A stretch of 64,000 bases of DNA, taken from an uncultured delta proteobacterium. Its GTDB lineage: Bacteria > Desulfobacterota > Desulfobacteria > Desulfobacterales > JAHEIW01. The DNA lies in contig CAVPNL010000001.1 of NCBI GenBank assembly GCA_963706575.1, forward strand, positions 160,001 through 224,000. The letters are read 5' to 3'. Below, one piece after another: positions 1 to 64,000 of this stretch. The first letter of the stretch is position 1. Each line of letters opens with the position of its first letter. Made by a program: the position numbers and the translations under genes. Under the pieces are notes generated by a model, which had not been told where the DNA came from, did no database searches, and saw only the letters and a list, made by a program, of their open reading frames with translations.

Positions 1-1377
1 GACAACAAGGCCAAAACCGCCGTCATCGGACCGGCTGGCGAAAAACTCGTACTTTTTGCCTCCATTATGAACGATCGGGACCGGGCCGCCGGAAGAGCCG
101 GCGTCGGTGCCGTCATGGGAGCCAAAAAGCTCAAAGGAGTTGCGGTTCGCGGGACGAAAAAGGTTTCGCTGGCCAATGAAGAACGTTTTAATGAAATGAA
201 TCAACTATACAGGGGACGGTTAAAGGAAGTAAAGAAGGCCGGTCCATACCCGCTGACCACGCACGGCACGGCGATTACGGTCGTGGCCACTCAGTCCCAC
301 GGTGTCTTCCCCACCCGTAATTTCCAGACCGGCCAGTTCGAAGAATGGGAGGCCATTTACGGTGAAGCCCTGACCGAGAAATACCTGGTTAAAGCAAAGC
401 CGTGCTTTAGTTGCCCGATAGCATGTGGCCGGGTAACAAAGGTTCCCGACGGTCCCTATCAAGGCGAAGGTGAGGGGCCGGAATATGAAACGGTTTATTC
501 ACTGGGGTCCGATGTCGGCGTCGGTGACCTGGCGGCGCTCACCAAGGCCAATTACCTGTGCAATGAGCTGGGTCTGGATACGATCAGTATGGGTTCTACC
601 ATCGCCTGTGCCATGGAGCTATTCGAAAAGGGGCATCTTCCCGAATCCGACATCGGTTTTCCCTTGGCGTGGGGGGATGGAGAAGCCCTGGTTAAATTAA
701 CCCGGCAAACCGGTATGCGTGAAGGTTTCGGTGATACTCTGGCGGAGGGCAGCTTGCGAGTGGCAACCCGCTACGGACACCCGGAGTTTGCCATGGTTTC
801 CAAGGGGCTGGATCTCCCCGGCTATGATCCTCGCGGTACACAGGGTTTAGGCCTGAATTATGCCACCTCACCCATCGGGGCTTCGCACATGAGAGGAGAT
901 ACGCCCTATTGTGAACTTCTGGGAGTACCGGTCAAAATTGATGGGCTGACCTGGGCGGATAAACCGCCGATCGTGGTCAAATGGCAAAATGTATTTTCCC
1001 TGATAGACGCTGCCGGTTTATGTGTGTTTTTCAGCATCCGATATTTGTGTGATCCGACGCTTGAGATTCGCCCCGAAGGTATTATGAACCTTCTTAATGC
1101 GGCCACCGGAGCAGACTACGCGCTTGACGAATTGGAGAAAATCGGTGATCGCATTTTAAATGCCGAACGGTTGTTCCTGCTGCGAGCCGGTTTCGATCGT
1201 CGCCAGGACAGCTTGCCGGCCCGCTTTACGGAGACACCCATGCCCGATGGGCCTGCCAAGGGCGTGGTCTGTCATCTGGATGAAATGCTCGAACAATATT
1301 ATCAGATTCGTGGTTGGTCAGAGGATGGTCTTCCGACCGAGGATAGGCTCAAGGAGCTTGGCCTTGATGGGATGTGA
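1..1377 (+). CDS. aor: Aldehyde:ferredoxin oxidoreductase (tungsten AOR family), 5'-truncated by window edge
   Basis: Frame open from base 1 (DNKAKTAVIGPAGEKLV...); motifs GRAGVGAVMGAKKLK, CFSCPIAC, EGPEYE, ELGLDTIS. Confidence 0.92.
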   Translation, partial: DNKAKTAVIGPAGEKLVLFASIMNDRDRAAGRAGVGAVMGAKKLKGVAVRGTKKVSLANEERFNEMNQLYRGRLKEVKKAGPYPLTTHGTAITVVATQSHGVFPTRNFQTGQFEEWEAIYGEALTEKYLVKAKPCFSCPIACGRVTKVPDGPYQGEGEGPEYETVYSLGSDVGVGDLAALTKANYLCNELGLDTISMGSTIACAMELFEKGHLPESDIGFPLAWGDGEALVKLTRQTGMREGFGDTLAEGSLRVATRYGHPEFAMVSKGLDLPGYDPRGTQGLGLNYATSPIGASHMRGDTPYCELLGVPVKIDGLTWADKPPIVVKWQNVFSLIDAAGLCVFFSIRYLCDPTLEIRPEGIMNLLNAATGADYALDELEKIGDRILNAERLFLLRAGFDRRQDSLPARFTETPMPDGPAKGVVCHLDEMLEQYYQIRGWSEDGLPTEDRLKELGLDGM

Positions 1378-1388
1378 GGCGCAATAGA

Positions 1389-1622
1389 ATGAAAGTGCAC
1401 GTTGACTTATACGTCAATTTAAAAAAGTACGCACCCGCACAGGACAGTTCATTTGAAATCCAACTTGAATCCGGTGCCACCGTTAAAACTGTTTTAAAAG
1501 TTCTCAAAATCCCTGCTGAAGAGAAGGCGGTTGTACTGGTTAATGGGCGTAATGCGAATGAATCCGATCCTTTGAAAGAAACAGATAGCATAACGCTATA
1601 TTCCCCAATTTCAGGCGGATAG
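1389..1622 (+). CDS. MoaD/ThiS family sulfur carrier
   Basis: 77 aa, C-terminal ISGG, directly after aor. Confidence 0.9.
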   Translation: MKVHVDLYVNLKKYAPAQDSSFEIQLESGATVKTVLKVLKIPAEEKAVVLVNGRNANESDPLKETDSITLYSPISGG

Positions 1623-1697
1623 CCTAGAACACCGAATGTATTGCTGCAAGTTTTTATAGGTTGGAAATCAAACGGTTAAACAAGGAAACAAAAGCAT

Positions 1698-2009
1698 ATG
1701 TCCAGGAATGAAAGAAGAATTTATCGGGGTGTCGAAAGAGGGCAGCCGTTTGAAATAGAGGTGGATGGCGAAAATATTGTTGCCTACGATGGCGAGACCA
1801 TCGGGGCAGCGCTGCTGGCCGCCGGTCGCAGAACGCTGCGCTTTACGAATAAACTCGAGCAGCCCAGGGGGCTTTATTGCGGTATCGGATTGTGCCAGGA
1901 GTGCCGCATGACGGTAAACGGCATCCCCAATACGCAGGCCTGCCAGACCCTTGCGACCCCCGGATGCCGGGTTGAAACCCAGAAAAATTTTAAAAAACGG
2001 GAATCTTGA
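1698..2009 (+). CDS. 2Fe-2S subunit (HcnA/opine or sarcosine oxidase-like)
   Basis: GETIGAALLA, CGIGLCQEC..C motif. Confidence 0.88.
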   Translation: MSRNERRIYRGVERGQPFEIEVDGENIVAYDGETIGAALLAAGRRTLRFTNKLEQPRGLYCGIGLCQECRMTVNGIPNTQACQTLATPGCRVETQKNFKKRES

Positions 2010-2012
2010 AAA

Positions 2013-3455
2013 TTGAAAGAATCTGATTTTGTCATTATCGGCGGTGGGCCTGGCGGTGTGGCAGCCGCGATTAAAGCCGCCCAGGCCGGGGTTAACGTAA
2101 CGCTGCTGGATGAAAACGAGCGGCCGGGGGGGCAGGTTTTTCGGCAGCTCGAAAAAGGCTTCAAGTTGGTCGAGCGCGACGCCCTGGGCCCGGATTTTAA
2201 GGAAGGGCAGGAATTGCTGCATCAATTCAATTCGCTGCAAGATAAAATCCGGTATCTGAACAATACCCTGGTGTGGGGGATATTTGAAGACCGCACTCTT
2301 GCATTGGCGCGTAACGATACCGCATCCAGTCTGGGCTTCAAGCAGCTTCTGGTGGCAACAGGCGCTTATGATCGGCCGGTTCCCTTTCCGGGTTGGACGC
2401 TTCCCGGCGTTTTCACCGCCGGTGGCGCTCAGAAGCTCGTCAAATCAGAACGCGTGCTTCCCGGGGAAAACATCCTTCTGGCGGGTACGGGTCCGTTACA
2501 ACTGGTTCTGGCAGACCAGATTCTCAAAGCCGGTGGTAAGATCGAGGCCATATTGGAAGCCGGTACGATTGGCAGGAATTGGCTCCAGGGGCTTAAAGGG
2601 ATATGGGGCAACTGGGATTTTTTGAAGGAAGGTCTGCGATATTTGCGCAGCATCCAAAAAGCCGGTGTTCCCCTGCTGCGAAGCCATATCATCCTTGAAG
2701 CCCGTGGCGACGGACAGGTCGAAGAGGCGGTGGTTGCAAAGGTGGATAAAAACTGGAGACCCAGGCTCAACACCGCGCGCAGCGTTAAAGTGGACACCAT
2801 CTGTTTGGGATACGGCCTGGTGTCTTCCACCGAGCTGACCATGCTGGCGGAATGTGAACATAAATATGACCTAAGACAGGGCGGCTACATTCCCCTGCGT
2901 AAGGCGAACATGGAAACGAGCGTGCCGGGCATCTATGCCGTTGGCGATGGCGCCGGCGTGGCCGGCAGAAAAGTCGCCATCGAAGAAGGCCGTATTGCCG
3001 GACTATCTGTGGCCGGCGCCTTGGGTCATATTTCGGAGGCAGCTGCCGGGGAGAAAATAAAGCCTTACCGAAAAAGGTTAAATAAAATAAATCGATTCCG
3101 AAAGATACTGGATGACATCAGCTTACCGCGCGCGGGCCTTTACGAACTGGCAACCGATGACACCGTCATCTGCCGCTGTGAAGAGGTAACCCTCAAGCAA
3201 TTAAAAGCGGCTCTGGCCGATGACACGATTCAGATGAAAGACTTTAAACGCATGACCCGTATGGGCATGGGACCCTGTGAGGGGCGCATGTGCGGGCCTT
3301 CTATGATTGAAATGATCAGGCATCGGCTAAATGCCGCCGCTGAAGATGTTGGGTGTTTGAAACCCCGGCCATCGATCAAGCCGGTTGCCCTCGGCGTTCT
3401 GGCGGCAAACAAAACAATGTCTATGGTGTCAGGGAAAATAAAGACTGAGTGCTGA
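2013..3455 (+). CDS. NAD(P)/FAD oxidoreductase with C-terminal BFD-like 2Fe-2S domain (HcnB/OoxA-like)
   Basis: GGGPGG, ATGAYDRP, CRCEEV, GMGPCEGRMC. Confidence 0.88.
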   Translation: MKESDFVIIGGGPGGVAAAIKAAQAGVNVTLLDENERPGGQVFRQLEKGFKLVERDALGPDFKEGQELLHQFNSLQDKIRYLNNTLVWGIFEDRTLALARNDTASSLGFKQLLVATGAYDRPVPFPGWTLPGVFTAGGAQKLVKSERVLPGENILLAGTGPLQLVLADQILKAGGKIEAILEAGTIGRNWLQGLKGIWGNWDFLKEGLRYLRSIQKAGVPLLRSHIILEARGDGQVEEAVVAKVDKNWRPRLNTARSVKVDTICLGYGLVSSTELTMLAECEHKYDLRQGGYIPLRKANMETSVPGIYAVGDGAGVAGRKVAIEEGRIAGLSVAGALGHISEAAAGEKIKPYRKRLNKINRFRKILDDISLPRAGLYELATDDTVICRCEEVTLKQLKAALADDTIQMKDFKRMTRMGMGPCEGRMCGPSMIEMIRHRLNAAAEDVGCLKPRPSIKPVALGVLAANKTMSMVSGKIKTEC

Positions 3456-3626
3456 GGACTGGGGACTGAGCAAAAAAAGCCTGCTTGGCGACTGACCATT
3501 TCAACATGAAGTGTCGGTTTCCGTCATGAATGGTCCTCCTGGGACCATGAGCTGTCGTTTTCCGTCATGGCAAGGCCATTTTCGCCTCTTTCTATTTCGA
3601 TATACCTCAGTCCTCAGCACTCAGTC
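3443..3626. repeat. Intergenic element with 19-bp terminal inverted repeats and an internal 24-bp direct repeat
   Basis: gactgagtgctgaggactg (3443-3461) / cagtcctcagcactcagtc (3608-3626); internal catga..tgtcg.tttccgtcatg at 3505 and 3546. Confidence 0.75.
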
Positions 3627-3698
3627 CTGCTGATCTCTGATAACTTTAATCTTAATAGATTTAATTATCCATGTGACGCAATAAACAGAGGATACGAC

Positions 3699-4847
3699 AT
3701 GGTTCCTCAAGAAGCTGAAGTCGTCGTTATCGGCGGTGGCGTAGTGGGTTCATCGGTTGCCTATTTTTTAGCCCGGGCCGGGAAAAATGTTGTTCTGGTC
3801 GAAAAAGGTTGCAAAGCAGGGGAGGCATCTGCAGCCAATGCCGCCTTTGTCTGGTCCATAACCAGAAAGGCCGGTATTGATATCAGACTGGCCATGCACA
3901 GTTTTAATATCCACCGGCAGCTTAAAACAGAGCTGGAAATGGATTTTGAGTACGTGCAGGGCGGCGGGTTGATGATTATCGAAGACGAAACGCAACTTCC
4001 TTTTGTAGAAGCGCATCTCCAGAAAAGATCAGAAGACGGATATCCGCTGGAAATGATTGATGCCCGGCAGGTTTTGGAATTAGAACCCCAGCTTGCAAAG
4101 GAAAGGGTCTTCGGTGGGGTTTATAGCCCGATTGATGGTAAAACCAATCCCATTTTTCTGGTCATTGCCTTAAACCTGGAAGCTCAAAAGCTCGGGGCAC
4201 AGCTTTTTCATTATACCGAGGTCAAGGGAATTGAGGTTGCCGGTGGGAAAGTCAAAGGGGTTATGACCGATAAAGGCACGATCAAAACCAACACGGTAGT
4301 AAATGCCGCCGGGAGCTGGGGGTGTTTCATTGGTGACATGGTCGGAATTAAGGTGCCGGTTTCTCCCTTCCAACTGGCCATGCTGGTTACGGAGCAGTTG
4401 CCGCCGACCGTTTCACATGTGATTATGGGCGCCTCTTATATGGTTGAGGAAGATAGCGGCAAAGAAGGAGGATTGGGATGTGGCCTCGTTATGAGCCAGC
4501 AGACCGCCGGAAATCTTTTGATCGGTGCGAGCTGGCGCAATACGGGTTACGATAAAAGAACCATCCAGGAGGAGATCGAGCTAATGGCAAGGGTAAATGT
4601 CAGGGCCATGCCGATGCTCAAAACCGTCCGGATCATTCGTTCCTATGCCAATTTTTTCCCCAATACTGCGGATGATCTGCCTATTTTGGGCAAGGTCGAT
4701 GGTGTCGAGGGATTTATTATGGCATGTGGCCATTGCGGGCATGGGATCGGTATGGGGCCCGGCTCTGGCAAACTGATTCAGGAACTGATTTGCGATGGCA
4801 AAACCACTATCCCGCTGGATGAATTGAACCTTTCTCGATTTAATTAA
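3699..4847 (+). CDS. FAD-dependent oxidoreductase, DAO family (HcnC/SoxB-like)
   Basis: GGGVVGSS, C-terminal GHCGHGIGMGPGSG; start moved to the ATG after gagga. Confidence 0.88.
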   Translation: MVPQEAEVVVIGGGVVGSSVAYFLARAGKNVVLVEKGCKAGEASAANAAFVWSITRKAGIDIRLAMHSFNIHRQLKTELEMDFEYVQGGGLMIIEDETQLPFVEAHLQKRSEDGYPLEMIDARQVLELEPQLAKERVFGGVYSPIDGKTNPIFLVIALNLEAQKLGAQLFHYTEVKGIEVAGGKVKGVMTDKGTIKTNTVVNAAGSWGCFIGDMVGIKVPVSPFQLAMLVTEQLPPTVSHVIMGASYMVEEDSGKEGGLGCGLVMSQQTAGNLLIGASWRNTGYDKRTIQEEIELMARVNVRAMPMLKTVRIIRSYANFFPNTADDLPILGKVDGVEGFIMACGHCGHGIGMGPGSGKLIQELICDGKTTIPLDELNLSRFN

Positions 4848-4891
4848 AATATTTCAGCCGAACTCTCAAATAATTGAAGGAGGATGTTGCG

Positions 4892-5560
4892 ATGGTTACG
4901 GAAGCTCCAGAACAGGGTCTTGAGCAAAAAGCAAAGGAGGCAATTATTACGCTAAATAAGGCTGCGGCAATTCAGATTGCGGAACGAGCATCATCTGAAA
5001 TGGAAGCAGCGGAATTGGTGGGCTTAATCGAGGGCGGCTTCAAAGCGGGTATTATGGTTGTGGGTGACCGGTTTGGCAAGGGGGATATGTTTTTGCCGGA
5101 ACTGGTGGCGGCAGCCGAGATTATGAAAAGTTCGCTGGCGATCCTGGAGCCCAAACTGCGTGAAGGTCAGGTCACGCAAGAGCCGTTGGGGAAGATTGTC
5201 ATTGCAACTGTAAAGGGTGATTTGCATGATATCGGAAAGACGATGGTATCCAGTTTGCTGATGGCCAACGGGTTTGAAGTGATCGACCTCGGAATCGACG
5301 TGGCCACGCCGAATATCATTGAGGCCGCCAGAAAGAATCAGGCGGACATGATATGTCTTTCGGCCTTATTGACGACGACGATTCTTGCTCAAAAGGAAGT
5401 CGTAGACGCTTTAAAGGAAATGGGCCATAGAGAAGACTTCAAGGTGATGATCGGTGGCGCCGCCTCATCTAAAAATTGGGCGCAGGAAATCGGCGCAGAT
5501 GCATATGGCGCCGATGCCCAGGAAGCAACTGAAATCGCTATCGATCTATTAACAAAATAA
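4892..5560 (+). CDS. Corrinoid (B12-binding) protein of methyltransferase system
   Basis: GDLHDIGK and SALLTTT motifs; SD aggagg. Confidence 0.92.
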   Translation: MVTEAPEQGLEQKAKEAIITLNKAAAIQIAERASSEMEAAELVGLIEGGFKAGIMVVGDRFGKGDMFLPELVAAAEIMKSSLAILEPKLREGQVTQEPLGKIVIATVKGDLHDIGKTMVSSLLMANGFEVIDLGIDVATPNIIEAARKNQADMICLSALLTTTILAQKEVVDALKEMGHREDFKVMIGGAASSKNWAQEIGADAYGADAQEATEIAIDLLTK

Positions 5561-5573
5561 AGGAGGCTTGATT

Positions 5574-7055
5574 ATGCAAACGGCAGTACCCAAAATGGAC
5601 TTACTGGACACCGCAGCGAAAGAGCGCATCCATGAAGCCTCGCTCTCGATTCTGGAAGAAACCGGCATTCAAATCGATTCGGAAATGGTCGCCAACACCC
5701 TGCAGGAGTACGACATTCCATGTGAAGTTACCGGCAAGCAAGGCGACCGGACCTTGTGGCGTGTCAAGTTTGACAGGGATACCATCACGCAATCGTTGAA
5801 GACAGCCCCCAAAGCCTTTACCCTCGGCGGCAGAGATACGAAACATGATCTTTATCTGGACGGAAAAGGATCACCGGACTCTGTTTATTACGGCACGCTG
5901 GGCAGTGCCCCGGTGGTGCACGACATTGAAACCGGTGAGAGACGACTCGGAACCTTAAAGGATCTGATTCAGTTTGCACGTTTGACCCAGCAACTGGAAC
6001 ATCTGGATTTTTTCCATGTATCCGTAATGCCCTCGGATGTTCCGAATTCCGTCGTGGAATTATACCGCTGGAAGGCAACATTTGAAAACACCGCCAAACA
6101 TTCCATAACTGCTGCATCCTATGACGCGAAGAATTTGCCTTACTTGCTGGAGATGGCCGCCGTGGTGCAGGGCGGCGAAGATGAGCTGCGTCGCCGGCCG
6201 ATTTTTACCGCTACCGAGTGTCCGATTGCACCGCTGTTTTTTGCCGAGCGATCGGCTGAGAACATGGTTGGGTTGGCTCGCGCGGGCCTGCCGGTTATCA
6301 TCTATTCGGAGCCTTTTGCCGGTGCTTCTTCACCGGTCACCTTGGCCGGTACCCTACTGGTAACCAACGCCGAACAGCTGGCCGGGATCGCACTGACCCA
6401 GATTGCAAATCCGGGGGCGCCGGTCATTTACGGTGGCGTTTCAACGACTATGGATATTCGAAGCGGAAACATTTCTTTCGGCTCACCCGAGACGGGCCTG
6501 CTGAATGTGGCCACCACCGAAATGGCAAGATTTTATGAAATGCCGAAAGAAGGCAGTGGCGGCAGAACCGATTCAAAACTGGTGGATTGTCAGGCCGGGT
6601 TCGAAAAACAGGGCAATCTGTTGCTGGCGGTTCTGGCCGGCGCGAATCTGAACAATTGCGCCGGAACGCTTGAGAGCAATTATGCGGTCAGCCTTGCTCA
6701 ATTGGTCATCGATGACGATATCGCCAAGCGCACCAAACGAATCCTGGCGGGTATTACGCTGAATGAAGAAACGCTGGCCGTCGATCTGATTAAAGAGATC
6801 GGGCCGGGAGGGCAGTATTTAGGTAACCAGCATACCCTGGCTCACATGCGCCAGGAGCTGTGTCTCTCGGATTTATGCAGTAAGGGAACTTATGAAGACT
6901 GGGCCAAGAAGGGAAGTTTAAGTCTTGAGCAAATGGCACAGAAGAAAGCGCTTGAACTTTTAAACGTTTCAGAACCGGCAAGTTTAGAACCGGCCGTCGT
7001 CAAAGAGCTGGAGAAAATATTGAAAAGTGCGGAGAAGGCGCATGGCCTAACCTGA
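5574..7055 (+). CDS. MttB-superfamily methyltransferase, non-pyrrolysine type
   Basis: AGASSPVTLAG, PGAPVIYG, DSKLVDCQAGFEK; no in-frame TAG. Confidence 0.9.
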   Translation: MQTAVPKMDLLDTAAKERIHEASLSILEETGIQIDSEMVANTLQEYDIPCEVTGKQGDRTLWRVKFDRDTITQSLKTAPKAFTLGGRDTKHDLYLDGKGSPDSVYYGTLGSAPVVHDIETGERRLGTLKDLIQFARLTQQLEHLDFFHVSVMPSDVPNSVVELYRWKATFENTAKHSITAASYDAKNLPYLLEMAAVVQGGEDELRRRPIFTATECPIAPLFFAERSAENMVGLARAGLPVIIYSEPFAGASSPVTLAGTLLVTNAEQLAGIALTQIANPGAPVIYGGVSTTMDIRSGNISFGSPETGLLNVATTEMARFYEMPKEGSGGRTDSKLVDCQAGFEKQGNLLLAVLAGANLNNCAGTLESNYAVSLAQLVIDDDIAKRTKRILAGITLNEETLAVDLIKEIGPGGQYLGNQHTLAHMRQELCLSDLCSKGTYEDWAKKGSLSLEQMAQKKALELLNVSEPASLEPAVVKELEKILKSAEKAHGLT

Positions 7056-7121
7056 CACCCTAATCTGCATGAAAATAGATGAGAATCTAATTATCGCGAT
7101 GATGAAAGGATAATATCTAAT

Positions 7122-7958
7122 ATGGAAAAATTGATTATAACGGTCGCACCCACGGGATCCATTCCCAAAAAAAAGGACACGCCGCATGTTCCCGTAACGA
7201 TTGAAGAGATCGTAACCTGTGCCCTTCGCTGTGAGAATCAAGGGGCGTCAATTGTCCATATCCACATTCGAGATGAAGACGAAAATCCTTCGGATGATCC
7301 CCAGATTTTCCATGAGATCGTCAATCGGATTCGAGAGCGGTCCAATTTGATTATCCAGGTTTCAACAGGGGGAAGGGCAGGGACCGATTTGGAAAGCCGC
7401 ATTCAACGTCTGCAAATGCGTCCCGAGATGGCAAGTTTGACAACGGGTTCGGTGAATTTTCGCAATTCGGCCTATGTCAATCCGCCGGACTTGATTGAAG
7501 CACTGGCCATAGAGATGCATCGTCTTGAGATCAAACCGGAAATGGAAATATTTGATTTAAGCATGGTTAACAATGCGGTCGCATTGGCAGATCGGAGCCT
7601 GGCGGATCGACCGCTGCACTTCAACTTTGTGATGGGTCTGGGCGGGGCGATGCCCGCAAGAATAGAGCATTTGGTCCACCTGTCCACCGGATTGCCTGCA
7701 GATAGTACATGGACGGTCTCGGGCATTGGGGCTGCCCAACTAAGAATGAACCTTCATGCTGTGATGATGGGGGGACATGTGAGAGTGGGTTTGGAGGATA
7801 ACATCTATTATAAGAAAGGAGAATTGGCGACCAACGAAAGGCTTGTCGAAAGGATCGTCCGTTTGAGTAAGGAACTGGGAAGGGAAGTGGCCACACCGGA
7901 TGAGGCCCGCAAAATCCTGGGATTGGTTCCAAATAAGAATGATAAGGAGAATGGGTGA
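7122..7958 (+). CDS. Beta-keto acid cleavage enzyme (Kce/DUF849 family)
   Basis: IITVAPTG, HIH metal motif, GHVRVGLED. Confidence 0.92.
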   Translation: MEKLIITVAPTGSIPKKKDTPHVPVTIEEIVTCALRCENQGASIVHIHIRDEDENPSDDPQIFHEIVNRIRERSNLIIQVSTGGRAGTDLESRIQRLQMRPEMASLTTGSVNFRNSAYVNPPDLIEALAIEMHRLEIKPEMEIFDLSMVNNAVALADRSLADRPLHFNFVMGLGGAMPARIEHLVHLSTGLPADSTWTVSGIGAAQLRMNLHAVMMGGHVRVGLEDNIYYKKGELATNERLVERIVRLSKELGREVATPDEARKILGLVPNKNDKENG

Positions 7959-8069
7959 TCGCACGGTGGGCGCCATGAATGACCGGCTCGTTCTTACCGC
8001 GTCGCCTGGACGATTTTTTCCTGAAAGGGTACCCGACGCATTCGAATCGCGCAAAAGGAGGATGATATT

Positions 8070-9311
8070 ATGGGACATAATATCGGCTTAGATAATCGGT
8101 GTGATGTTGTTATTGTTGGCGGCGGCATTATTGGATGCACGGCTGCCTACTATCTGGCGAAAAAGGGATTTGATGTTATCTTGCTTGAATCAGGCGACCT
8201 GGCGAGTGGGGCGACGGGTCACAACATCGGATATATCTTCATGCATACGAGAATTCCAGGCCCCCAATTGGATTTGGCCAACGCCACCCACCGGATCGCC
8301 CCGAATTTACCTGATGAACTCGATTACGACTTCGAACTGCGTCAAAACGGCGGCATGATTTATTTCGACAGAGAGGCGCAGCTGCCCATCATGCAGGAAT
8401 TCGTCGAACAGCGCAATAAAGACGGCGTCACCATGCAATTACTGGATAAAAAGGAAGCGCTGGAGATGGCGCCGCTTCTTCCGGAAAGCACCATCGGGGC
8501 CACCTTTTGCCCTTTGGATTGCCTCGTAAACCCGACGCTTTATGTTCGTGCCTTTGCCAACGCCGCCCGAAGACATGGTGCCCTCATTCGAACCGGCACC
8601 GAGGTCCTGTCTGTCAATACGGACCAGTCTAAAGTGACCGGCGTCAAAACCGCAGAAGGGGATATTGAATCGAAATATGTGGTGCTGGCTGCCGGGGGGC
8701 GGACGACCCAGCTGACCGAAAAACTCGGGCTCAATCTGGGGATATTCTCCATGCGGCTTCAGTTGATGACTACCGCGCCCTTGGAGGAAAGACTGCTGGA
8801 TAAATGCCTGTATGGCCCCGAAAGCGCGAAACAGTACAAACTGTTTCAAGATCTGCCAAGCTATGATGATGAGGCCTTCCGGGTTGACTATGAATGGCGT
8901 TATGAAACCTTATTTCTGCAGGCCGCCAATCAAATGAAAGCAGGCAACATGCTCTTTGGCATCCCGATGGATTATCCCGCGTCGGTCGAAATCGCCAACA
9001 CGGCGGATACACGGGGTGTGGGGGTCATGGTGGAGTCGATGTACAGCAATTTTCCCGCTCTTAAAAATGCCGCTTTTGACAGGGCCTGGGGACGCGTCGT
9101 GCCCTTTACATCCGATAGTTTGCCGGTGATTGATTTTGTTCCCGAGTTCGAGGGACTGCTAATCAATTCAGGGCATACCTTTGGCAATGCAACCGGGCCG
9201 ATTTCCGGCATTTTAACCGCGGAAATGATCGCGGGTGAAAAAACATCGCTCGATGTCTCCCCATTCAGACTGAAACGCCCGGCTTTGGAGAGCATGGCGA
9301 AAGCATGGTAA
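8070..9311 (+). CDS. FAD-dependent oxidoreductase, DAO family
   Basis: GGGIIG, ASGATGHN, GHTFGNATGP. Confidence 0.85.
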   Translation: MGHNIGLDNRCDVVIVGGGIIGCTAAYYLAKKGFDVILLESGDLASGATGHNIGYIFMHTRIPGPQLDLANATHRIAPNLPDELDYDFELRQNGGMIYFDREAQLPIMQEFVEQRNKDGVTMQLLDKKEALEMAPLLPESTIGATFCPLDCLVNPTLYVRAFANAARRHGALIRTGTEVLSVNTDQSKVTGVKTAEGDIESKYVVLAAGGRTTQLTEKLGLNLGIFSMRLQLMTTAPLEERLLDKCLYGPESAKQYKLFQDLPSYDDEAFRVDYEWRYETLFLQAANQMKAGNMLFGIPMDYPASVEIANTADTRGVGVMVESMYSNFPALKNAAFDRAWGRVVPFTSDSLPVIDFVPEFEGLLINSGHTFGNATGPISGILTAEMIAGEKTSLDVSPFRLKRPALESMAKAW

Positions 9312-9439
9312 TATCTAGTTTTGCACGGGCCGGAGACTCCCATATGCTGTGTTATTAAGGGCTCGAAGTAGTATGCTACGACTTCGCCCTTAAGTGTCTT
9401 GCCTATGGAAGCCTCCGGCCCGTGCAAAACTCAGATATT
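9310..9439. repeat. Long palindromic MITE/REP-like element
   Basis: Perfect 19-bp inverted repeat agttttgcacgggccggag (9317-9335) / 9413-9431, with nested inner stems. Confidence 0.75.
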
Positions 9440-9470
9440 GTTAGATATTGCGTTATCTAAGCCCGGAGAT

Positions 9471-10040
9471 ATGAATATGGAAATGAAAGTGGGAGGCGAG
9501 GGCGCTATTGCAGCATCGCCGGAAGAGATATGGAACGTTATTTTTGATCCGGCCTTTATGTCGCAGGTGATTCCGGGCTGTAAAGACATTGCCCGACCGG
9601 CTGAAGACGAATACCGGATCAAGATGGTTCTGGGAATCCCCGCGGTTCAGGGGAACTATTCCGGGACCCTCAGAATTTTGAAAAAAAACCCCTTTGATAT
9701 GATAAAAGGTTCGATCGAAGGACAGGGAGGGCTAGGCAAAATCGACGGAACCTGGGAAATGCAATTTGAAAAAAGCAGTGATAAGGAAAGCAAGGTGGTT
9801 TACGCTGTCAATGTCGATATCAGCGGTCCCATGGCCAGCATGGTGGGCGGTTTTATGGAACAGGTCGCTGATTCTCTGGTCAAACAGGGACTTGAAAGTT
9901 TTAATACGGCCATCACGGGGGCCAAAGAGAATATTGCCCCGGGAACCCCCTTAACAGCAGACGCTCTGCCCAGACCGAACCTTATTAAAATGGTATGCAG
10001 GATCATTTGGGACGCCCTGATCAAGAGAATGGGGAGCTGA
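9471..10040 (+). CDS. CoxG/SRPBCC family protein
   Basis: EEIWNVIFDP..IPGC N-terminus typical of CoxG. Confidence 0.8.
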   Translation: MNMEMKVGGEGAIAASPEEIWNVIFDPAFMSQVIPGCKDIARPAEDEYRIKMVLGIPAVQGNYSGTLRILKKNPFDMIKGSIEGQGGLGKIDGTWEMQFEKSSDKESKVVYAVNVDISGPMASMVGGFMEQVADSLVKQGLESFNTAITGAKENIAPGTPLTADALPRPNLIKMVCRIIWDALIKRMGS

Positions 10041-10043
10041 CTT

Positions 10044-10532
10044 CTAATCCTCCTGGGGAGGGCGCTTGCGTTTTCCGGTGAGATGGTCGAATTCGATACA
10101 CCACACGGTGCAGGCTGCCACGACCTTGTCCGGATACTGCCAGGCATCGTTTTTGGGATAATACTGCACCATAACAGCTTCCAAGGCCGCCAGCTTTTCG
10201 GCAGGATCATCGACCATGCGGACGCGGCCAAAACCCACCACACTGGAATAGGCTACCGAGCAGTCCTGGGGCCGGTCGGCCGGCAGAAGCTGAACATCAG
10301 TGACGACGTTGAAAGAAACCTTCGGGTTCTGCGCCAGTACATCCAGCTTGAAGCCCTTTGTGGCAGAGTGAATGTAAATCAATCCGTTTAAAAAACCGTA
10401 GTTGAACGGCAGCACATATGGCTGGTCGCCTTGACACATGGCGACGCTGATGACCTCCCCCCTTTTGAGAATTTTTTCAATTTCGGATGAATCGGTGATT
10501 TCGCGATCTTTCTTACGCATCGCTACTTTCAT
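10044..10532 (-). CDS. Pyridoxamine 5'-phosphate oxidase-like flavin-binding protein (NimA-like)
   Basis: MRKKDREI, PYVLPFNYG, IYIHSA, LTGK. Confidence 0.88.
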   Translation of the reverse strand: MKVAMRKKDREITDSSEIEKILKRGEVISVAMCQGDQPYVLPFNYGFLNGLIYIHSATKGFKLDVLAQNPKVSFNVVTDVQLLPADRPQDCSVAYSSVVGFGRVRMVDDPAEKLAALEAVMVQYYPKNDAWQYPDKVVAACTVWCIEFDHLTGKRKRPPQED

Positions 10533-10611
10533 AATAATCCTCCTTGGTCACGTCTGCATCGATTTCGGATATCACTATATTAAAATGTATTTATGAGTAA
10601 CGGTTAACGAT

Positions 10612-11496
10612 TTAATCCTGAGCATCCATTCGATCAGATGTTTTGCTTTGGCCCAGCATCACAATTATCGCCACACCGGTAATAACCACCACTCCGCCGA
10701 TCAAGATCCGAATACTTGGGCGCTCACCTAAAAATAGCACCGCACCCACGATCGAAGTTACGGGGAGCAGCAAAAGAAACGGTACCACCTGGTTAACGTC
10801 ATATTTTTTAAGAAGATGATACCAGATCCCATACCCCAGTGCCGTCATCACAATCCCCATGTAAATAACCGATCCCCATCCGATCAGGGTTGCATTTTTT
10901 AGCAAACTGAGGTGGTCGCTCTCCAAGACGAGAGAGGAGGCAAGCATCTGCGGGCCTGCAAAAACGGAAACCCAGGCAATGAGGTGAAAGCCGGTGATCG
11001 TAAGCATTTTTTTGATCATCGTCTGACCAATCGCCCAGGTAAATACACCGGCGATAACCAGAAAGGCCGGAAACAATTGATTTCTTAAGCTCGGCGCTCC
11101 GGCGATCAGCCCGACTCCCAAAAAAGCCACAACCATTCCGCAAGCACGCTTCCAGCCGAGTTTGTCATTTAAAAAAATTGCAGCACAAGCTGCAGTGAAT
11201 GGGACCTCCAGTTGCATAAATAAGACAGCCGTAGAGGCATCCAATCCGGCTAAACCGTAAAATGTCAGACCATATTGAATGGTGGCGCTAACCAGCGCAA
11301 TAAGAAAAATCGCTCGAAGCTGTCCAATTGGAGGCGGGAAAAACCAGACCAACAACACACCGGATACGATGAAACGCATGCTCATTAAAAAAAGTGGTGG
11401 GAATTCGTCCAACCCAGCTTTTGCAAAGGTAATTCCAATTCCCCAGATGATCGGTACCGACAGTGCCAATCCGATGTCTCTTAGCGTAATCCGCAT
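10612..11496 (-). CDS. EamA/DMT family transporter
   Basis: About 10 hydrophobic segments, two EamA repeats, LFLGE motif. Confidence 0.9.
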   Translation of the reverse strand: MRITLRDIGLALSVPIIWGIGITFAKAGLDEFPPLFLMSMRFIVSGVLLVWFFPPPIGQLRAIFLIALVSATIQYGLTFYGLAGLDASTAVLFMQLEVPFTAACAAIFLNDKLGWKRACGMVVAFLGVGLIAGAPSLRNQLFPAFLVIAGVFTWAIGQTMIKKMLTITGFHLIAWVSVFAGPQMLASSLVLESDHLSLLKNATLIGWGSVIYMGIVMTALGYGIWYHLLKKYDVNQVVPFLLLLPVTSIVGAVLFLGERPSIRILIGGVVVITGVAIIVMLGQSKTSDRMDAQD

Positions 11497-11573
11497 CCTT
11501 TAAAATCCGACTCCCATTCCGTTTCCATTCTCACATCACCTCGCCTGCGGGGTTTCTCTGTACCGCATTCGGT

Positions 11574-12329
11574 TCATCCCATCGACATTCCGCCATTGAC
11601 GCGCAAGACCTGCCCGGTGATATAAGCGGCATCGTCCGAGGCCAGGAAGGCCATCGCAGCTGCAATCTCTTCAGGTTTTCCGTAACGCCGCATCGGAATA
11701 ATTTTGAGTGCTTCTTCCAGGCCTTGCGCATCGATATCATCAAACATCTCGGTGGCGATATAACCCGGAGAAACCGCATTGACCGTAATGCCCTGGGGTG
11801 CCAGCTCGGCTGCCATCGGCCGCAGCATCATAACGATCCCGCCCTTGGAGGCCGTGCAGACGCTATATTTATTTCCACCGAAATCGGCAATCTCGGTGAT
11901 GCAGGAACCGGTTGCAATGATCCGACCGTACTTGCGTTCCAACATATGGGGCAGGACGGCCCGGGAGACATTGAAAAAGCCTCTGAGATTTGTATTTATG
12001 GCGCGCTCCCAATCCTCGTCCTGACTCTCAACAAAGGGTTTGTCGATGATGATGCCGGCATTGCTTACCAGAATATCTACTTTGCCAAAGGCTTTAATCG
12101 TTTCGGCGATAAGCTGCTCCGCCTGCTCTCGTTGGGATACATCCGCCATGATGACCGTGGCTTTCCCCCCGGCCGCGTGTATTTCTGCCGCCACGGCCTC
12201 TCCCTTTTCTTTGCTTGTCACTCCATTAATCGCGACCCTGGCACCATCACGGGCAAAACGGTGCGCAATTCCCCTGCCGATACCTCTCGTACTTCCCGTT
12301 ACAATGGCAACCTTGCCTTCTAAGTCCAT
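11574..12329 (-). CDS. Short-chain dehydrogenase/reductase (FabG-like)
   Basis: TGSTRGIG, NAG, VNAVSPG; YxxxK position reads CTASK. Confidence 0.9.
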   Translation of the reverse strand: MDLEGKVAIVTGSTRGIGRGIAHRFARDGARVAINGVTSKEKGEAVAAEIHAAGGKATVIMADVSQREQAEQLIAETIKAFGKVDILVSNAGIIIDKPFVESQDEDWERAINTNLRGFFNVSRAVLPHMLERKYGRIIATGSCITEIADFGGNKYSVCTASKGGIVMMLRPMAAELAPQGITVNAVSPGYIATEMFDDIDAQGLEEALKIIPMRRYGKPEEIAAAMAFLASDDAAYITGQVLRVNGGMSMG

Positions 12330-12812
12330 AATCCCCTCCTTTACAAACTTTCAAGGTTTATTGTCGATCTTTCAAATGAAAATCAAATAAATAAAACATT
12401 ATTTTTAGATGAGGATTTTTAAATGCGCCAGGATGGAATCATATAACGGCGACATGATTTGATTACAGGACATAGGTGGTGATAATCAAGATTTAAATTA
12501 ATTCGCTTAAGAATAAGCTATGGATACAAAATCTGGGGAAATTGTATCTTCAATTTTCACATTTAAAAAAAAATCAGCTCATCCAAGTTTTAGCTTAGAC
12601 ACGATGTCCAAAATAAACTAAGGCCTCAAAAAGTGTGTATTCGCCATGTCTAATCTGTAAAATCAAGAGTCGTGGTTGAGGCACTTTTCTTAAATCAAAA
12701 TTTTTGAACCTTTTATGCCCTATCATATTTAAAAATTCTTGCGATATAAATTTGAAACATGTAATTTCAAGTGGGTTCGGTCGTTCGGGTTCAAGTCAAA
12801 AGGAGATTTCAT

Positions 12813-13376
12813 ATGACATACGAGGAGATTATCCAGTTTCACGGACATGAATGCCCGGGGCTTGCCATAGGCTACAGAATGGCTACCGCAGCAATGGAAA
12901 ATCTTGAATCTTTTCCTGCTGAAGATGAAGAACTGGTTGCAATAGTGGAGAATGATGCTTGCGGGGTTGACGCCTTACAGTGTGTTACTGGCTGCACCTT
13001 CGGTAAGGGAAATTTGCAGTTCCGTGATTACGGGAAGCACGTTTATACCATATATTCCCGATCGTCACGATCAGGTGTTCGTGTGCATTTTCATGGGAAT
13101 GATATTCCAGAAAGCTTACGCGAAGATCGAAAAGCCCTTAGCGATTGGATCCTATCTGCATCCAACGACAGTATCCTTTCTGTGACCCAAACTTCCATTC
13201 CCGAACCTGAATCTGCAAAAATCCGCGAGTCAATACCATGTGCGTTTTGCGGTGAGAACGTCATGGAATCCCGCATTCAGCAATTGCGTAAAAAGCCAGC
13301 TTGCATTCCATGTTACGAGAAGCTACGGAAGTTCAACCAAAACGATGAGGCAGGGATCGACAATTCGCGCCTTTGA
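12813..13376 (+). CDS. FmdE family protein with C-terminal zinc finger
   Basis: FHGHECPG, ENDACGVDA, CAFC..CIPC. Confidence 0.9.
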   Translation: MTYEEIIQFHGHECPGLAIGYRMATAAMENLESFPAEDEELVAIVENDACGVDALQCVTGCTFGKGNLQFRDYGKHVYTIYSRSSRSGVRVHFHGNDIPESLREDRKALSDWILSASNDSILSVTQTSIPEPESAKIRESIPCAFCGENVMESRIQQLRKKPACIPCYEKLRKFNQNDEAGIDNSRL

Positions 13377-13530
13377 TATCTGGGTTTTAATGCACAATCA
13401 TGATATCTGCAATATTGATAAACCTGTAATACTCTCAATATATCAAAAATTGAACTGTTTTGGAATTTCTGACAGTATGATTAAATTTATCAAACTCGAA
13501 TGAAAGTTCATCAATAAATGGAGGAAATAC

Positions 13531-13956
13531 ATGAAAAAATTATTTCGGTACAGAAAATCTGTTGGCTTAATCATGTTAATTTCAACATTTATGCTATACT
13601 TCTCGCCATCCCCTGCGCGGGCCGTTATGATAAATACTCGGTACGTAATTCATCAGGATTCTGAACAGCTTTATGCCAGGGCGAAAGTAAAAGCCTTTCT
13701 TTTAAGGGCGGATGTGATGGCACAAATGCAGACTTATGGAATTAATCCCACGGAAGCGCTATCCCGAGTTGATAGCCTGACAGATTGCGAAATTGCATCA
13801 ATAGCAGGCAAGATGGATCAGATACCAGCAGGAGCTGGAGACAATTATACAATGGATGGTCGCTTGTTAATGTTTATTGGCATGGCCATTTATGCAATCA
13901 TAGCTGCGATCGTAATATATTTTTCGTCTAACTCCGACAAGGAAGAGAAACCATAA
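13531..13956 (+). CDS. PA2779-like exported/membrane protein
   Basis: Signal peptide, RVDSLTD.EI..IAGKMDQIPAG, C-terminal TM helix. Confidence 0.7.
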   Translation: MKKLFRYRKSVGLIMLISTFMLYFSPSPARAVMINTRYVIHQDSEQLYARAKVKAFLLRADVMAQMQTYGINPTEALSRVDSLTDCEIASIAGKMDQIPAGAGDNYTMDGRLLMFIGMAIYAIIAAIVIYFSSNSDKEEKP

Positions 13957-14240
13957 TCAAGGCTTTTGGATGCCGATAACGTCGTCATAATTGTTGGAAG
14001 TAAAGAATGATACTTTCCTGAGAAAAAATGAATGGGTGCATTTATTTAATTTCTAAGCCCGGAATTTTATATCATCAAATGCGGATATGATATCACAAGT
14101 TGCCCGATTTAGTGATATTCTCAATGTATCACCATGTGATTGTAGCGAGCTCGCCAGTGATTAAATAATTTGATACAAGCATAAATGTCGTATCACCATC
14201 ATTATTGGGTGGTATAACACCTGAAAAAAGGAGGTGTAAC

Positions 14241-14405
14241 ATGCCCACATATGAGTTTTACTGTGAAAAATGTAAAAAATCCTTTAGCATAGTCCTTTCT
14301 ATTTCCGAATATGAAAAGAAAAAATACAGTTGCCCAAAGTGTAAAGCCAAAAAATTGAAGCAACAAATTTCATCCTTTCAGACGGTAACTTCAAAAAAAA
14401 GTTAA
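14241..14405 (+). CDS. FmdB family zinc-ribbon protein, copy 1
   Basis: MPTYEFYCEKC...CPKC; SD aggagg. Confidence 0.88.
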   Translation: MPTYEFYCEKCKKSFSIVLSISEYEKKKYSCPKCKAKKLKQQISSFQTVTSKKS

Positions 14406-14539
14406 CTATTATTGAGATACTGTTCTCAGAAAATGGGGATAATATCACAAGTTCCTTGTTTTGGTGATACTCTCAATATATCTCTAATTTGCGATATTGG
14501 GAATTTTAGATTTCACCCTATGCATTTCAGTCGAATAAA

Positions 14540-14983
14540 ATGATGGTAAAAAAAACACTATATAGAATACTTATATTCGATGATTCAGAAGAAATTCGAT
14601 CTTTATTATATGATTTTTTCAATAAAAGAGGATATGAGGTTTTTTCTTTCCCTAATCCCGCCGTTTGCCCAATATCTCACGAAAAAATATGTCCCTGTCC
14701 AACTGGAGTAGCTTGTTCTGATTTTATTTTATCGGACTTAAACATGCCAGTTCAACAAGGTATAGATTTCTTAGAAGGGCAAATACGTAAAGGTTGTCAG
14801 TGTAAAAATATGATTTTGATGTCTGGAGATTTTACTGAAAACGATATTGTACGAGCAAGATCTATTGGATTGATGCTTTTAAGAAAGCCTTTTGGTATTA
14901 CAGAAATTTTAGAATGGATAGAAAGCATAGAAAAAACTATTGACCCTGATAGAAAATTATCAGATTGGTTTCTTAAAAAATGA
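14540..14983 (+). CDS. Stand-alone response regulator with Cys-rich insert
   Basis: ILIFDD, SDLNMP, KPF receiver motifs. Confidence 0.82.
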   Translation: MMVKKTLYRILIFDDSEEIRSLLYDFFNKRGYEVFSFPNPAVCPISHEKICPCPTGVACSDFILSDLNMPVQQGIDFLEGQIRKGCQCKNMILMSGDFTENDIVRARSIGLMLLRKPFGITEILEWIESIEKTIDPDRKLSDWFLKK

Positions 14984-15232
14984 GTATGATATCCCAAGCT
15001 ACGATGTTTCTTTGATCAATGTATCACCAGTTTCGAGAATGCCTAATTTTGATTAAATAAGCCCATCCATTTGGGTATAAATGCGTATAAAATATTCCTG
15101 TTTTTTTAACCTAACGAACTGCTTCTTACATGGAATCAAATGCTCCTTCTTTTCTGATTCTTACGTTTTATCAATAAAATTTTATCCTGAGTTCAAAAGC
15201 ATGAAACCTTTTGAAATGAGGAGGGCTAAAAA

Positions 15233-16003
15233 ATGGTAAAGTGGAAATATTTTAAACCAATCCTTTTTTTATTATTTTGTTTTGCTTTTTCATTCGCTCT
15301 ATTTGTTGTTGAGGGAGTAGCCGAAGAAACTGTTAATATAACGACTGATGATGGTCAAAAGCTCAAGAGCACATACTTTGCACCATCGACTCCAAATGCA
15401 CCGGGTGTCATTTTATTACCTGACACAAGATGTGATAGAATGAATTTCGGCTCAATCCCAAGAAAACTTAATGAAGCTGGTTTTGCTGTTTTGGCATTGG
15501 ATCTCAGGTACAAAGATATTATCGCTAAGGCAGGAAGTCGAAAGAAACAAATTAGCACAATCCAGAAGCAGGATTTAATGGCTCTTGTAAAATACGATAC
15601 AAAAAGCGCTATTAATCTCTTAACCGGCAAAAAGCAAGTAGATCCAGAACGTATTGCTCTAATCGGTACAAGTCTTGGGTCGAGAGTGGCTATAATAGCC
15701 GGAGTTGAATACGACTTAAAAGCATTGGTATTAATTTCACTTTCTGGAGAAGTTGCATTTCCGGATTATAAGCCTATCAAAGAGCTTTTGTCAGATTATG
15801 GAGAGAAACCAATTCTTTTCATGACAGCAGAAAAAGATTGGGGTGGAAACGGAAAAGCTGCTGAACACAATAAGCTATATTACGAATGGAAAAATGGAAA
15901 AAAAGAATTAAAGATTTGGTCAGGATCTGGACATGGAGTTGAAATTCTTAAAAAAAATGAATCTATTAACTTCGTAATTTCATGGCTAAAAAATAATCTC
16001 TAA
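15233..16003 (+). CDS. Exported alpha/beta hydrolase
   Basis: Signal peptide, GTSLG nucleophile elbow, D...GHG. Confidence 0.82.
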   Translation: MVKWKYFKPILFLLFCFAFSFALFVVEGVAEETVNITTDDGQKLKSTYFAPSTPNAPGVILLPDTRCDRMNFGSIPRKLNEAGFAVLALDLRYKDIIAKAGSRKKQISTIQKQDLMALVKYDTKSAINLLTGKKQVDPERIALIGTSLGSRVAIIAGVEYDLKALVLISLSGEVAFPDYKPIKELLSDYGEKPILFMTAEKDWGGNGKAAEHNKLYYEWKNGKKELKIWSGSGHGVEILKKNESINFVISWLKNNL

Positions 16004-16111
16004 AAATTGACTCAAATAAATGCCGGTAAAAAAACGTATCAGAAGTTTCTTTGCGTTTTTAAAATCTGCGATATCTCCGACAAAGTACAAATATCAGGTT
16101 GCTAAATTTTT

Positions 16112-16420
16112 TGTGATATTCGATTTTAATCACAACTCAGAAGGGTGAATCTGGGCCGATAGATTTGCCCTTTTTATTGCCTCAAAGCCGCATTTTTCGG
16201 GCCTATGATTTGACAGTAGATTTTAAAATGCGATACGGTGCAGATATCCATATCGTACCTGAAAAATTGCGATATTTGGGTTTCTCTCAATATACATGTA
16301 GTTTTGACGAAGCTGTATTTTGGCAAAATAATTTGAGTTTTTAGAGAATTTAAATTTTTGTGATTACATCTACATATCCTTAGTTTGGGGATATTTGTGA
16401 TATTTTAGGATATCAAAAGT
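16112..16420 (+). repeat. ~310-bp non-coding module, copy 1 (copy 2 at 22603-22910)
   Basis: Highly similar collinear sequence, begins tgtgata.tcgattttaatcacaactcagaagggtg and ends gatatca.a.gt. Confidence 0.92.
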
Positions 16421-16532
16421 TTTTGGGAAATTAGAAGTTCACAAATATTGTGTTATATAGAATCTACGATATTGAATATCATAGATTATACCTAATACAT
16501 GTTCGACAAACAAAAATAATTGGAGAGTAACA

Positions 16533-17021
16533 ATGGCAAAAAATATTTCTTTTGGACATTTACTTATTTTATTATGCATTTTTTTTGTTTCGCCCCTTTC
16601 ATTATATGCTGCTGAGAAAAATATTGAATTATCGAAAGGCCAGAGTATTTATGTACCTGCCTATTCACATATATACAGCGGTAATCGGGAAAGTCCCTTC
16701 TTATTGACGGTGACATTGAGCATCAGAAACATTGATCCGAAGCATCAAATCAAAATCACCTTGGTCGATTATTACGAAACACAAGGTAAACTATTAAAAA
16801 AACATATAGATAAGCCAGTAACATTAAACCCATTAGAATCTTTACGCTATGTGATACCAGAAAGAGACAAAAGTGGGGGATCAGGCGCCAATTTTATCGT
16901 TGAATGGCAATCCGATAAATTTGTTAATCCACCCATTGTTGAATCAATAATGATTGGTACGCAAGCGCAACAAGGGATTTCTTTTACCTCTCGTGGTAAA
17001 GAAATTTATACCACTGAATAA
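16533..17021 (+). CDS. DUF3124 family exported protein
   Basis: GQSIYVPAYSHIY, GGSGANFIVEW, GISFTSRG. Confidence 0.88.
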   Translation: MAKNISFGHLLILLCIFFVSPLSLYAAEKNIELSKGQSIYVPAYSHIYSGNRESPFLLTVTLSIRNIDPKHQIKITLVDYYETQGKLLKKHIDKPVTLNPLESLRYVIPERDKSGGSGANFIVEWQSDKFVNPPIVESIMIGTQAQQGISFTSRGKEIYTTE

Positions 17022-17029
17022 TGATGGGT

Positions 17030-17091
17030 GTCGAACAAGGCTTTTGCAGCGGAGCGCCAAAAGCCGCGCCCGCTGAAAAGCAACGTTAATC
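17030..17091 (+). mobile_element. Integron attC site
   Basis: R'' GTCGAAC; ctttt(g)cagcgg pairs with ccgctgaaaag leaving an extrahelical G; R' GTT at 17085; complementary GTTCGAC at 16501 upstream of the gene. Confidence 0.82.
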
Positions 17092-17571
17092 AAGATACCT
17101 TCAACATACGCAAGCTGTGGGTGAACCTTTGATATCTCTTATAGTATCTGTAAAAAAATTGTCACCGTAATAGGACAGATACTGTAAACGTATCAAAGGG
17201 CAAACTCCTTTTGAACTATCTGCAAAAATCATATGAATAAACGCTTTACAAAACCGTTGATATCTCCAACTAATCGGCAAAATTGATGGCTTTAAAAAAA
17301 CTGTGATATCATATGAGGATATCTGTAATTTCGGTGAAATTCAGATTATTTCAATGTATCAGTACTTTCAAGAACTCCCAATAATGGTTGACCAAATCCC
17401 ATTGATTTGGGTATAAACACATCTAATGAATCTCTGATTTTCCTATTCCAACTGACCTGTAGCGGTTCTCTATTTTCAGAATCGAATCCTCTTCCTGAAC
17501 TGGCTTTTACACTCCTCCTAAAGTCCACATAATGAGTTTATCTGTTTGAACCCGATAAAAGGAGGTGTAAC

Positions 17572-17736
17572 ATGCCCACATATGAATTTTACTGTGAAAA
17601 ATGCAAAAATTCTTTTAGTATTGTCCTTTCTTTTTCAGAATATGAAAAGAAAAAATACAGATGCCCAAAGTGTAAAGCCAAAAAATTGAAACAACAAATT
17701 TCATCCTTTCAGACGGTAACTTCAAAAAAAAGTTAA
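17572..17736 (+). CDS. FmdB family zinc-ribbon protein, copy 2 (below ORF-track cutoff)
   Basis: Near-identical to 14241-14405, same SD. Confidence 0.88.
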   Translation: MPTYEFYCEKCKNSFSIVLSFSEYEKKKYRCPKCKAKKLKQQISSFQTVTSKKS

Positions 17737-17912
17737 CAGTAATTGAGATACTGTTCACGGAAACTGGTATTAATATCACAAGTTTCCAGTTTTGGTGATA
17801 TTCTCAATCGTTAACTGGCTGATATTTGGTTTTCTTTTAGACTATCACCACCAGCCGGAACCTTAAATTAGAAATATCTTGTACATCATTAAATATGAAA
17901 GGAGTAAAAACG

Positions 17913-18620
17913 ATGAGTGAAGTCACGCAACTGGATAAAACTTTCCACATCATCATGAAGCGTATGGTGGAGACGGGGCAGGCACCGTACTATACGGAAA
18001 TAGCAAAAGAACTCGGTGTGTCAATGGAGGAGGGGAGAAAGGCGTTGCATGATCTTTTCTCTGCCAGAATTTACGGATGGCTGTATCCCAATACGGATTT
18101 CATTACATCTTTCGCACCGTTCAACAATTTGCCTACTCAATTTCGGATTACCATCGATGGTGAGCAAAAGTGGTTTGGCCAGTGAGCGTTTGAGTCGCTG
18201 GCAGTCTGCTGGCTTTTTCCGGGAAAAGTGGTTCAAATCGACACACCGTGTCTGGACTGCGGTGAACCCATGCAGATTCAAATCAAAGACGGCGAGCTGC
18301 TCAAGGTTGATCCGCAAGGCCTGATCTCATACGTTGCCGTTCCACTGAAGGAGTGGTTCCGCGATGAGGCCTATTCCTGAGCGACCATGACATTCTTCCG
18401 GTCGGAAGAGCATCTGCACAACTGGGCCCAATTTGATCCTGCAACAGAGGAAGGAATCATCCCGCTAAATGATCTGATCAAACTCTTTTCGGGCAGAATA
18501 ACCCGTCGGCGCTTGGATCCTGACTATTTTTCACACATGCGCGAATATGTCGCTGATTTTATGGTAACTCTTCAGGAAATTGGTAAGACAGGACCGTTCT
18601 GGTCGATAGAGCGCTCCTAA
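17913..18620 (+). CDS. MerB-like organometallic lyase, probable selenoprotein with two UGA-Sec (U91, U156), 235 aa
   Basis: One frame through TGA 18183 and TGA 18378 gives WFGQUAFESLAV...TPCLDCGEP...AYSUATMTFFRS; hairpins 11-12 nt after each TGA. Confidence 0.82.
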
Positions 18621-18906
18621 TTAGCACCCAATTTAGGTCGACTGAATCCGGTTAGGATATTAGATGCGGGGTCAGTCTGAAAAACTGTGATACAGCTTCA
18701 ACTAATCAAAGATTTTTGAGGCCATTAAAATGTTGTGATATTTTGGTATATCACAAGTTTCCTGGTTTGGTGATACTCTCAATAAATCACAGGTCGATGC
18801 CAACGTTGGATACTGGCAAAAATAGTAGGTTTGAACTTGTGAAGCTCGGCCCAAAGGCAACAGTTTCTCTTTCGGTTGTGACAGGAAATAAAGGATAGAA
18901 GCAAAA

Positions 18907-20139
18907 ATGATCGGACAGACAACACGATGGCTCGGCTGCATATACCTGATGTTGTTCTGGATCGGAGCTTGTTCAACCCTGCACCCTGGCTTGGACGATC
19001 AAGGTCTGCCTCAAACCAAGTATATCTACAAGGTGCCCGTGGAAACAGATGACGGATGGGAGACCTCTTCTCTTAATGATGCAGGGATTGATCCGAGAAA
19101 AATCACTGAACTGATGCAGAATATCCTTACTCTGCGGTTTGCAAATGTCCACGGAGTATTGTTGGTTCGCAATGGAAAATTGGTTTTGGAGGAGTACTTT
19201 AACGGATACACATTCAACTTCTCAGGCCCAGGATTCAGGGGTGAACCTGTCGCCTATGGGCGGGACCAACTTCATGTTACGGCTTCAGTCACCAAAAGTG
19301 TCACTTCGGCCCTGTTGGGAATTGCCATCGACCAAGGTTTCATAAGTGATGTGGATGAGAGAATGGCTGCCTTCTTCCCACAATACTCAGATAGAATAGA
19401 TGAAAAAAAATCCAGAATTACCCTGGAGCACTTGCTTACCATGACCTCAGGTCTCGAATGGAACGAAATTGGGCGTTGGTTCAGAGATCCCGAGTTTGAT
19501 CTGGTCAGGCTGTTTGTTGAGCCGGATCCAATCGAATATGTCTTGTCGAAAGATGTTGTTCATGAACCGGGTACATACTGGTATTATAATGGTGGGGGCG
19601 TGAACCTGCTGGGTGAAGTTGTCCGGAAAGCATCAGGACTAAGGATCGACGCTTTTGCTGAGCACTATCTCATGGCGCCCCTTGGGATCAGAAAATATGA
19701 GTGGGACCACATCAATACTGAGATCATTCATGCCTCAGGAAACTTGAAACTCTGCCCAAGGGACATGGCGAAATTCGGGCAATTGTTTCTGAATGGGGGA
19801 ACATGGAAGAATCGCCGGATTATTTCCGAAGCCTGGGTAACCAAATCCACTAAACCGATTATCTCAATTCCTTTGAACTCCTTGAAAAAGGTCATTGCCA
19901 AGGAGTACCTGGCTTGGACGGAAACAATGGGAGATCGCTATGGATATCTGTGGTGGGTGAAGACCTTTTGCGCAGACTTCGGGTGTGCGGAATCCTACTT
20001 AGCTGACGGTTGGGGCGGACAGAAAATTGTCATATTTCCAAGTCTAAATCTCGTAGTCGTATTTACAGGCGGGAACTATGCCACAGCTGAACCGGTTCAT
20101 GAGATGATTTCCCAATATATCCTTCCTGCGGTTCAATAG
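18907..20139 (+). CDS. Serine hydrolase, beta-lactamase class C-like lipoprotein
   Basis: Lipobox IGAC, SVTK, LLTMTSG, YYN, YGYLWW. Confidence 0.9.
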   Translation: MIGQTTRWLGCIYLMLFWIGACSTLHPGLDDQGLPQTKYIYKVPVETDDGWETSSLNDAGIDPRKITELMQNILTLRFANVHGVLLVRNGKLVLEEYFNGYTFNFSGPGFRGEPVAYGRDQLHVTASVTKSVTSALLGIAIDQGFISDVDERMAAFFPQYSDRIDEKKSRITLEHLLTMTSGLEWNEIGRWFRDPEFDLVRLFVEPDPIEYVLSKDVVHEPGTYWYYNGGGVNLLGEVVRKASGLRIDAFAEHYLMAPLGIRKYEWDHINTEIIHASGNLKLCPRDMAKFGQLFLNGGTWKNRRIISEAWVTKSTKPIISIPLNSLKKVIAKEYLAWTETMGDRYGYLWWVKTFCADFGCAESYLADGWGGQKIVIFPSLNLVVVFTGGNYATAEPVHEMISQYILPAVQ

Positions 20140-20204
20140 TACCCAAAAAGCAATTTTGGGATTTCCCTTTATGCTCTTTAAAAAAAAATTAGGGAGAATA
20201 AGCT

Positions 20205-20567
20205 ATGGAGAAGCCCAGTTTGAGCATTCAAATCGCAGTTAGCTCGTTGGCGGGGCTGATTTTACTTAAAGCCGTATTGTTGGGTTCTCTTTGGGCCCAA
20301 GTCCAACCTCATCCCCCAGCAAGAGTGGGTCCCTTTATTGCAGCGAGCCTTAGCTTGACCGTTGTATCTATTCCACTCGTTTGGTGGCGCAATAAGATAG
20401 GATACACCACCTCGATAATAGTAGGATTACTTGGTCTAATATCATTTGGTCCTCATAAATTTTTTAGCGAATCAGCAGGCCAGATATTTCCAGCTATTAT
20501 AGTAGGCACAGTTCTTTCCGTAGTTTTGATAATCTCCTCTTTAGCGAGTTGGAGAACAAAGAAGTAA
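20205..20567 (+). CDS. Hypothetical 4-TM membrane protein (cassette gene)
   Basis: SD gggag, four hydrophobic segments, followed by attC. Confidence 0.7.
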   Translation: MEKPSLSIQIAVSSLAGLILLKAVLLGSLWAQVQPHPPARVGPFIAASLSLTVVSIPLVWWRNKIGYTTSIIVGLLGLISFGPHKFFSESAGQIFPAIIVGTVLSVVLIISSLASWRTKK

Positions 20568-20612
20568 AATAAAATTACCTTATTAATTTTCTCTAATAAT
20601 CTATATTTAAAA

Positions 20613-20717
20613 GCATAACAACCAGCTGAAGCTGACAGGAAATAACCTCGTTGTTTTCGTTAAAGGTCGTGCAAGCTTCACATGCACTGGGCATGCAGCT
20701 TAGCCGTGACGTTTCCA
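20613..20717 (+). mobile_element. Integron attC site
   Basis: R'' GCATAAC, 5 nt, gct(g)aagctg pairing with cagcttagc, 6 nt, GTT at 20711; complementary TTATGC at 20169 upstream of the gene. Confidence 0.78.
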
Positions 20718-20733
20718 ACCTGTGATACCTCCA

Positions 20734-22567
20734 GAGACTGTCGAAAAAGGTATCAATTGAAGGTGGTTTTTCTATAAGATCTATAATTTTTTATCCCACT
20801 CAAAGCTCCAAACAATATCCCGCAAATATCGGCTATCCTTGTATTTTTTCGTTTGACAATGTCTAGTCCTATTGCTAGGTATAGATTAGTTTCTGATACA
20901 ACAACCAGGCAAATATGGAGTGGACAAATTAATGGCCAAATTTAAGCGTTATGATTATTCCCAAAAGGTTTTAATCCCGGTTTCATTAGAGGAGCAACTG
21001 GTGCCCGGCAGTTTGGAGTTTGCCATCCATATGCTCATTGAGACGCGCATGGACATGTCGGTATTTGAGGGCAACTACAAAAATGACGAGACAGGCCGCA
21101 GTGCCTATGATCCTAAGATTTTGTTAAAAGTGGTATTGTTGGCTTACGCGCGGGGGCTGATATCCTCGCGGCAAATTGAAAGGGCCTGCTGTGAGAACGT
21201 GACCTTTATGGCGCTGTCTGGCAACCAGCGGCCCGATCACAGTACCATTGCAACTTTTGTATCTTCGATGAAAGATCAGATATTGCCTTTGTTTTGCGAC
21301 ATTTTATTGGTCTGTGAGCAAGAAAACCTATTGGGCGGGACCTTTTTTGCCTTAGACGGGGTAAAGCTACCGGCTAACGCGTCCAAGGAGTGCAGCGGCA
21401 CGATAGCAGAACTAAAAAAGAAAAAGGACAAAATACAACAAAAAGTCAAGCGCCTATTAAAAGATCAGATTGATGCGGATAAAGATGACGATGATGATTT
21501 TCGCACTCCACCCAAAGTCGAGCAGCAAATTGAGAAGCTTAACAAGCAAGCCGATCGCATTGAAAAATGGCTCAAAAAAAATAATGCCAAGATCAGCTCA
21601 AATGGCAGAGAGCTCAAAAGCAATCTAACCGATAATGACTCGGCGTTAATGCTCACCTCCGGCGGCACCATCCAGGGCTACAATGGCCAGGCGCTGGTGG
21701 ATGACAAGCACCAGATTATCGTTCATGGACAAGCCTTTGGCAGCGGACAGGATGCCAAACATCTTGATCCCATGGTTGATGGGGCTAAAGCCAATCTGGA
21801 AAAAATCGGTCAGAGTGCAGATTATTTTAAAGGCAAGATTTTAACTGCTGATACCAATTACCATAATCAAAGCAATTTAAAAAAGTGCCACGATGAACAG
21901 CTTGATGCATATATACCGGATTTAAAATTTCGCAACCGCGATTCACGATTTGCTACCCGGCCAAGGAATAAACCCAAGAAGGGTAAAAAATTTGTATTAG
22001 AAGATTTTAAGCACAACAAAGCTGCCGATCACTATATTTGTCCCAATGGTAAGGTGCTCAAGCTAAACGTAAAGCGCCACACCACAGATCACAATATCTA
22101 CCGCCGCTATATGGCCGATGAAGCCGATTGCAGCCGCTGTTCATTAACGCATCGATGTTTTTATCGCAAAAATACAAAACGTCGTTCACTGGATGTTCCC
22201 ATCGGTGCAGCAAACACCAATTTTTCCAAAGCCATGCAGCACAAAGTTGATAGTGAGAAGGGACGCAAAATATATCCACAGCGCTTTGCCATTGTGGAGC
22301 CGGTTTTTGCCAATATTAAAACCCAAAAGCGCTTGAATCGATTTACGCTAAGAGGCAAGGTCAAAGCTAACATCCAATGGATGCTCTATTGCATGGTGCA
22401 TAATATCGAAAAGATCATGAACTTTGCCACGGCATAAGCGGGATTATCAGCTCCAGGGCATACAAGCGGCATAATAAAACTTACCAGCAGCCCAAAATAC
22501 GACTTTAGAAATGTTTGAAGTTTGGCGCAACAGATGGATGTTTAAAAACAACTTATTCAACAACTTC
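20734..22567 (+). mobile_element. IS1182-family insertion sequence
   Basis: Left IR gagactgtcgaaaaag; degenerate right IR cttattcaacaacttc (11/16 match); flanked by CCA on both sides. Confidence 0.75.
20920..22437 (+). CDS. IS1182-family DDE transposase
   Basis: GRSAYDP, SSRQIE, PDHSTI, DGVK, ADTNY, YICPNG, VEPVFANIK. Confidence 0.92.
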   Translation: MDKLMAKFKRYDYSQKVLIPVSLEEQLVPGSLEFAIHMLIETRMDMSVFEGNYKNDETGRSAYDPKILLKVVLLAYARGLISSRQIERACCENVTFMALSGNQRPDHSTIATFVSSMKDQILPLFCDILLVCEQENLLGGTFFALDGVKLPANASKECSGTIAELKKKKDKIQQKVKRLLKDQIDADKDDDDDFRTPPKVEQQIEKLNKQADRIEKWLKKNNAKISSNGRELKSNLTDNDSALMLTSGGTIQGYNGQALVDDKHQIIVHGQAFGSGQDAKHLDPMVDGAKANLEKIGQSADYFKGKILTADTNYHNQSNLKKCHDEQLDAYIPDLKFRNRDSRFATRPRNKPKKGKKFVLEDFKHNKAADHYICPNGKVLKLNVKRHTTDHNIYRRYMADEADCSRCSLTHRCFYRKNTKRRSLDVPIGAANTNFSKAMQHKVDSEKGRKIYPQRFAIVEPVFANIKTQKRLNRFTLRGKVKANIQWMLYCMVHNIEKIMNFATA

Positions 22568-22602
22568 CCAACATATCCACACTTTTGGTAGCCTGAAAAA
22601 CC

Positions 22603-22910
22603 TGTGATACTCGATTTTAATCACAACTCAGAAGGGTGAATCTGAACCTATAGATTTGCCCTTTTTATTGTCTCAAAGTCCCATTTTTCGGGCATGCAAT
22701 TTGACACCCGATTTAAAAATACGATACGGTGCAGATATCCATATCGTATCTGTAAAATTGCGATATTTGTGTTTCTCTCAATATACATGTAGTTTTGGCG
22801 AAGCCGTATTCTGACAAAATAATTTGAGTTTTCGAGAATTTAAATTTTTGTGATTACATCTACGTATCTGCAGTTTGAGGTAATTTGTGATATTTTTTGA
22901 TATCACAGGT
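22603..22910 (+). repeat. ~310-bp non-coding module, copy 2
   Basis: Direct repeat of 16112-16420. Confidence 0.92.
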
Positions 22911-23126
22911 CATGAAAAGCATAGTTTTCTGTCTATTATCTCAATAAAGACCAGTCCAGTGATATTTGGTTTTCTGGTATGGTATCCAAACCTGGATTAA
23001 CCTGTCTTGTTGGGTACAGGACTGCATATAATTTCTTTATCGATATCTATGTTATCAAACTATGGCATTGCACCTTTTCGGCTTTTAGCTGTTCAACACT
23101 TCATTCCAACCAAGATGTAGGGTGTT

Positions 23127-23714
23127 ATGAAAAAAAGCGTCGTATTATTAATCACCTTGTTGGTTTTAACGTTTGTGAGTTGTGCTTTGTCGAACAAATA
23201 TATGACCAAGGCAACGCCTCCAGAAGGCCCGACACCTGGTAAGGCATTGGTATTTTTCATGCAACCAAACTATCCCGGCTCTCTTTTCCTCCAATTTAAG
23301 ATTTGGGAAGAATATAAATTAATCGGAATTAGCCGGTTCAAAAGATACTTCTCCTTTGAGTGTGATCCGGGTAAACATTATTTCATATGCATTACACGAT
23401 ACCCACATACGGTGGTGGCTGATCTTGCGGCTAACAAAACGTACTTCATTTTAATTCAGTTAATGTTGGATCCCTGGCCCGGGCATCATAGCATGCAGTT
23501 TATCCCTGTGAAACGCGGGTCTGGATACTGGGATAAAGTTGATAGATACAAACAAAAACTCAAGTATGAAGTGTTTCAACAGGTCGCGGCAAACGAATTG
23601 GAAAGCGAAAGTCGAGAAGAAATAATAACAGAACTCCATGAATTTATCAGCTATGTCAAAACTCCTGAAGGTCAGAGCCGCCAAGAGAGGCTGGAAAAAG
23701 AAGATGGACGTTAG
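23127..23714 (+). CDS. Hypothetical lipoprotein
   Basis: MKK + hydrophobic stretch + FVSC lipobox; ECDPGKHYF. Confidence 0.75.
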   Translation: MKKSVVLLITLLVLTFVSCALSNKYMTKATPPEGPTPGKALVFFMQPNYPGSLFLQFKIWEEYKLIGISRFKRYFSFECDPGKHYFICITRYPHTVVADLAANKTYFILIQLMLDPWPGHHSMQFIPVKRGSGYWDKVDRYKQKLKYEVFQQVAANELESESREEIITELHEFISYVKTPEGQSRQERLEKEDGR

Positions 23715-23980
23715 GATTGATAATAAACGATCCTTCATGCTAGACGGCCAGCATCATTGTTACCGTACCTGTTTTAAGGTGAAACATCAAAATTGTTATT
23801 TAATTTTAAAAAGTGTTGATGTCTCGAACCGATTAAAAATTTGCTAACCACCGAGGTCTTGTATATTTCTGCAATAAACGGATGCTTTGAAAAGTGACGA
23901 TACTGCAGCTAATCGCAGATGAGCCGAAATCGCGATATCTATGATGATATCTGCAAAAAAATGTTCACTAAAAAAGCACT

Positions 23981-24243
23981 AATACTGTAAACTGATCACA
24001 TGAGAATCATCTTTTAGGTTTATGCCGTTTGGTGGTAAATAAAACTGCCTTTCAAAAGTTGTGTTCACTCCAACTAATCGCAACTGAGCCTAAATTGCAG
24101 ATATCAACTATAAAAACCAAGTATCTTGCATCCTCGTATTCTGAGATACTGTAAACTAATCACAAAAGAGCCATCTTTTAGACCCCTACGATTTATTGGT
24201 AATAAAATTAGCTTTCCAAAAGCTGCGATTACTCCAACATATC
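23981..24243 (+). repeat. Two copies of a ~99-bp site-bounded unit (23981-24079, 24145-24243); third diverged copy at 17178-17275
   Basis: Each begins (g/a)atactgtaaac..atca and ends ctccaac(ta/at)atc. Confidence 0.8.
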
Positions 24244-24608
24244 TAAGGTTTTGAATCATCAAAATTCTTGCGATATTCATTTTATATCACAGGTGCAATA
24301 ATCCGCTAATTCCGTTTCTTTTAAAGATTTCATATTATTGGATAGAATCCACACTTCGGCTGAAGTTTAGATGGCGACTATGAATTGAACATCGAAATAA
24401 TTTGTACCTTCCATCAACACACCTAATGAATTTTAACCCTTTCTATATCTTAAAATCGGAACGCATCCTACAACTAGATATCTTGCAAAATAGTGAAAAT
24501 TTGCTTACATTATAGAGTCGGACGTTTCGCGAACAATGGCAAGCGTGCAGCTATGAAGCAGCTTATGTATTGTATCCTAAACAGAATACTTTAGCGTAGG
24601 AGTTAATT

Positions 24609-24875
24609 ATGGCTGGTGGTTGGACCCGTGATGGGGGTGTTCAGGATCAAATAGACGCCAGTGTAGAAGACGCTGTAAAGTTGGCCAGGAGTCGGTTGCC
24701 GGATGGTGAGGGCTCAATCCATTGTGAGGAATGCGAGACGGTTATTCCAGAAGCGCGTCGCAAAGCAATCCCTGGAGTTCGTTTATGCGTCAGCTGCCAG
24801 TCGGAGCGTGAAGAGCGGCAGACAACTCCCACTGGTTTCAATCGGCGCGGCAGCAAAGATAGCCAGTTGAAGTGA
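24609..24875 (+). CDS. DksA/TraR C4 zinc-finger protein (YbiI-like)
   Basis: MAGGW..DG.VQDQID, CEEC..CVSC, NRRGSKDSQL. Confidence 0.9.
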   Translation: MAGGWTRDGGVQDQIDASVEDAVKLARSRLPDGEGSIHCEECETVIPEARRKAIPGVRLCVSCQSEREERQTTPTGFNRRGSKDSQLK

Positions 24876-24923
24876 GCAGTTGCTTTTGATTGAGTTTGAT
24901 GAAGACGGACATATGATCGGTTT

Positions 24924-25415
24924 TTAATAAAACGGAAATTTTTCCCAGAATTCCTTTTCGTCGTCCTGCCATTGGGAGCCGAACTTCTTTTCGAAAAAAC
25001 CGCCCATGCGGTCATACCAGCGGCCCCAGGTGCTTTTACCCTGTTCCTTAGCCTCGAAAACATCGTTTAAAAAAGAGGCGATGTTGACCATTTCTTCTTT
25101 GGGAAGATAGGAGGCGGCACCTTCTTTGAAAGATTTGACAATGTTCTCCGGGCTGAGGGCATGCGCGGTCAGCATGACCGCCGTGACACTTTTTTGATTG
25201 GCGATTTCCAGCAACTGATACCCCTCAACGCCCATGATATCCAGAATCGCCATATCGAAATATTCGGTTTCCAGATAGTCTTTGGCAGCTTTAAAATTTG
25301 ATGCTTTAACGGTTTCACACATGGGCAGCAGGTCTTCCAGGGTATCCAGTACATCCAGCTCGTCATCCACCAAAAGAATTCGTTTGCCTTCCAGCAAATC
25401 TTTTGCGGGCGTCAT
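24924..25415 (-). CDS. Stand-alone response regulator
   Basis: LLVDDE, ILDIMG, MLTAHA, YLPKE. Confidence 0.88.
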   Translation of the reverse strand: MTPAKDLLEGKRILLVDDELDVLDTLEDLLPMCETVKASNFKAAKDYLETEYFDMAILDIMGVEGYQLLEIANQKSVTAVMLTAHALSPENIVKSFKEGAASYLPKEEMVNIASFLNDVFEAKEQGKSTWGRWYDRMGGFFEKKFGSQWQDDEKEFWEKFPFY

Positions 25416-25514
25416 CGGGTCTCTCCATTTTTTAAAGGATTATTAGGCATAGATTCCATTACGTATTCTAATGCCTGTTTATTTAAAATCAAGAATAATA
25501 GAAGTCTTGAATCG

Positions 25515-27293
25515 TTATTCCACGAAAAGAGATACATTTTCGCCGGATTTCAGGTTTACCAATCCCTCCTCACAGATTCTCAGGTAGGGGATCGCGGAGC
25601 CGGTTAAAGTTGTCAGGGAAAGGACCGGGTCGGGGAAGGGGATGCCCTGTTTGTGCGCCGCCCGGGTGACTTTTTCAAATTGTTGAACAAGATCCTTCAT
25701 TCTCAGGTCCGAAATATTGCCGAAAATTGGCATCGGTAATTCTGCAAGAATTTTTCCATCTTCACAGACAACCGCACCGCCTTGCATGCTGTGGATGCGG
25801 TTGACGGCCGTCGCCATGTCACTGTCGTTGGTTCCGGCCACGATAATATCTGAAGTATCCCAGGCAGCGCTGCAGGCGAAGGCGCCGGCTTTTAAGCCGA
25901 ATCCTTTGACCAGCCCCGCAAATAGACGACCGGGGGTATGGGTTCGATCAATAGCTGCTATTTTGACAATATCCTTATTTAGATCAACAGTAATTTGCCC
26001 GTCGTTAACCGGCAGGCGCTCCTCGATTTCAGCGGTAACCAGATCGGTGACCATGTTCATCACGCGAACCTTTATGTTTTCGACATTTTCAGGTGCGCGG
26101 ATAACAAAATCCGAGGGTGTCAACTCGCGCGGCAGTTTAACACTGTTTAAACTATCGGCTGAAAAAGAATGCGATTGCGGAGCCGCCAGCAAATCTCCGT
26201 TTTGGGCGATAATCCGCCCGTTGCTGACGACCACCTGCGCAGCGATGGTGGTGTCATCCGGGATGATCACAAAATCGGCCAATCTCCCCGGCGCAATGCC
26301 GCCGATCAGATGGTCTAACGAAAAATGATCGGCCACATTCAGGGTGGCCATCTGAATGGCGTTGATCGGCTCGAATCCGTAATCAATTGCCTTTTGAACC
26401 AGGGCCTCCATATAGCCGTTTGCCATCAGGTCGGCCGGCGTTATGCCGTCGCTCACCAGAACCAATCGACGCAAATCAATGCCGTGGTCTTTGATTTTGG
26501 CGATTTCTTGCAGATCTTTGCGGACAGCACCCTCACGAACCATGACATGAAGCCCCAGCCGCAGTCGATCAAGGACCTGATCGGCATTGATGGGTTCATG
26601 GCAGGATGATATGCCGCTGGCGATATAGGCCGCCAGCTTTTTTTCGCTGGCACCGGCGGAATGCCCTTCGAGAGTCTTGCCGGCCCGCTGGGTTTGTTCG
26701 AATAAAGCCAAAAGCCAGTCGGGTTCCTGAAGCACAGCCTGCCAGTAGGATTCGCCCAGACCAACGATATCATCACGTTCAAGAAGCTTTTGCAGGTGTT
26801 CCCTTGAAATTCCCCGAGCCGCTTTGCTGATGGATATCGTTGCGGGGGCAGTCGACCATATTTTGACAGGCTGATTTTTAAACGATTCCAGAAGATCAAC
26901 GATTCCCGCGTATCCGGCAACCAGGAAAACCTCCAGGGTTTCCGTTACGATGGTGGTGGTACCGCCAGTAGCGGCGTATCTTAAAAACTCATCGACTTTA
27001 CACAGCCAGCCCAGGTGGGTGTGGCCGTCAATCAGACCGGGAATAACCGTCTGGCCTCTGGCGTCGATCACCTCGGTTTTGGGCCCGATCGTTTCGTCTG
27101 GATTTCGGCCGACATACGCAACCCATTTCCCTTTAATGCTGACGGCGCAATCATTGATAAACTCACCGGTGTAAACGTTTGCCAGGCGGGCATTCACCAC
27201 TGCCAGATCGGCCTTGTCCTGTCCCAGGGCGACTTTCATCAACGCTTGGGATTCACCGGTATTTTTTAAATAAGCGGATGTTGTTTTTGCCAC
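25515..27293 (-). CDS. Adenine deaminase family amidohydrolase
   Basis: PGLIDGHTH, EGH, SCHE, VREG, GIAPGRLAD. Confidence 0.85.
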   Translation of the reverse strand: MAKTTSAYLKNTGESQALMKVALGQDKADLAVVNARLANVYTGEFINDCAVSIKGKWVAYVGRNPDETIGPKTEVIDARGQTVIPGLIDGHTHLGWLCKVDEFLRYAATGGTTTIVTETLEVFLVAGYAGIVDLLESFKNQPVKIWSTAPATISISKAARGISREHLQKLLERDDIVGLGESYWQAVLQEPDWLLALFEQTQRAGKTLEGHSAGASEKKLAAYIASGISSCHEPINADQVLDRLRLGLHVMVREGAVRKDLQEIAKIKDHGIDLRRLVLVSDGITPADLMANGYMEALVQKAIDYGFEPINAIQMATLNVADHFSLDHLIGGIAPGRLADFVIIPDDTTIAAQVVVSNGRIIAQNGDLLAAPQSHSFSADSLNSVKLPRELTPSDFVIRAPENVENIKVRVMNMVTDLVTAEIEERLPVNDGQITVDLNKDIVKIAAIDRTHTPGRLFAGLVKGFGLKAGAFACSAAWDTSDIIVAGTNDSDMATAVNRIHSMQGGAVVCEDGKILAELPMPIFGNISDLRMKDLVQQFEKVTRAAHKQGIPFPDPVLSLTTLTGSAIPYLRICEEGLVNLKSGENVSLFVE

Positions 27294-27422
27294 TGTAAAA
27301 GCGATCCTTTCATTGCGGAATAATATGTCCTAAATTGAGCGTTTCAAGTTTTAAAAATGAATATTTTGTTTTATATTAAATGAATTCTGTCGATTTATAT
27401 ATTTTTAAAATTTGAAACCCCA

Positions 27423-27533
27423 CTGGGGATTGCCGATCTTACCGCATCTACGGCGTCAGATGCCGCTCCGCATAGTCAACTATAGCGAAACGACATCTGC
27501 CTTGTAGCTGCGGCAACCTCGACAATCGCTCAG
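27423..27533. repeat. Long imperfect palindromic element
   Basis: Arms gattgccga..ttaccgca.ctac / gtagctgcggcaa..tcgacaatc, centred on atagtcaactat. Confidence 0.7.
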
Positions 27534-27592
27534 CATAGGTATTTGTAATATCGTTTCTTAGCATCCATAAAAGAATTTTGGAAAGGAAAAAA

Positions 27593-29080
27593 ATGAACAT
27601 TGCTTCTATTTTAGAAAAATCGGCCTTTTATTTTCCGGATCACATTGCTGTTGTCGATAACGACAAGCGCATCCGCTTCAATCAATTTAATCGCGACGCC
27701 AGCCGGGTCGCTTCGGCCCTGCATGGCAGAGGGATCCGGCCCGGTGACCATGTGGCGTTGTGCGCTCCCAACTCATACGACTGGCTGGCTTTTTATTTTG
27801 GTGTACTCCGAGCCGGTGCGGTGGCGGTGACCTTTTCGCACCTGTTGACGAAAAATGAGCTGGCTAAAATTATGCTGGACTGCAAACCCAAGGCGCTGCT
27901 AGCCGCGGACCAAAAGCTGACGGATTTGAGTGAAATCCAAAAACCGGCCCGGCCCGGGCTGATTATCTCTGAAAATGGTGATATCTCATTTGATCGTTTG
28001 GCAGCCGAAGGAAGCCCCGGGTTTAAGATCGTCGATCGGCATCGGCAGGACACGGCCGCTATCCTGTACACGGGGGGGACCACCGGAATTCCCAAAGGTG
28101 CCATGCTGAGCCACGAAAATCTGCAGACCTCCACCTTTAATGTGGCGCATTATGAGCGTTCAACCGAAAATGACCGTTGCCTTTGCTTTTTACCCCTCAA
28201 TCATGTGTTTGGGCAGGTCCACATTACCCTTTCCACGGTTTACAGTGGTGGCGGTTTAATGATTCAACAGGCCTTTGATCTGGATGAAGCTGTTGCTGCC
28301 ATCGAACGCCATCAAATTACCAAATTTTACGCCGTGCCGACCATTTACATTCGATTGCTGGAATTGACGGACCTGTCAGAACGATTTAAATCCATTCGCT
28401 ATTGTTTTTCGGCAGCAGCCAGTATGGCTGCCGAGGTGGTCCGGGAGTGGAAGGCACGCACCGGCCTGGATATCCATGAATCCTATGGCATGACCGAAAG
28501 CGCTGCAATGGTAACGTATAATCATTACTACCGTCACGTGGTCGGTTCGGTCGGTATACCGGTTGATCTGGTGGAGGTGCAAATTAGGGATTTTGAGGGA
28601 ACGGTTTTAAAGCAGGGCGAAGCGGGTGAGATCTGTATCTGTGGGCCAAACATTACAAAGGGCTATTTGAACAATCCCACAGAAACCAAAGCCGCATTTT
28701 GGGGAAACTGGTTTCGCTCCGGGGATATCGGCTATTTTGATGAAGACGGTTATCTGTTTATCGTTGATCGCCTGAAGGATATGATTATCACCGGTGGCGA
28801 AAACGTTTATCCGCGAGAAGTTGAAGAGATACTGTATACCCGGCCTGAGGTTCAAGAATGCGCAGTAGTCGGGCTGCCGGACAAAGAATATGGCGAACGG
28901 GTTACCGCCTTTATTATCGCTCAAAAAGGCCAGAAACCGGATCCGGCTGAGCTTAAAGCCTATTTGAAGACGTGCCTCGCCGGTTTCAAGGTTCCCAAAG
29001 AATATATCGTAGTGGACGAGCTACCGAAAAACCCGGCCGGTAAACTGCTAAAACGCGAAATAAAGAAGCAGTTTACTTAA
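27593..29080 (+). CDS. Acyl-CoA synthetase (AMP-forming)
   Basis: YTGGTTGIPKG, YGMTE, SGD, GKLLK. Confidence 0.93.
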   Translation: MNIASILEKSAFYFPDHIAVVDNDKRIRFNQFNRDASRVASALHGRGIRPGDHVALCAPNSYDWLAFYFGVLRAGAVAVTFSHLLTKNELAKIMLDCKPKALLAADQKLTDLSEIQKPARPGLIISENGDISFDRLAAEGSPGFKIVDRHRQDTAAILYTGGTTGIPKGAMLSHENLQTSTFNVAHYERSTENDRCLCFLPLNHVFGQVHITLSTVYSGGGLMIQQAFDLDEAVAAIERHQITKFYAVPTIYIRLLELTDLSERFKSIRYCFSAAASMAAEVVREWKARTGLDIHESYGMTESAAMVTYNHYYRHVVGSVGIPVDLVEVQIRDFEGTVLKQGEAGEICICGPNITKGYLNNPTETKAAFWGNWFRSGDIGYFDEDGYLFIVDRLKDMIITGGENVYPREVEEILYTRPEVQECAVVGLPDKEYGERVTAFIIAQKGQKPDPAELKAYLKTCLAGFKVPKEYIVVDELPKNPAGKLLKREIKKQFT

Positions 29081-29115
29081 CCGTTGGCGACAATGCCAAC
29101 TGCGACTACAACTAT

Positions 29116-29212
29116 TTACCACAAGAGCTCACAGAGAATTTTTAAGAATTATACTGTAACAACAACAGCATACCAAACTCTATCTCTGTGGTCTCTGTGC
29201 ACTCTGTGGTAA
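29116..29212. repeat. Inverted short-period repeat element between convergent genes
   Basis: ttaccacaagagctcacagaga ... tctctgtggtctctgtgcactctgtggtaa. Confidence 0.65.
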
Positions 29213-29218
29213 GATTAT

Positions 29219-30310
29219 CTACGGTTCGCAGGTTACGTGGCAAATACCGGTCGGCGAATCAACGACATATGGAAAATATTTGCGCTTAAACCAGAGCGCC
29301 ACGTTTACCAGACTGATGAGCACCGGCACTTCCACCAGCGGGCCGATGACCGCTGCAAATGCCTGCCCCGAGTCAATCCCGAAAACCGCTACGGCCACCG
29401 CAATCGCCAATTCAAAATTGTTTGAAGCAGCTGTAAAACTCAAGGTGGTGGACTGTTCATATGTCGCCCCAACTTTCATGGATAAAACAAATGAAACAAA
29501 AAACATAATCACAAAATAGATGCACAGCGGGATGGCGATGCGGACTACATCGAAGGGCAGCTGAACAATATATTCACCCTTTAAAGAGAACATCACCACA
29601 ATGGTGAACAGCAATGCTATCAATGTGATCGGGCTTATTTTCGGGATAAATTTGTTCTCATACCATTCGATGCCCTTTGTTTTCAGCCCGATGATGCGGC
29701 TGATGATCCCGCCAATAAACGGGATACCCAGATAAATGAAGACACTTTCGGCGATCTGGCCGATGGAAATATCGACGACCGCTCCTTTAAGACCGATCCA
29801 TTGCGGCACCACCGTGATAAAGATATAGGCATAAACCGAAAAAAACAGAACCTGGAAAATCGAATTAAAGGCCACCAGTCCGGCACAGTACTCGCGATCT
29901 CCTGCAGCCAGATCATTCCAGACGATCACCATGGCGATGCAGCGCGCCAGGCCGATCAGAATCAGTCCCACCATGTATTCATGCTGGCCGGATAAAAATG
30001 TGATTGCCAGAAGAAACATTAAAATGGGGCCGATGACCCAGTTTTGCACCAATGACAGCAATAACACTTTTACGTTGCGAAACACCTGTCCGAGCTGTTC
30101 GTACTTAACCTTGGCCAGTGGCGGGTACATCATCAGGATCAAGCCGATGGCAATCGGAATATTGGTTGTCCCCACCTGGAAGGTGTTGATTATCTGACGA
30201 ATGTCCGGATAAAAATAGCCGCCGCCGACGCCGACAAACATGGCCAGAAATATCCACAGGGTTAAGAAGCGATCCAGAAATGAAAGCTTTTTTGCGGTTG
30301 AATCGGTCAT
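29219..30310 (-). CDS. acr3: Arsenite efflux permease Acr3
   Basis: [46 protein letters not shown]. Confidence 0.95.
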
Positions 30311-30341
30311 CAGAACATCTCCGTTGCTACATTTTTTACAT

Positions 30342-30854
30342 TTATTGATACTTTGCGGCGGCTGCGCTTAACAGCGCCTTGAGCTGTGGTTTTTTGGGCA
30401 TCGAGCCGATTGCCTTGACCTCGCCGTTGATGATTAGGGCAGGGGTGCCCGTTATCCCGTAATTTCCGATTTCGGCGGGATCGGTTACATGCTCGATATC
30501 GGCTACAAGATCCATTTCAGTCATCACCGTCATCAGGTCTTGTTCCACATCGTCACAACAGGGACAACCGCTGCCCAGAACCTTAATTTCCAGACCTTCC
30601 AGCTTGCTCCGTTCATAAGGCTTCCCGACAAATTTTTTATATTCCCGTAAAAAAGCCTGTTCGTAATCTGTCCGGCTATTTTCAGGTATGTAATTTAATC
30701 TGGACAACCGCCGAATCAGCTCATCGCTGACCTCATCATCCGATCTAGCGGCAAGCTCTCGGGAAACTTCCTCCAGAACATGCTTTAATCCAATAATGCC
30801 CATGCGGTGACGTCCAACTTTTATCTGGTTGACTTCATCTTTTTTCATGATCAT
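30342..30854 (-). CDS. Thioredoxin-like protein (MTH895 type) with N-terminal extension
   Basis: [19 protein letters not shown]. Confidence 0.82.
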
Positions 30855-30955
30855 TCGACTTTCTGTTCAGCGGTGGATTATTCCCGGGCGCGATCTTCTT
30901 ATATTTCCGGTTAAACAGTCATTTGGGGAAATCCCCGCGCGCCAGGATCGATCGA

Positions 30956-32341
30956 TCAGGCAAAAAAGCGGCCAAAGATCATGCCGCTGATTGTGGCCAT
31001 TACGACCACCAGGCTAACAAAGGCGATGGTTTTTGTTGTCCCTAAAACACTTCTAATGACGATCATATTCGGCAGGCTGAGGGCGGGACCCGCCAGTAAC
31101 AGGGCCAAAGCCGGCCCCTTGCCCATACCGGCGCCAAGAAGACCCTGTAGAATCGGGATCTCCGTCAATGTGGCAAAGTACATAAATGCACCGGCTACGG
31201 ATGCAAACAGGTTGGCCCACAGCGAGTTGCCTCCCACCAGGCTGTTGACCCAATGAGATGAAATGAGGCCCTGCGATCCGGGTCGTCCGAACAGCAAACC
31301 TGCGGCCAAAACACCGGCAAACAGCAGCGGCATGATCTGTTTGGCAAAGTCCCAGGTTGCAAGAAACCAGTTTTCGGTTTCACCTCTGGTAGAGGTAAGC
31401 AGCACCACCAGCGCGATGATCCCACCAGCAAAGGCGATGAGCGGTTCATGAGGAAAGAGCAGTGCCAGGACCAAAACCGCTGCAACCGCTATGATTAATT
31501 TATACGCTTTAACCTTGAACCAGGTAACAAGCATTATCGCCAGAAGCGTCGCAAAACCCCCGGTTATCAGCCACTTGATGTTGTAAATGCTATGCCAAAG
31601 ACCTGCGGGTTGCACCGGTTTGCCCCAGGTCCCGAAAACAAGGATACCTACCATTGTCGCAAAATAAATAACATTTTGCCACAGGGGTCGCTGCACTTCC
31701 GGCTCGGGCATATAAACAGGGGACTGGGCCTTTGCTTGTTCTTCTTTCCTGAATAAAAGATGCATGAGAAGGCCGATAACGATGCTGAAAACCACCGCCC
31801 CCGCGGCCCTGGCTATTCCGATGGTTACCCCGAGAACGCGGGCGGTAAGCACAATTGCCAGTACATTTACCGCAGGACCGGAGTAGAGAAAAGCGGTCGC
31901 CGGTCCCAATCCGGCCCCTCGCTTCCAGATGCCGGCAAAAAGAGGGAGCACGGTGCAGGAGCAGACTGCTAATATGGTGCCGGAAACCGAGGCCACCCCG
32001 TAAGCCAGAATCTTCTTGGCTCCGGCACCTAAGTATTTAATGACTGCTGCCTGCGATACAAAACAGGCAATCGCGCCCGCAATGAAAAATGCAGGTACCA
32101 GGCAAAGTATCACATGCTCCTGAGCATACCACTTTGCAAGAGCCAAAGATTCCATCAGCGCACCGGTCAAAGGAATGTTCGTGACCGGCAGCCAGAAGAA
32201 TAAAAGAAACCCACCGATGATGATGCCCAGTGGCTTCCAGATGCTCCTCCAGTCCACCTGGCTGGGGGGTGGCGTCTTGGCATGTTCTCCAGTTGCCGCA
32301 GCAATCGTTCGGCCTTCTTCCACAACGGTAACGTTATCCAT
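30956..32341 (-). CDS. DUF318/ArsP-like permease
   Basis: VCSCTVLP, FLYSGPA, YFATLTE, GPALSLP. Confidence 0.88.
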   Translation of the reverse strand: MDNVTVVEEGRTIAAATGEHAKTPPPSQVDWRSIWKPLGIIIGGFLLFFWLPVTNIPLTGALMESLALAKWYAQEHVILCLVPAFFIAGAIACFVSQAAVIKYLGAGAKKILAYGVASVSGTILAVCSCTVLPLFAGIWKRGAGLGPATAFLYSGPAVNVLAIVLTARVLGVTIGIARAAGAVVFSIVIGLLMHLLFRKEEQAKAQSPVYMPEPEVQRPLWQNVIYFATMVGILVFGTWGKPVQPAGLWHSIYNIKWLITGGFATLLAIMLVTWFKVKAYKLIIAVAAVLVLALLFPHEPLIAFAGGIIALVVLLTSTRGETENWFLATWDFAKQIMPLLFAGVLAAGLLFGRPGSQGLISSHWVNSLVGGNSLWANLFASVAGAFMYFATLTEIPILQGLLGAGMGKGPALALLLAGPALSLPNMIVIRSVLGTTKTIAFVSLVVVMATISGMIFGRFFA

Positions 32342-32464
32342 TACGCTTCTGCTCCTGATGCCTGCATATATTCAAAAAACCTTTTGGCGGTCTTATAATT
32401 CATTCAGAGAAATATTGGCTGCTCCGTAAAATAGCTATATACTTATTTAAGCATATAATTAAAA

Positions 32465-32809
32465 TTATAGCTTACACAGTTCTGCACGGTTTAAAAAGGG
32501 TACTTTTTCAATGAGTCTTGACACTTCCGGATCATCATCCAGCCAATGCTTAAGATTGCCTAAAAGGCTGGCCGCATAAGGGCTGGCTTTGCCATCCGCC
32601 AGATAATAATTTACCCACAGCCCTTCTTTTTTGTAGTCAACCAGACCGGCTTCTTCCAGCATTTTAAGCGCTTTTGAAACACTGGGCTGTGATATCTGCA
32701 GGGCACCCTGCAATTCACACACACACATGGTTTTCTGCTGCAACAGTTTTAATATCTTGACCCGATTGGGATCTGACAGGGCTTTCATTACTTTAATAAA
32801 AACTCTCAT
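32465..32809 (-). CDS. arsR: ArsR/SmtB transcriptional repressor
   Basis: KALSDPNR, MCVCEL, SQPSVS; SD ggagg; heads the acr3 cluster. Confidence 0.9.
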   Translation of the reverse strand: MRVFIKVMKALSDPNRVKILKLLQQKTMCVCELQGALQISQPSVSKALKMLEEAGLVDYKKEGLWVNYYLADGKASPYAASLLGNLKHWLDDDPEVSRLIEKVPFLNRAELCKL

Positions 32810-33072
32810 ATAACCTCCTATATTCCAAACAGAAGAATATAATAACAACCCTGAAGAAGTCAACAAGAATATTCCAGCGGATAGCATCATGGTTAAGAAA
32901 AACAAAAAGGCGGGGTAAAGCTTTTAAGCATGGCGGTTGTCCGTTGATAAGCTGCCGCTTGGGGATAGGCTGTTAGGTGATGAGGTTATCTGCTGTTGCT
33001 GCTGATAAGGTGCAATTTTTTACAGCGACAGCCGAATTTAACCAATAACAGCTTGGCCGGCTTTCTGCCAAA

Positions 33073-34728
33073 CTACCGGGTTTCTTTCCTGCGCTGTTCC
33101 TCATCACGGATTTCACGTCGGAGCAGTTTGCCGACCTTGGACTTGGGCAGCATGTCTCTGAATTCAATATACTGGGGCACTTTATAAGCAACGAGGCTTT
33201 CGCGGCACCATTTGATCAGCTCATAGCCGGTGATGCCTTTTATATCTTCTTTGAGCACCACATAGGCTTTGATACGTTCACCCACTTTTTCATCCGGCAC
33301 GCCGACAACACAGGCGCCGATGACGGCTGGGTGTTCCTGGAGAGTTGACTCGATTTCAGAGGCGGACACCCGATAGCCCTTGTGTTTGATGGTGTCGACC
33401 GTGCGGTCCACAAAATACAGGTTGCCGTCTGCATCCATGGACATGACGTCAGCGGTGCGGTACCATTTGATGTCGTCTATTTCAATAAAGGATTCAGTTG
33501 TTTCTTCTGGTTTATTCAAGTAATAGATTACCATATGATCAGAGGAAACCAGTAACTCGCCCGAGTCTCCAGTTTTGACCGGTTCAAGGGTTGCCGGATC
33601 CACGATTTTAATTTTTTTGGTTGCCATGATGCGGCCGACGCTTTTGGGTGGGGTTTCGATATCAACCGGGCACATGGAAACCCCGCCGCAGGTTTCGGTG
33701 GCGCCGTATCCCTGACGAATTTTTCTGCCAAATTTATGCTCCCAGCGCCGGCCGATTTCCACCGGCAGCAAATCACCGGCGCTAAACCAGTATTCTACCG
33801 AGCTCAGGTCGTACTGATCGAGGCGATCATGCTCTAAAATCATGCGGTACAGGGTGGGCACACCAATCATGGTTTTGGCCTCGAAGCGCTGTATGGCATC
33901 CAGGGCCGCATCCAGGTTGATTTTCGGTAGCAGAATCAGAGTTCCGCCCACTAAAAGGGTTGCCAGGCCGCAGGTCTGGCCCAGAATGTGAAACAGGGGC
34001 GCATTGCCCAGAATCACATTTTTTTCCGGCGGGAACAGGGACTCACTGACGGTTATCTGTTCCCGTGCTGAAACCAGGAACAGATTATGGGTGAAAGGCA
34101 CGCCTTTGGGAAATTTGGTGGTGCCGCCGGTGTAAAGAATTTCAGCAATTTCATTTCCATTGGGCTCGACAGTCGGCTGATTTTGCAGTGAATTACGGTA
34201 TTGGGCCAGCAGCTTGCGAAAGGAAAAAGTGTTTTCGTCCAGGGCAATTTTTCCCCGGGGGATGACATCGAACAGATAGCCAAAACCGCGTTTCCACCAG
34301 GGCAGTAAATCGGCCATTTTGGTGACGATTACCTTTTTAAGCTGTGTTTCCGGCAGCACGCTGGTGACATAGCCAAAATTGGTGTCAGCGCAGACGATGG
34401 CCTCAGCCCCGCTATCGTTGGCGATATACTTGAGATCATGGGGGGTGTAGATCGGTGTAATCGGTACGCTGACACCGCCCATTTTTTGAATCCCCAGCCA
34501 GGCCACCACCCACTGGATGCTGTTGGGGATATAAATGATGATTTTCTGTCCGGCCTTAATCCCCATATCCGTTAAGGCAGCGGCAAAACAACCGGCCATG
34601 TTTTTTATTTCCCCATAGGAAAACCGGGAGCCCAGGTAAACCACAGCCGTATTCTGTTTGCGGCGCTCGGCGGTGTTTGCAAAGGTCGAATAAATGGTAT
34701 TTTCAGTATGTTTTTCCATGGGCAACAT
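33073..34728 (-). CDS. Acyl-CoA synthetase (AMP-forming)
   Basis: YTGGTTKFPKG, GYGATE, PKSKVGKLLR. Confidence 0.92.
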   Translation of the reverse strand: MLPMEKHTENTIYSTFANTAERRKQNTAVVYLGSRFSYGEIKNMAGCFAAALTDMGIKAGQKIIIYIPNSIQWVVAWLGIQKMGGVSVPITPIYTPHDLKYIANDSGAEAIVCADTNFGYVTSVLPETQLKKVIVTKMADLLPWWKRGFGYLFDVIPRGKIALDENTFSFRKLLAQYRNSLQNQPTVEPNGNEIAEILYTGGTTKFPKGVPFTHNLFLVSAREQITVSESLFPPEKNVILGNAPLFHILGQTCGLATLLVGGTLILLPKINLDAALDAIQRFEAKTMIGVPTLYRMILEHDRLDQYDLSSVEYWFSAGDLLPVEIGRRWEHKFGRKIRQGYGATETCGGVSMCPVDIETPPKSVGRIMATKKIKIVDPATLEPVKTGDSGELLVSSDHMVIYYLNKPEETTESFIEIDDIKWYRTADVMSMDADGNLYFVDRTVDTIKHKGYRVSASEIESTLQEHPAVIGACVVGVPDEKVGERIKAYVVLKEDIKGITGYELIKWCRESLVAYKVPQYIEFRDMLPKSKVGKLLRREIRDEEQRRKETR

Positions 34729-35474
34729 CAAATTCCGAAATAGGCAGCTTTGACTTCGGGATTATCCATCAGTTCGGTGCCGGTGCCCGATAATGCCAGC
34801 ATGCCGTTTTCAATCACATAGCCTCTGTCAATAAACGGCAGTATTGGTCGTGCAAACTGTTCGGTGATCAAAATGGTGATGCCCGAATCTTTTTTCAGAT
34901 TTTTAATGGCGTCAACCAGTGTGGTCTGCATCATGGGGCTGAGCCCCAGCAGCGGTTCATCCAGCAGCAGCAAGGTCGGTTGCAGGATTAGTGTCATCCC
35001 GATGGCCAGCATTTGCTGCTCGCCGCCGCTTAAAAACCCGGCTTTGCGCTGTTTTAAATTCACCAGAGCCGGAAAAAGGGAATAAACATAGTGCATGCGA
35101 TCCTTTAAAGCTGATTTTTTTACCTGATGCCCGGCGATCTTTAAATTTTCAACCACGTCGCTCTCAGGGAAAATCGGGTGCCGTTCTCTGGATAGAACCA
35201 GCCCTTTTCTTACGCGCTCAAAGGGTTCGGTTTTGGTGATATCTTCACCATTAAATATAATTTCTCCATATATGGTGATCCTTTCACCGCCTTTGCGCTG
35301 TTCCTTGATTTTCATATCGATGATAAGACCTGATATGGTGTTCATCAGGGTGGTTTTGCCGGCGCTATTCGAGCCAATAACCCCGATAATTTCCCCCTGA
35401 TTGACCTCCATCGAGAAATCATTCAAGGCCAGGGCGTTTTCAAAGAAAACCATCAAATTTTTAACTTCCAGCAC
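34728..35474 (-). CDS. Branched-chain-type ABC ATPase (LivF-like)
   Basis: GSNSAGKT, LSGGEQQ, LDEP. Confidence 0.92.
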   Translation of the reverse strand: MLEVKNLMVFFENALALNDFSMEVNQGEIIGVIGSNSAGKTTLMNTISGLIIDMKIKEQRKGGERITIYGEIIFNGEDITKTEPFERVRKGLVLSRERHPIFPESDVVENLKIAGHQVKKSALKDRMHYVYSLFPALVNLKQRKAGFLSGGEQQMLAIGMTLILQPTLLLLDEPLLGLSPMMQTTLVDAIKNLKKDSGITILITEQFARPILPFIDRGYVIENGMLALSGTGTELMDNPEVKAAYFGI

Positions 35475-35626
35475 GTCTTTCCTACCTTAATATAAGGGTT
35501 GATAAGAATTCCTAGCTGAAAATAGACTTCAAGTCTCAACTATTCTTCTTTGGTTAACGGCTTTTGGCCATTGGTTTCTGGCTACTGGCAATCTGCAATC
35601 CGAAATCCGCATTCCGCAATCGACTC

Positions 35627-36376
35627 TTACTCGCTGCCCAGATAAGCATTTTTTACTTCTTGACTTTCCATGACATCTGTTGCCTGCCCATCAGCAATTT
35701 TTTGCCCATAGTTAAGGGCAATTATCCGATCGGCAATTCTGAAGAGCTCCTTTAAACGGTGTTCGATCATAATGATGGTTTTTCCCTGTTGCCGCAGTTT
35801 TTCAATGATGGGAACAATACTGGCGACTTCTGCCAGACTCAGTCCTGAAAAGAGCTCATCTAGGATGATCAAATCCGGCTGCAGCGCAATGGCTTTTGCC
35901 AATTCCAGCCGTTTCAGATAGCCCTGTGGCAATACACTGGCACTTTTGTAGGCCACGAAGGCATCGCGTTCAAAGCCCACTTCTTCCAGAAGGTCCAGGG
36001 CCACCGCATTGCGGTCACCATATTTTCCACCGACCATTTCTTTGACTCGTGGTGAATATAGCGGAATGATCATGTTCTTATAGGCCGGAAGCTGGTAAAA
36101 TGGCTTTACCATCTGGAAGGTTCGGGCGATCCCAAGACGAACAATTTTATAGGGCGGCCAGCCGGTTATATTTTTACCGCGGTATTGGACCTTGCCCTCG
36201 GTCGGTTTAACAAAGCCGGTGATCAGATTGACGGCGGTGGTCTTCCCAGATCCATTCGGTCCGATCATTCCCAGAAGTTCACCTTCGGCAATCTCAAAAT
36301 TCAAATCTGAGATGGCTTGAACGCCACCAAAGTTTTTATAGAGCCCGGAAACACCTAGCAGGGAAGAAGAAACCAT
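35627..36376 (-). CDS. Branched-chain-type ABC ATPase (LivG-like)
   Basis: GPNGSGKT, ARTFQ, IEH. Confidence 0.92.
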   Translation of the reverse strand: MVSSSLLGVSGLYKNFGGVQAISDLNFEIAEGELLGMIGPNGSGKTTAVNLITGFVKPTEGKVQYRGKNITGWPPYKIVRLGIARTFQMVKPFYQLPAYKNMIIPLYSPRVKEMVGGKYGDRNAVALDLLEEVGFERDAFVAYKSASVLPQGYLKRLELAKAIALQPDLIILDELFSGLSLAEVASIVPIIEKLRQQGKTIIMIEHRLKELFRIADRIIALNYGQKIADGQATDVMESQEVKNAYLGSE

Positions 36377-37377
36377 CACTTGACCTCCACCCAGCGTTCA
36401 AATTGATGGTATTTGCGCTGAATATAGTGGAAAATGCCCTCCGGTACGGCGACCGTAAATACAACCAGAAACAGGCCGTAAAAAACGATTCGAAGCCCGC
36501 CGAGACCACGTAATATTTCTGAAAGCGGCACTAGAATAAAGGCGCCGAGCATTGATCCGGCCAATGTTCCCATACCGCCGACCACTGCCGCGGCAATCGG
36601 CAGAATGGAATAATCCAGCGCGTACACCGGCATGCCCACAAACATATAGACATGGGTCACAAAGGCTCCAGCAAAAGCACCGATTGCACTGGCAATAAAT
36701 AAGGCCTGGGTTTTAAACCAGTAAATATTAATGCCGGCGTTCATGACCGAACGGTCATTGTCGTTGATACCCTTGAGCACCAAACCGTAATCTGAATTCA
36801 TCAGGCGTCGGAATCCAAACAGGGCCGCCAGCAGGGCGGCAATAATGACATACATTTCGACCCATCTGTTCGGAAGGGGATCCAATCCGCTGAGACCTTC
36901 GGTGCCTCCAAAAATACGTGTGGCTTCAATGATTCGGACGAGCATCAGCGGCAGCACCAGGGTGACCATTGAAAAATAGATTCCGCGCAAGCGTAAAACA
37001 GGCAGAAGAAACAGCGTGCAAAGCACCCCCCCAAAAATAGTTGCCAGTGGAAGGGTTACATAGGGGGGCCAACCAAAATAGTGATTCATATTTCCGGCAA
37101 GGTAGGCACCGGTTCCGAAGAAAAGTGCCTGGCCCAGGGAAACCATACCGCTTTGGGCCAGAATATCCCAGCTAATTGCCAGCAGGGCAAAGACGGATAC
37201 GGAAAGTAAAACACGCTGCCAATATTGGCTGAGAAGAATTGACAATAATAATAAACCGAAGATAGGCAGCAGCCGTGGGGCGGATAAATAAAGCATTTCG
37301 CGCCAGGAGGACAGGGCAAATATATCGCTGGATCTGACTTTGATGCCACGGTCTACACGTTCTTTACGCCTTTGCAA
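36376..37377 (-). CDS. Branched-chain-type ABC permease (LivM-like)
   Basis: SLGQALFFG, LRLRGIYF, VGGMGT. Confidence 0.9.
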   Translation of the reverse strand: MQRRKERVDRGIKVRSSDIFALSSWREMLYLSAPRLLPIFGLLLLSILLSQYWQRVLLSVSVFALLAISWDILAQSGMVSLGQALFFGTGAYLAGNMNHYFGWPPYVTLPLATIFGGVLCTLFLLPVLRLRGIYFSMVTLVLPLMLVRIIEATRIFGGTEGLSGLDPLPNRWVEMYVIIAALLAALFGFRRLMNSDYGLVLKGINDNDRSVMNAGINIYWFKTQALFIASAIGAFAGAFVTHVYMFVGMPVYALDYSILPIAAAVVGGMGTLAGSMLGAFILVPLSEILRGLGGLRIVFYGLFLVVFTVAVPEGIFHYIQRKYHQFERWVEVK

Positions 37378-37380
37378 CGG

Positions 37381-38253
37381 TCAAATCCTTTCTTCCAATT
37401 CCTTTTGTTCACCAAATAAACCGGATGGCTTAATGACGAGTATGACGAGAATGGCAATTAGCGGCACCAGCATTACCCAGTGGCTTTCCAGATAAGTAAC
37501 CGTGAAGGTTTGTCCGTATCCAATCAAAAAGGAGGCGAGTACCAATCCGCCCGTGGAGCCCAACCCGCCCACAATGCATACCGCCAATGCATTGATCAGA
37601 ACACTGTATCCCTGCTCGACGTTGATTGTTCCCAGGGGCAGCACAAAAATGGCGGCAATTGCCGCGTAAGCACCGCCAAAAGAAACACTGAGCATTGCAA
37701 CCTGATCCGTGTTTATCCCCAGGCTGAGGGCTGTGCGTTCCTCCTGAGCGATTCCTCTGAAGCGCAGGCCGGTACGGGTGTGGTGGGTAAAAAACCAGAT
37801 AAAACCGGCCATGGCAATGCCGATTAGCACGATGATAATCCGCTGTATATCGATAGTCACCTCACCGATGTCAATACTGGCATCGACAAAAACCGGCAGA
37901 GAATATTCAAAGCCGATAAAACCCATATATTTAAAGAGCTCCAGTAAAGCCAGCCCGATCCCGAAGGTGGCGATAACCTCTGATAATACCAATCCCCGAA
38001 TTCGCAGCAGAACAAATCGATACATCAGAGCCCCGGCAATGGCGGTTATGGCAACCGCTGACACAACCGCAAAGAAATAAGGCAGACCGATCGAATTTAA
38101 AAAGACCCAGCATACTAATGCACCCATAATATATAGGGCGCCGTAGGCAAAATTGGCGATCCCGCTGATCCCAAAGGTGAGGTTAAATCCCAGGGCCACC
38201 AAAACCAGTATGATACTGTTTACAAAGCCGTAGACTAAGGTGTGGGCAAACAT
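37381..38253 (-). CDS. Branched-chain-type ABC permease (LivH-like)
   Basis: ANFAYG, VGGLGS, KPSGLFG. Confidence 0.9.
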   Translation of the reverse strand: MFAHTLVYGFVNSIILVLVALGFNLTFGISGIANFAYGALYIMGALVCWVFLNSIGLPYFFAVVSAVAITAIAGALMYRFVLLRIRGLVLSEVIATFGIGLALLELFKYMGFIGFEYSLPVFVDASIDIGEVTIDIQRIIIVLIGIAMAGFIWFFTHHTRTGLRFRGIAQEERTALSLGINTDQVAMLSVSFGGAYAAIAAIFVLPLGTINVEQGYSVLINALAVCIVGGLGSTGGLVLASFLIGYGQTFTVTYLESHWVMLVPLIAILVILVIKPSGLFGEQKELEERI

Positions 38254-38467
38254 GGATAATAATTTACCGTAAGTTTAAATCCTGTGGATCTGCAAAAACA
38301 ATTGGATGCAGCCCAGGGACACCGACTTGTGGCTGCAATGGTTATATAATTGATACTCGCGAGGCCAGAGTTCAGAAAAACCCGCCCGCCTTACCTGAGA
38401 TTGCCAAGGCGGGCAGGTAGGATTGCATATTTTTTTGTTTTTTGCTTATGCCTTAATAAGGATATTA

Positions 38468-39739
38468 TTATCTTTTGACCCAGGGCGGCAGAACGATTGG
38501 ACCATCAGCCAGGCTTGCAGGATATACTATCTTTCTTTTGCCGTCTTCAGTCCATTGAAAAAAGGCCCCAACCGCGGTTTGCGCCGGGTCGGTGCCGTAA
38601 ATGACCTGATGGCCTGCGTCAAACTTGATCCGGCCCATTACGCCCTGCTTGTCGGTTTTTTCAATTTCGGCTACGATGGCATCCGGGTCCAGTGAACCTG
38701 CTCGTTCGATGGCTTCTTTCAAGATATATACCGATTCATAAGCGGGCGCCGGACCATGGCCGGACTGAATTCCTTTTCCGTAAGCTTTTTTGTACTTATT
38801 GTAAAAGTTTTTGGACGGAGCGTATTTTGCTGCGGGTACGTTACCCAGCTCAAAGGTGGCATTCATCAATCCACCGATTTTGCCCTTAAAGGTCTTCCAG
38901 GCGACTTCACCGGCCATCGGTGAGATAAACCCGGCGATTAGCCCCGGTACCTTGATGCTTTTCCACTGGTTGACAAGGACACCGCTTTCAGGATTATCAA
39001 AACAGGCAAAAATTACGCCGGCTTTCTTTGCTTTGGCTTTCATTAAGGCCGAAGAGAAATCGGAAAATCCGGTGGGAAATTGATCATGACCCACCACTTC
39101 ATAACCTAAAGACGGATAAACCTTTTTCGCCATAGCCCCTGCGGTACCCCGCGCCCAGGCCACATCCTGGTTCATGATATAAACCTTATCAAAACCAAAA
39201 TCCTTTTTCAGCGTCGCCATCGTGCCGCCCAAAAGTTTCGCCCAGTAAATCACATTCATGGAAACTCTGAAGACATATTTGTATTTTTCAGGATCTTTTT
39301 TAATTTTAGCCTCCGTGCCGGGACTCATTGCGATGGTGCCCAGCATGGGCATCTTGTACTTGGCAAAAATATCCATGCCTGCCAGCAAGGCCTCGGAGCG
39401 GAAAGGTCCGACCACAATGGCTGTCGGCTTTTTCTCTAAGATTAGCTTTTCAATCCCCAATAAGGCTTCCGGAACCGGTACACCGGCTGCTGCATCGCGC
39501 AGGTCGGCAGCGACGACCTCGAATGGTCTTTTGGTGCCGCCGACATTAACACCGCCTTTGGCATTAATCTCACCGACTGCCAATTGAACCGCTTTGTGGG
39601 ATTCTTTGCCTTCCAGAAAACCCAAGGAAGTAGGAACACCAATAACAATTGGCTCGGCTGCAAAGACAGCGGGTACGGGTATCGTCCAGGCAAATACAGC
39701 TACCAGCGCAAGACAGAACAGGACTATTTTTCGATTCAT
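38468..39739 (-). CDS. ABC substrate-binding protein (LivK-like fold)
   Basis: Signal peptide from MNRKIV, EINAKGGV; SD aggagg. Confidence 0.9.
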   Translation of the reverse strand: MNRKIVLFCLALVAVFAWTIPVPAVFAAEPIVIGVPTSLGFLEGKESHKAVQLAVGEINAKGGVNVGGTKRPFEVVAADLRDAAAGVPVPEALLGIEKLILEKKPTAIVVGPFRSEALLAGMDIFAKYKMPMLGTIAMSPGTEAKIKKDPEKYKYVFRVSMNVIYWAKLLGGTMATLKKDFGFDKVYIMNQDVAWARGTAGAMAKKVYPSLGYEVVGHDQFPTGFSDFSSALMKAKAKKAGVIFACFDNPESGVLVNQWKSIKVPGLIAGFISPMAGEVAWKTFKGKIGGLMNATFELGNVPAAKYAPSKNFYNKYKKAYGKGIQSGHGPAPAYESVYILKEAIERAGSLDPDAIVAEIEKTDKQGVMGRIKFDAGHQVIYGTDPAQTAVGAFFQWTEDGKRKIVYPASLADGPIVLPPWVKR

Positions 39740-40131
39740 GAGAGGCCTCCTTTTTTTGTCGGCTTCCTCCCGGGTTGTCCGGGAGAAGGCGAGTTGATGC
39801 ATTTGGTTTGAATACGATGCTGCGGGTATCTGCTACCAGGGGGGTGGTGTTGGCAACAACCCGCGCGGTTGTTGGATAAAAAACACCCTTGCTAAGAAGC
39901 AAGTTAACGAATGTGAGTAGCTATGAAATAGCTACTGTGTGGTAGCTATATGAACCTTGCCGGGTTGTCAAGGAATTTGTTGATGGCTTATTAGCGATTG
40001 GTGAACTCTATTACCATTCTGAAATCGGCGGTATAGGTGGCAACTGGCTGCTGATGTCTTATTGTCTGTTATGAAGGCCGTAACTTTTTGTTAGTTCATT
40101 TTTAATTTTCGCTCATTATAGGCGTAAAAAA

Positions 40132-40147
40132 GTTCATTATAGTGAAC
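40132..40147. promoter_or_regulatory. Palindromic operator variant GTTCAT-N4-GTGAAC
   Basis: gttcattatagtgaac. Confidence 0.6.
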
Positions 40148-40218
40148 GTGATGTTTCTGGAAATTGGGGTTCAACGCCTAAGTTGCATCGAATAATTCCG
40201 TATTATTCAAAAATTAAC

Positions 40219-40276
40219 TTGACAAAGCGGCTTTAACTGATAGGATACCAGACTCTAAGCGTTCATATAGATGAAC
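40219..40276 (+). promoter_or_regulatory. Sigma70-like promoter with downstream operator GTTCAT-N4-ATGAAC
   Basis: TTGACA-N16-TAGGAT; gttcatatagatgaac at 40261-40276. Confidence 0.7.
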
Positions 40277-40347
40277 AACTTGACCGGGAAATCTGCTTTA
40301 AAGGACCCTGCACTGAAACTTCTAGTACGATTCGATATCAAGGATAA

Positions 40348-40827
40348 ATGATGGATAAGAAAATATTGACGGTTGATCCGGAAAAATGTACGGGCTGCCG
40401 CAATTGTGAACTCGTTTGTTCGGTTATGCATAACGGGGTCAGCAACCCTTCTTTAGCCCGTATTCAGGTTGTCAAATGGGAAGATATCGGCGTTTATATA
40501 CCCATGAGCTGTCAGCAGTGTGAAGATGCGCCTTGCATGGCGGTGTGTCCCAAAGAGGCCATTTACCGCGACGAAGAACTGGAACGCATCCGTATTAACC
40601 ACGAGCTGTGCATCGGCTGCAAGATGTGCGTCGCTGTCTGTCCATTCGGCGCGGCCAAGTGGGATTCGAAGCGCGGCCGTGTGTTCAAGTGCAATCTGTG
40701 TCATGGAGATCCGCAATGCGTGCGCTTCTGCTACACCAAGGCGGTCGATTATTTGGAAGCAGGCAGGCTGAGCACCGATCGCATGCGGCAGGCTGCCGGA
40801 AATTTTGCTAAAGCAACACGCCGTTAA
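40348..40827 (+). CDS. 4Fe-4S dicluster protein (AOR small-subunit type)
   Basis: Four Cys clusters; paralog of 47463-47960. Confidence 0.9.
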   Translation: MMDKKILTVDPEKCTGCRNCELVCSVMHNGVSNPSLARIQVVKWEDIGVYIPMSCQQCEDAPCMAVCPKEAIYRDEELERIRINHELCIGCKMCVAVCPFGAAKWDSKRGRVFKCNLCHGDPQCVRFCYTKAVDYLEAGRLSTDRMRQAAGNFAKATRR

Positions 40828-40912
40828 GTACAAAACCCAGTTTACTTTAACTTAAGTTACTTCGAGCTTTAGTTCACTTTAATCACTTTTTGCATTATTG
40901 GAGGTACTCAGT

Positions 40913-41200
40913 TTGAAAATACTGGTAGAATCCCTCGGACTTCCGACACTGTCAAAATTAATCGGCAAAAAAACTGAAATGGAGATGGCTGACGGGACGG
41001 TGGCGGACCTGATTGCGCATATTGTGAGTCGAAGCGGCAAGGAGGCGCGCAAAATCCTGCTGGACCACACCGGGGAACTGGATATGACGATCCAGGTGAT
41101 GCTCAATGAAGAAGGATTTGTGCCAAGAAACGAGTTGGCGCAGCGAGCCCTCAAAGACGGTGATACGGTTAAGATTATGTTGCTCGTGGGTGGCGGATAA
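40913..41200 (+). CDS. MoaD/ThiS family protein
   Basis: C-terminal VGGG; TTG start after ggagg. Confidence 0.82.
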   Translation: MKILVESLGLPTLSKLIGKKTEMEMADGTVADLIAHIVSRSGKEARKILLDHTGELDMTIQVMLNEEGFVPRNELAQRALKDGDTVKIMLLVGGG

Positions 41201-41226
41201 ATCTTCATACCATGAAGGCAAAGGGA

Positions 41227-41336
41227 ATAGCGCATAGCGCATAGTGCATAGAGCATAGCGCATAGGGCAAAGCGTTTTGATTAAGAAAAAGGAGACTCAA
41301 TTTTAACGCTCTGCGCTTTGCGCTTAGCCCTTTGCG
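41227..41336. repeat. Inverted heptamer repeat element
   Basis: (atagNgc)x6 then reverse-oriented cgctctg cgctttg cgcttag ccctttg. Confidence 0.75.
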
Positions 41337-41341
41337 ATATA

Positions 41342-41752
41342 ATGACTCAAGTTATGGACAATAAGAAAATGCCATATTTCCGGGTAAATGAGAACTGTAA
41401 CGGGTGTCTGGCCTGTGTGGAAAATTGCCCGGCAGCGGCATTGGATTCTGTTGATCAAAACGACGGACGGACCCTTAAACACAATATGACCAAGTGCGCC
41501 CGCTGCGGTCAATGCTGGCGGGTCTGCCCCCAGGAAGCCATCGAGTTTCAGCATCTTTTAGCCGGCGAGTGGGATGATGTCATTACGCTTGACCTGATTC
41601 ATTGTCGGGTTTGCGGGGAACCGCTGTATTCAGCGGCTTTTCTTCAAAAAATGGAAGGCCAGCTGGATTTAGCCGGTGAAGCACTCTGCCCGAAGCATCG
41701 GCAAAGTGACGCCGCCTCAAAGCTGCTGCATTCAAAATCGGGGGCCAAATGA
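41342..41752 (+). CDS. 4Fe-4S ferredoxin-like protein
   Basis: Two CxxCxxCxxxCP motifs plus CRVC...CPKH; start uncertain. Confidence 0.82.
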   Translation: MTQVMDNKKMPYFRVNENCNGCLACVENCPAAALDSVDQNDGRTLKHNMTKCARCGQCWRVCPQEAIEFQHLLAGEWDDVITLDLIHCRVCGEPLYSAAFLQKMEGQLDLAGEALCPKHRQSDAASKLLHSKSGAK

Positions 41753-42447
41753 TTGTCGGAGATCTAAAACCGCTAGAAGAAATCATTACTGCTATTAAAG
41801 ACTTCAAGCAGGTGCTCGTTCTGGGATGCGGCAGCTGCGTGACGGTTTGTCTTTCCGGCGGAGAAAAAGAGGCCGAGCAGCTCAGCCGCGATCTTTCTCG
41901 CATGCGGCACTACCAGGGCCCCCCGCCGAAATTTGTGGTCGGCTCAATTCTCAGGCAGTGTGAAAAGGACCTGGTAAACGAATACCAGGAAATACCCCCT
42001 GGAACCGATGCCGTGTTATCGCTGGCCTGCGGTGCCGGTGTTCAAACCCTGGCGGATGCCTATGAGCCCCTGCCGGTGATCCCGGCCCTGAATACGACAT
42101 TCCTGGGAGCGTCGGACAAACCGGGGACATGGACTGAAAAATGCAAAGGCTGCGGAGACTGTATTCTGATTCATACCGGGGGTATCTGCCCGATTGCGCG
42201 CTGCGCCAAGAGCCTTTTCAACGGCCCCTGCGGCGGCTCCAAAGGGGGCTATTGTGAAGTCGGCCAGGGTACTCCCTGCGCATGGACCCAGATTGTTGCC
42301 CGGCTCAAGAAAATGAACAAGCTGCACTGTTATGAGGAAATTCGCACAACCAAAAATTGGAAACTGGGTGGCGCATCCGGGGTCCGAAGGCGCGTGCGAA
42401 CCGGTCTGGCTGATGGTTCAAACACGAACCAAATTAAAAATAGCTAA
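41749..42447 (+). CDS. Methylenetetrahydrofolate reductase C-terminal-domain protein (MetV-like)
   Basis: GCGSCVTVC, ACGAGVQ, CAKSLFNGPCGG, CAW. Confidence 0.85.
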   Translation: MIVGDLKPLEEIITAIKDFKQVLVLGCGSCVTVCLSGGEKEAEQLSRDLSRMRHYQGPPPKFVVGSILRQCEKDLVNEYQEIPPGTDAVLSLACGAGVQTLADAYEPLPVIPALNTTFLGASDKPGTWTEKCKGCGDCILIHTGGICPIARCAKSLFNGPCGGSKGGYCEVGQGTPCAWTQIVARLKKMNKLHCYEEIRTTKNWKLGGASGVRRRVRTGLADGSNTNQIKNS

Positions 42448-42489
42448 TGTGTTGCCTTTAAAAAAGTTTTCTGGTTTTTCGTTTCAGCT

Positions 42490-42601
42490 GGTTCAGGGTT
42501 CAAGGTTCAAAGGTTCAAGCGTTGTAGTGCTTGATTATCAATTTTGAATTTCTGGACTCTTAACCCCGAACGCTGAACCTCTGAACCTTTGAGCCTTTGA
42601 A
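42490..42601. repeat. Inverted 7/8-mer repeat element
   Basis: (ggttcaR)x4 ... gaacgctgaacctctgaacctttgagcctttgaa. Confidence 0.7.
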
Positions 42602-42602
42602 T

Positions 42603-44027
42603 ATGGAAATAAACGAAATTGACATACTCTCCGTCGGGGTTGATGTCGGCAGCTCAACCAGCCATCTGGTTTTTTCAAATCTGTTTCTGAAAAAGGATGA
42701 ACGCTCAGAGACACGACGCTTCAAGATTCGGGAAAGAAACATACTGTATGAAGGACGAATCACCCATACGCCTTTACTTGACGATAAAACAATAGATATC
42801 GATAGTTTAACTGAATTTTTTAAAGAAGAATATAAGCGTGCGGGGATTGATCCGACCGATATTCAAACCGGCGCAGTAATTGTCACCGGCGAGTCCGCTC
42901 GCAAAAAAAACGCCCGCCAAATTGCCGAGGCACTTTCCAGTGATGCCGGAAAATTTGTGGCGGCAACGGCCGGGCCCAATTTCGAAGGCATACTGGCCGC
43001 ATTGGGTTCCGGTGCGGCGGCCCGCTCAAAGGATCATAACAAGACCATAATATCCTGTGACATTGGTGGCGGTACGTCAAACATCGCCGCCATCATAAAC
43101 GGTCAGACCGTCTCAACCAGCTGCATCTCTGTCGGTGGGCGGTTGTTGGGCGTCAGTTCCGAAGGGAAAATTTGGCGCATTGACAAACCGGCCCGACAAA
43201 CTTTTCAACATCTGGGATTGAATTACAAAATCGGGGATCGAATTTCGCAGCAGGATATCAAAAGAATCAGTGCCGCTTTTGCCGAAGTGTTATTCGAGGT
43301 CATTACCGGCCCCGCAAAGTCAGCGTTAGCCCGACAACTCATGCTGACCGATGATTTGCAATTTCCCGACCGCATTGACGAATATTCATTTTCCGGGGGG
43401 ATTGCGGAATTGATGTACGGGGGTCTCAACCATTATGATGATATCGGGCAAATTCTGGCCGATGAAATAAATTTGCTAACTCCCGGATTGACTGCTGCGG
43501 TTGTGGAGCCCGCCAATAAAATCAGAGCGACTGTCATTGGGGCCGGCGCCTATTCATTATCAATTTCCGGCTCTTCGTGTTTTAGGGATGATCAAATTGC
43601 GTTTCCAATAAGAAATGTGCCGGTCATCCGGGTGGACATCGATCGATCAAAATTGAGTTTTGACCATATTCTGGAGCAGATAAACATCTCCTTTCAACGA
43701 TTTGATTTAAAAGAAGGCGAGGAGATCGTCGCGCTATACTTTAAAGACCCGGTAATGGCGTCTTATCCCCAGCTGGAATTGTTTGCCCGATCAATTGAAG
43801 CGGCTTTGGACGATTCAATCGAGAAGCGTATACCGATTATTTTGATCTTTGAAACAGATATTGCCTGCGGCGTCGGCAACGTCATCCGTCGTGAAACCCG
43901 GTTAAAAACCAATTTGCTGACTCTAGATGAGCTAACGTTGAAAGAAGGCGATTGGGTCGATATTGGTGAACCTCTGGTGGCCGGCCAGGTATTTCCGGTT
44001 ACCGTAAAATCACTTGTCTTCCATTGA
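42603..44027 (+). CDS. eutA: EutA-like reactivating ATPase
   Basis: SVGVDVGSSTSHLVFS, GAVIVTGE, DIGGGTSN, IRATVIGAG, PVTVKSLVF. Confidence 0.85.
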   Translation: MEINEIDILSVGVDVGSSTSHLVFSNLFLKKDERSETRRFKIRERNILYEGRITHTPLLDDKTIDIDSLTEFFKEEYKRAGIDPTDIQTGAVIVTGESARKKNARQIAEALSSDAGKFVAATAGPNFEGILAALGSGAAARSKDHNKTIISCDIGGGTSNIAAIINGQTVSTSCISVGGRLLGVSSEGKIWRIDKPARQTFQHLGLNYKIGDRISQQDIKRISAAFAEVLFEVITGPAKSALARQLMLTDDLQFPDRIDEYSFSGGIAELMYGGLNHYDDIGQILADEINLLTPGLTAAVVEPANKIRATVIGAGAYSLSISGSSCFRDDQIAFPIRNVPVIRVDIDRSKLSFDHILEQINISFQRFDLKEGEEIVALYFKDPVMASYPQLELFARSIEAALDDSIEKRIPIILIFETDIACGVGNVIRRETRLKTNLLTLDELTLKEGDWVDIGEPLVAGQVFPVTVKSLVFH

Positions 44028-44063
44028 AGTTAGGATTTCTTCAGGATGGAGCTTGTTTACGTA

Positions 44064-44846
44064 TCAGGATGTCTGGTGATTGTTGAGGAGCTGTTTTTGA
44101 ATCCGCTGGCTGATGGTCCTGGCGGCCTTTTGGGTCTGGCCGGTAAGGGTTTTCATCTTTTTTTCATCAAGACTGGCTTTGAATCCGACAATCCAAATGG
44201 CCGACCGTAATTGTCCCAGGCCGATTAACGGCGATGCCACCGCCCGGACACCCAGGATATATTCTTCATCATCGACGGCGAATCCTTTTTCTCTGACCTG
44301 CTTCAGCTCCTGGAAATAGGCCGCTGTATCGACGATCGAATTATCCGTGAAGCGGGGCAGCCCTTTTGATTTGACTATTTTGCGGGCCTGTTCCTCATCC
44401 ATTGATGCCAGGAAAACTTTGCCCACAGCGCCGGCCAGCATAGGTATGGTGGTGCCGATCGGGGCCGTAATTTTAAGATCCTGTCTGGACTCGACAATAT
44501 CCAGCACGGTCACATGATCCCAGTTGAGGATGCCCAGAAAAACCGATGTCCGGGTTTTTTCCATCAGTTCTTCCATAACCGGCCGTGCCGAAGTTTTGAG
44601 ATCAACCTGGGAATAAGCCGAGCGGCCGATTTCAAACAGGGTAAAACCCAGTTTATATTTTTTGGTCAGCGGATTCCGCATAACGGCTCCCAGCTCTTCC
44701 AGGGTCGATGTCATGCCGTGGACCGTGCTCTTGGCCATCTTGAGTTTTTTGGCCAGTTCGCTCACGCCCAAACCTTTTTGGGATGAAGAAATGGCACTGA
44801 GGATGCCAAAAGCCTTTTTTACGGAAGGTGCACTATATTTTTTCAT
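44064..44846 (-). CDS. IclR family transcriptional regulator
   Basis: N-terminal HTH (AKSTVH), AVGKVFLA, GFAVDDEE. Confidence 0.93.
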   Translation of the reverse strand: MKKYSAPSVKKAFGILSAISSSQKGLGVSELAKKLKMAKSTVHGMTSTLEELGAVMRNPLTKKYKLGFTLFEIGRSAYSQVDLKTSARPVMEELMEKTRTSVFLGILNWDHVTVLDIVESRQDLKITAPIGTTIPMLAGAVGKVFLASMDEEQARKIVKSKGLPRFTDNSIVDTAAYFQELKQVREKGFAVDDEEYILGVRAVASPLIGLGQLRSAIWIVGFKASLDEKKMKTLTGQTQKAARTISQRIQKQLLNNHQTS

Positions 44847-44911
44847 TGTTCTCACTCAAATTCATTTTTTCTAAGGATACATGCGGGCATCAATATTTGT
44901 CAACATAATTT

Positions 44912-44927
44912 GTTCATCTTAATGAAC
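44912..44927. promoter_or_regulatory. Operator GTTCAT-N4-ATGAAC upstream of iclR
   Basis: gttcatcttaatgaac next to a minus-strand TTGACA. Confidence 0.7.
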
Positions 44928-45088
44928 GATCAGTTTCTAAGTTCAGCTAACACAGGCTGCATGCATAGCATTTTTTGATTTGCAACTAATACCCAATAGC
45001 AAAAGATAAATTGAAAAAATAGCGAAGAGGTTATATTTTTACTTGATCAAAAAATTGTGCTGTGGTATCAAGGGTTGTCAGATAGAAT

Positions 45089-45104
45089 GTTCATGATGAT
45101 GAAC
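45089..45104. promoter_or_regulatory. Operator GTTCAT-N4-ATGAAC upstream of AOR operon
   Basis: gttcatgatgatgaac. Confidence 0.7.
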
Positions 45105-45249
45105 CTTATTTATAACCCGCTGAGCGCTTACCCGGGATCGTTTAATTTCAAAGCGCAAAGGCTTTATTAACGCAAAATAAGTATGCGCGGCGGCATGCCT
45201 GCCGGCATTAAACAAAAAGAATCAGATAGAAAACACAAAGGAGAGGAAA

Positions 45250-45510
45250 ATGGCGACCGAAAAAAAAGGCCTTTCAACAGCCGAAAATCTGCGAAAGACG
45301 CGGACCTACGGTAAGTTTCGATGCCACAATCCCAGCTGCATGGAGAGGATTGAGCCGGAAAAGGGCAGCAAAACCGCCAAATGCCCGACATGTGGAATGG
45401 AATACCGGGTCCACTGGATCAATCCCAATTTGCCCCGTATTCGAGGACCGGTCTGGGAGGTCAATAAAAAATTGGTGGAAGCAAAATTAAAAGAAAAGGG
45501 GGTAACCTAA
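45250..45510 (+). CDS. Small zinc-ribbon-like hypothetical protein
   Basis: CHNPSC...CPTC; SD gagg; 1 nt before aor. Confidence 0.75.
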   Translation: MATEKKGLSTAENLRKTRTYGKFRCHNPSCMERIEPEKGSKTAKCPTCGMEYRVHWINPNLPRIRGPVWEVNKKLVEAKLKEKGVT

Positions 45511-45511
45511 T

Positions 45512-47452
45512 ATGGCGTTAAACAGAAAGATCGCATACATTGATCTCACCACCGGCGACATCCAGACCAAACCGATTCCGCTTGAGATCAGGAAAAAGTT
45601 CCTGGGAGGCCGCGGCTTGGATGCCTATCTGCTTTATAATCATACGAAAAAGGGCTGTGATCCGCTGGGCCCTCATAATACGCTGTTGATCAGCGGCGGT
45701 ATCCTGACGGCCACCTGTGCTTCCGCTACTGCCAGAACGCATGTCATGGCAAAATCACCGCTGACCGGAATGCTGGGCAGCACAAATATGGGCGGCTTTT
45801 TCGCGCCCGAGCTGGCCTGGGCGGGCTTTCACCATCTGGTCATCAAAGGTAAAGCCAAACACCCCGTTTATATTTCTATTCATAACGGCGAGATCGAGAT
45901 TCGAGACGCCCGCGACATCTGGGGACAATCCGTGACCGACACCCAGTGGACCATTCGGGAAGACCTGGGGGATGAGGAGGTCAAAAGTTGCGTATGCGGG
46001 CCGGCCGGAGAGAATCTGGTTGCTTTTGCCAACGTTATGACGGGCATTAAAAATGCCGGTGGACGGACGGGTATGGGCTGTGTCATGGGTTCCAAGAATC
46101 TAAAGGCTGTGGCTGCCCGCGGGACCATGGATATTGAAATTGCCCATCCGACTGAAGCTCTGGAATACAACAAGCGCTTCATCGACCAGATCGTCAGCTC
46201 CAAGGTGAATCAAACTCAGGGGGTGCTGGGAACTCCGTTTATCTGGGGTGCGACGAACTGCTTCGGAGGTGTCCGCACCCGGAATTTTCAATACAATCAG
46301 TGTGAATATGCCGATGACATCGAACCCGAGCGTTTCGATGAAATTGCCGAAGAGACTATGGGACCTCATCATATGACCGGATGTTTCGGTTGCCAGGTGC
46401 ATTGCCGGGCTCAGTATAAAATTCCGACAGGCCCTTTGGCTGGAAAATACGATGAAGGGCCTGAATATACCTCCCTGGGGGCTTTTGGGGCCGAGACCGA
46501 AACACCCCGCGCCGAGACGGTGCTGACGGGTAATCATCTGGTCAATCAGTACGGAATGGATAATCTTGAAACCGGCAGTCTCATTTCCTGGGCAATGGAG
46601 CTATACGAACTGGGTATCATCACCGACAAAGAAACCGATGGGCTGGATCTGAGTTTTGGAAACGATGCGGCAGTCATCGAAATGATTGAGCGGATCTGCT
46701 ACCGCAAGGGTTGGCTGGCAGATGCACTTGCCGACGGCGGTATTCCGGCTTCGAAAAAGATCGGGAAAAGCTCCTTTGATTATCTCGTTCAGGTCAAAGG
46801 TATGAATAATTTGAATTCGGATGAACGGCCGACTCCGGCGCTGGCGCTCAATGTTGCCACTGCATCCAGAGGATCGGACCATTTGAGGAGCAGACCGGCC
46901 ATCGACTTGTATCATTTGCCGGAAGAGGTTTTGAGAAAAATTTACAGCAACCCGGTTGCCTATGACGGGCCGTTGAGCTCCGAGCACAGCGAATATGTGG
47001 GCAAACCCTGGCAGGTTTTCTGGCAGGAAAACTGTTTCATGGGCGTCGATTGCCTCGGTATCTGTAAATATCATACAACATTCCTGGGGCCGACCTTGCC
47101 CAATTTCGAAGACTGGACAAAAGTACTTTACTATAATACCGGTCTTGAAATGACACCCGAGGAGATCTGGGAGGTCGCCTTGCGCGGCAACATGATCGAA
47201 AGGCTCTTCAACCTGAGAGAAGGGCTGACGCGAAACGATCTTGAAAAAGGCGATATGCTGAATCATCGCTATTTCGATGAGCCCTGCAAAAGAGGCGCCA
47301 TCGATGTGGTCGGCCTGACGATCGATAAGCAGAAATTCGTTAAGATGGTTGATGAATTTTACGCCCATAAGGGACTCGATCGCAACGGTGTTCCTAAACC
47401 GAAAACCTTAAAAAACCTCGGCCTGGAAAATGAGCCGTCCCATTTACTATAG
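45512..47452 (+). CDS. Aldehyde:ferredoxin oxidoreductase family (W/Mo-bis-pterin)
   Basis: KSPLTG, GPAGEN, GRTGMGCVMGSKNLK, CFGCQVHC, EGPEY. Confidence 0.92.
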   Translation: MALNRKIAYIDLTTGDIQTKPIPLEIRKKFLGGRGLDAYLLYNHTKKGCDPLGPHNTLLISGGILTATCASATARTHVMAKSPLTGMLGSTNMGGFFAPELAWAGFHHLVIKGKAKHPVYISIHNGEIEIRDARDIWGQSVTDTQWTIREDLGDEEVKSCVCGPAGENLVAFANVMTGIKNAGGRTGMGCVMGSKNLKAVAARGTMDIEIAHPTEALEYNKRFIDQIVSSKVNQTQGVLGTPFIWGATNCFGGVRTRNFQYNQCEYADDIEPERFDEIAEETMGPHHMTGCFGCQVHCRAQYKIPTGPLAGKYDEGPEYTSLGAFGAETETPRAETVLTGNHLVNQYGMDNLETGSLISWAMELYELGIITDKETDGLDLSFGNDAAVIEMIERICYRKGWLADALADGGIPASKKIGKSSFDYLVQVKGMNNLNSDERPTPALALNVATASRGSDHLRSRPAIDLYHLPEEVLRKIYSNPVAYDGPLSSEHSEYVGKPWQVFWQENCFMGVDCLGICKYHTTFLGPTLPNFEDWTKVLYYNTGLEMTPEEIWEVALRGNMIERLFNLREGLTRNDLEKGDMLNHRYFDEPCKRGAIDVVGLTIDKQKFVKMVDEFYAHKGLDRNGVPKPKTLKNLGLENEPSHLL

Positions 47453-47462
47453 GAGGAATTAG

Positions 47463-47960
47463 ATGTCTAAAGTACTATACGTAGATCACCAGAAGTGCAC
47501 AGGCTGTCAACTATGTGAGCTTGTGTGCGCTGTGTCGCATGATGGAATATCCAATCCCGCCAGAAGCCGGATCCGGGTGGTGAAATGGGAGGCTGAAGGC
47601 CTGTACATCCCGATGACATGCCAGCAATGCCAGGATGCGCCCTGTCTGAATGTTTGCCCGGTCAAGGCCATCTCGCGCAACGAGGAATCGACCCGGGTGA
47701 CCGTTGATTATGATGTCTGCATCGGCTGTCGTTCGTGTGTTGGCGTATGTCCTTTCGGGGCCATGAGTTTTAATCCCACCGACAGACAGGTCTTCAAGTG
47801 CGACCATTGTGACGGCGATCCGCAGTGTGTCCGGTTCTGTGAAGAAAAGGCTGTGGATTTTATCGAGGCGGACAAGGTGAGCATCAACAAGCGGCGCAAA
47901 GCGGCGGAACGGGTATCGGCCGCGAGCAAGGATGCCGCAGCCCTGGAATCTCAGCTCTAG
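47463..47960 (+). CDS. 4Fe-4S dicluster protein
   Basis: Four Cys clusters; SD aggagg. Confidence 0.92.
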   Translation: MSKVLYVDHQKCTGCQLCELVCAVSHDGISNPARSRIRVVKWEAEGLYIPMTCQQCQDAPCLNVCPVKAISRNEESTRVTVDYDVCIGCRSCVGVCPFGAMSFNPTDRQVFKCDHCDGDPQCVRFCEEKAVDFIEADKVSINKRRKAAERVSAASKDAAALESQL

Positions 47961-48000
47961 CTGACACCTTTCAGCTTACGGTTTTATTTTGGGTAAAAGA

Positions 48001-48039
48001 TAAAGGTTCCCGGTTAACCCGGGAGCCTTTATTTTTTTT
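48001..48039 (+). terminator. Rho-independent terminator
   Basis: aaaggttcccgg/ccgggagccttt stem plus T-run. Confidence 0.8.
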
Positions 48040-48056
48040 GATGAAGAAATGAAACA

Positions 48057-49481
48057 ATGGCAGTTTCCAGTTCAACATATCGCTCTCCCAAAAAAATGGC
48101 CATCATTACAAGCTATTTCAAAGGTGAGACATACGGGCTCCTGGGCCCCCAGATGGCGGCCACCATCATTGAAGACCATGGCGCCTGTGAATGTATCGTC
48201 ATTGCCGTAACCCGCGAAGACGAAAAAGCCACCCTTAAAAGGGTGTTGGCGGATTATTTTGCGGCCCAAAGGTCCATCATCGGCTTTTCTGCCTTAAGCG
48301 GTCGGGAAGATCTTTTCTCGCTGGCCGGTGAATTGAAAGCGGAGGGGGCTATCACGATTCTTGCGGGACCCCAGGCCAACGTTGACTTTTCAGGAGAAAG
48401 GGGCTGGCGCAATCATCCCCATCGCTTCAAGGGTTTTTGGGGATGCTTCGACTTCGGCCTGCAGGGGCCGGCGGAACAGGTGGTTGCGCTGTTACACCGT
48501 CTGGATAAAAATGATGGATTGCTGATCCCCGGTCTGTTATATCTGAACAAGGAAGGTATCGTCAGACAAAATCCTCCTAAGGAATGGGACCACAACTATC
48601 TGGGAAAGGTGCGCTGGGATAATATCTACCGGCTCACCAAAGATGGGGTTGCGCCTTTAAATGTCGATACGGGTCAGGTTCTGCAGCACATCGGCTGTCC
48701 CCATGCCGCCCGAATGACCGAACCGCAGATCGATTATCCAGCTTCAATACGCCAAGGCCAGGGACAAAAGATCAAGCTCAATCTAAAGGGTTGCAGTTTC
48801 TGTGATGTGGCAGCTGACAAAGGATTTCACGGAAAGCTGGATACGGAAACGGTCATCTCTCAAATCCAATGCCTGCCTGAAACACCGCAAGGCAGGAAGA
48901 TTGCGTTTGAACTCATTAATGAAAATCCACTGTCCGCGCTTTCCGGATTGCTGCAAGAATTGCATTCGCGCAACATCAGAATTTCACAGATCAATCTCAC
49001 CTTAAGGGCGGATGGGCTTCTATCAGGGCTGCAGCATTTAAAAGCAGCCTTGAAGGTGGCGGGTAAACTGGGAATTTATATACTGCTGAGCTCAATCGGG
49101 TTTGAGTCATTTGATAACCGCATCCTGCGAAATCTGAACAAAGGCTTGAGTGTCGAAACTAATCTAAAGGCGATTCGTCTCATCCGGCAGCTTAAAGAAG
49201 AATTTGGAGAGGCATTCGGGTATTCCAGCAGGGAAGGGGCCAATCACGGGTTTATCCACCCCACCGCCTGGGACACCGAAGAAACCGCAGCTGAAATCCA
49301 GAAAAATATTTATCTCTATGGGCTGCAAAACGATATCCTGCCGCCGCACAGCACCCCTCTTATAATCCATCACGCTTCGGGCCTGGCAGACTGGATCAGA
49401 GAAATTGAAGGCCGGGAGCGGCTCTGGTTCAAGCGTTACGGCACGGTTATCGGCTGGTGGGGTTCAGCGCACCGCATTTGA
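48057..49481 (+). CDS. Radical SAM-like protein with non-canonical split Cys motif
   Basis: GCPH-(insert)-GCSFC, IGFESF, LRNLNKG. Confidence 0.7.
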   Translation: MAVSSSTYRSPKKMAIITSYFKGETYGLLGPQMAATIIEDHGACECIVIAVTREDEKATLKRVLADYFAAQRSIIGFSALSGREDLFSLAGELKAEGAITILAGPQANVDFSGERGWRNHPHRFKGFWGCFDFGLQGPAEQVVALLHRLDKNDGLLIPGLLYLNKEGIVRQNPPKEWDHNYLGKVRWDNIYRLTKDGVAPLNVDTGQVLQHIGCPHAARMTEPQIDYPASIRQGQGQKIKLNLKGCSFCDVAADKGFHGKLDTETVISQIQCLPETPQGRKIAFELINENPLSALSGLLQELHSRNIRISQINLTLRADGLLSGLQHLKAALKVAGKLGIYILLSSIGFESFDNRILRNLNKGLSVETNLKAIRLIRQLKEEFGEAFGYSSREGANHGFIHPTAWDTEETAAEIQKNIYLYGLQNDILPPHSTPLIIHHASGLADWIREIEGRERLWFKRYGTVIGWWGSAHRI

Positions 49482-49544
49482 GCGAATTTTCTGCTGCCTC
49501 TAGAATGCACTGATGATCACCGGCCGCCTGCTCTCTCTCCACAA

Positions 49545-49692
49545 TTAGACCCTATCTCAAAAATGTCTTTTGGCCCAATATCTTTGTTGGTGCCTCGCTT
49601 TAAATCCTCAACATACAACAGTATGCCTGCGGTTTAAAGCTCGGCTCCGCCGCGATCTTGAACCAAAATCCTATTTTTGAGATGGGGTCTAA
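49545..49692. mobile_element. MITE-like palindromic element
   Basis: TIR ttagaccctatctcaaaaat / atttttgagatggggtctaa; central catac-aaca-gtatg stem. Confidence 0.75.
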
Positions 49693-49707
49693 TAAATTAG
49701 GGCCATA

Positions 49708-51483
49708 TTATCCCGGTATTTTGGTTAATTTAATTTTTTCTTTACCCGATATCACATCATCGATGCCGATTTTCTCCTGTTTGAGGTATTCATCGCCAAA
49801 AGCCTTTTCGATCGCCCCTTCCTGGAAGAGCTTGACGGTGATAAGAACCCTCAGTCGCCGCTTATCGAGCTTATTCACCCCCGTCAGGGGCCAACCGTCA
49901 AGGATTTCCAGCCTTTCTGGCCATTGAAAAATAGCGATGCCCTGTTCCTCCATAAATCGTTGAATTTCTTTTAAGGTAATGGTCTGCCCCGCCTCCGGCT
50001 GGATAAAGGCACAAAGTTTTTCGCCCAGCTTCTCATTCGGCATGCCGACGACTGCAACGTACATCACCTTGGGGTGTCTTACCAGCAGATCCTCTACTGC
50101 TTCAGGGTAGACATTCTCACCGCCACGGATAATCATATCCTTTTTACGGCCTTCCACGACAAAGCGTCCGTCAGGCCTTTGAGACATCAGATCTCCTGAA
50201 TGAAAGAAACCCTTTTTGTCAAAAGCCTTTTCATTCTCTTCAGGATTTCTGAAGTAGCCTTTGAGGTTCAAGAATCCTTTGGCAACCATCTCGCCGATTT
50301 CCCCTTGTTGCACTTCTTCATTTTTTTCATTAAAAATCTTGATTTGGACCAACGGGTCCATATACATCGGGTAGCCGACCGTATACAGTTGAGGTTCCTT
50401 CGGGCTGTCCCAGCGATTGCAAATCAGTGGGCCCTCGGCCATCCCAAAATGATTGACTATATCTACGTCCAATTCAGTCAGGCAAAACTCGGCAAGCTCG
50501 GGTTTTACCTTTTGGGCGGCCACGCCCATAACTCGCAGGGTGGAAAGATCATATGTTTTGCGCAGCTCCAGCGCATTCTTCCAATAGGTTACCTGCACGG
50601 GGATCAAAAGGGTATGGGTCACACCATATTTTTGGATCAGCTCAAAGCTTTCCAGCGGTCTGGGGGATTTTGTCATTACGACGCTTGCCCCCATGAACAG
50701 TGCCGGGCCGGTCATGCCGGTGAAAGAGGCATTGTGTTCAACCGGAATAACGATGAGGGCTACGGACTCCTGGGTATATCCGGCTAATCTCGCATACCCC
50801 TCGAATTGACATATATAATCATTATGGGTTCTGGGTATTCCTTTGGGCAGACCGGTTGTCCCCCCTGACAATTGTTCACAGCAGATGTCATTGGGGTCCG
50901 GTTTGACGTCATCGAGATAGTCCGGTGGAACTTCAGCTTCAATCGGCTGCTCCAGAAGCGCATCCAGACTCAGCCACCCTTGCGGTGGCTTCCCTTCGGC
51001 GACCATCAAGATCTCTAAATAGGGATGCGGGTCTTTTATTTGCTCCACCATTTGCACAAAATCGAACTTCTCAGCGCCCATCACACAGATCCCGCGGGCA
51101 CGGTGGAGCCCGATTTCATGATTGACTTCCAGCTTCCTGTGTCTTGGGAGGCACATTATGGGTATGGCGCCGATCCGATTAAGTCCGAAAAATAGATAGA
51201 AAAATTCAATCACATTGACCATCTGGAGAACAAAGAAGTCCCCATACTGAACCCCTAATCTTTTGAGGTGAATGGCCATTCTGTTTGATTTTTCATGCAA
51301 CGCCTTCCAGGTAATCGCTTTGGTATCATCCGCACAGGCCAGTTTGTCAGGAAAGATATTTGCATTGCGCTCGAGCAGATCATACAAGGTCCAGTTACGC
51401 CAGAATCCTCCGGCAACATATCTGTCTATCTCTTCCTGGGTGAAAGGATGCCAGCCGTCAATAATTTCGCGATGGGTCATCAT
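49708..51483 (-). CDS. Aryl-acid adenylating enzyme/CoA ligase (DhbE-like)
   Basis: LSGGTTGLPKGIPRTHNDY, FGMAEG. Confidence 0.88.
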   Translation of the reverse strand: MMTHREIIDGWHPFTQEEIDRYVAGGFWRNWTLYDLLERNANIFPDKLACADDTKAITWKALHEKSNRMAIHLKRLGVQYGDFFVLQMVNVIEFFYLFFGLNRIGAIPIMCLPRHRKLEVNHEIGLHRARGICVMGAEKFDFVQMVEQIKDPHPYLEILMVAEGKPPQGWLSLDALLEQPIEAEVPPDYLDDVKPDPNDICCEQLSGGTTGLPKGIPRTHNDYICQFEGYARLAGYTQESVALIVIPVEHNASFTGMTGPALFMGASVVMTKSPRPLESFELIQKYGVTHTLLIPVQVTYWKNALELRKTYDLSTLRVMGVAAQKVKPELAEFCLTELDVDIVNHFGMAEGPLICNRWDSPKEPQLYTVGYPMYMDPLVQIKIFNEKNEEVQQGEIGEMVAKGFLNLKGYFRNPEENEKAFDKKGFFHSGDLMSQRPDGRFVVEGRKKDMIIRGGENVYPEAVEDLLVRHPKVMYVAVVGMPNEKLGEKLCAFIQPEAGQTITLKEIQRFMEEQGIAIFQWPERLEILDGWPLTGVNKLDKRRLRVLITVKLFQEGAIEKAFGDEYLKQEKIGIDDVISGKEKIKLTKIPG

Positions 51484-51924
51484 GGTCACCTCCTTTGCAA
51501 ACTGAAGACAAACCTTCCATGGGTCTAACTTCCCTGAAAGCCCAGCTGGCGGGAAAGGGAGCCAGCCGCCTCTCTTAAGGTCGGTTCAATGATTTTTTCT
51601 TTTTCTGAACTGAATTGTACGACAGGCACCGGAATGTTTATCGACGCCGCCACTGTCCGATGCAGATCAAATACCGGCGCTGCATGGTAATTATATGCTC
51701 ATCATTATTCGCATATAAAGGTGCTCTTTCACCGTTTTTGTCAACCCCAAAAACGCTTGTACACTATTTTAGTTGAGAATTGGAATCTGCAAACCGCTTG
51801 ACGAAAAAGAATATAATTGATTTAACATTGACGCTTGCACATCATACAAATGATACAGAACATAAGCTATAAAAAGGATCAGTTTGAAATTGCGGGATGA
51901 ATTAAAATAGAGGGGGGGAGTTTG

Positions 51925-53232
51925 ATGCAAAAAAAATACGATGCCATCATTATCGGTTCAGGCGTTATTGGGTGCTGTGTGGCCTTCGAACTGGCCAATC
52001 GGGGGTATAAGACACTGAGTGTGGACAAGCTCGGCGACGCCGGAATGGGTTCCACGAGCGGGTCATGCGCCATCATACGTTTTCATTATTCCACCACCGA
52101 AGGCGTGGCGCTGGCAAGAGAAGGTTATTACTACTGGCTGGACTGGCCCACCTATCTCGGGGTAAGGGACCCCGACGGCATGGTCACATACCGCAATACC
52201 GGGGCCCTGGTCATCAAAACGCCTGTCAATAAAAATCTCAGCCGTGTGAAAGCTGTTTTGGATGAATTTGGCATCGGCTATTTGGAACTGGAGCCGGAGG
52301 AGATCAGTCGCTACCTGCCCAACGTTAACCTGGCCAGCTACTTTCCCCAAAAATGGATAGACGATCCGGAATTCGGTCAGCCCACCGCGGAGAAGATTCC
52401 CGGTGCCCTCTGGATCCCCGAGTCCGGTTATATCTCAGACCCCAAACTTTCTGCGCATAACGTCCAGGTGGCGGCGCAGGCCAAAAAGGCTGAATTTTTA
52501 TACGGGGCAGAAGTTTCTGAGATATTGAAGGTAAAGGGGCGCGCCGCCGGCGTCAAGCTAAGCGACGGCAGCGAAATCGAAGCGCCGGTTGTGGTGAATG
52601 TGGCGGGTCCCCACTCCTTTTTAATCAATCGAATGGCCGGTGTAGAAGAATCGATGAAGATCAAAACACGTCCGATGAAGCAGGAAGTCGCCCATGTGCC
52701 GGCGCCCGGGGGAATGAATTGGGAGCGCGATGGTTACATGCTGTCTGACGGAGACATCGGTTGCTACTCGCGCCCGGAGGTGGGTAATCACATTTTGATC
52801 GGCAGTGAAGATCCGGAATGCGATCCGCTCCTGTGGGTGGACGACCCGGACAATTACGACACCAACTTTACCGATCAATTCAAGTGTATGGTCATGCGCG
52901 AAGGCATGCGGGTCAACGACCTGGCCATCCCCAACCAGTATCAGGGCGTGGTCGATCTCTATGACTGCAGTGATGACTGGATTCCCATTTACGACAAATC
53001 CGATCTGCCTGGATTTTACATGGCCATCGGCACCAGCGGCAATCAGTACAAAAACGCCCCGGTTGCGGGGGCGATGATGGCTGCACTGATCGATGCCTGC
53101 GAGAAGGGGCTCGATCACGATGCAGATCCGTTCCAGTTTTATATGAAATATACGCGGCGCAATCTAAACGTGGGGGTTTTCAGCCGGAATCGCGAAATCA
53201 ATAAAGATTCCAGTTTTTCGGTCATCGGCTAA
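51925..53232 (+). CDS. FAD-dependent oxidoreductase, DAO/sarcosine oxidase beta-like
   Basis: GSGVIG, GSTSGSCA, DWIPIYD, GTSGNQYK. Confidence 0.88.
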   Translation: MQKKYDAIIIGSGVIGCCVAFELANRGYKTLSVDKLGDAGMGSTSGSCAIIRFHYSTTEGVALAREGYYYWLDWPTYLGVRDPDGMVTYRNTGALVIKTPVNKNLSRVKAVLDEFGIGYLELEPEEISRYLPNVNLASYFPQKWIDDPEFGQPTAEKIPGALWIPESGYISDPKLSAHNVQVAAQAKKAEFLYGAEVSEILKVKGRAAGVKLSDGSEIEAPVVVNVAGPHSFLINRMAGVEESMKIKTRPMKQEVAHVPAPGGMNWERDGYMLSDGDIGCYSRPEVGNHILIGSEDPECDPLLWVDDPDNYDTNFTDQFKCMVMREGMRVNDLAIPNQYQGVVDLYDCSDDWIPIYDKSDLPGFYMAIGTSGNQYKNAPVAGAMMAALIDACEKGLDHDADPFQFYMKYTRRNLNVGVFSRNREINKDSSFSVIG

Positions 53233-53307
53233 AGAGCGCAACCGCTTACCATGCAAGTAATCATCAGTTGTTACGATAAGTAAAAAAAAATATGGAGGTT
53301 ATATCAA

Positions 53308-53880
53308 ATGGATAAGATCAATTTGGGATCAACTATCCCCGCATACCCCATGCCTGTTTCCCTTGTGGGAGCCTATGTGGACGGCAAGCCGAATTTTATG
53401 GCCGTGGCATGGTTTACCATGGCCAGTTATAAACCACCAAGGATTGCCATTACCCTCGGGAAGGGCCATTACACCAATCCTGGAATTAAAGAGAATAAAA
53501 CCTTCAGCGTTTGCCTGCCTTCGGAGGATATGGTGGAAATGACTGATTATTGCGGAATTGTATCGGGTAAAAAAACCGATAAATCGGAGATTTTTGATCT
53601 TTTTTATGGTGAGCTGAAAACAGCCCCGTTGATCAGAGACTGTCCTTTATGCATGGAATGTAAGCTGGTGGAAATTGTGGAGAGTGCTTCGAATGAAATC
53701 TTCATTGGCGAAATCATGGGAACCTACACAGAAGATAGATTTCTGACTGATGGTAAATTGGATTTTAGAAAAATGAAGCCCTTGATACTCTCACAACCGG
53801 ACACCTCTTATTGGCGCCTTGGGGAACAGATGGCCAGGGCCTGGAGTATCGGTAAAAAATACAAAGCCAAACGCAAGTAG
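53308..53880 (+). CDS. Flavin reductase/flavoredoxin family protein
   Basis: YPMPV, PNFMAVAW, DYCGIVSG, APLI. Confidence 0.9.
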   Translation: MDKINLGSTIPAYPMPVSLVGAYVDGKPNFMAVAWFTMASYKPPRIAITLGKGHYTNPGIKENKTFSVCLPSEDMVEMTDYCGIVSGKKTDKSEIFDLFYGELKTAPLIRDCPLCMECKLVEIVESASNEIFIGEIMGTYTEDRFLTDGKLDFRKMKPLILSQPDTSYWRLGEQMARAWSIGKKYKAKRK

Positions 53881-54003
53881 CACCGTTGGCAAAGAGGCAG
53901 GCAACTCTCGAGTAGTTCAATAATTCTTGACAGAAAACCTTTCCAGCTTCAACCTCTCAGAAGCAAAGGACGGGCAATTGAAAACAGGAAATCGGCTGCA
54001 GGA

Positions 54004-54624
54004 TCATTTCTTTTGCGCGAGCAAAATCCGGTTATTCTTTTTGCGGGATTTTTCGATTTGCTTGTCTGTTCCCCAGCGCCTGAACAGATCGTGTTCGATG
54101 CCCATGTAGTCGAACACCTTGCCGATGGTCTGGTCGATGATATCTTCGATGGTCTCGGGTTGGTGGTAGAATGACGGCACCGGGGGCAATATGTGGGCGC
54201 CCATTTCGGCAGCCAGAGTCATCAGGCGAAGGTGTCCCACATGCAGCGGTGTTTCCCTGACCACCAGAACCAGTTTGCGCTTTTCTTTCAACGTCACATC
54301 CGCCGTCCGCACCAGCAGGTTTTCATTATAGGAATTGGCGATAGCGGAAAGCGATTTAATGGTACAGGGTATGACGACCATGCCTTCGGTCAAAAAGGAG
54401 CCGCTTGCCAGGGATGCGGCCATATCCTTATGATCGTAGACGAAATCCGCCATGGTTTCAACATCAGCTGGCTTGTAGCTGGTTTCGATTTCGATATTTA
54501 GCCGGCCGGCGTTGGAAATGATCAAATGGGTTTCGAAGTCCGTTTGCCGCAGCACGTCCAACATGCGTACCCCGTAAGTGACCCCGCTGGCCCCCGATAT
54601 GCCGATCACGATTCTTTTAGCCAT
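54004..54624 (-). CDS. ubiX: Flavin prenyltransferase UbiX
   Basis: GISGASG, ASGS, LKEKR, RETP, PPVPSFY. Confidence 0.95.
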   Translation of the reverse strand: MAKRIVIGISGASGVTYGVRMLDVLRQTDFETHLIISNAGRLNIEIETSYKPADVETMADFVYDHKDMAASLASGSFLTEGMVVIPCTIKSLSAIANSYNENLLVRTADVTLKEKRKLVLVVRETPLHVGHLRLMTLAAEMGAHILPPVPSFYHQPETIEDIIDQTIGKVFDYMGIEHDLFRRWGTDKQIEKSRKKNNRILLAQKK

Positions 54625-54723
54625 TAATTTTTCCTTTTGGTTTAAAAACCTTATTTTTTTATATATGATTTTGGGTTAAATGAATATATTTTAACGTTTA
54701 TCCTCAGAATTTTTTTGACGAGA

Positions 54724-55113
54724 TCAAGTTTCAGAAGCAAGCCGGGCCAGAATCATCTCCACCAGGGTCTCAGTGTTGCGGACAACATGCTGGATGCCTT
54801 TAGGGGCAAGGTTGTCCCAGTGGATTCCGGCCGTGACAACGACCTGGGTTTTTAACGCAGCCGCCAGAATTTCGGCAGCGGCCTTGGCCAGTTCGTCTTC
54901 CTTGTGCCCCACCAGGCAGATAACGGATGCGCTGGAACTGGTAACATCCGGGTCTTTGAGACTCGGGCGCGGCTGGGCCACCGCCACCGCTCCGATATGC
55001 GGTTTTTCACCGCCCCAGATAGCCACCAGCACATCCTCGCCGATCAATCGGACGCTGGCGGACAGATTATAAGCATCTTCCTCGGTTTTTATAATAAATT
55101 CTTGGATTGTCAT
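54724..55113 (-). CDS. LpdD-like prenylated-FMN chaperone
   Basis: GGEKPHIGAV, GHKE, AGIH; adjacent to ubiX. Confidence 0.75.
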   Translation of the reverse strand: MTIQEFIIKTEEDAYNLSASVRLIGEDVLVAIWGGEKPHIGAVAVAQPRPSLKDPDVTSSSASVICLVGHKEDELAKAAAEILAAALKTQVVVTAGIHWDNLAPKGIQHVVRNTETLVEMILARLASET

Positions 55114-56325
55114 TTAAAAAATTTCCAACGCAGCGTTAACAACTGCCCGGGCAAAGGCTTCATCTTCCATGTGGGCCTGGACTTCGACAATTTGGATTTG
55201 AGAATTCAATTTTTCACGAAGCTCTTCGATAAAAATGCGATCCTCTTCGGGATTGTGTGTCGGGTTGCCCGGCATGTCCACGGACGACCACCCGTTAAGC
55301 GGTATCATCATTCTTACCGGGCCCGCGGCACGGTTCAGTTTTTCCGCAAATACCTGGGCCACTTTTTTTAATTCATCCGGTGAAATCCGCAGCCAGGTGC
55401 GAAATTTATCCAGATCGTATTTTGCGCGTTGATGGTGCTCGGGCGTATATCTGGATTTAGAAGGCGTAATATGATTTACACTGCAGGTGGCAATGATCTG
55501 AGGGATTCCAATCTTGCCGGCCGATTCCAGGCGATTGGGGCCCGCATCCCTCGTAAAACCGAACAGGTGTTCACCAACCCCTCCGGGCGCCAGATCGACG
55601 ACACCCTGAAATAATTTTTGGGAAATCATTTCCTCCATAGCGCGGTCGCAGATCCCGGCGGCATGGAAGCCGATGACCTGGTAGCCTGCTTTTTGCAATT
55701 CGGCCTGAACCCGACTGGCACATTCATCGCAGGGTCCCAGCATGGTCAGTGCGATGGCCGTACTTTTGCCCGTTCCGGGTGAAGTGACGTTGCCTTGAAC
55801 CATCCCGGCAAGGGCACAGGCTGCCCGATCAAAAACATTTTTAAGCAAATCCGAAAGCCCCGACAATTCGATGACCGAATGAAAAAGGATAATGTCACCG
55901 GTACCGATATAGCGGGTGGAAAGACCGGGGAGGGCCGCGGCCGAAGAAATCATCAATTTGGGAAAACCGAAGGGCAGGGACCGCATCACTTCAGTAACCA
56001 TCAGAGAGCCGGTGGCACCGCCCATGCCGGTAACCCCGTGGATTTTGCCTTCCACTTGCAGTTGCTTGGCGATGGTGGAGGCCCCCGCGATGGTGATGTT
56101 GGTTATCCGGGCGCGATCTTTCGACTGGCGGATGTCTTCAAAGCGGCTTCCCCCCGCTTCAGCCACACGATCCGGCAGAATATCGGCTTCCGAAGCCCCG
56201 TCACCGCGCATCGAAATATCCATTAGCAGGGCATTGAGCCCGAGCGACTCCACCTGCTCCTTGAGGTATAAGGTTTCTTCCCTTTTGGTATTCAGGGTAG
56301 AGATAATCAGAACAGTCTTTTTCAT
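55114..56325 (-). CDS. Tm-1-like ATP-binding protein (UPF0261)
   Basis: TLNTK.EE, LPFGFPKLMIS, FHAAG, IPLNGWS. Confidence 0.85.
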   Translation of the reverse strand: MKKTVLIISTLNTKREETLYLKEQVESLGLNALLMDISMRGDGASEADILPDRVAEAGGSRFEDIRQSKDRARITNITIAGASTIAKQLQVEGKIHGVTGMGGATGSLMVTEVMRSLPFGFPKLMISSAAALPGLSTRYIGTGDIILFHSVIELSGLSDLLKNVFDRAACALAGMVQGNVTSPGTGKSTAIALTMLGPCDECASRVQAELQKAGYQVIGFHAAGICDRAMEEMISQKLFQGVVDLAPGGVGEHLFGFTRDAGPNRLESAGKIGIPQIIATCSVNHITPSKSRYTPEHHQRAKYDLDKFRTWLRISPDELKKVAQVFAEKLNRAAGPVRMMIPLNGWSSVDMPGNPTHNPEEDRIFIEELREKLNSQIQIVEVQAHMEDEAFARAVVNAALEIF

Positions 56326-56349
56326 CGGCTATATTTTAGTAAAGTGTTG

Positions 56350-56422
56350 CTCACGCAAAGCCGCTTAGCAAGTAAGGTTTAAAGCTAAAAATCTTCTTTG
56401 CGACGTTGCGTCTTTGCGTGAG
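56350..56422. repeat. Inverted short-period repeat element
   Basis: ctcacgcaaag ... ctttgcgacgttgcgtctttgcgtgag. Confidence 0.65.
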
Positions 56423-56433
56423 GCCAATTAAGG

Positions 56434-58089
56434 TTAGGAACTTTCCTGTTTTACTTTCTCGGCGATTTCCTTTTTAAGCGTCTCTTTATTGACTTTTCCG
56501 GAATCGCCGACGGCCGGAAATTCGGACACGACCTCCAAGCGTTCCGGCAGTTTGAACATGGCCAGCTGTTTGCCCTTCAGGAATTCCACCATCTCATCGA
56601 AGGCAAAATCCTGGCCGGCTTTGGGTATCACATAAGCGCAGGCGCGTTCACCCATCTCTTTGTCAGGGTAGCCGACAATAGCCACCGAGGCCACCTTGGG
56701 GTGATCGTTTAACAATCCCTCGATTTCAGCCGGATAGATGTTTTGGCCGCCGCGAATAATCATGTCTTTTGAGCGGCCCAGAATCCACAGGCATTCCTGG
56801 TCGAATTTGACGATGTCTCCGGTGGTGGTCCAGCCATCGGGGTCGAATACCGTGGCGGTAAGCTCCTCATCACGGTAATAGCCGGCAGGCGCGTGGGGGC
56901 CTCTGAAATAGAGGATGCCGGGCTCTCCATCCGGCACTTTATTGCCGTCTTCATCCAACAGGCGTACCTTGTTGCCGGGCAGCATGCGGCCGACGGTTCG
57001 GCGTCTGAGGTCTTTGGTATCCTCCACCCGGCATCCGGATACCGAGCCCATATCCTGGGTGCCCAGGTCGCTGGTGATGACGGCACCGAAGGCCTGTTCT
57101 GCTTCTTCGGCAATCTGGGGTGAGAGGTAGCCGCCGGCAGAGCGAATAAAACGCAAAGAGCTTAAGTCATATTTGGAGGTGTCGCATTCCAGCATCCGCA
57201 CCAGGTGGGTGGGGACCACACCGATGGCAGTAGCCTTTTCTTTTTCTATCAGGGCCAGGGCGTCTTGCGGGACGAACTCTTCCAGCATGACTGTTTTGGC
57301 GCCGGCCAGCGGCGCTGCAAAGTAGGTCAGAGTTCCGGCTGCACCGCCGGCGTGCGGGGCAATCGCCATGGTAATATCATTGTTGTTCAGGCCCCAGATG
57401 CTCACGCGTCCCTTTGACGTGCAGACACGGGGGGCGGTAGGCCATTCCACCAGCTTGGGCAGCCCGGTGGTGCCGGAAGTGGTTGTCAGCAGGGCGACAT
57501 TCCAGAGCGGATCCAGTCGTCTTTCGTTAAGCACATTTTCATCAATGGGATTTTCAGCGGCCTCCCGGGCCAATTGGGTCAGAGAATAGGTGTTCTCCGG
57601 AGCTGAATCCGGCACGGTGTCGTCAAAAAGGAAAATATTTTTTAGATGCGGAAAGCGCTGTTGCAGGTCCTTATACATTTCAAGATAATCAAAATTGCGG
57701 TATTCATGAGGAATCACCACCGCTGTGGCTTCCGTTCTTTCTACCATGTATTCCAATTCTCTTTGACGCAGATACGGATAGACCGTCAGAGATATGAGGC
57801 CGGCTCTTTCGCTGGCAATTCTGGCCAGAAAGCCGTAAACACTGTTTGGGGACTGAATAATAATACGTGAATATTGCGGGATTCCCATTTGAACCCAGGT
57901 AGCGGCAATTCCGTCCACTAGGCGTTTGGCCTGCGCCCATGTCACGCGAAATTTGGAATCCACCAGCGCTTCCTGGTCGCCGTACTCGCGGGCATTTCTA
58001 TTCCAGAAGTCGTAAAAGAGCTCCTGGGTCCAGTATCCTTCGTTTAAAAATTCGTCCACCATCTCTTTTTGATAACGAATGGGTTTCAC
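56434..58089 (-). CDS. Aryl/acyl-CoA ligase
   Basis: TTSGTTGLPK, TTGD, IIRGGQNIYP. Confidence 0.9.
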   Translation of the reverse strand: MKPIRYQKEMVDEFLNEGYWTQELFYDFWNRNAREYGDQEALVDSKFRVTWAQAKRLVDGIAATWVQMGIPQYSRIIIQSPNSVYGFLARIASERAGLISLTVYPYLRQRELEYMVERTEATAVVIPHEYRNFDYLEMYKDLQQRFPHLKNIFLFDDTVPDSAPENTYSLTQLAREAAENPIDENVLNERRLDPLWNVALLTTTSGTTGLPKLVEWPTAPRVCTSKGRVSIWGLNNNDITMAIAPHAGGAAGTLTYFAAPLAGAKTVMLEEFVPQDALALIEKEKATAIGVVPTHLVRMLECDTSKYDLSSLRFIRSAGGYLSPQIAEEAEQAFGAVITSDLGTQDMGSVSGCRVEDTKDLRRRTVGRMLPGNKVRLLDEDGNKVPDGEPGILYFRGPHAPAGYYRDEELTATVFDPDGWTTTGDIVKFDQECLWILGRSKDMIIRGGQNIYPAEIEGLLNDHPKVASVAIVGYPDKEMGERACAYVIPKAGQDFAFDEMVEFLKGKQLAMFKLPERLEVVSEFPAVGDSGKVNKETLKKEIAEKVKQESS

Positions 58090-58131
58090 AGGTATCCTCC
58101 CTTTGCGTGTTTAAATCGTTCTGTGGTAATG

Positions 58132-58662
58132 CTAGTCTTCCTCTTTTTTAGATGCGGCGCGTTTGGCCTTAAGACCGGCTTTAAATGTTTCCCAAAATTG
58201 CCTGTCGGTATCTTTCCAGGCCGCTCCCCAGCGTTTTTCGAAATAGGAAACCGGTAGACGGTCATGCCAGGACTTCCAGGGATCGCGGCCTTCCTTTTTT
58301 GCGATCAATACATCCGTCAAATAGTCAATAATGTTTGTCAGCTCTTCTTTGGGCAAATAAGACACCGCGCCCTCTTTGATCGATCGCACAAGATTATCCG
58401 GGCTCCAGGCATGCGCGGTCAGCATGACCGCCGGGATGTTTTTGCGGGTCGCAATTTCCAGCAGACCGTAACCGTCAACCCCCATAATATCCAGGATCAC
58501 CAGATCAAACGGTTGCGATTCCAGCATTTTCCGGGCTTCCTTAAATGAAGGCGCGGTTACCAACTTACACATCGGCAGTAAATCGACCAATGTGTCCAGA
58601 ACATCCTGCTCGTCGTCGACTGCCAGGACCCGTTTGCCATCCAATAACTTATGCTCTGCCAT
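58132..58662 (-). CDS. Stand-alone response regulator (paralog of 24924-25415)
   Basis: AVDDE, ILDIMG, MLTAHA, YLPKE. Confidence 0.88.
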   Translation of the reverse strand: MAEHKLLDGKRVLAVDDEQDVLDTLVDLLPMCKLVTAPSFKEARKMLESQPFDLVILDIMGVDGYGLLEIATRKNIPAVMLTAHAWSPDNLVRSIKEGAVSYLPKEELTNIIDYLTDVLIAKKEGRDPWKSWHDRLPVSYFEKRWGAAWKDTDRQFWETFKAGLKAKRAASKKEED

Positions 58663-58735
58663 CTTTGCAGTTCCTTTTTACTTTTTTCTCTGCGGATTAT
58701 TGCCACAGATAACTCAGGTTTCGGAAAACAAATAA

Positions 58736-58816
58736 TATCCGCAGATTTTCGCAGATTAAAAAATTATTAATAAATCTCTTTTGTTCAATCCGTGTAATCT
58801 GCGTAATCTGCGGATA
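58736..58816. repeat. Inverted 9/10-mer repeat element
   Basis: tatccgcagattttcgcagatt ... aatccgtgtaatctgcgtaatctgcggata. Confidence 0.7.
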
Positions 58817-58831
58817 AAAGCTTTTAATACG

Positions 58832-60238
58832 CTAAAGGCCTAGCTCAGACCATCTTGCCTGAACCTTTTTTACGATTTCCGGATCCAGCTCGATGGGAAT
58901 TGGCTTGTCTTTCCAGTCATAGGGAATCGTGGCATCCAGCAGGAGCCGGCCGGTAATCTCCCTGGCATTTATGGGAAGCGAGGGGTCAAGCGGTGTTGAT
59001 CTTCCGCGTTTAATCACCTGAGACCGGTTGGGCTGGAACCGGAAGCTCAGGGCATACATGACCCGCGGGATATCCCAGGGATCAATATCTTCATCCACGA
59101 CGATAACCGTCTTCAGTCCATAGGCACCCATCTCGGTAGAAATAGCCGCGGTCAGAACCTGATCGGCATGCCCGGGATACATCTGCTTCATGGAGATGAT
59201 GGCGAGAAACCGTCCGGATCCTTCCGGCGGGCAGTAAACCCCCTTCAAGCCCGGTATTTTCATGGCCAGCAGCTGCTGCCACAGGGTCGCGCCGTATGAA
59301 AGTGCCATGGTCATATGCGTGTCGGTGACTGCTCGGCCCACGGTGGTTCCCCATAAAATGGGGTTGTTTCTGTGGGTGACGCATTTGACATCGATGTAAT
59401 TGCGGGGATCCGTCCCCACCCCGGAATAATAGCCGGTATATTCTCCAAACGGCCCTTCTTCCATGAATTTATCGGCATCCACTTCACCTTCGATGACGAT
59501 TTCGGCATGAGCCGGTATGGGCAGATCCACGGTTTCTCCCTTCACCACTTCAACGGCTTCGCCTCGCAGAGCGCCGTACACATCATATTCCGATACAAAT
59601 GCAGATACACGGGCCGCCCCTAAGACAAAGAGCAGCGGGTCGCATCCGATCACCGAAGCCACCGGCATGGGTTTGCCCATGGCCTGGTATTTCTTCAGCA
59701 TGATGTCGGCGTGTTTTCCTTTGATGAACTGGGTGCCGATTTTGTCTTTCTCTAAAAGCTGGCTGCGGTAGGTCCCCAGATTCACCCATCCGCTCTCCGG
59801 ATCCTTGCTGATGATGAAATGGGCCGTACCGATATAGCGTCCGCCGTCAAGCGGATACCACTGGGGAACCGGGAATTTAAAAAGGTCGATTTGATCGCCG
59901 GTTAATATATTTTCTTTACACGGTGCGCTTGATGATGCCACTTCTTTAGGCGCTATCAAGTTTTCACCCAGCTTGGCCCATTCTTCATATAGATCCCCCA
60001 GCGTGGATTCAAGCGGCATGCCCATAATCAAAGCCAGTCGCTGGGTTGTGGTGCAGACACTGGTGATGACCGGCGTGTCGTAGTCTTTGACATTTTCAAA
60101 TAGGAGTGCCGGACCGCTTTGCTCTTCGTTAAGCTTGGCAATATGCGACAGCTCCAGGTTCCAATCGACTTCGGCCGTGATCCGTTTGCACAGACCCGTT
60201 TCCTCGCCTGCTGCAATAAAATCCCTCATGTCTTTCAT
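58832..60238 (-). CDS. ppcB: UbiD-family (de)carboxylase, phenylphosphate carboxylase beta-like
   Basis: EVDWNLELSH, DGGRY, NLGTYR, EGPFGEYTGYY, KRGRSTPLDP; resembles PpcB as I recall it. Confidence 0.75.
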   Translation of the reverse strand: MKDMRDFIAAGEETGLCKRITAEVDWNLELSHIAKLNEEQSGPALLFENVKDYDTPVITSVCTTTQRLALIMGMPLESTLGDLYEEWAKLGENLIAPKEVASSSAPCKENILTGDQIDLFKFPVPQWYPLDGGRYIGTAHFIISKDPESGWVNLGTYRSQLLEKDKIGTQFIKGKHADIMLKKYQAMGKPMPVASVIGCDPLLFVLGAARVSAFVSEYDVYGALRGEAVEVVKGETVDLPIPAHAEIVIEGEVDADKFMEEGPFGEYTGYYSGVGTDPRNYIDVKCVTHRNNPILWGTTVGRAVTDTHMTMALSYGATLWQQLLAMKIPGLKGVYCPPEGSGRFLAIISMKQMYPGHADQVLTAAISTEMGAYGLKTVIVVDEDIDPWDIPRVMYALSFRFQPNRSQVIKRGRSTPLDPSLPINAREITGRLLLDATIPYDWKDKPIPIELDPEIVKKVQARWSELGL

Positions 60239-60288
60239 AAAACATTTCCTCCTTTTCAAATTAATAAAATTGCCTTTGGTTAATATAT

Positions 60289-61356
60289 TTACGGAATCTT
60301 AATTCGTTTCATAGCCTGTTCCATCAAGAGCTGGCGGCCGCTTTTAGCGCCAATGACGGATTGCGTCTTGCGCTGGCTCCATACGGTTTCCGGGCGGGCC
60401 TGAACAATAAACATGTTTTCCGGAAACGGGATATCTTTATCAATGGCCCATTCGATATCCATGGGGCGGCCGTAATGGTTTTCGATATTTTTAGCAGCGC
60501 TGACCAGCGCTTTGATTTCGTCATCGGCCAGGCAGCAGGTGCACTGCATATCTTCAGCGACATCCGCGTCGACGGTTTCCCCTTTTTCCAGATCATAGAC
60601 ACATTCGATGTGTTTGGTTGATATGGTCCTTTCATTGATTTCCAGCATGACCTTATCGACCACAAATTTATCCGGGTTGACAGAACCGGAAACCACGGTT
60701 TCGCCCAGTCCCCAGCTGCCCTCGATGAGGACCTTGGAAATATCACCGTTGGTCGGGTTCAGCGTAAACATAACCCCGGCGGCTTTTGAATTGACCATTT
60801 TCTGAATGCCTACACTGATGAGGACCTTGTCATGGGGAAAGTCGTTCTTAATGCGGTAAGCGATTGCGCGGGGGGTATATAAGCTGGCCCAGCAATTCTG
60901 AACTTTGCGGATAATCTGATCCGCTCCCTGAATCCAGAGATAGGTGTCCTGCTGACCGGCGAAGCTGGCGGTGGGTAAATCTTCAGCGGTCGCGCTTGAG
61001 CGCACCGCTACGGGAATCGATTCCACGGCACATTTTTCACACAGTCCGGAATATCCATCCTTGATGGCCTCGCTGACAGCATCCGGCATTGGGGTCTTTT
61101 TGATTAACGCCTGCACGTCGGCGCTGGCATTATTGAGGGCCGCCACATCATCGGGGTTCAGATCGGAAACCCTATCGATAATCCGGGTTTTAATATCGGC
61201 ATCGGTAATGAATAATAAATAACTGTCAGTAGTTACCGCAAATCCGGGCGGGACCCGAATAGCGGCTTTGATCATTTCTCCCAGGCTGGCATTCTTGCCG
61301 CCGACAATGGGGATTGAATTTTTATCCAGTTTTTCGAAATCCAGGATATAATCCAT
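60289..61356 (-). CDS. Phenylphosphate synthase subunit B-like (PEP synthase ATP-binding domain)
   Basis: GGKNASLGE, VRSSATAED, SFAGQQDT, DIEWA, QARPET. Confidence 0.88.
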   Translation of the reverse strand: MDYILDFEKLDKNSIPIVGGKNASLGEMIKAAIRVPPGFAVTTDSYLLFITDADIKTRIIDRVSDLNPDDVAALNNASADVQALIKKTPMPDAVSEAIKDGYSGLCEKCAVESIPVAVRSSATAEDLPTASFAGQQDTYLWIQGADQIIRKVQNCWASLYTPRAIAYRIKNDFPHDKVLISVGIQKMVNSKAAGVMFTLNPTNGDISKVLIEGSWGLGETVVSGSVNPDKFVVDKVMLEINERTISTKHIECVYDLEKGETVDADVAEDMQCTCCLADDEIKALVSAAKNIENHYGRPMDIEWAIDKDIPFPENMFIVQARPETVWSQRKTQSVIGAKSGRQLLMEQAMKRIKIP

Positions 61357-61381
61357 ATTTGCTTCCTTCATAGCCTACCAT

Positions 61382-61414
61382 CTGAAACCCCCTCCCTAAG
61401 GGAAGGGGTTTCAG
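61382..61414. other. Intercistronic hairpin
   Basis: ctgaaacccc.tccc / ggga.ggggtttcag. Confidence 0.6.
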
Positions 61415-61487
61415 CATGGAGGCTCAATTTGCATGGTCCAGATTGGCACTAAAGGCTAAAGCTTTTCAGGATAACCGCGTAAAGTGG

Positions 61488-63344
61488 TTAGCCTGCTCGT
61501 TTAACAATCTCGACCACCCCGCTGTCGCCGTCCACTTTGACGATATCGCCGGTTTTGATCACCGATGTGGATATCCCGGTGCCGGTAACAGACGGTACGC
61601 CATACTCACGGCAGACGATGGCGGCGTGGCTGGTCAGTCCGCCAATGTCAGTCACCGCGGCTTTGATTTTGGTAAACACGGGTGCCCAGGACGGATTGGT
61701 GGACGGGCAGACCAGGACCTCACCGGGCTGCAAATCCACAATGTCTTTGAGCCGTTTCAGCACACGGGCCGGGCCCTCGGCGAGACCGGCCGAAGAGGCG
61801 AAACCTTTGATTTCAGAAACATCCTCGCCTGCGGTTGCGTCGACACCCTTGAGCCATTCTTTCACTTTATCCGTGGTGATACCCCACAGCATAATCGTAA
61901 AAGGTTCGGCCACTTCTTCGGGCGGGACGCCCAGAGCCGGGATGGGGTTCCAGTTGCCGGCGGCTTCAAGGATTTTTTTGCGCTTTTCGGCTTTAGCTTT
62001 ATAGTAGTCTCCTCGCATGGGGATATCCACACCCAGCGCCCAGCCGGTTGACACTTCGGTCAGCAGTTGCGGAATTTCATAGCGGTTAAACATAAAGATG
62101 TCATCGACTTCGTTTAACATCCCGTTGTTAACCAGCAGTGTTCCCAATTCTCTGATCTTGGCAAACCAGATGGTGTGGAACCAGTGCTCAACCCAGAAGA
62201 GGTGATCCTCGGCGTATGTATAAATGGTTCTGACCGTGTTGTAAGCATCATCAAAGGCTTTTCGATCGTCGTCGGTTTTGATGAGTTTGCGATATTCGGC
62301 CACAATTTCATCTCTTTGTTTTTCAATCTCATCCAGTGAGCGCTCGATGTTCTCGCCGTTTTCCAGCCGTTCGACATAGCCTTTAATGTAACTGTAAGGA
62401 ATGGACGGATCGGTCAGCCAGCTGCCCTCATAATGAAACCAGCCGCTGCCGCAGGATACATAAAACCACGGGTCTTTGGCTTTCTCATACTCTGCCAGCC
62501 AATTTTTTCCATTCTCTGTGTTTTGAAGTTCGGCGACCTTGTCTTCCACCGACTTGTCACTCTTGAGAATAGCGGAAACTTCCTTGGCGGAAGCCGCCAT
62601 TTTGGAAAGGCGGCAAAGCTCTTCTTCAGGCTTGAACATGGATACATAGGCGCCGGCCACCATTTTGCCGATGGCACTTTCACTGATACCGGGAAAAAGC
62701 TTGCGGGCGACATCGGCAAACATCAGATAGGCCAGGTAGGTCAGGTTCAGCATCTCGAAATGATACTGCCAGCCCTTAAACATCTGGTTGACCAGTTTGT
62801 CAAAGGACTCAATCAAATAGTAACTGTCGTACACCCCGGTGGGCGCCGGCAGCACCTGATCCTCGGGAACATATTTCGGCAATTCGCTGGGGACCCTCAC
62901 CGCGGCCATTTCTTCGCCGAGCGCTTTAAACTTGGTCAACCATTTGTCCCAGAGTTCATTATAATGTTCAAATACATAAAATACGCGTTTTTCAAAATAC
63001 CCGGCTTTCTCACCGATGATTTCTTCCGGTGGCGGGGCGATAGCGCAGATGTACATGTAACATCCCACCATTCGTTGGGCGATTCCCTGTGCCGGTGGAA
63101 TACAGAATACGCGGGTGGTATACTGTGACAGGGAAATCTGCCAGGCTTCCTGAAAAATCAAATCCAGTGGCGGCATGGGCTCCGGGGCATGGATTTTGTC
63201 CTGATACCAGAATTGGGCCTTTTCCCAATCTGATCTGTCTTCTGAAAACAGGTGGTGGGAGGGGTACATTTCTTCCCAGCCTTCAAGTTCAGGAGGGACC
63301 TGAAACTCATGCGGGTCCGGGAATCTTCCAGATTGATCGGTCAT
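61488..63344 (-). CDS. Phenylphosphate synthase subunit A-like (phospho-His swivel domain)
   Basis: C-terminal TNPSW, GGLTSHAAIVCREYG; N-terminal GWEEMYP...DKIH.PEP. Confidence 0.85.
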   Translation of the reverse strand: MTDQSGRFPDPHEFQVPPELEGWEEMYPSHHLFSEDRSDWEKAQFWYQDKIHAPEPMPPLDLIFQEAWQISLSQYTTRVFCIPPAQGIAQRMVGCYMYICAIAPPPEEIIGEKAGYFEKRVFYVFEHYNELWDKWLTKFKALGEEMAAVRVPSELPKYVPEDQVLPAPTGVYDSYYLIESFDKLVNQMFKGWQYHFEMLNLTYLAYLMFADVARKLFPGISESAIGKMVAGAYVSMFKPEEELCRLSKMAASAKEVSAILKSDKSVEDKVAELQNTENGKNWLAEYEKAKDPWFYVSCGSGWFHYEGSWLTDPSIPYSYIKGYVERLENGENIERSLDEIEKQRDEIVAEYRKLIKTDDDRKAFDDAYNTVRTIYTYAEDHLFWVEHWFHTIWFAKIRELGTLLVNNGMLNEVDDIFMFNRYEIPQLLTEVSTGWALGVDIPMRGDYYKAKAEKRKKILEAAGNWNPIPALGVPPEEVAEPFTIMLWGITTDKVKEWLKGVDATAGEDVSEIKGFASSAGLAEGPARVLKRLKDIVDLQPGEVLVCPSTNPSWAPVFTKIKAAVTDIGGLTSHAAIVCREYGVPSVTGTGISTSVIKTGDIVKVDGDSGVVEIVKRAG

Positions 63345-63556
63345 TTTCTTCCTCCTTTCGGTGGTGGGTTAAAGATGCGTTGCGAGAAAAATGTTGCATG
63401 CAAATCATTTAATAGGCTTTCGGTCGGAGGAACTGAAACTCAGAAAGGAACTCAGAGTCAGTTGAGGTGAGAGCACAGAAGCCTGAAATTAAATAAGATT
63501 TATTTTCTATGAAGGAATTAAATAAATCTGTCAATCCAATTTAATTTATGTTATGC

Positions 63557-63571
63557 ATAACTTTTAGTTAT
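63557..63571. promoter_or_regulatory. LysR-type binding site
   Basis: ATAAC-N5-GTTAT (T-N11-A) between divergent ppsA-like and lysR genes. Confidence 0.6.
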
Positions 63572-63607
63572 GGATAAATTTGACCTATAAAAAAAAGTAA
63601 GGATGCC

Positions 63608-64000
63608 ATGTTGAATTTTAACCAGTTCCGTGTCTTTTATTATGCCGCCAAAAACTTGAATTTCACCGTTGCCGCCGGAGAGCTGTTCATTACCCAGCCG
63701 GCCGTTACCTCTCAGATCAAATCGTTCGAGGAGTTTTGCAACCTGAAGCTGTTTAAAAAAAGAGGACGCCGGATCTACCTGACAGATGAGGGCAAATCTC
63801 TTTATGTGCATGCGGCCAAAATTTTTAAATATGAAAAAGAAATCGAACACATCATTGATGATATGCGTGAACTCAAGCGCGGAATCCTCAGTTTAGGGAC
63901 GACGAAAGCTTACGCGCGTTATTTTATGCCGCTGATGATCACCACGTTTCATAAAAACTATCCCAACATTAAAATACAGCTGAACGAAGGCAGTTCACTG
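63608..64000 (+). CDS. LysR family regulator, 3'-truncated by window edge
   Basis: Hand translation MLNFNQFRVFYYAAKNLNFTVAAGELFITQPAVTSQIK...LTDEG. Confidence 0.92.
   Translation, partial: MLNFNQFRVFYYAAKNLNFTVAAGELFITQPAVTSQIKSFEEFCNLKLFKKRGRRIYLTDEGKSLYVHAAKIFKYEKEIEHIIDDMRELKRGILSLGTTKAYARYFMPLMITTFHKNYPNIKIQLNEGSSL

Follow-up and report, generated by a model that had tools for sequence, protein, structure and literature searches.

The AT-rich tract between 12.8 and 23.7 kb of the window (the whole 64-kb stretch of DNA analyzed, which belongs to genome G000; C1, C2, C4, C8, C15, and C18 are contigs of that genome) is probably a chromosomal array, one among several in this Desulfobacterales genome, of accessory cassettes that share one orientation, are not integrons, and are served in trans by a recombinase. 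The GATA...TATC sites that punctuate it are the ends and sub-sites of longer junction modules lying between swappable accessory genes of sulfate-reducing Desulfobacterales. Elsewhere, the module also occurs at full length with a small tyrosine recombinase inside, and the whole therefore looks like an integron-like, non-integron gene-shuffling system. Twelve ORFs, transposase included, lie on the + strand of the tract, whose GC content is 0.32-0.47 against about 0.50 in the flanks; the ORF list, the named Pfam families and the GC content thus bear out the co-directional genes in AT-rich DNA that a first-pass annotation had described.

Clustering of the sites

The exact motif GATA-N9-TATC is found eight times in the 64-kb window, seven of them within 14114-24288, whereas 100 dinucleotide shuffles gave a mean of 0.71 and a maximum of 4, with eight or more in 0/100. 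We also scanned for extended arms (GTGATA / TATCAC, spacer 8 or 9), scored over 12 arm letters. At a threshold of at least 10/12 letters there were 11 sites within 12400-24400 and one across the remaining 52 kb, compared with a mean of 1.15 and a maximum of 5 in 100 second-order Markov simulations of the island; at 9/12 or more, 23 sites stood against a simulated mean of 8.59 and maximum of 17. Since the counts lie above all the shuffles and simulations, the clustering is real and is no effect of AT content. The claim that the sites are non-random and more frequent than in shuffled sequence was thus upheld in 100 shuffles and 100 simulations, but the figure of more than 25 sites was not: clustering is far above chance, the strict count is about 11-23, and 25 is exceeded only with very degenerate copies. 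In the whole genome, GTGATA-Nx-TATCAC occurs with N8 (6), N9 (9), and N7 (1), and is absent at N6, N10, and N11; the reversed control also gave 0.

Anatomy of the junction modules

The arms GTGATAY and RTATCAC enclose 7-nt cores of the types TGTAAAC, CTCCAAC, and TCTCAAT, and N8 palindromes also occur. The core classes (ctctcaat, ctccaac, ctgtaaac) and the shared orientation noted at first reading were all confirmed, while one 17-bp site per gene did not hold up as the unit, as the sites belong to longer conserved modules of 85-330 nt. These non-coding modules have a sharp start at CTCCAAC and a sharp end at ...GTGATAYTCTCA(AT). In 58 unique composite elements, the left arm had an information content of 1.77 bits per position and TCTCA one of 1.7-2.0; the values then fell to 0.8-1.0 for the AT that follows, to 0.40 across the right arm, and to 0.14 farther out, so that strong core conservation is limited to the first five letters, TCTCA. 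At the CTCCAAC sites, the left flank carries 0.18 bits per position versus 0.55 in the right flank. The full-length module, of about 1.2 kb, carries the small tyrosine recombinase in antisense; the window modules are recombinase-less and can be aligned to both ends of the recombinase-bearing module, with the gene absent. The features of the tract are as follows, "cassette gene" standing for a putative cassette.

12813..13376, + strand: FmdE-domain protein with a C4 zinc finger, cassette gene (Pfam PF02663, E 1.1e-38)
13404..13446, + strand: junction module with TCTCAAT-class end, core 13433-13439 (repeat family D4; arms 10/12; nhmmer match weak)
13531..13956, + strand: DUF6627 protein, cassette gene (Pfam PF20332)
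14088..14132, + strand: composite junction element, core 14119-14125, a perfect N9 palindrome (nhmmer E 1.9e-14); ATATCAC, 15 nt, then GTGATAT-TCTCAAT-GTATCAC; left boundary of the FmdB block recurring at C1:4 kb
14241..14405, + strand: FmdB-family zinc ribbon, cassette gene (TIGR02605); first of four genome copies
14440..14484, + strand: composite junction element, core 14471-14477 (nhmmer E 1.2e-15); three identical genome copies, diverging directly after TCTCAAT
14540..14983, + strand: stand-alone receiver domain, cassette gene (PF00072); another copy, with a different preceding gene, at C8:354.9 kb (89% identity over 606 nt)
14986..15030, + strand: degenerate composite junction element (alignment A1), with a shared promoter-like module after it (D15 and D20 repeats)
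15233..16003, + strand: dienelactone-hydrolase-like protein, cassette gene (PF01738)
16075..16291, + strand: long recombinase-less junction module (repeat family D2); in order, CTCCGAC start, GTGATAT-TCGATTT-TAATCAC site, terminator-like hairpin, GATATCCATATCG motif, and TCTCAAT end at 16285-16291; right part alignable to the ends of recombinase-bearing modules; further copies at C4, C8, C2, C15, and in other genomes
16397..16416, + strand: N8 palindrome GTGATA-N8-TATCAA (arm scan; single-strand DNA hairpin z -2.19)
16533..17021, + strand: DUF3124 protein, cassette gene (PF11322)
17176..17196, + strand: TGTAAAC-class site, core 17183-17189 (N9 site scan)
17257..17277, + strand: CTCCAAC-class site, core 17264-17270 (site scan, repeats, block comparison)
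17320..17362, + strand: junction end, TTTCAAT core 17349-17355 (repeat families D4, D15, D20), then a promoter-like module
17572..17736, + strand: FmdB-family zinc ribbon, copy 2, cassette gene (Pfam; repeat D1); 90% identical to copy 1, extending up to TCTCAAT
17773..17815, + strand: composite junction element, core 17802-17808 (nhmmer E 2.5e-13); among the matches listed, one metagenome contig joins 17804 to an IS/MITE end
17895..18620, + strand: MerB-like protein, cassette gene (PF03243 with TGA read through); two in-frame TGA codons, 18183-18185 and 18378-18380, with a hairpin after each
18689..18790, + strand: complete short junction module (site scan, nhmmer, block comparison, folding); CTTCAAC start 18696-18702, N8 palindrome 18735-18754, TCTCAAT end 18777-18783
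18907..20139, + strand: serine hydrolase of beta-lactamase fold, cassette gene (PF00144)
20205..20567, + strand: small membrane protein, cassette gene (ORF only, no Pfam family)
20721..20733, + strand: left half (GTGATAC CTCCA) of a CTCCAAC-class site split by an IS (IS ends and flanks)
20734..22567, + strand: guest IS of the IS1182 family (NF033551, 302.6 bits vs cut-off 270), inserted mid-site with CCA duplicated
22568..22782, + strand: right half-site (CCAACATATCC) and second long recombinase-less module (repeat family D2), ending at TCTCAAT 22776-22782; among the matches listed, four metagenome contigs turn unlike directly past 22782
22887..22906, + strand: N8 palindrome site (site scan; hairpin z -3.60)
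23127..23714, + strand: DUF2846-like lipoprotein, cassette gene (weak PF11008 match)
23979..24290, + strand: left-end pieces of the junction module in tandem (repeat families D5, D6), alignable to the left end of recombinase-bearing modules; cores TGTAAAC 23986-23992, CTCCAAC 24068-24074, TGTAAAC 24150-24156, and CTCCAAC 24232-24238; last site GCGATAT-TCATTTT-ATATCAC, 24270-24290; at least 40 metagenome contigs begin matching at 24067-24069, the preceding DNA being unlike

Mosaic blocks and exchange at the cores

Blocks of homology between loci and between genomes start or stop at the cores. For blocks at least 85% identical, 27 of 108 internal ends lay 10 nt or less from a core, versus 1.9% of random positions. 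The FmdB block at 14119-14490 matches C1:4291-3920 at 98.7% identity with unrelated flanks on both sides, TCTCAAT alone being common to the two contexts at the left junction, and the four genome copies of this cassette lie in four different neighbourhoods. Likewise, 17175-17264 aligns with C4:297575-297486 (92% identity) as far as the CTCCAAC core, where a new partner takes over. Between genomes, an O-methyltransferase cassette is common to two MAGs (93.8% identity, one boundary at TCTCAAT), and two genomes agree at 96% in an IlvE-like accessory gene but at just 67% in their adenine deaminases. A junction element is kept downstream of the conserved ThiD gene in 8 of 11 genomes of the genus, and the DNA past its core is different in every one of the eight. 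The gene-capture or shuffling array proposed at first reading is therefore borne out insofar as blocks end at cores and the same genes have different neighbours; some boundaries, however, lie away from sites, such as the right end of the IlvE-like block and the insertions adjoining the receiver gene in relatives.

Distribution of the modules

G000 has at least five AT-rich islands in which junction modules lie between accessory genes of one orientation. The observation that no such clusters occur elsewhere in the window stands, the rest of it being free of them, yet at least four other islands carry them (C1:2-11 kb, C4:288-311 kb, C4:351-362 kb, and C8:354-360 kb); at C4:286-311 kb, one strand holds all 13 sites and nearly all genes. 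The composite element gave 19 nhmmer and 21 CM matches in G000; of 25 family genomes, 18 have it, namely G000, 15 of its 21 congeners, and 2 of the 3 from the sister genus. Outside the family, the 14-mer was found in 2 of 36 sampled genomes of the order, and among public species genomes the pattern is almost confined to Desulfobacterales MAGs. Orthologous loci in close relatives differ in site presence. The genes adjoining elements in other genomes code for diverse small enzymes; a DUF2846 gene adjoins a junction element in another MAG as well. Single module copies also occur between otherwise ordinary genes.

Recombinases and guest elements

Full-length modules, at C18 and in metagenome contigs, hold the recombinase antisense between CTCCAAC and TCTCAAT ends. 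In 80 metagenome loci that encode small-recombinase homologues, 285 kb in total, stringent core sites reach 10.2 per 100 kb versus 0.69 in G000, or about 15-fold, and 28 of 29 lie on the strand opposite the recombinase gene. TCTCAAT is found 269-271 nt upstream of the matched recombinase start in five loci and is aligned at that position in 8 of 8 subgroup rows, conservation stopping just past it; CTCCAAC lies 184-186 nt past the stop in three loci, with the CCAAC core aligned in 6 of 7. The gene contains an A9 slippery run, which is conserved; in G000, the frame opened by the upstream ATG ends 16 nt past the run, and the catalytic frame is +1, suggesting that the gene is controlled in the manner of mobile elements.

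Three guest mobile elements are located exactly in cores. A 2.1-kb element with two Xer-like recombinases has two copies in G000, with the 7-nt CTCCAAC core duplicated (GTGATTT-CTCCAAC|CTGTACGAC...GTCGTACAG|CTCCAAC-ATATCGG) and an identical left junction in two other genomes, evidence for the core as a crossover region. The small recombinase itself has one copy in G000 and occurs in 11 of the 25 family genomes, all incomplete MAGs. A recombinase encoded outside the window, as first proposed, agrees with the small recombinase nested between end cores and with the Xer pair integrated in CTCCAAC, but neither recombinase tracks the modules across the family's incomplete genomes.

Proposed mechanism and alternative explanations

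In the reading that we favor, the small recombinase, supplied in trans from the full-length module (G000:C18:107744-108427), would bind the arms GTGATAY / RTATCAC and exchange strands within the 7-nt cores, pairing only cores of one class. Such same-class exchange would make a gene and its junction module excisable as a circle, like an ORF with its attC in an integron, and the circle could enter another core of the same class. Recombinase action on the sites, conservative exchange within one class, and circle formation are what we infer. Several observations count against this reading. Neither recombination products nor circles were seen, nor any empty site with a core on each side. In the best case, the two letters directly past the core differ between otherwise identical blocks, unexpected if the 7-nt overlap is fully identical, and the boundaries off sites at the IlvE-like right end and by the receiver gene do not fit either. 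The recombinase is present in 2 of 7 genomes without composites and 9 of 18 with them, and the strict composite model matched the recombinase loci weakly (16 matches of 14-25 bits in 10/80). Finally, several core classes share one intergenic region without obvious use in a simple cassette model, and modules of 85-330 nt suffice for homologous recombination, a possible source of part of the mosaic.

That last point also favors an explanation that we consider possible though rather unlikely, in which a selfish IS-like element encoding the small tyrosine recombinase gave rise to the modules as miniature, non-autonomous forms; they would colonize intergenic DNA of accessory AT-rich regions without capturing genes, and the mosaic would arise by homologous recombination between dispersed copies and by repeated insertion beside palindromes. 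The many copies with sharp conserved ends, the alignment of recombinase-less forms to both full-length ends, single copies between ordinary genes, the block boundaries off sites, and a length enough for RecA-dependent exchange agree with it. Nevertheless, the ThiD module stays with the upstream gene while all past the core changes, unlike insertion into a conserved interval; no empty site with both old flanks rejoined was found in the loci of relatives, ThiD included; on its left side the FmdB block has just 7 nt in common with its second context, which is too short a match for homologous exchange; and the arrays are strictly co-oriented with the genes. We regard as improbable that a single dimeric transcription factor (e.g., of the LysR-type T-N11-A box) uses the sites as operators and governs an accessory-gene regulon, with the modules as shared promoter regions. 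Dyad symmetry with spacers of 8 or 9 would fit, as would a co-oriented ORF of at least 77 aa beginning 313 nt or less downstream of the element in 17 of 19 cases and the sigma-70-like promoter (TTGACY-N17-TATAAA) that follows some modules. This alternative, already named in the first-pass annotation, is weakened by a distance to the next gene varying from 24 to 313 nt and by the asymmetric core and left arm, at 1.6-1.8 bits per position versus 0.40 in the less conserved right arm. Promoter-like matches show no enrichment (33 observed vs 36.2 expected), close relatives vary in site presence, the DNA past the core changes, and the end cores have a recombinase gene between them. Least probable of all, and in our view very remote, is action of the sites in single-stranded DNA or RNA, as attC-like folded sites or attenuator-type alternative hairpins. 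Half-sites alternate in direction (GTGATAT, ATATCAC, GTGATAY, RTATCAC, GATAT), so adjoining arms could pair, and the N8 palindromes fold better than shuffles (z -2.2 to -3.6); IS1182-family members are reported to target stem-loops (PMC5678879). The N9 sites and whole composites, however, fold like shuffles (z -0.38 to -0.75 in 6 of 10 folds), the arms conserve sequence with no co-variation, no Rfam match fell below E 0.087, and an integron integrase is absent.

Comparison with known systems

REP/BIME, BOX, and Correia-type mosaic repeats are modular palindromic intergenic sequences containing terminators or promoters, and insertion sequences are attracted to them; the junction modules resemble them in each of these respects. 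Unlike them, the modules bound exchangeable genes, keep one orientation, and derive from a tyrosine-recombinase-encoding element; none of the genome's Y1 (RAYT-like) transposases adjoins the sites.

The cassette-array reading shares with integrons the co-oriented arrays of small unrelated accessory genes that vary between relatives, a non-coding recombination module with sharp conserved ends after each gene, a tyrosine recombinase whose transcription runs away from the cassettes beyond its promoter-side site, and guest insertion sequences and introns located in sites. It differs in having no IntI (best TIGR02249 score 85 bits vs cut-off 265) and no folded attC hairpins with inverted R''/R' boxes; here the end cores are in direct orientation and of several classes, the recombinase is very small and sits inside the junction module with arrays on both sides, and there are many dispersed arrays and single modules. 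Searches for attC, a pdif-type site, and a serine recombinase found none. The sites are thus neither integron attC nor dif/pdif, as first read: there is no IntI, no attC folding, and the true dif is different.

As described in work such as PMC6449649 and PMC13141974, the dif (pdif) modules of Acinetobacter plasmids are likewise discrete gene modules that are shuffled among replicons; short double-strand sites for Xer-type tyrosine recombinases bound them, and the enzyme is not encoded beside the module. In contrast to pdif, our sites have 7-nt cores and two like arms with no XerD arm, are all co-oriented rather than alternating, and form composite modules of 85-330 nt. The true dif of the order reads YGATAA-N6-TTATGTAAAC and is a single copy in 39 of 61 genomes.

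Site clusters in co-oriented gene islands

The source assembly, GCA_963706575.1 (G000), is a Desulfobacterales genome of 25 contigs (C-numbers) and 91.8% completeness, and the window spans positions 160001-224000 of its contig C1. In the window we found eight exact GATA-N9-TATC sites, seven of them within 14114-24288, whereas shuffled sequences held 0.71 on average and never eight. Using GTGATA/TATCAC arms with a spacer of 8 or 9 and at least 10 of the 12 arm letters, we located 11 sites in the 12-kb tract and one in the remaining 52 kb, against a mean of 1.15 in composition-matched simulations of the tract. The first-pass annotation, which described clusters of this motif along a co-oriented gene array and called for a comparison with shuffled, AT-matched sequence, was essentially right, and the enrichment holds. 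Throughout G000, perfect GTGATA-Nx-TATCAC occurs six times with N8, nine times with N9 and once with N7, and a genome-wide search with N6, N10, N11 or the reversed control returned none. The tract has a GC content of 0.32-0.47, and its twelve ORFs, of the families named in the first-pass annotation, are all on the + strand. Sites and genes share a strand within every island (similar islands lie on C1, C4 and C8), as at C4:286-311 kb, where 13 of 13 sites are on one strand.

The sites belong to a longer junction module

Each site consists of arms GTGATAY and RTATCAC around a 7-nt core (TCTCAAT, CTCCAAC or TGTAAAC), or is an N8 palindrome. Reading the intergenic DNA and its repeat families, we found the 17-mers embedded in longer conserved modules, whose commonest piece is GATATCACAAGTTnCCnGTTTTRGTGATAYTCTCAAT (hereafter the composite). 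The composite gave 19 nhmmer and 21 covariance-model matches in G000. It is present in 18 of 25 family genomes, nearly missing in other families of the order and, among public species genomes, almost confined to Desulfobacterales MAGs. Across 58 unique copies, conservation is strong over the left arm and TCTCA and then collapses, and at CTCCAAC sites it starts at the core and extends rightwards. These boundaries make the unit a junction module, 85-330 nt long, with CTCCAAC at its start and ...GTGATAYTCTCA at its end. Its interior holds an N8 palindrome or a TCGATTT/CATTTTA site, TGTAAAC sites are located before it, and long versions add a hairpin:

Window 16130-16175 and 22620-22665: terminator-like hairpin (GGGTGAATCT...AGATTTGCCC, then a T run) within long junction modules

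A promoter and terminator scan found no enrichment. Among the classes folded as single strands, only the N8 palindromes did better than shuffles; N9 sites and whole composites were not above them (z -0.38 to -0.75). The Rfam search yielded no family, its two matches up to E 1 (best E 0.087) being eukaryotic and well under gathering scores.

Exchange at the cores

An FmdB gene with its flanks (14119-14490) has a second copy at C1:4 kb, 98.7% identical and in unrelated surroundings. On the left side of this block TCTCAAT is the sole sequence common to the two contexts, but the two letters past the core differ between the copies, which counts against a clean picture. Neighbours differ for all four FmdB copies and for both receiver copies. 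Moreover, window 17175-17264 is a 92% match to C4:297.5 kb up to a CTCCAAC core, and its continuation matches other loci. Among 108 internal block ends (at least 85% identity) drawn from the islands of G000 and 39 loci of other genomes, 27 fall within 10 nt of a core, against a random expectation of 1.9%; some block boundaries are not at sites. The Pfam scan of neighbouring genes covered 93 of 111 ORFs, the other 18 coming from seven loci labelled as other phyla.

Between genomes, an O-methyltransferase cassette is 93.8% identical with its boundary at TCTCAAT, in three genomes a hydrolase has retained the module on its 3′ side, and a SnoaL gene is found behind different genes. In 8 of 11 genus genomes, the conserved ThiD gene is followed downstream by a junction element that has diverged along with it, and the DNA past the core of this element is different in each genome. 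Upstream of a PrpD-like gene, G000 and its relative G014 have the palindrome, whereas G005 and G009, which are equally close, lack it. One accessory gene lies behind a module in G000:

G000:C12:2521-3597, - strand: accessory IlvE-like aminotransferase, 53% identical to the core copy at C9; counterpart at positions 6154-7388 of locus L117

This second aminotransferase is common only to G000 and a distant genus member, G011. Its copies in the two genomes are 96% identical in amino acids, while their adenine deaminases are 67% identical, and these sequence comparisons point to a recent transfer. In metagenomes, at least 40 contigs from sediment or estuary match the window exactly from the opening letter of the CTCCAAC core (24068) onwards, their preceding DNA being unlike, and four contigs among the matches listed diverge directly past the TCTCAAT at 22782. 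The largest share of sampled words in any metagenome run was 0.43. Certain metagenome joints, such as 15016 to 17815, have a short side of 20-21 nt, which may be the conserved motif alone.

Comparison of window 1-30 kb with eight relatives identified only adenine deaminase and the adjoining receiver gene as common, and the variable inserts beside the receiver gene in the relatives are not bounded by sites. The genes that flank the receiver there correspond to C1:125.7-135.5 kb in G000. In all eight they adjoin the receiver/adenine deaminase pair (window 24915), while in G000 about 49 kb, window 1-24.9 kb included, lies between. The contigs of the closest relatives stop at the island border. 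What looked like an anchor beside a methyltransferase gene is another repeated module, and we dropped the argument based on it.

A small tyrosine recombinase in the full-length module

The candidate enzyme is encoded elsewhere in the same assembly:

G000:C18:107744-108427: small tyrosine recombinase, 228 aa, catalytic domain alone recognised

Homologues are found in 11 of the 25 family genomes, that is, in 9 of the 18 with composites and 2 of the 7 without, so that there is no association between the recombinase and the composite in these incomplete MAGs. We then turned to a metagenome set of 80 loci with homologues (285 kb), in which the density of stringent core sites is about 15 times that of G000. 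Of the 29 core sites near the gene, 28 lie antisense to it. In five loci, TCTCAAT is placed on the opposite strand 269-271 nt upstream of the matched recombinase start; its column is aligned in 8 of 8 rows of that subgroup, and conservation stops directly past it. In three loci, CTCCAAC lies 184-186 nt past the stop, also on the opposite strand, with the CCAAC core aligned in 6 of 7 rows (results of alignments A2 and A3 leave out the row for the C18 gene). In array orientation, the full-length module reads CTCCAAC, TGTAAAC site, terminator, recombinase gene (antisense), promoter region, GATATCCATAT motif and TCTCAAT, with the gene at a fixed position inside the junction repeat. In the 80 loci, the strict composite model yielded no more than 16 matches, all weak. 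The hairpin of the long modules and the terminator behind the recombinase gene in full-length modules are homologous, and the window modules at 16075-16291 and 22568-22782, together with tandem pieces at 23979-24290, align to both full-length ends without the gene. The window itself holds gene-less copies only.

An A9 run is near-invariant in the aligned metagenome loci. In the C18 gene it follows a GGAGG and an ATG, and since the frame of this ATG stops 16 nt past the run and the catalytic frame is +1, the full-length recombinase needs a slip. Slippage control is typical for mobile-element enzymes.

A search for serine recombinases as candidates found none. Y1 transposases (PF01797, six matches in G000) were rejected as they are not beside sites, and we found no junction modules or sites beside the pair at C4:312-315.6 kb:

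G000:C4:312050-315566: two nearly identical Y1 (IS200-like/RAYT-like) transposase genes, 264-266 aa, flanking a 438-aa signal-peptide gene

Guest elements in the cores

Three kinds of element interrupt the sites:

Window 20734-22567: guest IS of the IS1182 family (transposase NF033551, 302.6 bits against a cut-off of 270)
G000:C4:215094-215201, 292134-292241, 304760-304867 and 360469-360576; G000:C12:204368-204475: miniature copies of the IS, 108 nt
G000:C1:17-2124 (-) and G000:C12:208281-210388 (+), also loci L061 and L064: Xer-pair element, 2.1 kb

Three full IS copies split GATAYCTCCA/ACATATC sites (at the slash) with duplication of CCA, and the five miniature copies split GATAYTCTCA/ATRTATC sites with duplication of TCA. 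Both have like ends (GAGACTGTCG...) and always occupy the exact centre of the dyad, with a 3-nt duplication. IS1272, of the same family, is described as targeting inverted repeats whatever their sequence (PMC5678879), so we downgraded these insertions: they show palindromy, not function.

The Xer-pair element encodes two neighbouring Xer-like tyrosine recombinases of 360 and 312 aa and ends in a 14-nt terminal inverted repeat, CTGTACGACATAAA. The 7-nt core CTCCAAC is directly duplicated on either side of the element, and the site arms lie outside. Its left junction recurs in two other genomes, giving a CTCCAAC-class target in three. Judged from these sequences, the junctions bear the marks of conservative integration into the CTCCAAC class, with an overlap of 7 nt, and as evidence of core use they are more telling than the IS insertions. 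A relative in G010, 47% identical, has the unrelated target CATAGCC. We rejected the element as the array enzyme and regard it as a guest, because only 5 of 25 genomes have close homologues (>45% identity), whose occurrence bears no relation to module numbers: G000 has 21 composite matches, the other four Xer-pair genomes have one to three, and G001 has eight yet lacks the element. Group II intron reverse transcriptase genes directly adjoin junction sites in two genomes (G000:C4:301306-302598, - strand, and L040 274-1596).

Comparison with known systems and interpretation

To our knowledge, integrons are the only well-understood general platform for bacterial gene cassettes, and cassette detection tools target IntI and attC. 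The arrays described here resemble integrons in that cassettes are co-oriented within an island and vary between relatives. However, an attC site is an imperfect palindrome that folds as a single strand and carries R'' (RYYYAAC) and R' (GTTRRRY) boxes in inverted orientation, whereas here the CTCCAAC and TCTCAAT cores are in direct orientation and neither composites nor N9 sites fold above the shuffles. No IntI was found in G000, where the best TIGR02249 match scores 85.2 bits against a cut-off of 265 and all 15 matches are Xer-like or other recombinases. Sites of dif (pdif) modules are 28 bp long, resemble the chromosomal dif, have XerC and XerD arms on either side of a 6-bp centre, and alternate in orientation. 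The sites studied here share only TGATA with the XerC arm of dif, have 7-nt cores and keep one strand per island. The order-level dif is YGATAA-N6-TTATGTAAAC, found once per genome in 39 of the 61 genomes sampled, and the likely one in G000 is:

G000:C2:141710-141731: likely chromosome dimer resolution site (dif), TGATAA GTTATA TTATGTAAAC

Unlike REP/RAYT repeats, which adjoin a Y1 transposase, the modules have no such neighbour. The earlier statement that the sites match neither attC nor dif/pdif is borne out, and we found no description of such a system in the titles and abstracts of the literature.

Recombination is the best supported reading of the sites. The first-pass annotation had proposed it for the GATA-N9-TATC sites, with a recombinase encoded outside the window; the reading stands, but the unit is the composite junction module, which in full-length form carries its own small recombinase. 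The same annotation had allowed that the sites might be operators of one transcription factor at fixed promoter positions. Such a regulon fits poorly, as the right half-site of composite copies is scarcely conserved (0.40 against 1.77 bits per position on the left), the distance to the next gene varies from 24 to 313 nt, and at orthologous loci the sites coincide with variable DNA. As the main alternative, the modules may be selfish miniature elements, with the gene mosaic arising as a by-product.

Under the recombination reading, the small recombinase would act on the sites, exchange would be limited to one core class, and gene-plus-module circles would presumably form. Taken as a whole, a tentative and rather doubtful picture is that of integron-independent gene capture in marine-sediment sulfate reducers, in which a minimal, slippage-controlled recombinase in one module would serve dozens of gene-less modules in trans, four non-cross-reacting 7-nt core classes would act as an address code that would keep exchanges in register and let genes as well as regulatory junction pieces be reshuffled, and the IS1182-family IS, its miniature copies and the Xer-pair element would have evolved homing into the same cores. 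The sites differ from those of the integron, the recombinase is different and much smaller, and the system is dispersed over many loci of the chromosome in sediment sulfate reducers, an abundant group. If confirmed, cassette-based gene flow would be broader than integron surveys show, and the short double-strand sites, with their several core classes, would also merit attention as orthogonal tools for recombination.

A cassette gene with two in-frame TGA codons

One cassette gene of the tract has an interrupted reading frame:

Window 17895-18620, + strand: MerB-like gene with in-frame TGA at 18183-18185 and 18378-18380

Both TGA codons lie within the MerB-family match of the read-through protein, and a hairpin lies past each of them (GCTGGCAGTCTGCTGGC and CTTCCGGTCGGAAG). 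We regard the product as a probable selenoprotein containing two Sec residues; a table in PMC9312934 includes a MerB-like family among the selenoproteins of prokaryotes. Downstream of ThiD in the related genome G007, locus L124 (G007:C40:72730-74150) holds an ORF with an in-frame TGA that is MerB-like by eye and may be another selenoprotein copy.
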